Below are positions 1 through 17,609 of a DNA stretch of 17,609 nucleotides, in pieces. This DNA is from Candidatus Hermodarchaeota archaeon (GTDB lineage Archaea; Asgardarchaeota; Lokiarchaeia; Sigyniarchaeales; SOKP01): assembly GCA_048885525.1 (NCBI GenBank), contig JBHLLP010000058.1, positions 1 through 17,609 on the forward strand. Direction: 5' to 3'. The translations under genes and the position numbers were made by a program. The notes under the pieces are model-generated. The model did not search any database, had not been told where the DNA came from, and saw only the letters and a list, made by a program, of their open reading frames with translations. Each line of letters opens with the position of its first letter. Position 1 is the first letter of the stretch.

Positions 1-650
1 TCATTAGCAATTTCCACTCCTGGTGCGCCAGTTTCATCAACAACAATAAACTTTAATCCTTTAGATGCCATTACAGCCCCAAGACCACCCCTACCCGCAT
101 ATCTACTTGGTAATCCTTCAGGATCATTAAAACATACTCCTGAAGCAGCACCTAATATCTCCGCAGCAATTCCAACACTACAAATACCAACATTATCTCC
201 AAATTGCTTAAAAAGATTTTTATAGGTATCATATAATCCTTTTCCTGACCACTTATTCGCATCAATAAATTCTGTTCCGTCATTCGTAACTTTAAGAAGA
301 TAATAATCATCTCCCTCGTGCTTTCCTTCAACTATAATAGCAGCGATTCGCATTCTTCCTAACATTTGAGCAAATGTTGTTCCTGCATTCGCCTCTTTAA
401 TTCCACCAGTCAAGGGTGATTTACCCCCGACTGAGATTCGTCCAGATGTAGGTGCGTCTGTTCCAGTTACAATCCCTGGAGCGAATACTAATTTATTATG
501 AGGACCTAATGGATGGCAGGTGGGAGGAACCTCTTTTGCGACAATAGTTGATGTCATTCCACGTCCACCTAATTCTTTGAATTCTTCTGGTAAATCTTCA
601 AAGTTAGCCTCAAGGTTAGTCATATTCACTCTTAACATTCTTTTTGGCAA
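1..650 (-). CDS. aor: Aldehyde:ferredoxin oxidoreductase (W/Mo-pterin), N-terminal part; runs off the left edge
   Basis: Not in the ORF track. Manual translation from TTG at 650: MPKRMLRVNMTNL...LGGRGM...CHPLGPHNKLVFAPG...TSGRISVGGKSPLTGGIKEANAG...RYAGRGGLGAVMASKGLKFIVV. These are classic AOR N-domain motifs (KSPLTG, GRGGLGAVMxSK). A GAGGTG Shine-Dalgarno lies at 662-657. Confidence 0.95.
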   Translation of the reverse strand, partial: MPKRMLRVNMTNLEANFEDLPEEFKELGGRGMTSTIVAKEVPPTCHPLGPHNKLVFAPGIVTGTDAPTSGRISVGGKSPLTGGIKEANAGTTFAQMLGRMRIAAIIVEGKHEGDDYYLLKVTNDGTEFIDANKWSGKGLYDTYKNLFKQFGDNVGICSVGIAAEILGAASGVCFNDPEGLPSRYAGRGGLGAVMASKGLKFIVVDETGAPGVEIAN

Positions 651-656
651 ATTTTT

Positions 657-662
657 CACCTC
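657..662 (-). promoter_or_regulatory. Shine-Dalgarno sequence for aor
   Basis: GAGGTG on the minus strand, 6 nt upstream of the TTG start at 650. Confidence 0.7.
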
Positions 663-812
663 TATTTTTTTAGGCGAGTAATAATAGTGTTTCTGTTTTA
701 TTTAAACAACTCGTTATGTATTGTCATTCAAAACGACAACTACTTGAAATCTCGATAATTTTAACAGAATCGAATAAATTTCTTTAATAACCGTGCTTTT
801 TTTCAAAGATAT

Positions 813-1091
813 ATGGTCGAGTTAAATAAAGAAGATAAAGAGTTTTTATCTTTCAAGATTATTCAAAGTGGAGAAATAAAAAAGGTACCATTAACTCTAG
901 TTAATATGAATAAAAACTTTCGCAACATATATCTATCATTATTAAAAGAATTGAAGTTGAAAGAAAAAGATACCTTTCTAAGCAACGAGGAGGGAAAGAT
1001 GATAGGACTTCCCGATTTAAGCTTAAGTTTAGAAGAAATTGTTCGTAAATTTGGTACTATTTTAAAACTATATTCTGAGAAAATATTTTAA
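813..1091 (+). CDS. Small protein with probable ubiquitin-like beta-grasp fold, UFM1-like, no C-terminal Gly
   Basis: 92-aa ORF with ATG start. By-eye alignment to UFM1: LSFKII~VSFKIT, NFRNIYLSLLKELKL~PFTAVLKFAAEEFKV, FLSNEEGKMIG~IITNDGIGIN, IVRKFGTILKLY~VFLKHGSELRII. Confidence 0.55.
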   Translation: MVELNKEDKEFLSFKIIQSGEIKKVPLTLVNMNKNFRNIYLSLLKELKLKEKDTFLSNEEGKMIGLPDLSLSLEEIVRKFGTILKLYSEKIF

Positions 1092-1102
1092 ATGCTTCTA
1101 TT

Positions 1103-3064
1103 CTAGAATCTACTCTTTAAAACAGGAATTATGAGATGAGTAGGAAATTCTTTCGAGTGAAATATTTTCTGCTCAGCTACCATATAATCTCCCGGTTGGC
1201 CTTCTCCTCCTAAATTTGCGTTAATATCAAATCGGGGAAAATTACTAGAAGTTATTTCTATGCGTATTTTATGTCCTTTTCTAAAGTAATTCGATGTATT
1301 ACCTAATTCTATCTCATATTCATAGACTTTATATGGTTCAATAGGAGAAGCTGCATTTTCTCCATTTCTAAATCTAGCCCTAATTCCAGCATCTAAAATA
1401 TTTAATGTTTTTCCTCGAGGATAAACGTCAACTAATTTGACCATGAAGTCTGTATCTTTTACTGACGAAGAGGCATAAAGTATCATCTTTACAGGACCAG
1501 TTACTTCTAATCCTTCATTTAAAGGTTTAGTGGAGAAGACTAAAACATCTTTTCGTTTTTCAGCATCTTTTTGATTTTGAGCTCCTTTTAAAATGCCTAA
1601 GTTTCTGCCACCTTTTGTTATGACTGGATTCATAGGATCAAAAGTATAAATATCTTCTTGTTCGTTAATTGGTTCTTTGAAATTTAACAGCCCATCTCCT
1701 TTTATACTATTTGCTCCTTTTATAGAATGAATATATAACTTTTTGTATTCGACATTTTCAAGCGGCCACTTCTCTGTGTATCTCCAAACATTTTTACCCA
1801 TTATCCAATATTTTATGGATGGTTTATTTATATCTGGAAGAGCATTTATATCTCCCATCAACCAATAACGGTTCCAGTTAAGATTTAAAAATTCTTTATA
1901 AAATCTAAGCATTCCTGCATTTCTAATCCGGCTTTCAGGATGACCGCTGGCTCCGTGAGCCCAAGATCCTATAAGCAATTTAGAATATTTTCTAGCATCA
2001 CCCTTAGCATTGTTTTTAATTTCAATAAAATCCTCTAATTGTTTCTCTAAAAACATATCTTGCCAGCCAGCTAGCATAAAAGCAGGTTGTGAGAATTTAG
2101 TACTGTCCATTTCTAAGAATCCTGACATTTTACGTGAATCCTTATCTAGTCCTCGAGTGATTAAAAAATCATTCAAAAATTTAAAATAAATTTTAAGATT
2201 ACGTTTAGAAGGATCAAATTCTTTAATATTATAATAAGCTACTAAGAGATCTTGAACCTCTTTAATAGATTTCCCTTTTAATTGAGATAACTTAAGTTGA
2301 CTTTTTTTTTTAATAGGATCATTGAATAATGAATATTTGGGATTGATAAACCTTTCATACATTAGATTTGTCATTGTGTCTACATCAGGAGCTTCTCTGT
2401 GGGACGCAATGTTAACCATTATTCGGTAAATTGAAGTCGTTAAAGCATGAATTTCGAGACCACCATTATTTTTCCATAAATTCAAAGTCGATGTAAGAGC
2501 CGGAGAAATACAAGTTAAATAATTATTATCCCAAGAAACTGCTAGTTGCGTTAACCCAAAATAACTCGCTCCAGCCATTCCTACTTTCCCATTGTACCAA
2601 TATTGTTTAGAAATCCATTTTAATGTTTCTATTCCGTCATCTCTTTCTGTAAACAAATAATAATTGAAACCACTGGAATGACTTGTCCCCCTTATATCTT
2701 GAATTATCGTAACGAATCCAAAAGCGGCATAGGTATACCCTAAGATACTTATACTGTCTTTCCAATAGGGTAATCTTACTAATATAGTTGGACACTTTAT
2801 TTTTTTCTTGTAGACACTTTTTGGAACATATACATCTGTTGCCAATCTTGTTCCATCTTTCAATTTTACCATACATTCAGGATATCTTTTGACACTATTC
2901 TTAGCGTACCCTAATCCCAAAAATATCCCCAAAATCTTCAGTAAAGGAACATAACCATGTTTCCTAATAATTTTATTAATAGATCTTATGAATTTCGGAA
3001 ATCGTGGATTTACTCCTACTTTTAGATAAGATAAGTCAGTAACATACTTCTCAATCATTATCAT
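1103..3064 (-). CDS. CocE/NonD family alpha/beta hydrolase (peptidase S15 plus PepX C-terminal domain)
   Basis: DGTRLATDVYVP, QDIRGT, nucleophile elbow GASYFG, GWQD (Asp), GSWAHG (His), and C-terminal DTDFMVKLVDV and SSNFPRFD motifs. Confidence 0.93.
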   Translation of the reverse strand: MIMIEKYVTDLSYLKVGVNPRFPKFIRSINKIIRKHGYVPLLKILGIFLGLGYAKNSVKRYPECMVKLKDGTRLATDVYVPKSVYKKKIKCPTILVRLPYWKDSISILGYTYAAFGFVTIIQDIRGTSHSSGFNYYLFTERDDGIETLKWISKQYWYNGKVGMAGASYFGLTQLAVSWDNNYLTCISPALTSTLNLWKNNGGLEIHALTTSIYRIMVNIASHREAPDVDTMTNLMYERFINPKYSLFNDPIKKKSQLKLSQLKGKSIKEVQDLLVAYYNIKEFDPSKRNLKIYFKFLNDFLITRGLDKDSRKMSGFLEMDSTKFSQPAFMLAGWQDMFLEKQLEDFIEIKNNAKGDARKYSKLLIGSWAHGASGHPESRIRNAGMLRFYKEFLNLNWNRYWLMGDINALPDINKPSIKYWIMGKNVWRYTEKWPLENVEYKKLYIHSIKGANSIKGDGLLNFKEPINEQEDIYTFDPMNPVITKGGRNLGILKGAQNQKDAEKRKDVLVFSTKPLNEGLEVTGPVKMILYASSSVKDTDFMVKLVDVYPRGKTLNILDAGIRARFRNGENAASPIEPYKVYEYEIELGNTSNYFRKGHKIRIEITSSNFPRFDINANLGGEGQPGDYMVAEQKIFHSKEFPTHLIIPVLKSRF

Positions 3065-3105
3065 TAAAAAAAATAGATAATTTAAAAAGTTTCGAAAATG
3101 AAAAA

Positions 3106-3213
3106 TGGCAGGCCCGAGGGGATTTGAACCCCTGATTTCTAATCAAAGGTTTCACAAGCCATTGATCTTCAGCTTAGGAGGCTGCCGCCTTATCCAGACT
3201 GGGCCACGGGCCT
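3106..3213 (-). tRNA. tRNA-Arg(CCT) with 30-nt non-canonical intron (3137-3166) and encoded CCA
   Basis: Reverse complement folds as acceptor AGGCCCG/CGGGCCT plus G73 plus CCA, D-arm GCC..GGC with GG in the loop, anticodon arm GCAGC-CTCCTAA-GCTGA (anticodon at 3178-3176), and T-arm AGGGG-TTCAAAT-CCCCT. There are 30 extra nt in the variable region. Confidence 0.95.
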
Positions 3214-3237
3214 AATATTAATAAGCATTTGTATAAT

Positions 3238-3245
3238 CATATAAA
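3238..3245 (-). promoter_or_regulatory. Probable TATA box of the tRNA-Arg gene
   Basis: TTTATATG on the minus strand, 25-32 nt upstream of the mature tRNA 5' end. The AT-rich background lowers specificity. Confidence 0.45.
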
Positions 3246-3297
3246 CATATTATATAATAAAAAGTTGAATGAATATCTCAACTAAAATCGAATTATA

Positions 3298-3462
3298 TTA
3301 TAAACTGAGAGCACTTCTATAATAAGCTACACCGCATATAGGGCAAAAGTATTGACCTTCGATAAATATCGCTTTTTCGATTGGTACTTCTGCTTGACAA
3401 TTCATAACGCAGCATGTTACTGTTTGGTCATTTTCTTGTTTTTCTTCAGACAATTTCATCAT
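3298..3462 (-). CDS. 54-aa zinc-finger microprotein (treble-clef/TRASH/LIM-like)
   Basis: Not in the ORF track. Translation: MMKLSEEKQENDQTVTCCVMNCQAEVPIEKAIFIEGQYFCPICGVAYYRSALSL*. It has a C-x4-C-x17-C-x2-C pattern with 'EGQYFCPIC' and fills the gap between the tRNA and the Sm gene. Confidence 0.8.
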   Translation of the reverse strand: MMKLSEEKQENDQTVTCCVMNCQAEVPIEKAIFIEGQYFCPICGVAYYRSALSL

Positions 3463-3587
3463 TGATTTTTATATGAGTATTTAAAGTTAAGTACTATAAA
3501 AACTATAGAAAGGTTTTAATTAGAATTGTATTTAATTGTAATTATAAATATTTTTTATGAATAATTGTTTTTTTGAGTTTTTAAAAG

Positions 3588-3848
3588 ATGGAAAGAAGAT
3601 CTAATAGACCTATTGATTATTTAAAATCCTCTATTAATGAAATAATTCTCATTAAAGTTAAACGTAACCGATTGTTCAGAGGCCGTTTAGGCGGGTTTGA
3701 TGAGCACTTAAACCTATATCTTGAAGAGACTAGTCAGATTTTCGAGTATCAAGATGATGAAGGTAATATTCGGGAAGAGCATGAAAATCTAGGAAGTATC
3801 GTTGTACGTGGAGACAATGTAATATTCGTCAATCTAGCTCATTTATAG
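3588..3848 (+). CDS. Sm/Lsm RNA-binding protein (SmAP), Lsm3-like
   Basis: Sm1 motif RPIDYL...FRGRLGGFDEHLNLYL and Sm2 motif GSIVVRGDNVIFV. Confidence 0.95.
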   Translation: MERRSNRPIDYLKSSINEIILIKVKRNRLFRGRLGGFDEHLNLYLEETSQIFEYQDDEGNIREEHENLGSIVVRGDNVIFVNLAHL

Positions 3849-4029
3849 AATGAATGGTATATCATCTTATAATTGTATCTAAAATTTAATCATACATGCA
3901 ATTTTGTTGCCATAGTTTTAAAGGAGACACTTAATTATATTTTTAAAGCGTGATTATCTACAAAGTAATAGTATAGTTATTTGTAATTTTTCTAATAATT
4001 AGCTTTATAGTTAGAGTGTTATTTAAAAA

Positions 4030-6090
4030 GTGAATTCACCAGAATTAATAAAAGATAGAAAACCAATCTTAATTAGTCCAAATTTGGGACACCCATTAAT
4101 TCTAAAAATAGATCGTAAACTAAAAGAGAAATATTTTGAAACACGTTTACTTTTTATTGGTGATGATTCAGAAACAGAATTAATTAGAAGTTCACTCCAA
4201 GAAAATATATCCTTAATTCCATTATTTGATTATAGATGGTCATATAAGTTAGCTTTTAGAAAGGCTAAAAAAGGTTTATTTTCAAAATGGAGGGAGCGAA
4301 GATTTAGGAGAAAGAGAAAGAGATTTCTTAAAGATAAATTAAAAATTGTACCAGAAGAAGAACTCAGTTTAGGACTGATTAGAAAATTAAAGTCTCGACT
4401 CCATAGAGGCAAACCTATTCTACCAAAAATAATAGGAATTAAACAATTTTCTGTAACTCCTATCCAAAATATATCTTCTATAGAAGATTTGGATCCTCAG
4501 GAGTTTCTAATAAAAAATCAAATATTTGGTGAATTAAATAAATTTTATGAAGTAAAAATCGCATTTACGCTAAATAAAGAAGTTCTGAAGTTTTTGAAGG
4601 AACGAAATTTTGTCATGTTTGACATTAATTGTTCCAATAACAGGATTAGTTATCACTCATTAGTGATTTCCAAGCAAAAATGGAATGATTTTACATTTGT
4701 TCATGCCACTGATTTGCATTTAGCTGAAAGAAATGATCGAATTTATGAAATAATTAAAAAATGGACAGAATCTTCGATAAAAGAGGGGGTTGAAGATTTT
4801 TTTAAGACAGTTAAAAAAAAATTGAAAATTAAAAAGAAAAAATCAGAAAAGGAAGAAATTTTATCGGATCTTAAAATCCCATTGAGAAAACGCTTGATTA
4901 ATCCAAATAATCAATTTCGAAGATTTATAAAATTAATGAATAGAAAAGTCCTTAGAAATGATCTAGATTTCATTGTAATAACAGGAGACATTGTTGATTA
5001 TACAATTTTAAGTAGAATATCAAAGAAGCTTCGAAAACTAGGCTTAGCTACGAAATTTAGCTACGAAGATAGTAATTGGCAAATTTTTAAAAATATACTT
5101 TTAAATATTCCTTCAAAGGAAACTTATAAAGGATTAATCAGAGGTGAAGAATTAAATTGCCCAATTTTTACGACAGTTGGGAATCATGATTATCGTCCGT
5201 TCCATTATGACTTAACATGGGGCGAAATGTATTCTAAGATTGGATTAAACGCTTCTGAAGCAATAGCATTGAATGAAATGTTTTCTGCTTCCCCTATTAC
5301 AGCTTTAACAAAAACATCATTAGCTTTAAAGGGATATTTGTCAGAAATAAATTCTTCCTTTGATTATTCTTTCATGCTAGGAGACAATTTGTTTATTGTA
5401 CTCAATACTGGTTCTGATTCGTTCAAAAATGTACGCGATTTAATTACTGGCCATCCATCGGTTACCGGAATTTCTTATAAGCAAATAAAATATTTAGAAA
5501 ATCTAATAAATAATGTAATTAAAAATGATACTAACACTTTTCTCTTTTTACATGGACCACCATTAAATACTGGAGGCAAAAAATATAGTATTAATATATT
5601 TGAAAAAAAGGGAAGTCGATTTATTACCCAAAAGTTAAATGAGTTTAAAGAATCATTGATTAGAAAATTAGGAAAACCTATATCAGCAGCGCGTATAGAT
5701 GGTTTATTTAATATGAAATATGGATCAGTCTCATCAAATTGGGAAAAACTTGTTGAATTTTGTAAAGATTATTGCGTTCTCACTCTTTCGGGTCATACTC
5801 ACGACTCAAAGGAGTTTAGATTAGAAGATGCTGAGAAGAAATCCAGTGTTTATGATGCACCTCCTTTTAGATTAAAAAAGATCGAGAATCCAGCTGCAAT
5901 ATATTATGATGATTATTCTGAACTATACTCAGATGCAAAAAGTATAAGGGAGAATGGACCTTTTGTAGTGCAAACCCCCGCTTTGGGATTAGGGAGCTAT
6001 AAAAACCCTGATACTGCAGGAGGATATAGAGAAATAGTTGTAAAAGGTTGTAAATTAAGTTCTTTTAAAATAAAATTTATTAATCGTTAA
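4030..6090 (+). CDS. Calcineurin-like metallophosphoesterase with long N-terminal extension and basic inserts
   Basis: All five motifs are in order: TDLH, TGDIVD, GNHD, LHGPP, SGHTH. GTG start. Substrate unknown. Confidence 0.88.
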   Translation: MNSPELIKDRKPILISPNLGHPLILKIDRKLKEKYFETRLLFIGDDSETELIRSSLQENISLIPLFDYRWSYKLAFRKAKKGLFSKWRERRFRRKRKRFLKDKLKIVPEEELSLGLIRKLKSRLHRGKPILPKIIGIKQFSVTPIQNISSIEDLDPQEFLIKNQIFGELNKFYEVKIAFTLNKEVLKFLKERNFVMFDINCSNNRISYHSLVISKQKWNDFTFVHATDLHLAERNDRIYEIIKKWTESSIKEGVEDFFKTVKKKLKIKKKKSEKEEILSDLKIPLRKRLINPNNQFRRFIKLMNRKVLRNDLDFIVITGDIVDYTILSRISKKLRKLGLATKFSYEDSNWQIFKNILLNIPSKETYKGLIRGEELNCPIFTTVGNHDYRPFHYDLTWGEMYSKIGLNASEAIALNEMFSASPITALTKTSLALKGYLSEINSSFDYSFMLGDNLFIVLNTGSDSFKNVRDLITGHPSVTGISYKQIKYLENLINNVIKNDTNTFLFLHGPPLNTGGKKYSINIFEKKGSRFITQKLNEFKESLIRKLGKPISAARIDGLFNMKYGSVSSNWEKLVEFCKDYCVLTLSGHTHDSKEFRLEDAEKKSSVYDAPPFRLKKIENPAAIYYDDYSELYSDAKSIRENGPFVVQTPALGLGSYKNPDTAGGYREIVVKGCKLSSFKIKFINR

Positions 6091-6298
6091 AATTGGATAA
6101 TATTTTATTACAATAATTTCAAATTTGTGTAAACTTACAATAAATTCATCTATAAATAAATTTCGTTTTTCTTCATGATAATACATTTTGTATAAATAAA
6201 TTATTAAATTGGAAATGATTATTTATCAGAAATTCACAGTCTTAATTAACAATTTCGTTCTATAATAAAAAAAATTTCTAAATATCGAAGTGTAATTA

Positions 6299-7738
6299 TT
6301 GTACATTAAAAATACAGCTCATCTTCTTTTAGATAATCTAGATAAGAATCAATTAATTTTAAGAAAAATTGGACTTCAAGCTCTTGAAAAATCAATTTAC
6401 GCTGTAAAACCTAAAAATCTGATGGAAAGATCTATTAAAATCAAAAATAGCAAATTAATTATACAAAAAGATGAATTTGATTTATCAAAATTTAAAAAAA
6501 TTTATATCATTGGTGGTGGTAAGGCTACTGCTGAAATGGCAGCATCACTTGAAGGTATTCTGTTAAATATAAAAGATGTCCATTATGAAGGGATTATTAA
6601 TATTCCAAAAGCTCTTGAAACATTAGATATGTTTAAAAAAAGTAAAATTTCAATCAATTTTGCTTCTCATCCTATTCCAAATGAAGATGGACTTAGAGGA
6701 ACGAAATTAATGATAAAAATTATAGAAAAATCAACCAAAAATGATCTTATTTTCGTTTTGATTTCTGGAGGTGGTTCTGCTTTACTTCCTTTACCAAAAC
6801 ATGGTATAAGCCTAAAAGATTTACAGGATATCAATTCTTTACTCTTGTCTTCAGGAGCATCAATTCAGGAGATTAACACAATCAGAAAGCATCTGTCAGA
6901 TTTTAAAGGGGGTAACCTTGTAAAAAAGTTATACAATTCTAGTGGTGCTACCTTAATTTCTTTGATCATTTCAGATGTAGTTGGAGATGATTTAGAATTT
7001 ATTGCTTCTGGACCCACTGTGCCGGATAAAACTACTTTTAAGGATGCTCTTGAAATTTTAAAGAAATATGAACTTTTAAATAAAATTCCTCAAATAGCAA
7101 GAGAACATATAGAGAAAGGAATATTAAACCAAAAGTTAGAGAATCCAAAGCCAAATGATAAATGTTTTATTAATATTTTTAATTATTTAATTGGAAGTGT
7201 AGCCTCTGCTGCTCAAGAAATTAGAACATATTTAAATAATAAAGGATTTAAGATTATAAATTTTTCAAATAATATTATTGGTGAAGCAAGAGAATTTGGA
7301 AAATCCCTCTATAGCATAATCTCTACCTATATAGAAGAAAGATCAGATAAATATAAAAATGAAAAAATTGCTCTAATTGGAACTGGTGAATTAACTGTTA
7401 CAATTAAAGGAACTGGTATCGGGGGGAGGAATCAAGAGATGCTGTTAAACTTCTTAAATATTATAAAAGATACTACTCTACATTATGATTTCTTAATCAT
7501 TGGTGCTAATCTTGATGGGATTGAAGGAAATAGTAAGGCTATGGGCGCTTTAATTGATAATTACGTATTGGAGCAATTAATTTCAAAAAAAATCGACGTT
7601 GAGAAATTTTTAGCAAATAATGATTCAAATTCATTTTTCAAGGAATTAGGAACCGAAATCATTACAGGACCCACAGGATGTAATGTAAATGATTTGTTAT
7701 TGATTTTAATTTCGAGGTCATTTAGTTTAAATAAATAA
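6299..7738 (+). CDS. gck: Glycerate 2-kinase, MOFRL family (DUF4147 + MOFRL)
   Basis: GGGKATAEMA, ASHPIP, LISGGGSALL, EINTIRKHLSDFKGG, SDVVGDDLEFIASGPT, GGRNQE, DGIEG, TGPTGCNVNDL. Confidence 0.93.
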   Translation: MYIKNTAHLLLDNLDKNQLILRKIGLQALEKSIYAVKPKNLMERSIKIKNSKLIIQKDEFDLSKFKKIYIIGGGKATAEMAASLEGILLNIKDVHYEGIINIPKALETLDMFKKSKISINFASHPIPNEDGLRGTKLMIKIIEKSTKNDLIFVLISGGGSALLPLPKHGISLKDLQDINSLLLSSGASIQEINTIRKHLSDFKGGNLVKKLYNSSGATLISLIISDVVGDDLEFIASGPTVPDKTTFKDALEILKKYELLNKIPQIAREHIEKGILNQKLENPKPNDKCFINIFNYLIGSVASAAQEIRTYLNNKGFKIINFSNNIIGEAREFGKSLYSIISTYIEERSDKYKNEKIALIGTGELTVTIKGTGIGGRNQEMLLNFLNIIKDTTLHYDFLIIGANLDGIEGNSKAMGALIDNYVLEQLISKKIDVEKFLANNDSNSFFKELGTEIITGPTGCNVNDLLLILISRSFSLNK

Positions 7739-7751
7739 AATTGTAAAAAAT

Positions 7752-7910
7752 ATGAGGGAAGTAACGATTTGCCCCGCTTGTGGTTTTAGCTTTCACTTAG
7801 AGGTTAAAACAAAAAAAAGACAGATTAAATGCCCTATGTGTGGTTACAAATTTAGTGATCCAACTTTTATACCACAGAGTAAAAAGGAATTTGATAACAA
7901 ATATATATAA
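7752..7910 (+). CDS. 52-aa CPxCG zinc-ribbon microprotein
   Basis: Not in the ORF track. Translation: MREVTICPACGFSFHLEVKTKKRQIKCPMCGYKFSDPTFIPQSKKEFDNKYI*. Two CPxCG knuckles; ATG is 13 nt after the gck stop. Confidence 0.85.
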   Translation: MREVTICPACGFSFHLEVKTKKRQIKCPMCGYKFSDPTFIPQSKKEFDNKYI

Positions 7911-8063
7911 AGCTGATTATATCCTTATCTCTTAACGCAGATCTCCCTAACTTTATATTGATAAATTTTTTAAAGTTTCGCGTTGAAATTAGACTATCGA
8001 TTAATTTATATTAATTGGTAAATAATTTTCAATTTGATCAAAACAAATTCTTGGTAAAAAACT

Positions 8064-10253
8064 ATGGTAAAAAAAGATAAGAAAAAGAAAGAAACGAGAC
8101 CAACGGCACGAATGGGCTGGGATGCAGGTGAAGCTGAAGAAGAAATTGTTGCTGAGGCATTAAAAAGAAAGGACATGGACACAGGGCGAGTTGAATTAAT
8201 GGATAGAGATACCTCAACACCAGTTATCGAAACTTATGATGAAGACACTGGAAAACTTGAAGGTAGTATAGTTTTAAAAGACCGTAATCGGGAAGGATTA
8301 CTAGCATTAGTTAAAATAATTGAAGAAGTAGATGTAGAACAAGATCATGATGCCAATATTAAATCATTTACTCATAGTGGAAAACTCAATATCGAAAATC
8401 CTAGTAAAGTTGATAGATTATGGGATATTGATATTTCACTTGAAAATATAGGAAGTACAGATTTGAAATCGAAGGATATTTCAATACAAGAATTAGGTAC
8501 TGAAGAACCAGATAATGTTGACTCAAGAACATTTAAAATAACAAAGGATATAAAAAATCTATTCCTTGTCAAAGAATTCATTAATACAAATCCGAATGCT
8601 GATGATGTTTTAAATATAAATGATATTGAAAAAGAGATAATAAAACTAAAAGATAAAAAAAGTGGTGCTTCACCAAAACCCTCTAAACCCTCTAAAAAAG
8701 AACCTGAGGTTGAAAAAGAAGAAGAGAAAGAAGAAGAAAAAGAAGAAGAAAAAGAAGAAGAAGAAGAAATTAAAGGTGAAACTTGGGGTGACGGAGGGAC
8801 TCTTGTTGAAACTGGTTTGGAGTCTTTCGGAATTTCTATTGATAGAGATAATGTTGTCCACTTTGCTATTGCTCTTAGAAGTCTGTTTGATAAACCAGTT
8901 TCCAACATTAAAGTAATAAAAAATATTCCAGATGATTTCACAAATCCGAGGATTCTAGATACTACTGAAGGAAGAGCTAATATTGAAGGAAATAAAATAA
9001 TCTGGACAATTGAAAGATTAGCTCCAGAGTATACTGTGATGTTAAAATTCACATGTAACATTATGGTTAGCGATATCATTAAAAGACGAACTGGAACTGT
9101 TGATGTTTCATATCAGAGTGCTTCCTCTTTTGCTGAAGGTTTAGATATTGGTAAATTTGATGCGTATACAAGAAATAAATTCTATGTAGACACAATTGAA
9201 AGAGATGAGCAACCAGGCATATTCGATTGTAAGCTTGTATTTGATAATTCCTCAGAGTTTATTATTCAATTATTCAATGCAGACGTTTATTCTCCAGAAG
9301 ATAAATCAAAGAAGTTTGTAGATATTGATCCAAACGATGTTCCATTATTACCAAGTGGCGCTCAATGGCATTCAACGAAATGGGAGTTTGAGAGTGAGGA
9401 TTATCCTACTTTTAGGAAAAAATTAGAATTTAGAGTAATGCCTGATTTTCAAACAATTGTTAACGGAACAGTAAGCCTTTCAGATGTTATTTTAGAAATT
9501 GGTAGTATCACTGGTGTAATGTCCTATGATATAACAGAGGTTCCTACCTATCGAGCAAAGGATGTGATGGCTACACTGAAAGTAGTTAATAATGGTTCAG
9601 CTCCTTTAAATGAGGTAACAGTTATACATCAAACGTTCTCAACAGAATATCAACCACCAAAAGCTGATGAGATCAAGTTAATTTGGGATGGAGAAGAAGT
9701 TGAAGTAGCAGCTGCTGCTGTAAGTGTTGATAATAATGAATTTAAAATAGATCTTAATGATTTAAAAGATAGTAGTAGTGGTATGTTTAAACCAGAATCA
9801 ACAATGGAATTTCAATATCCAATCCATTCTATAAATCCTGCACGTGAATCCACCTTTAAATCTGAAATTACATATCTCGCTAATACTTTTCCAATAAGTC
9901 AGGAATTGGAGTTTAAACCGGAGGTTCCTATAATTGAGGCAATGCATATTAGAAGAAAGTTCCGCATTGGAAAAGAGGTGGTCCCAATTGGAGATCTGGG
10001 AAATTACAGAATTATATTAACGCTTGAAAATATTGGCGAATCTCCATTAAGAAAACTGATCATGCTCGATAAAGTTCCAGATTCATTTGAATATGGAACT
10101 TATTCTATGACTCCAGAAATTACGGACGAAGTAGGTCAAGATACGTTAAAATGGGACATTGATCTCTTGGAAGTAGGGGATAGTTTAGAAATTACTTATG
10201 AGATAACTGGTACAGGCAAATATAGTCCATCTGATGCCCAATTGGCGCTCTAA
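8064..10253 (+). CDS. Mu-homology-domain (AP medium subunit/delta-COP C-terminal-like) protein with additional Ig-like/DUF11-like beta-sandwiches
   Basis: 729 aa, no signal peptide or TM segment visible. Residues ~80-368 match AP-1 mu blocks in collinear order by eye (see findings). The C-terminal half has repeated 'L-x-[VL]-x-N-x-G-x-x-P-L' Ig/DUF11-type strands. Confidence 0.7.
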   Translation: MVKKDKKKKETRPTARMGWDAGEAEEEIVAEALKRKDMDTGRVELMDRDTSTPVIETYDEDTGKLEGSIVLKDRNREGLLALVKIIEEVDVEQDHDANIKSFTHSGKLNIENPSKVDRLWDIDISLENIGSTDLKSKDISIQELGTEEPDNVDSRTFKITKDIKNLFLVKEFINTNPNADDVLNINDIEKEIIKLKDKKSGASPKPSKPSKKEPEVEKEEEKEEEKEEEKEEEEEIKGETWGDGGTLVETGLESFGISIDRDNVVHFAIALRSLFDKPVSNIKVIKNIPDDFTNPRILDTTEGRANIEGNKIIWTIERLAPEYTVMLKFTCNIMVSDIIKRRTGTVDVSYQSASSFAEGLDIGKFDAYTRNKFYVDTIERDEQPGIFDCKLVFDNSSEFIIQLFNADVYSPEDKSKKFVDIDPNDVPLLPSGAQWHSTKWEFESEDYPTFRKKLEFRVMPDFQTIVNGTVSLSDVILEIGSITGVMSYDITEVPTYRAKDVMATLKVVNNGSAPLNEVTVIHQTFSTEYQPPKADEIKLIWDGEEVEVAAAAVSVDNNEFKIDLNDLKDSSSGMFKPESTMEFQYPIHSINPARESTFKSEITYLANTFPISQELEFKPEVPIIEAMHIRRKFRIGKEVVPIGDLGNYRIILTLENIGESPLRKLIMLDKVPDSFEYGTYSMTPEITDEVGQDTLKWDIDLLEVGDSLEITYEITGTGKYSPSDAQLAL
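8712..8768 (+). repeat. In-frame 12-nt tandem repeat (AAAGAAGAAGAR)x4 encoding (KEEE)n; purine-only tract
   Basis: gaa aaa gaa gaa gag aaa gaa gaa gaa aaa gaa gaa gaa aaa gaa gaa gaa gaa gaa. It is preceded by a 9-nt duplication aaaccctct x2 (KPS-KPS). Confidence 0.9.
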
Positions 10254-10265
10254 GATAAAATAAAA

Positions 10266-10296
10266 ATTTTTTATTTTTTTATTTTTTTTTTTATTT
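10266..10296 (+). terminator. Oligo-T terminator-like tract after the MHD gene
   Basis: Several T runs (6-11 nt) starting about 13 nt after the stop at 10253, typical of archaeal intrinsic terminators. Confidence 0.55.
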
Positions 10297-10401
10297 ACAA
10301 TAATAGTTTAATAAACGTAAGGATAAGTATTAAATGAATAAAGAATGAAATATAATTTAATTACAATTAATTTCTTTAATCATAAATAGCTCAAAGAAAA
10401 C

Positions 10402-12072
10402 ATGATAAGAAAACGTTATCAGTTAAATTGGATGTTTGAATGCCCAGATGCGGTGTTAACATGTTCTATTCTTAAATGTAAGGATAAAAATTTTCTTGTA
10501 TTTGGTGGTCATGATAAAACTCTTTATCTAATGGATGAAGAAAAAAACATACTTGATGAGCGAGCTTTTGATGGATGGTGCCGCTGCACTTATCCAATTG
10601 ATTTAGATGGAGATGGATGTGATGAGATATTAGTAGGAGCAGGTGATGGAAATTTTATGGTTATGAAATTAAATGTAGAAAAAAATAAGCTGGCCGGACT
10701 AATGCGATATAAGTCTTCCAAGCGGATAAATTGTTGTATCGCAGGAGATTTTACTCAAGATGGCAACATTGAAATAATTTTTGGCAGTGAAGATAAAACG
10801 CTTAAAATTTTCGATGATATTAAAGCTAAAGAGCCAAAATATATATTTTATTATGATTCGTGGGTTACAGCTTGTTCATTAGGTTTTATAAAATTACCCG
10901 ATCTTGAAGAGCCAGTTTATGCATTATTAGTTGGAACTAAAGGTGGTTTGGTTCAATTAATTCAATTTAAAGAGAATACGCCAGATATTACTTGGCAATA
11001 CAATTTTAATACTCAGATTAATGACATTAAAATTGGAGATGTAATTAACGATGGATTTAATGAGATCATATTAATTACTGATGACTCATATATTAAAATA
11101 CTAAATAGTACAGGAGAGATTATAAAAGAGATTGTTATTGAGGACGGACGTCCAGTTTCACTGTTAATTGAAGATATAGATGGTGATAATGCAAAGGAAA
11201 TTGTAGCAGGATGTGCTGATGGGTCTTTAAAGATTTATCATAATCAATCTTTAAATTCTCAAGATTTTGAGTTAAAATGGAAAACTAAAGTGGCATCATC
11301 TATCAAAAATATATGTTACATTTCAGGAGATGGACAGAAATTAAACCAAATTGTATTTGGAGGGTATGATCGTAGAATTAGAAACGTGACTGATTTTGAA
11401 TGGGGCCAAAAACAAGTTCTTGAGATCCCTCAAAAAATTCAAATCCCTGAAGTTCCAACAAAAAGAAAAGAAGATCTTATTGAGCAAATCGCTCAAATAA
11501 AAGATATTCCAACGAATATTAGAGAATATATATATAATAGTTTGCAAGAAAAGGGACATCTAAAGAATTTAATGAATGAATTATTAGAATTAGGCTACTC
11601 AGAGGATGAAATATTAGAAGAATTCACACTTCTAAAAACGCAAAAATCAGTTGCTTATGAAAAATTTTCTTATTCAGTTTGGAGTCTACCAGAGGAAGAA
11701 CTTCAAAAAGAAATGCCTGAGGAAGCTAAAGCTGAAATTTTAATTGAGGAACAAACGCAACCTAAAGTTCAACCTTTAGTTATTGAAAAACCAGTAGAAC
11801 CTATAAAAGAAAAATTAAGAGCTGCACTAGAGAGTGAACCTGAAAAGCCTATTTCCAAAGAACCAGTAAGCGCTGGGGCTTCATTAGAAGAAATAATTAT
11901 GGCGTATTTAAAGGAAGAAGGAGTTGTAGAAACTAAAGCTAAATTTATTGAGGATATCAAAGAAAAAGGATTCTCTAATACACAAATTGAAAAAGAAATT
12001 GCTATTTTAAAGGGTCAAGGAAAAATTCAGTATTCTCGCTCTAAACCTAAAGGTTGGAGTATAGTTGAATAA
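10402..12072 (+). CDS. FG-GAP/DxDxDG-type beta-propeller protein with acidic linker and two C-terminal winged-helix-like domains
   Basis: Blades DLDGDGCDEILVG, DFTQDGNIEIIFG, DVINDGFNEIILI and DIDGDNAKEIVAG, plus WD-like GGHDKTL, GSEDKTLKIF, GCADGSLKIY and GGYDRRIR. No signal peptide. A ~60-aa helical/wing unit is duplicated at the C-terminus. Confidence 0.8.
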   Translation: MIRKRYQLNWMFECPDAVLTCSILKCKDKNFLVFGGHDKTLYLMDEEKNILDERAFDGWCRCTYPIDLDGDGCDEILVGAGDGNFMVMKLNVEKNKLAGLMRYKSSKRINCCIAGDFTQDGNIEIIFGSEDKTLKIFDDIKAKEPKYIFYYDSWVTACSLGFIKLPDLEEPVYALLVGTKGGLVQLIQFKENTPDITWQYNFNTQINDIKIGDVINDGFNEIILITDDSYIKILNSTGEIIKEIVIEDGRPVSLLIEDIDGDNAKEIVAGCADGSLKIYHNQSLNSQDFELKWKTKVASSIKNICYISGDGQKLNQIVFGGYDRRIRNVTDFEWGQKQVLEIPQKIQIPEVPTKRKEDLIEQIAQIKDIPTNIREYIYNSLQEKGHLKNLMNELLELGYSEDEILEEFTLLKTQKSVAYEKFSYSVWSLPEEELQKEMPEEAKAEILIEEQTQPKVQPLVIEKPVEPIKEKLRAALESEPEKPISKEPVSAGASLEEIIMAYLKEEGVVETKAKFIEDIKEKGFSNTQIEKEIAILKGQGKIQYSRSKPKGWSIVE

Positions 12073-12534
12073 CTATTCTTGAGTTTTTTTTATAAAAAAT
12101 TCTTGTATCTTCTCTTGAAAAGGCTCAAATTGATTTAATTGGGTGAAATCGGCTCCATTGAATTTTTGAATAAACAATTGTAATACTGGATTAACTCTCT
12201 CGAAAAATTTCCGAACAAGTCTATCAGATTTCTTTTTTGATTTATCGAGTAATCCATACAAAATTATTGGTTCTTTATAACGATTATCTTCCGATTGAAC
12301 TTCAGATAATTTAAAGATAAAAAGGATATTTCCTGATTCTAAATACTCTAAAGAACTTTTATTAAACGCAGTATTTACGAAAGTATTGATGGCAGAAATA
12401 AATGCCCCTCTTAGATCTTTATTTATACCACGTTCTTTTTGAATTGGCAATTCTTTAAAGATATGATTTACAAGTACAAATCCTCGGAAAACAAAGCCAA
12501 TTTCATATAGTTCCTTCAACATAGAGCTAAACAA
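12073..12534 (-). CDS. Longin-fold protein (Asgard longin; sigma/mu-N/TRAPP-like)
   Basis: Beta-beta-alpha-beta-beta-beta-alpha-alpha pattern: LYEIGFVFRGFVLVNHIF / DLRGAFISAINTFV / LEYLESGNILFIF / IILYGLLD / helices ending FEPFQEKIQEFF. The likely true start is the ATG at 12522. Confidence 0.72.
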   Translation of the reverse strand: MFSSMLKELYEIGFVFRGFVLVNHIFKELPIQKERGINKDLRGAFISAINTFVNTAFNKSSLEYLESGNILFIFKLSEVQSEDNRYKEPIILYGLLDKSKKKSDRLVRKFFERVNPVLQLFIQKFNGADFTQLNQFEPFQEKIQEFFIKKTQE

Positions 12535-12645
12535 ATATAAGTAATAACTATCTCACTAAATAATTTTGTTAAGAATTTAATAGCTATTTTCATATTTAAT
12601 TTTAAACTAAAACCATATTCTTTTAAGAATAACAAGATAAAGTAA

Positions 12646-13171
12646 TTGATAACTGTGTTAAAAAATATTGATAAAAGATTTGATGAAAAAATTAAAGAAT
12701 TAAAGGCTTCATTACCTAATCTAAAGGTAGGCGTAAATTGTGCTGAGTTAACATTGACAAGCGTGCTAGATGTTCTAGAGATTGATAATTAGATATTTCA
12801 TAATACCACAATTCCATTAGCAGGAGGCTTTGGTGGATATAAGTCTAGAAATGGATGACAAGGAGCCTGCGGTGCTGTGGGTGGAGGATGTTCAGCATTA
12901 GGAGTTATAACGGGAGGGCATGAAAGAATGCATAATGAAACCATGTTGAAGACATATTTAAAAGCAGCAAAGTTTTCTCATGAGTTTGAAAAGGAATTAG
13001 GCTCTGTGATTTGTTTAGAACTCTGTGGTTATGATTTCAGTTAATCTGAAGCTATGGAAGAATATCAAAAAAGTGGAATATGAACAAAAAAATGTTATTA
13101 TTGATGTACTATGGTCTGTAGATAAAATAAGAAGAATGACTGATGAAGATTTAAAAAATAAATGGGAATAA
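12646..13171 (+). pseudogene. Pseudogene of C_GCAxxG_C_C family putative redox protein
   Basis: The frame from 12646/12655 reads ...GVNCAELTL...DN*IFHN...PLAGGFGGYKSRNG*QGACGAVGGGCSALG...FEKELGSVICLELCGYDFS*SEAMEEYQKSGI*TKKCYY. It then frameshifts near 13100 into VLWSVDKIRRMTDEDLKNKWE*. Internal stops: TAG 12790, TGA 12856, TAA 13042, TGA 13081. Confidence 0.85.
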
Positions 13172-13302
13172 ACCACTTAATAAAAGCTCTTAACATAAAT
13201 TTTTTTACATATTTGAAATTATAAGTTTTTTATATAAACATTGGTTTATTCTAATTATTCAAAAAAAAAATATACTAATTATATAGTTAAGGGATAATTC
13301 TT

Positions 13303-13548
13303 ATGAGTGGAGAAGAAGAAAGTCGTTTTTGCCCGTATTGTGGGGTTGAGTTACAACACCCCTATTGGCAACATATTCAAAAAGAACATCCGGATAAATA
13401 TACTCAAAAAGAGACTTGGATAAAATTATATCAAGATTATACAGGTTTAGGTATGGATGAGGCAACTTCCTTAATGGTTATATCAGAATTATTTAATGCT
13501 ACTCAAGATGAAATTAAATCTTTCTTAAAAAATGCTAATGTTTTATAA
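13303..13548 (+). CDS. Small C2H2-type zinc-finger protein with helical C-terminus
   Basis: CPYC-x10-H-x4-H (CPYCGVELQHPYWQHIQKEH) followed by predicted helices (ISELFNATQDEIKSFLK). Confidence 0.75.
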   Translation: MSGEEESRFCPYCGVELQHPYWQHIQKEHPDKYTQKETWIKLYQDYTGLGMDEATSLMVISELFNATQDEIKSFLKNANVL

Positions 13549-13626
13549 TTAGATTTTTAAAAATAAGTTGTTAAAATTAAAATAAATAAAGAAATAAAAA
13601 TTAGGTCGAAATTTCAAAAATTTGAA

Positions 13627-13935
13627 TTAAAACTCTTCTTCTTCCTCACTTTCTTTTAAAAGTCCTGCTTGTTTTAACAAATCCTCTACACTATCTCGAG
13701 CTTTAATTACTTGTTCATTTTCACTTAAATTTAATTTTTCAATTACATCATCGCTAAATTCCATAAATTTTTCAATTGCATCAGAACTGAATTCTTTTAT
13801 TTTTTCAGAAGTTTCTTCTATAAAATCTTTTCCAGATTCACCAAAAACACTTCCAACGAAATCACTAAATTGTTTATTCAATTTTTCTATGAAATTTTCT
13901 TTTTCTTCTCCTTCTTCACTCATTTTCGTATACAC
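13627..13935 (-). CDS. Acidic, all-helical hypothetical protein
   Basis: 102-aa ORF; ATG at 13923 is the probable start. E/K/F-rich amphipathic helices; no recognisable family. Confidence 0.7.
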   Translation of the reverse strand: MYTKMSEEGEEKENFIEKLNKQFSDFVGSVFGESGKDFIEETSEKIKEFSSDAIEKFMEFSDDVIEKLNLSENEQVIKARDSVEDLLKQAGLLKESEEEEEF

Positions 13936-14046
13936 ATTTTAATTTTAATTATTTTAAATAATTTTTTTAAATATTAAAATCCATATGTTAGTAATTATAA
14001 TTTGATTTAATTAAGAAAATTAAAGAATAATAAGAGCTGAAATAGT

Positions 14047-14991
14047 GTGATAATTAATGTACATTCACATTTAATTCATCGAAATATGTGGTCAGAGTAC
14101 TTTTGGGACAAAAATGCAAATATCTTCTCAGAAGCTATGAATATTCCAAAAGATGTTTTAATTAAGACATTATTACCCAGGATTATGAATGCAGATGCAG
14201 AAAGATATGTTGAAGCTATGGATAATGCTGGTATTGATATTGGAATAGTTAATGGTACTGATTGGGGGAAGTCAGCAGCAGGAGAAGCTACGTGGTCTGT
14301 TGAAGAACAGAATCAATGGGTTAAACATCAAGTTGATGAATATCCAGATAAGCTTTATGGGATATGTGCAGTAGATCCTCGTAGAGGAGAAGAGGCAATC
14401 AAACTTGTTGAGAAAGCTGTAAACGAATGGGGCATGATAGGGGTAAAATTCCATCCCACGGCAGGCTATTATCCAGATAATCCTGATTTTTTCCCTTTCT
14501 ATGAGAAATGTTTAGAACTAAAAATACCTGTTTTTTCTCACACTTCTGTATTCTCTGTACCACTCATGGAGGGAAAATTTGCGGATCCCATATATCTTGA
14601 CAGTGTGGCAGCAAGATTTCCCAACCTGAAAATAGTTATGTTACATTTTGGAGGATTACCATGGGTCTCAAAGTGTGTGGAAATAATGAATGCTCGACAT
14701 AATGTTTATACCGAGATATCTGGATGGCAATCAAGAGCATTCTTCGATACAGATCATTTCCTAAAATTATTGTTTAAAATGTTTACTTCTGCCAGTTTAT
14801 TGGCTCCTCTCAAAGATAGAATAATGTTTGGGACTGATTGGCCATTATTAGAAACTGCTATGGAACAAAAAGATTGGGTTGAATGGATAAAAAATATTCC
14901 AGAAAAAGCAGATGAATATGGATTAAAGATTAAAAGAAGTGACATTAAGAAACTTTTAGGATTAAATGCTAAGAAATTTCTAAATCTCTAA
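14047..14991 (+). CDS. Amidohydrolase_2 family TIM-barrel metal-dependent hydrolase
   Basis: NVHSH (HxH), MDNAGID, GVKFHP, PVFSHT, FPNLKIVMLHFGG, IMFGTDWP, LGLNAKKFL. Confidence 0.9.
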   Translation: MIINVHSHLIHRNMWSEYFWDKNANIFSEAMNIPKDVLIKTLLPRIMNADAERYVEAMDNAGIDIGIVNGTDWGKSAAGEATWSVEEQNQWVKHQVDEYPDKLYGICAVDPRRGEEAIKLVEKAVNEWGMIGVKFHPTAGYYPDNPDFFPFYEKCLELKIPVFSHTSVFSVPLMEGKFADPIYLDSVAARFPNLKIVMLHFGGLPWVSKCVEIMNARHNVYTEISGWQSRAFFDTDHFLKLLFKMFTSASLLAPLKDRIMFGTDWPLLETAMEQKDWVEWIKNIPEKADEYGLKIKRSDIKKLLGLNAKKFLNL

Positions 14992-15019
14992 AACCTATTT
15001 CCCTTTTTTTTTAAATCAA

Positions 15020-16210
15020 TTATATTACTTTCTTTCTTGATAATTGTTTTAATTCATCTTTTGTAAATCCAAGTAATTCGCAATAAATCTCTTCATTATT
15101 TCCACCGAATTCGGGGCCTGGAGCTTCTACAGATCCAATACTATCTGAAAAATTTATTAATCGATTTGGGATCGTTGCTTTTTCTACCCCCCATTTAGAA
15201 AAATCAAATTGATCACACAGCATCCCTCTTTCTTTAAGATTTGGATGGTTATGAACCTCATCAATTCGTAAAGTTTTTCCACAAGGGATTCTCACTGTTT
15301 CTAATTGTCTAATTGCCTCATCACGGGTGAGTCTTTTGCTCCAATCTTCAACAATTTTATCCAATACCTCAACATAATCAAATCTTTTTATAATATTTTC
15401 AAATCGTTTGTCTTTAATTAAGTCTGGCTGTTCTAAAACATTCTCACATAATCGGATCCATTGTTTTTCAGTTAGAGTAGTTAAAGCAATTAATCCATCT
15501 TTACATCGATATTGATTGTATATAGGTAAAAATTTTGAAGCAACATCAACATGTTGAGCTCTTGGCATAAATTCCCTTGCCTGAGCTCTAATATTTATCG
15601 CAAACATTATATCATGCATAGAGATATCGATAAATTGTCCTATCCCAGTTTTTTCTCTATAATAAAGAGCTTGACTTATCCCGATCGCTGCAATATGACC
15701 TGCAGTATAGTCTGCTATCGGTAATCGTGGTGGACCTTCCTTGAAGCCTAATGCATCAAGAATTCCGGCTTGAGCTTGTATAATTATATCAAAAGCAGTT
15801 TTCTGAGTATATTGTTCTAAACCTTGATTTCCATAACCAGAAATTTTTGCGTATATCAGTCTAGGATTAATCTCTTTTAGAGTATCATATCCTAGACCCC
15901 ATTTTTCCATTGTCCCTTGGACAAAATTTTCCACGAGGACATCAGATTTTTCTACTAATTTTTTAAATATCTCTTTTGCCTCTTCCTTTCTTAAATCGAG
16001 TGATATAGATTTCTTTCCTCTATTCAAAATTGAGAATAAGGGAAAAACGGTTTTATCATAAAGAATAAACAAGCGAAAAGCTTCCCCAAAGGGAGGTGGT
16101 TCAACTTTAATTACATCTGCTCCTTGATCTGCAAAGAAAGTAGAAGCCCAAGGTCCAGAAATGAATTGTGAACAATCAAGGATTCTTATTCCCTCAAAAA
16201 TTTTTGGCAT
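15020..16210 (-). CDS. Class III CoA-transferase (CaiB/BaiF/Frc family)
   Basis: GIRILDCSQFISGP...GADVIKVEPP, NRGKKSISLDL, SDVLVENF, NPRLIYAKISGYG, catalytic Asp in PIADYTAG. Confidence 0.95.
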   Translation of the reverse strand: MPKIFEGIRILDCSQFISGPWASTFFADQGADVIKVEPPPFGEAFRLFILYDKTVFPLFSILNRGKKSISLDLRKEEAKEIFKKLVEKSDVLVENFVQGTMEKWGLGYDTLKEINPRLIYAKISGYGNQGLEQYTQKTAFDIIIQAQAGILDALGFKEGPPRLPIADYTAGHIAAIGISQALYYREKTGIGQFIDISMHDIMFAINIRAQAREFMPRAQHVDVASKFLPIYNQYRCKDGLIALTTLTEKQWIRLCENVLEQPDLIKDKRFENIIKRFDYVEVLDKIVEDWSKRLTRDEAIRQLETVRIPCGKTLRIDEVHNHPNLKERGMLCDQFDFSKWGVEKATIPNRLINFSDSIGSVEAPGPEFGGNNEEIYCELLGFTKDELKQLSRKKVI

Positions 16211-16304
16211 AATTATCTCTAATATTATAATTTCTTTTATACATTATCATCTACTTATGTAGGTTTTAAAATCATGAAATATTTTTTACTTTAGGGGAAT
16301 ATTT

Positions 16305-17609
16305 ATGAATGAATCTCATTTCTTACACGGATTTTTGCATCCAAAAAGCGTAGCAATTTATGGAGCTAATAATAAAGGTAATTCTTTAGCTTGCCTCCAG
16401 ATTATGAATTTAATTAAATCTAGCTATAATGGTAAAGTTTATCCAATACACCTAAAATTAGAATCAGTTATGGGATTTAAAGCTTACAAAAATATTATTG
16501 AAGTTCCAGAAATCCCGGATCTTGTATTGATTGTTCTTCCTGCTAAAGTTGTACCTCAAATTTTTAAAGAATGTGGAAAAAAAGGAGTAAAACGAATAGT
16601 CTTGATTTCTGGGGGATTTCGTGAATTAATCGAGGATCGTGAAAATACTCTAACAGAAGAAATCAAGGATATAGCTAAAGAATACGGAATGAGATTTATT
16701 GGTCCTAATTGTCTTGGAGTTTATAATAATTGGTATGGACCAGAAGAAGAAAATCAGTCCTTTAATATCTATATTTGGGAAAATCTCAAACGTAGTAAAT
16801 TCTCTATAGCTTCTCAATCTGGTACACTTTCTTGTCATATATGGTATGATCCTGATAATTTTGATTTAGGGTTAAGCAGGTCTTTATCTGTTGGGAATGA
16901 AGCAAATATAGATCTTGTAGATTGTTTAGAATACTATAAGGATGATGAATATACTGAAATTATCGGACTATATATCGAAGAGATAAAAAGAGGAAAAAAA
17001 TTCATAGAATTAGTAAAAGAAATCACGCCTAAAAAACCAATCATAGCAATTTATGTAGGTGGATCTAAAGCAGGTAATCGTGCATTACAAAGTCATACAG
17101 GATCTTTAGCAGGAAACTCTAAAATATATGAGGGTCTTTTTAAAGAAACTGGTATTATTAAAACTGATTATGTTCAAGAATTTTTAGACATAGCTCTCAT
17201 TCTTTCAAAAGGGATAATACTTAAAGGAAATCGACTTGGAATAATAACAAATTCAGGCGGTCCAGGAGCAATGGTGGCTAATAATGCAGAAAAACACGGT
17301 TTAATTGTCCCTGAATTTTCAGAGGCTCTTCAAAAAGAATTAAAGAGTGCTTCACCTCCAACAGGAACTTTTAAAAATCCTGTAGATTGTACTTTTGATA
17401 TGGATCTACCTTATTTTTATATAACATTACCTGAATTATTAATGAAATCTGGAGAAATCGATGCAATAATTCAATATGGTGTAGTAGGATTCCAAGAAGT
17501 TTTAGATGATTATCTTAAATATGAGCAAATTGCTAAACATGCTGAATTTCAACATCAACCAGATGAGTTTGTAGATAAATTAGCTCAAAAATTAATGCAA
17601 CCAACTATG
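16305..17609 (+). CDS. acdA: ADP-forming acetate/acyl-CoA ligase alpha subunit; runs off the right edge
   Basis: Not in the ORF track. From ATG 16305: MNESHFLHGFLHPKSVAIYGA...ISGGFRE...FIGPNCLG...ASQSG...SVGNEANID...SHTGSLAG (phospho-His)...TNSGGPG...NPVD. An SD-like AGGGGA lies just upstream. Confidence 0.93.
   Translation, partial: MNESHFLHGFLHPKSVAIYGANNKGNSLACLQIMNLIKSSYNGKVYPIHLKLESVMGFKAYKNIIEVPEIPDLVLIVLPAKVVPQIFKECGKKGVKRIVLISGGFRELIEDRENTLTEEIKDIAKEYGMRFIGPNCLGVYNNWYGPEEENQSFNIYIWENLKRSKFSIASQSGTLSCHIWYDPDNFDLGLSRSLSVGNEANIDLVDCLEYYKDDEYTEIIGLYIEEIKRGKKFIELVKEITPKKPIIAIYVGGSKAGNRALQSHTGSLAGNSKIYEGLFKETGIIKTDYVQEFLDIALILSKGIILKGNRLGIITNSGGPGAMVANNAEKHGLIVPEFSEALQKELKSASPPTGTFKNPVDCTFDMDLPYFYITLPELLMKSGEIDAIIQYGVVGFQEVLDDYLKYEQIAKHAEFQHQPDEFVDKLAQKLMQPTM

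Follow-up and report, generated by a model that had tools for sequence, protein, structure and literature searches.

The stretch of DNA analysed here, referred to as the window, spans 17,609 nt and carries three adjacent genes, P1, P2 and P3 (Table 1). Translation of the window recovered all three open reading frames, and independent contigs carry hundreds of homologues of each. They are real, conserved genes. The P3 frame extends to a TTG at 12534, but the start is most likely the ATG at 12522, because the database twin and the orthologues start there. One database record begins P2 at M11. The orthologues nevertheless conserve the first 10 residues, and a start at 10402 is therefore plausible. 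The stop codons of P2 and P3 abut (12072/12073). The T-rich tract behind P1 is likely an archaeal terminator; P2 would then probably rely on a promoter of its own, and P1 and P2 are probably transcribed separately in this genome. The DNA matches to the locus are sediment metagenomes, with no RNA dataset among those listed. No signal peptide or transmembrane segment was detected in the three proteins (highest 19-residue Kyte-Doolittle mean ≤1.24), which are predicted to be cytosolic. A Pfam search found neither an alpha-solenoid (HEAT/ARM) protein nor a GTPase among the open reading frames of the window. The original prediction had described three neighbouring genes without signal peptides and had itself cautioned about the opposite strand of P3, the T-tract and the missing solenoid and GTPase; on each of these points it was correct.

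Table 1. Genes, protein domains and intergenic features of the locus (positions within the window)
Feature	Position	Strand	Description
P1	8064..10253	+	729 aa; mu-homology-domain (MHD) protein with two C-terminal Ig-like sandwiches
P1 residues 77-197	8292..8654	+	MHD subdomain A, first part; model range aligned to MHDs begins at residue 76-79
P1 residues 198-255	8655..8828	+	Disordered Pro/Lys, then poly-Glu insertion within the MHD (pLDDT and sequence)
P1 residues 256-476	8829..9491	+	MHD subdomain B and remainder of subdomain A; also scored as Pfam DUF11
P1 residues 481-630	9504..9953	+	Pilin/cohesin-like beta-sandwich
P1 residues 633-716	9960..10211	+	DUF11 (CLIPPER) Ig-like domain (Pfam DUF11)
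T-rich tract	about 10267-10296	+	Lies behind the P1 stop; an AT-rich spacer separates it from P2 (read from sequence); likely terminator
P2	10402..12072	+	556 aa; ITFG2/BBS2/BBS7-type FG-GAP beta-propeller, linker and tail (by family models)
P3	12073..12522	-	149 aa with the ATG at 12522 as start; predicted stand-alone longin-fold protein

P1 consists of a complete MHD, interrupted by an acidic disordered loop and followed by two Ig-like sandwiches. The predicted model has the two-subdomain, all-beta MHD fold. In an exhaustive VIA search, the best structural matches of residues 77-476 were cytosolic MHDs, not adhesins, and the matched range ends at 473-476. The 77-197 stretch is homologous even in distant Asgard relatives without the insert. 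As for the 256-476 stretch, the family profile aligns it with AP-2 mu residues about 303-403, and positions about 123-240 of the Pfam profile PF00928 match residues about 250-365 of P1 orthologues. The insertion, with pLDDT <50 at 204-219 and 237-247, is missing from sister-family and distant homologues. In the excised tail, Pfam matched DUF11 on residues 641-715, as it did in orthologues. The MHD-like and Ig architecture first proposed for P1 was thus recovered. No longin is fused N-terminally to the MHD: residues 1-76 are modelled as a helix and a few short strands.

Searching the PDB sequences with the P1 family profile gave 21 matches at E <1, 20 of which are AP mu subunits; the remaining one, a gamma-adaptin ear, is marginal (E 0.37) and serves as a lead only. 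PF00928 was matched at E <=0.01 in 30 of 71 diverse family members (best 1.9e-10). Most of these scores lie below the gathering score of 31.6 bits and cover only profile positions 123-240, and a few members pass it (47.4 bits in a sister-family orthologue, 39.7 and 34.9). P1 itself has no PF00928 match at E <=0.1, and a plain sequence search of the PDB with P1 gave no match. Whole-chain Foldseek of P1 against the PDB returned only multi-Ig proteins at TM <0.2, namely adhesins, integrin legs and alpha-2-macroglobulins, and the MHD surfaced only in the exhaustive VIA search. The tyrosine-motif pocket of mu2 (Phe174, Asp176, Trp421 and Arg423) is probably not conserved in P1. A low-confidence profile alignment (2.4 bits) pairs P1 Lys84 with mu2 Asp176, and Glu87, which hardly varies in the family, with mu2 Glu179, and canonical YxxPhi recognition is therefore doubtful.

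P2 comprises a propeller (about residues 1-340), a Glu/Lys/Pro linker and a tail that appears to be winged-helix-like. The DxDxDG motifs noticed earlier are present as DLDGDG (67-72) and DIDGDN (258-263). The strongest Pfam match is Beta-prop_BBS7 (PF23743; 71 bits, 1.4e-19, cut-off 27), followed by FG-GAP_3 (42.1 bits, cut-off 26.9), BBS2_Mid (37.1, cut-off 27) and Itfg2 (34.1, cut-off 27). The A3 family profile matched ITFG2 (2.4e-13), BBS7 (4e-5) and BBS2 (9e-5) among the PDB sequences. By these family models, P2 is predicted to form a seven-bladed FG-GAP propeller of the ITFG2/BBS2/BBS7 type. The tail (residues 346-556) gave only weak winged-helix-type matches, e.g., MCM5_C at 0.004. Pfam detected no coiled-coil, GAE or platform domain in these residues, and an Atlas feature search of the tail returned no usable match. 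The tail motif is kept as far as the sister family, where it is the same in two genomes (G162 and G234).

FG-GAP propellers, DUF11 and pilin-like sandwiches are typical of extracellular proteins. Together with the adhesin-type matches of the whole P1 chain, they could indicate that P1 and P2 are adhesion-type proteins of the cell surface, with an integrin-like propeller and pilin/DUF11-type sandwiches, which leave the cell by non-classical export. This explanation is very unlikely. Both proteins lack a signal peptide, a transmembrane segment and a C-terminal anchor. P1 is 20% acidic and carries the poly-Glu loop, and P2 ends in the winged-helix-like tail. Furthermore, the best matches are cytosolic in both cases: by structure, MHDs for P1 residues 77-476 and, by sequence, ITFG2 and BBS proteins for P2.

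The AF2 model of P3 (pLDDT 81.5) has the element order beta-beta-alpha-beta-beta-beta-alpha-alpha, i.e., the longin sandwich of about 120-140 residues, and each of the 30 best-ranked VIA matches is a longin domain. P3 is hence predicted to be a stand-alone longin, as its sequence pattern had suggested. It is, according to the model, a generic longin to which no single subfamily can be assigned: the longins of AP mu/sigma, VAMP7, TRAPP, Sec22 and CPLANE tie within one Z unit, and P3 is no closer to sigma/mu longins than to those of SNAREs, TRAPP and SRX. No Pfam longin family matched P3, and searching the PDB sequences gave no meaningful match, whether with P3 alone or with a profile. P3 was searched for in 68 genomes of one Lokiarchaeial family (f1) and in 232 other Asgard genomes. 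This query was found in all 68 genomes of f1 and in essentially none of the others. Paralogues number 2-8 per genome.

In eukaryotes, AP mu and delta-COP are a longin fused to an MHD, large adaptins carry Ig-like appendage (ear) domains, and the coat scaffolds clathrin, COPI and BBSome have N-terminal beta-propellers. On these grounds, the original prediction had proposed that P1, P2 and P3 may form one proto-adaptor or coat complex acting on membranes, in which P3 would be the longin half of a mu-like subunit, not yet joined to the MHD. Such a complex would agree with the co-occurrence of longin and MHD in AP and COPI and of propellers in coats and the BBSome. Moreover, P3 abuts P2 stop-to-stop in every f1 genome that has P1 and P2, and assemblies of longins and propellers exist (CPLANE, Mon1-Ccz1-RMC1) and are among the structural matches of P3. 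The distribution of P3 nevertheless makes it improbable. In genomes without P1 and P2, the position of P3 is unchanged and its sequence is retained (45-58% identity), whereas in the sister family f2, which has a P1-like/P2-like pair, P3 was not found with this query. The paralogues of P3 lie in unrelated contexts, and the window holds no solenoid subunit or GTPase. The idea that P3 is the longin which was subsequently joined to the MHD is not supported either, because P3 ties with several longin types. The fold assignments and the cytosolic prediction behind the proto-adaptor interpretation stand; the conservation of the trio and the link to P3 are not supported in the form proposed.

The adjacency of the trio is confined to f1 and does not extend across Loki-, Thor-, Odin- and Heimdallarchaeia. 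The gene order in f1 is GlyK (glycerate kinase), a Zn-ribbon gene, P1, P2, P3 (reverse), orf13303 and orf13627 (reverse). By the coordinates from three whole-genome searches, the trio is adjacent in g1, g4, g5, g7, g8 and g9 and in part of genus g6. In g4, a gene of roughly 500 aa adjoining GlyK encodes dihydrolipoyl dehydrogenase, and g7 and g8 have an ORF of like size and position. Adjacency within f1 is weak evidence because the whole region is syntenic there. P1, P2 and P3 may be functionally unrelated neighbours, held together by slow rearrangement and each serving its own pathway. The conserved flanks on both sides, the probably separate promoters of P1 and P2 and the scattered paralogues of each gene fit this explanation. 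So does genome G135, in which P2 is intact and P1 is reduced to a 46-residue remnant; P2 can therefore persist without P1. We consider it possible but somewhat unlikely for the three genes as a set. The P1-like and P2-like genes adjoin again in f2, in a wholly different context and with inverted orientation, and P1 and P2 are both present or both absent in 67 of the 68 f1 genomes, allowing for contig ends.

The pattern of presence and absence rather suggests that P1 and P2 make up a functional cassette of two genes in Lokiarchaeales, which is kept or missing as a whole; we give this a probability of about one half. In g2, g3 and genome G141 of g6, the orthologues of both genes are absent genome-wide and P3 follows directly after GlyK or, in G141, after GlyK and the Zn-ribbon gene. 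Since g6 holds both states, the cassette was gained or lost at least twice. The GlyK tree used for counting these events leaves 7 of its 11 inner branches open. In f1, the cassette sits between the Zn-ribbon gene and P3, and P3 belongs to the syntenic backbone, independent of the cassette. In three f2 genomes (G162, G234 and G210), a P1-like gene (30-38% identity) and a P2-like gene (23-28% identity) lie near each other in convergent orientation, surrounded by unrelated genes. P1 and P2 look like a cassette because they are absent together in three genera and are neighbours again in f2. Several observations speak against this. The adjacency in f1 may be inertia, and a single deletion removes neighbours whatever their function. 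P2 occurs without P1 in G135, a GH26-like gene sits between the pair in G210, and the two genes are probably separate transcripts here and convergent in f2.

The P1 family extends well beyond this locus. It was found in 242 of 301 Asgard genomes (about 80%), in 63 of 70 genera. The NCBI names on 70-85% identical proteins (Thor-, Odin-, Hermod-, Hod- and Heimdallarchaeota) conflict with the genome-based distribution and were left out of this estimate. The pan-Asgard paralogues of P1 are solitary. In the 22 loci compared, their sole conserved neighbour is a metallo-beta-lactamase-fold gene, which points to no trafficking role, and in genome G000 the paralogues of P1 and P3 are surrounded by housekeeping genes only. 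Only two distant family members, P0382 and P0372, carry short HEAT_2 modules as fusions. A Ras/Roc gene lies downstream of one distant P1 relative; tblastn found no other copy of this GTPase in the 22 distant-relative loci or ahead of GlyK at five loci from this genus.

MHDs of AP mu, delta-COP and muniscins bind short linear motifs via beta-strand augmentation, and ITFG2 in KICSTOR and BBS2/7 in the BBSome play a platform role. By analogy, the products of the P1-P2 cassette might assemble into a soluble scaffold akin to an adaptor. P1 would use its MHD and Ig-like domains to bind client proteins at short linear motifs, again through beta-strand augmentation, and the propeller and tail of P2 could serve as a platform for further partners or for oligomerisation. 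As a whole, this mechanism is tentative, with the odds against it. The lack of a PF00928 score in P1 and the solitary P1 paralogues argue against an adaptor. A complex prediction with P1 1-480, P2 1-345 and P3 as the scored partner gave an ipSAE of 0.00 in both runs, which counts neither for nor against. Membrane binding or coat formation is no part of what the locus shows, and the pair is a candidate assembly. A bolder version would place P1 and P2 in a membrane-associated cargo-adaptor complex of Lokiarchaeales, which P3 or a different longin or GTPase might join in trans, with the nearly pan-Asgard P1 family as the direct ancestor of the AP, COPI, TSET and muniscin MHDs and the longin-MHD fusion as a later event. 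It is a long shot. If true, this would be the first MHD-based adaptor from a prokaryote.

The origin of the eukaryotic adaptor and coat machinery is an open question, and the Asgard homologues have until now been described as isolated, weakly scoring domains. With high confidence, the prediction is that the 'mu C-terminal domain' candidates of Asgard archaea are complete MHDs. In Lokiarchaeales, a propeller gene of the ITFG2/BBS type is linked to one branch of this family. The outcome is a concrete two-protein hypothesis for P1 and P2. If the pair binds, a defined archaeal assembly made of adaptor-type parts would be at hand. If it does not, the locus shows that eukaryote-like folds can be encoded next to one another without making up a machine.

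The nearest known relatives of P1 are the MHDs of AP-1 to AP-4 mu, delta-COP and the muniscins SGIP1 and Syp1/FCHo (PF00928). In contrast to AP mu and delta-COP, P1 has no N-terminal longin, and it differs from known MHDs in its 58-residue acidic insertion inside the domain and its two extra C-terminal Ig-like sandwiches. Compared to AP mu, it lies below Pfam detection, and its tyrosine-motif pocket is probably not conserved, judging by the low-confidence alignment. Genes for large adaptin partners are missing near P1. The AP/COPI/TSET heterotetramer, with its two large alpha-solenoids and a sigma-type longin, has no counterpart at the locus, where the longin P3 is independent of P1. P2 has the same propeller type as ITFG2 of KICSTOR and BBS2/BBS7 of the BBSome by profile and Pfam, but it ends in winged-helix-like modules in place of the coiled-coil, GAE and platform domains of BBS2/7. 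No KPTN, SZT2 or other BBSome-like partner of P2 was identified. Unlike the known longins (sigma/mu adaptins, zeta/delta-COP, VAMP7/Sec22/Ykt6, TRAPPC2/4, SRX, Fuzzy/Mon1), P3 is confined by sequence to one archaeal family.

Searches for literature on an Asgard mu homology domain, or on Asgard BBSome and longin, found no papers, and no description of the P1-P2 gene pair was found in the literature searched. The individual parts are known already as Asgard eukaryotic signature protein (ESP) candidates, as the original prediction had suspected, and the linked pair is the addition of this locus. An Asgard BBS7/ITFG2 cluster is listed in an ESP catalogue (bioRxiv 10.64898/2026.10.28.762692). The Asgard 'Adap_comp_sub' ESP candidates of Eme et al. 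2023 (PMC10307638, Supplementary Table 3) are the same family as P1; the Lokiarchaeales entries of that table have the P1 N-terminus and the RLWDIDI and KIIWTI motifs in common. MHD and longin are unfused in Asgard archaea according to the same study, which calls the Adap_comp_sub distribution sparse on the basis of sequence profiles (PMC10307638). Compared to Eme et al. 2023, the family is here present, not sparsely, in 242/301 genomes, its fold is modelled, and a linked propeller gene is described.

The protein of the first of three adjacent genes, P1, is, judged from its predicted structure and family profile, a mu-homology-domain (MHD) protein. DUF11 is the sole Pfam match in P1 itself. 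PF00928 (Adap_comp_sub) matches 30 of 71 diverse members of the family (best 1.9e-10), always at the equivalent of P1 residues 250-365 and at profile positions ~123-240, i.e., MHD subdomain B. The AlphaFold2 model, built from the 71-member family alignment, is all-beta (pLDDT 88, pTM 0.75), and Foldseek with the whole chain returned loose multi-Ig matches only. Compared with all PDB sequences, the family profile gave 21 matches at E < 1, all with marginal E-values (0.045 and above): 20 AP mu subunits and one gamma-adaptin ear. Taken together, the PF00928 matches, the model and the AP mu matches place the predicted MHD at residues 77-197 and 256-476. The loop splitting its halves is disordered, with Pro/Lys followed by poly-Glu. 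A weak alignment suggests a Lys in P1 at the position of Asp176 in the tyrosine pocket of mu2; if P1 has a ligand, it is therefore unlikely to be a YxxPhi motif. Two distant relatives (P0382 and P0372, ~20% identity) carry a short HEAT_2 module N-terminal to the MHD-like core (8.5e-15 and 2.5e-6). These modules are a faint echo of adaptor solenoids and give no evidence on the window locus.

The three proteins were searched for in one common set of 301 Asgard genomes. The P1 family occurs in 242 of them, covering 63 of 70 genera. Its conserved core comprises residues ~250-729; in distant members the first half of the MHD can be detected too. Full-length orthologues of the P2 type are confined to two sister families, f1 (to which the window belongs) and f2, with weaker propeller matches in other Asgard genomes. 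P3 is found in all 68 f1 genomes, with 2-8 paralogues apiece, and the P3 query detected essentially none outside f1 in the whole set.

P2 is a predicted propeller of the ITFG2/BBS2/BBS7 type. It matches the Pfam BBS7 propeller model at 1.4e-19, as well as FG-GAP_3, BBS2_Mid and Itfg2, all above cut-offs. Its family profile retrieved the solved structures of ITFG2 (2.4e-13), BBS7 (4e-5) and BBS2 (9e-5). The DxDxDG-type loops on which the propeller had been predicted are indeed present. The tail (residues 346-556) contains putative winged-helix-like modules and closes with a conserved YS(K/R)S-P(K/R)G(W/Y)S motif, also found in the f2 orthologues.

As for P3, Pfam and PDB sequence searches yielded zero matches. 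Its model has longin topology (pLDDT 81.5), and longin domains fill all of the top 30 rows of VIA, an exhaustive structure search. Foldseek and the ESM Atlas concur, the nearest Atlas clusters being other Asgard longins. The VIA scores are tied, however: CPLANE 11.9, VAMP7 11.7, synbindin 11.5, AP-2 mu N-terminus 11.3, AP-3 sigma 11.1 and Sec22 10.9. The predicted longin fold of the third protein is thus upheld by its model, but a sigma/mu affinity is not demonstrable.

The window is the whole of a 17.6-kb contig (~30% GC) from an Asgard genome of 3.58 Mb and 99% completeness. Close homologues are labelled Promethearchaeota or Lokiarchaeota in databases. P1, P2 and P3 each have hundreds of homologues on independent contigs, and hydrophobic segments resembling signal peptides or membrane spans are absent from all three. 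The P3 start is most likely the ATG at 12522 (149 aa), the start used by its orthologues and by its twin in the database. Between P1 and P2 lie a T-rich stretch and an AT-rich spacer, so the two are probably transcribed separately. The locus turned up in no RNA data set. The remaining window genes are metabolic or housekeeping: AOR, S15 peptidase, LSM protein, metallophosphoesterase, glycerate-kinase-like (GlyK), amidohydrolase, CoA-transferase and ADP-forming acyl-CoA synthetase. The three short ORFs at 12646-13171 may represent a pseudogene with frameshifts or a flaw in the assembly; the middle one matches the C_GCAxxG_C_C redox-protein family at 8e-5, below the cut-off.

Features of the window and of related loci
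Feature	Position	Strand	Remarks
LSM (Sm-like) protein gene	3588-3848	+	9.6e-17; upstream of metallophosphoesterase gene, also in relatives
Double-CPxCG zinc-ribbon microprotein	7752-7910	+	52 aa; between GlyK and P1
P1	8064-10253	+	729 aa
P2	10402-12072	+	556 aa
P3	12073-12534	-	153 aa as full ORF
Three short ORFs	12646-13171	+	Differing frames; resemble fragments of one gene
orf13303	13303-13548	+	81 aa; N-terminal CxxC...HxxxxH zinc-finger-like motif
orf13627	13627-13935	-	102 aa; acidic, helical
Intermediate state, G135 (g6)	L049 (G135:C25) 6158-9263		Intact P2, 46-residue P1 remnant, P3 tandem duplicate
Partial P1 copies, G279 (g6)	L048 (G279:C5) 5723-7037		Two additional partial P1-segment copies in the P2-P1 interval
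Acidic helical ORF, f2 genus g11	L046:7242-7538	-	Conserved, 98-106 aa
Acidic helical ORF, f2 genus g11	L045:3632-3952	-	Conserved, 98-106 aa
Metallo-beta-lactamase-fold gene	L057:5801-6529	-	
Metallo-beta-lactamase-fold gene	L059:2939-3649	+	
Metallo-beta-lactamase-fold gene	L062:2845-3570	+	
Metallo-beta-lactamase-fold gene	L063:5979-6668	-	

Within f1, the order GlyK, zinc ribbon, P1, P2, P3 (reverse), orf13303, orf13627 (reverse) is retained in genera g1, g4, g5, g7, g8, g9 and part of g6, and the last two genes (53-83% identity) adjoin P3 throughout the family. In g2 and g3, GlyK is followed directly by P3, and in one g6 genome (G141) the zinc ribbon is. Whole-genome searches found no P1 or P2 orthologues anywhere in g2, g3 or G141, and g6 includes both cassette-bearing and cassette-free genomes. 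In f2, a P1-like and a P2-like gene lie next to each other in convergent orientation, in surroundings quite unlike those of f1. In G162, the pair is flanked by PPDK and an AIR-synthase-like gene, and the same convergent pair occurs in G234. In G210, it lies between TFIIB and LysE, with a GH26-like gene between its members. The acidic helical ORF of g11, which has no Pfam match, sits immediately 3' of the P1-like gene, before the convergent P2-like gene.

Their joint presence or absence in f1, G135 apart, and pairing in f2 suggest that P1 and P2 act as a cassette, with P3 in the backbone. Of the three genes in the originally predicted module, P1 and P2 pair in both families, and P3 stays where they are missing. 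The zinc-ribbon gene, conserved in relatives including G141, likewise belongs to the backbone.

The adjacency inside f1 could reflect mere inertia, as one deletion takes out neighbouring genes whatever their function. The sole evidence for a functional link is the pairing in two families with differing contexts, and the chance that P1 and P2 work together is put at about one half. Neither the paralogue contexts in the window's genome nor the neighbours of distant P1 relatives gave a link to trafficking. For the pan-Asgard form of P1, the sole conserved neighbour in the 22 loci examined is a metallo-beta-lactamase-fold gene (Lactamase_B_3 matches, up to 5e-23). In 10 of these loci, from families f9, f21 and f10, it precedes a stand-alone P1 paralogue on the same strand.

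MHDs are platforms binding peptide motifs and lipids, and ITFG2/BBS propellers are scaffolds within cytosolic complexes. By analogy, the most economical reading of P1 and P2 would be a soluble scaffold, in which P1 might recognise short motifs and P2 provide the platform, a mechanism regarded as rather doubtful.

Some of these components are already known. A BBS7/ITFG2 cluster is among catalogued ESPs (2026 preprint, bioRxiv 10.64898/2026.10.28.762692). The P1 family itself is among the Adap_comp_sub candidates of Eme et al. 2023 (PMC10307638), which include Lokiarchaeales orthologues with the N-terminus and motifs of P1. New relative to the literature found are the prevalence of the P1 family (~80% of sampled Asgard genomes), the confident full-MHD model, the MHD-plus-two-sandwich architecture, which includes an acidic insertion, and the fact that the propeller gene is linked to P1; literature searches found no description. 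P1 carries no longin domain, and MHD and longin were described as unfused in Asgard archaea (Eme et al. 2023).
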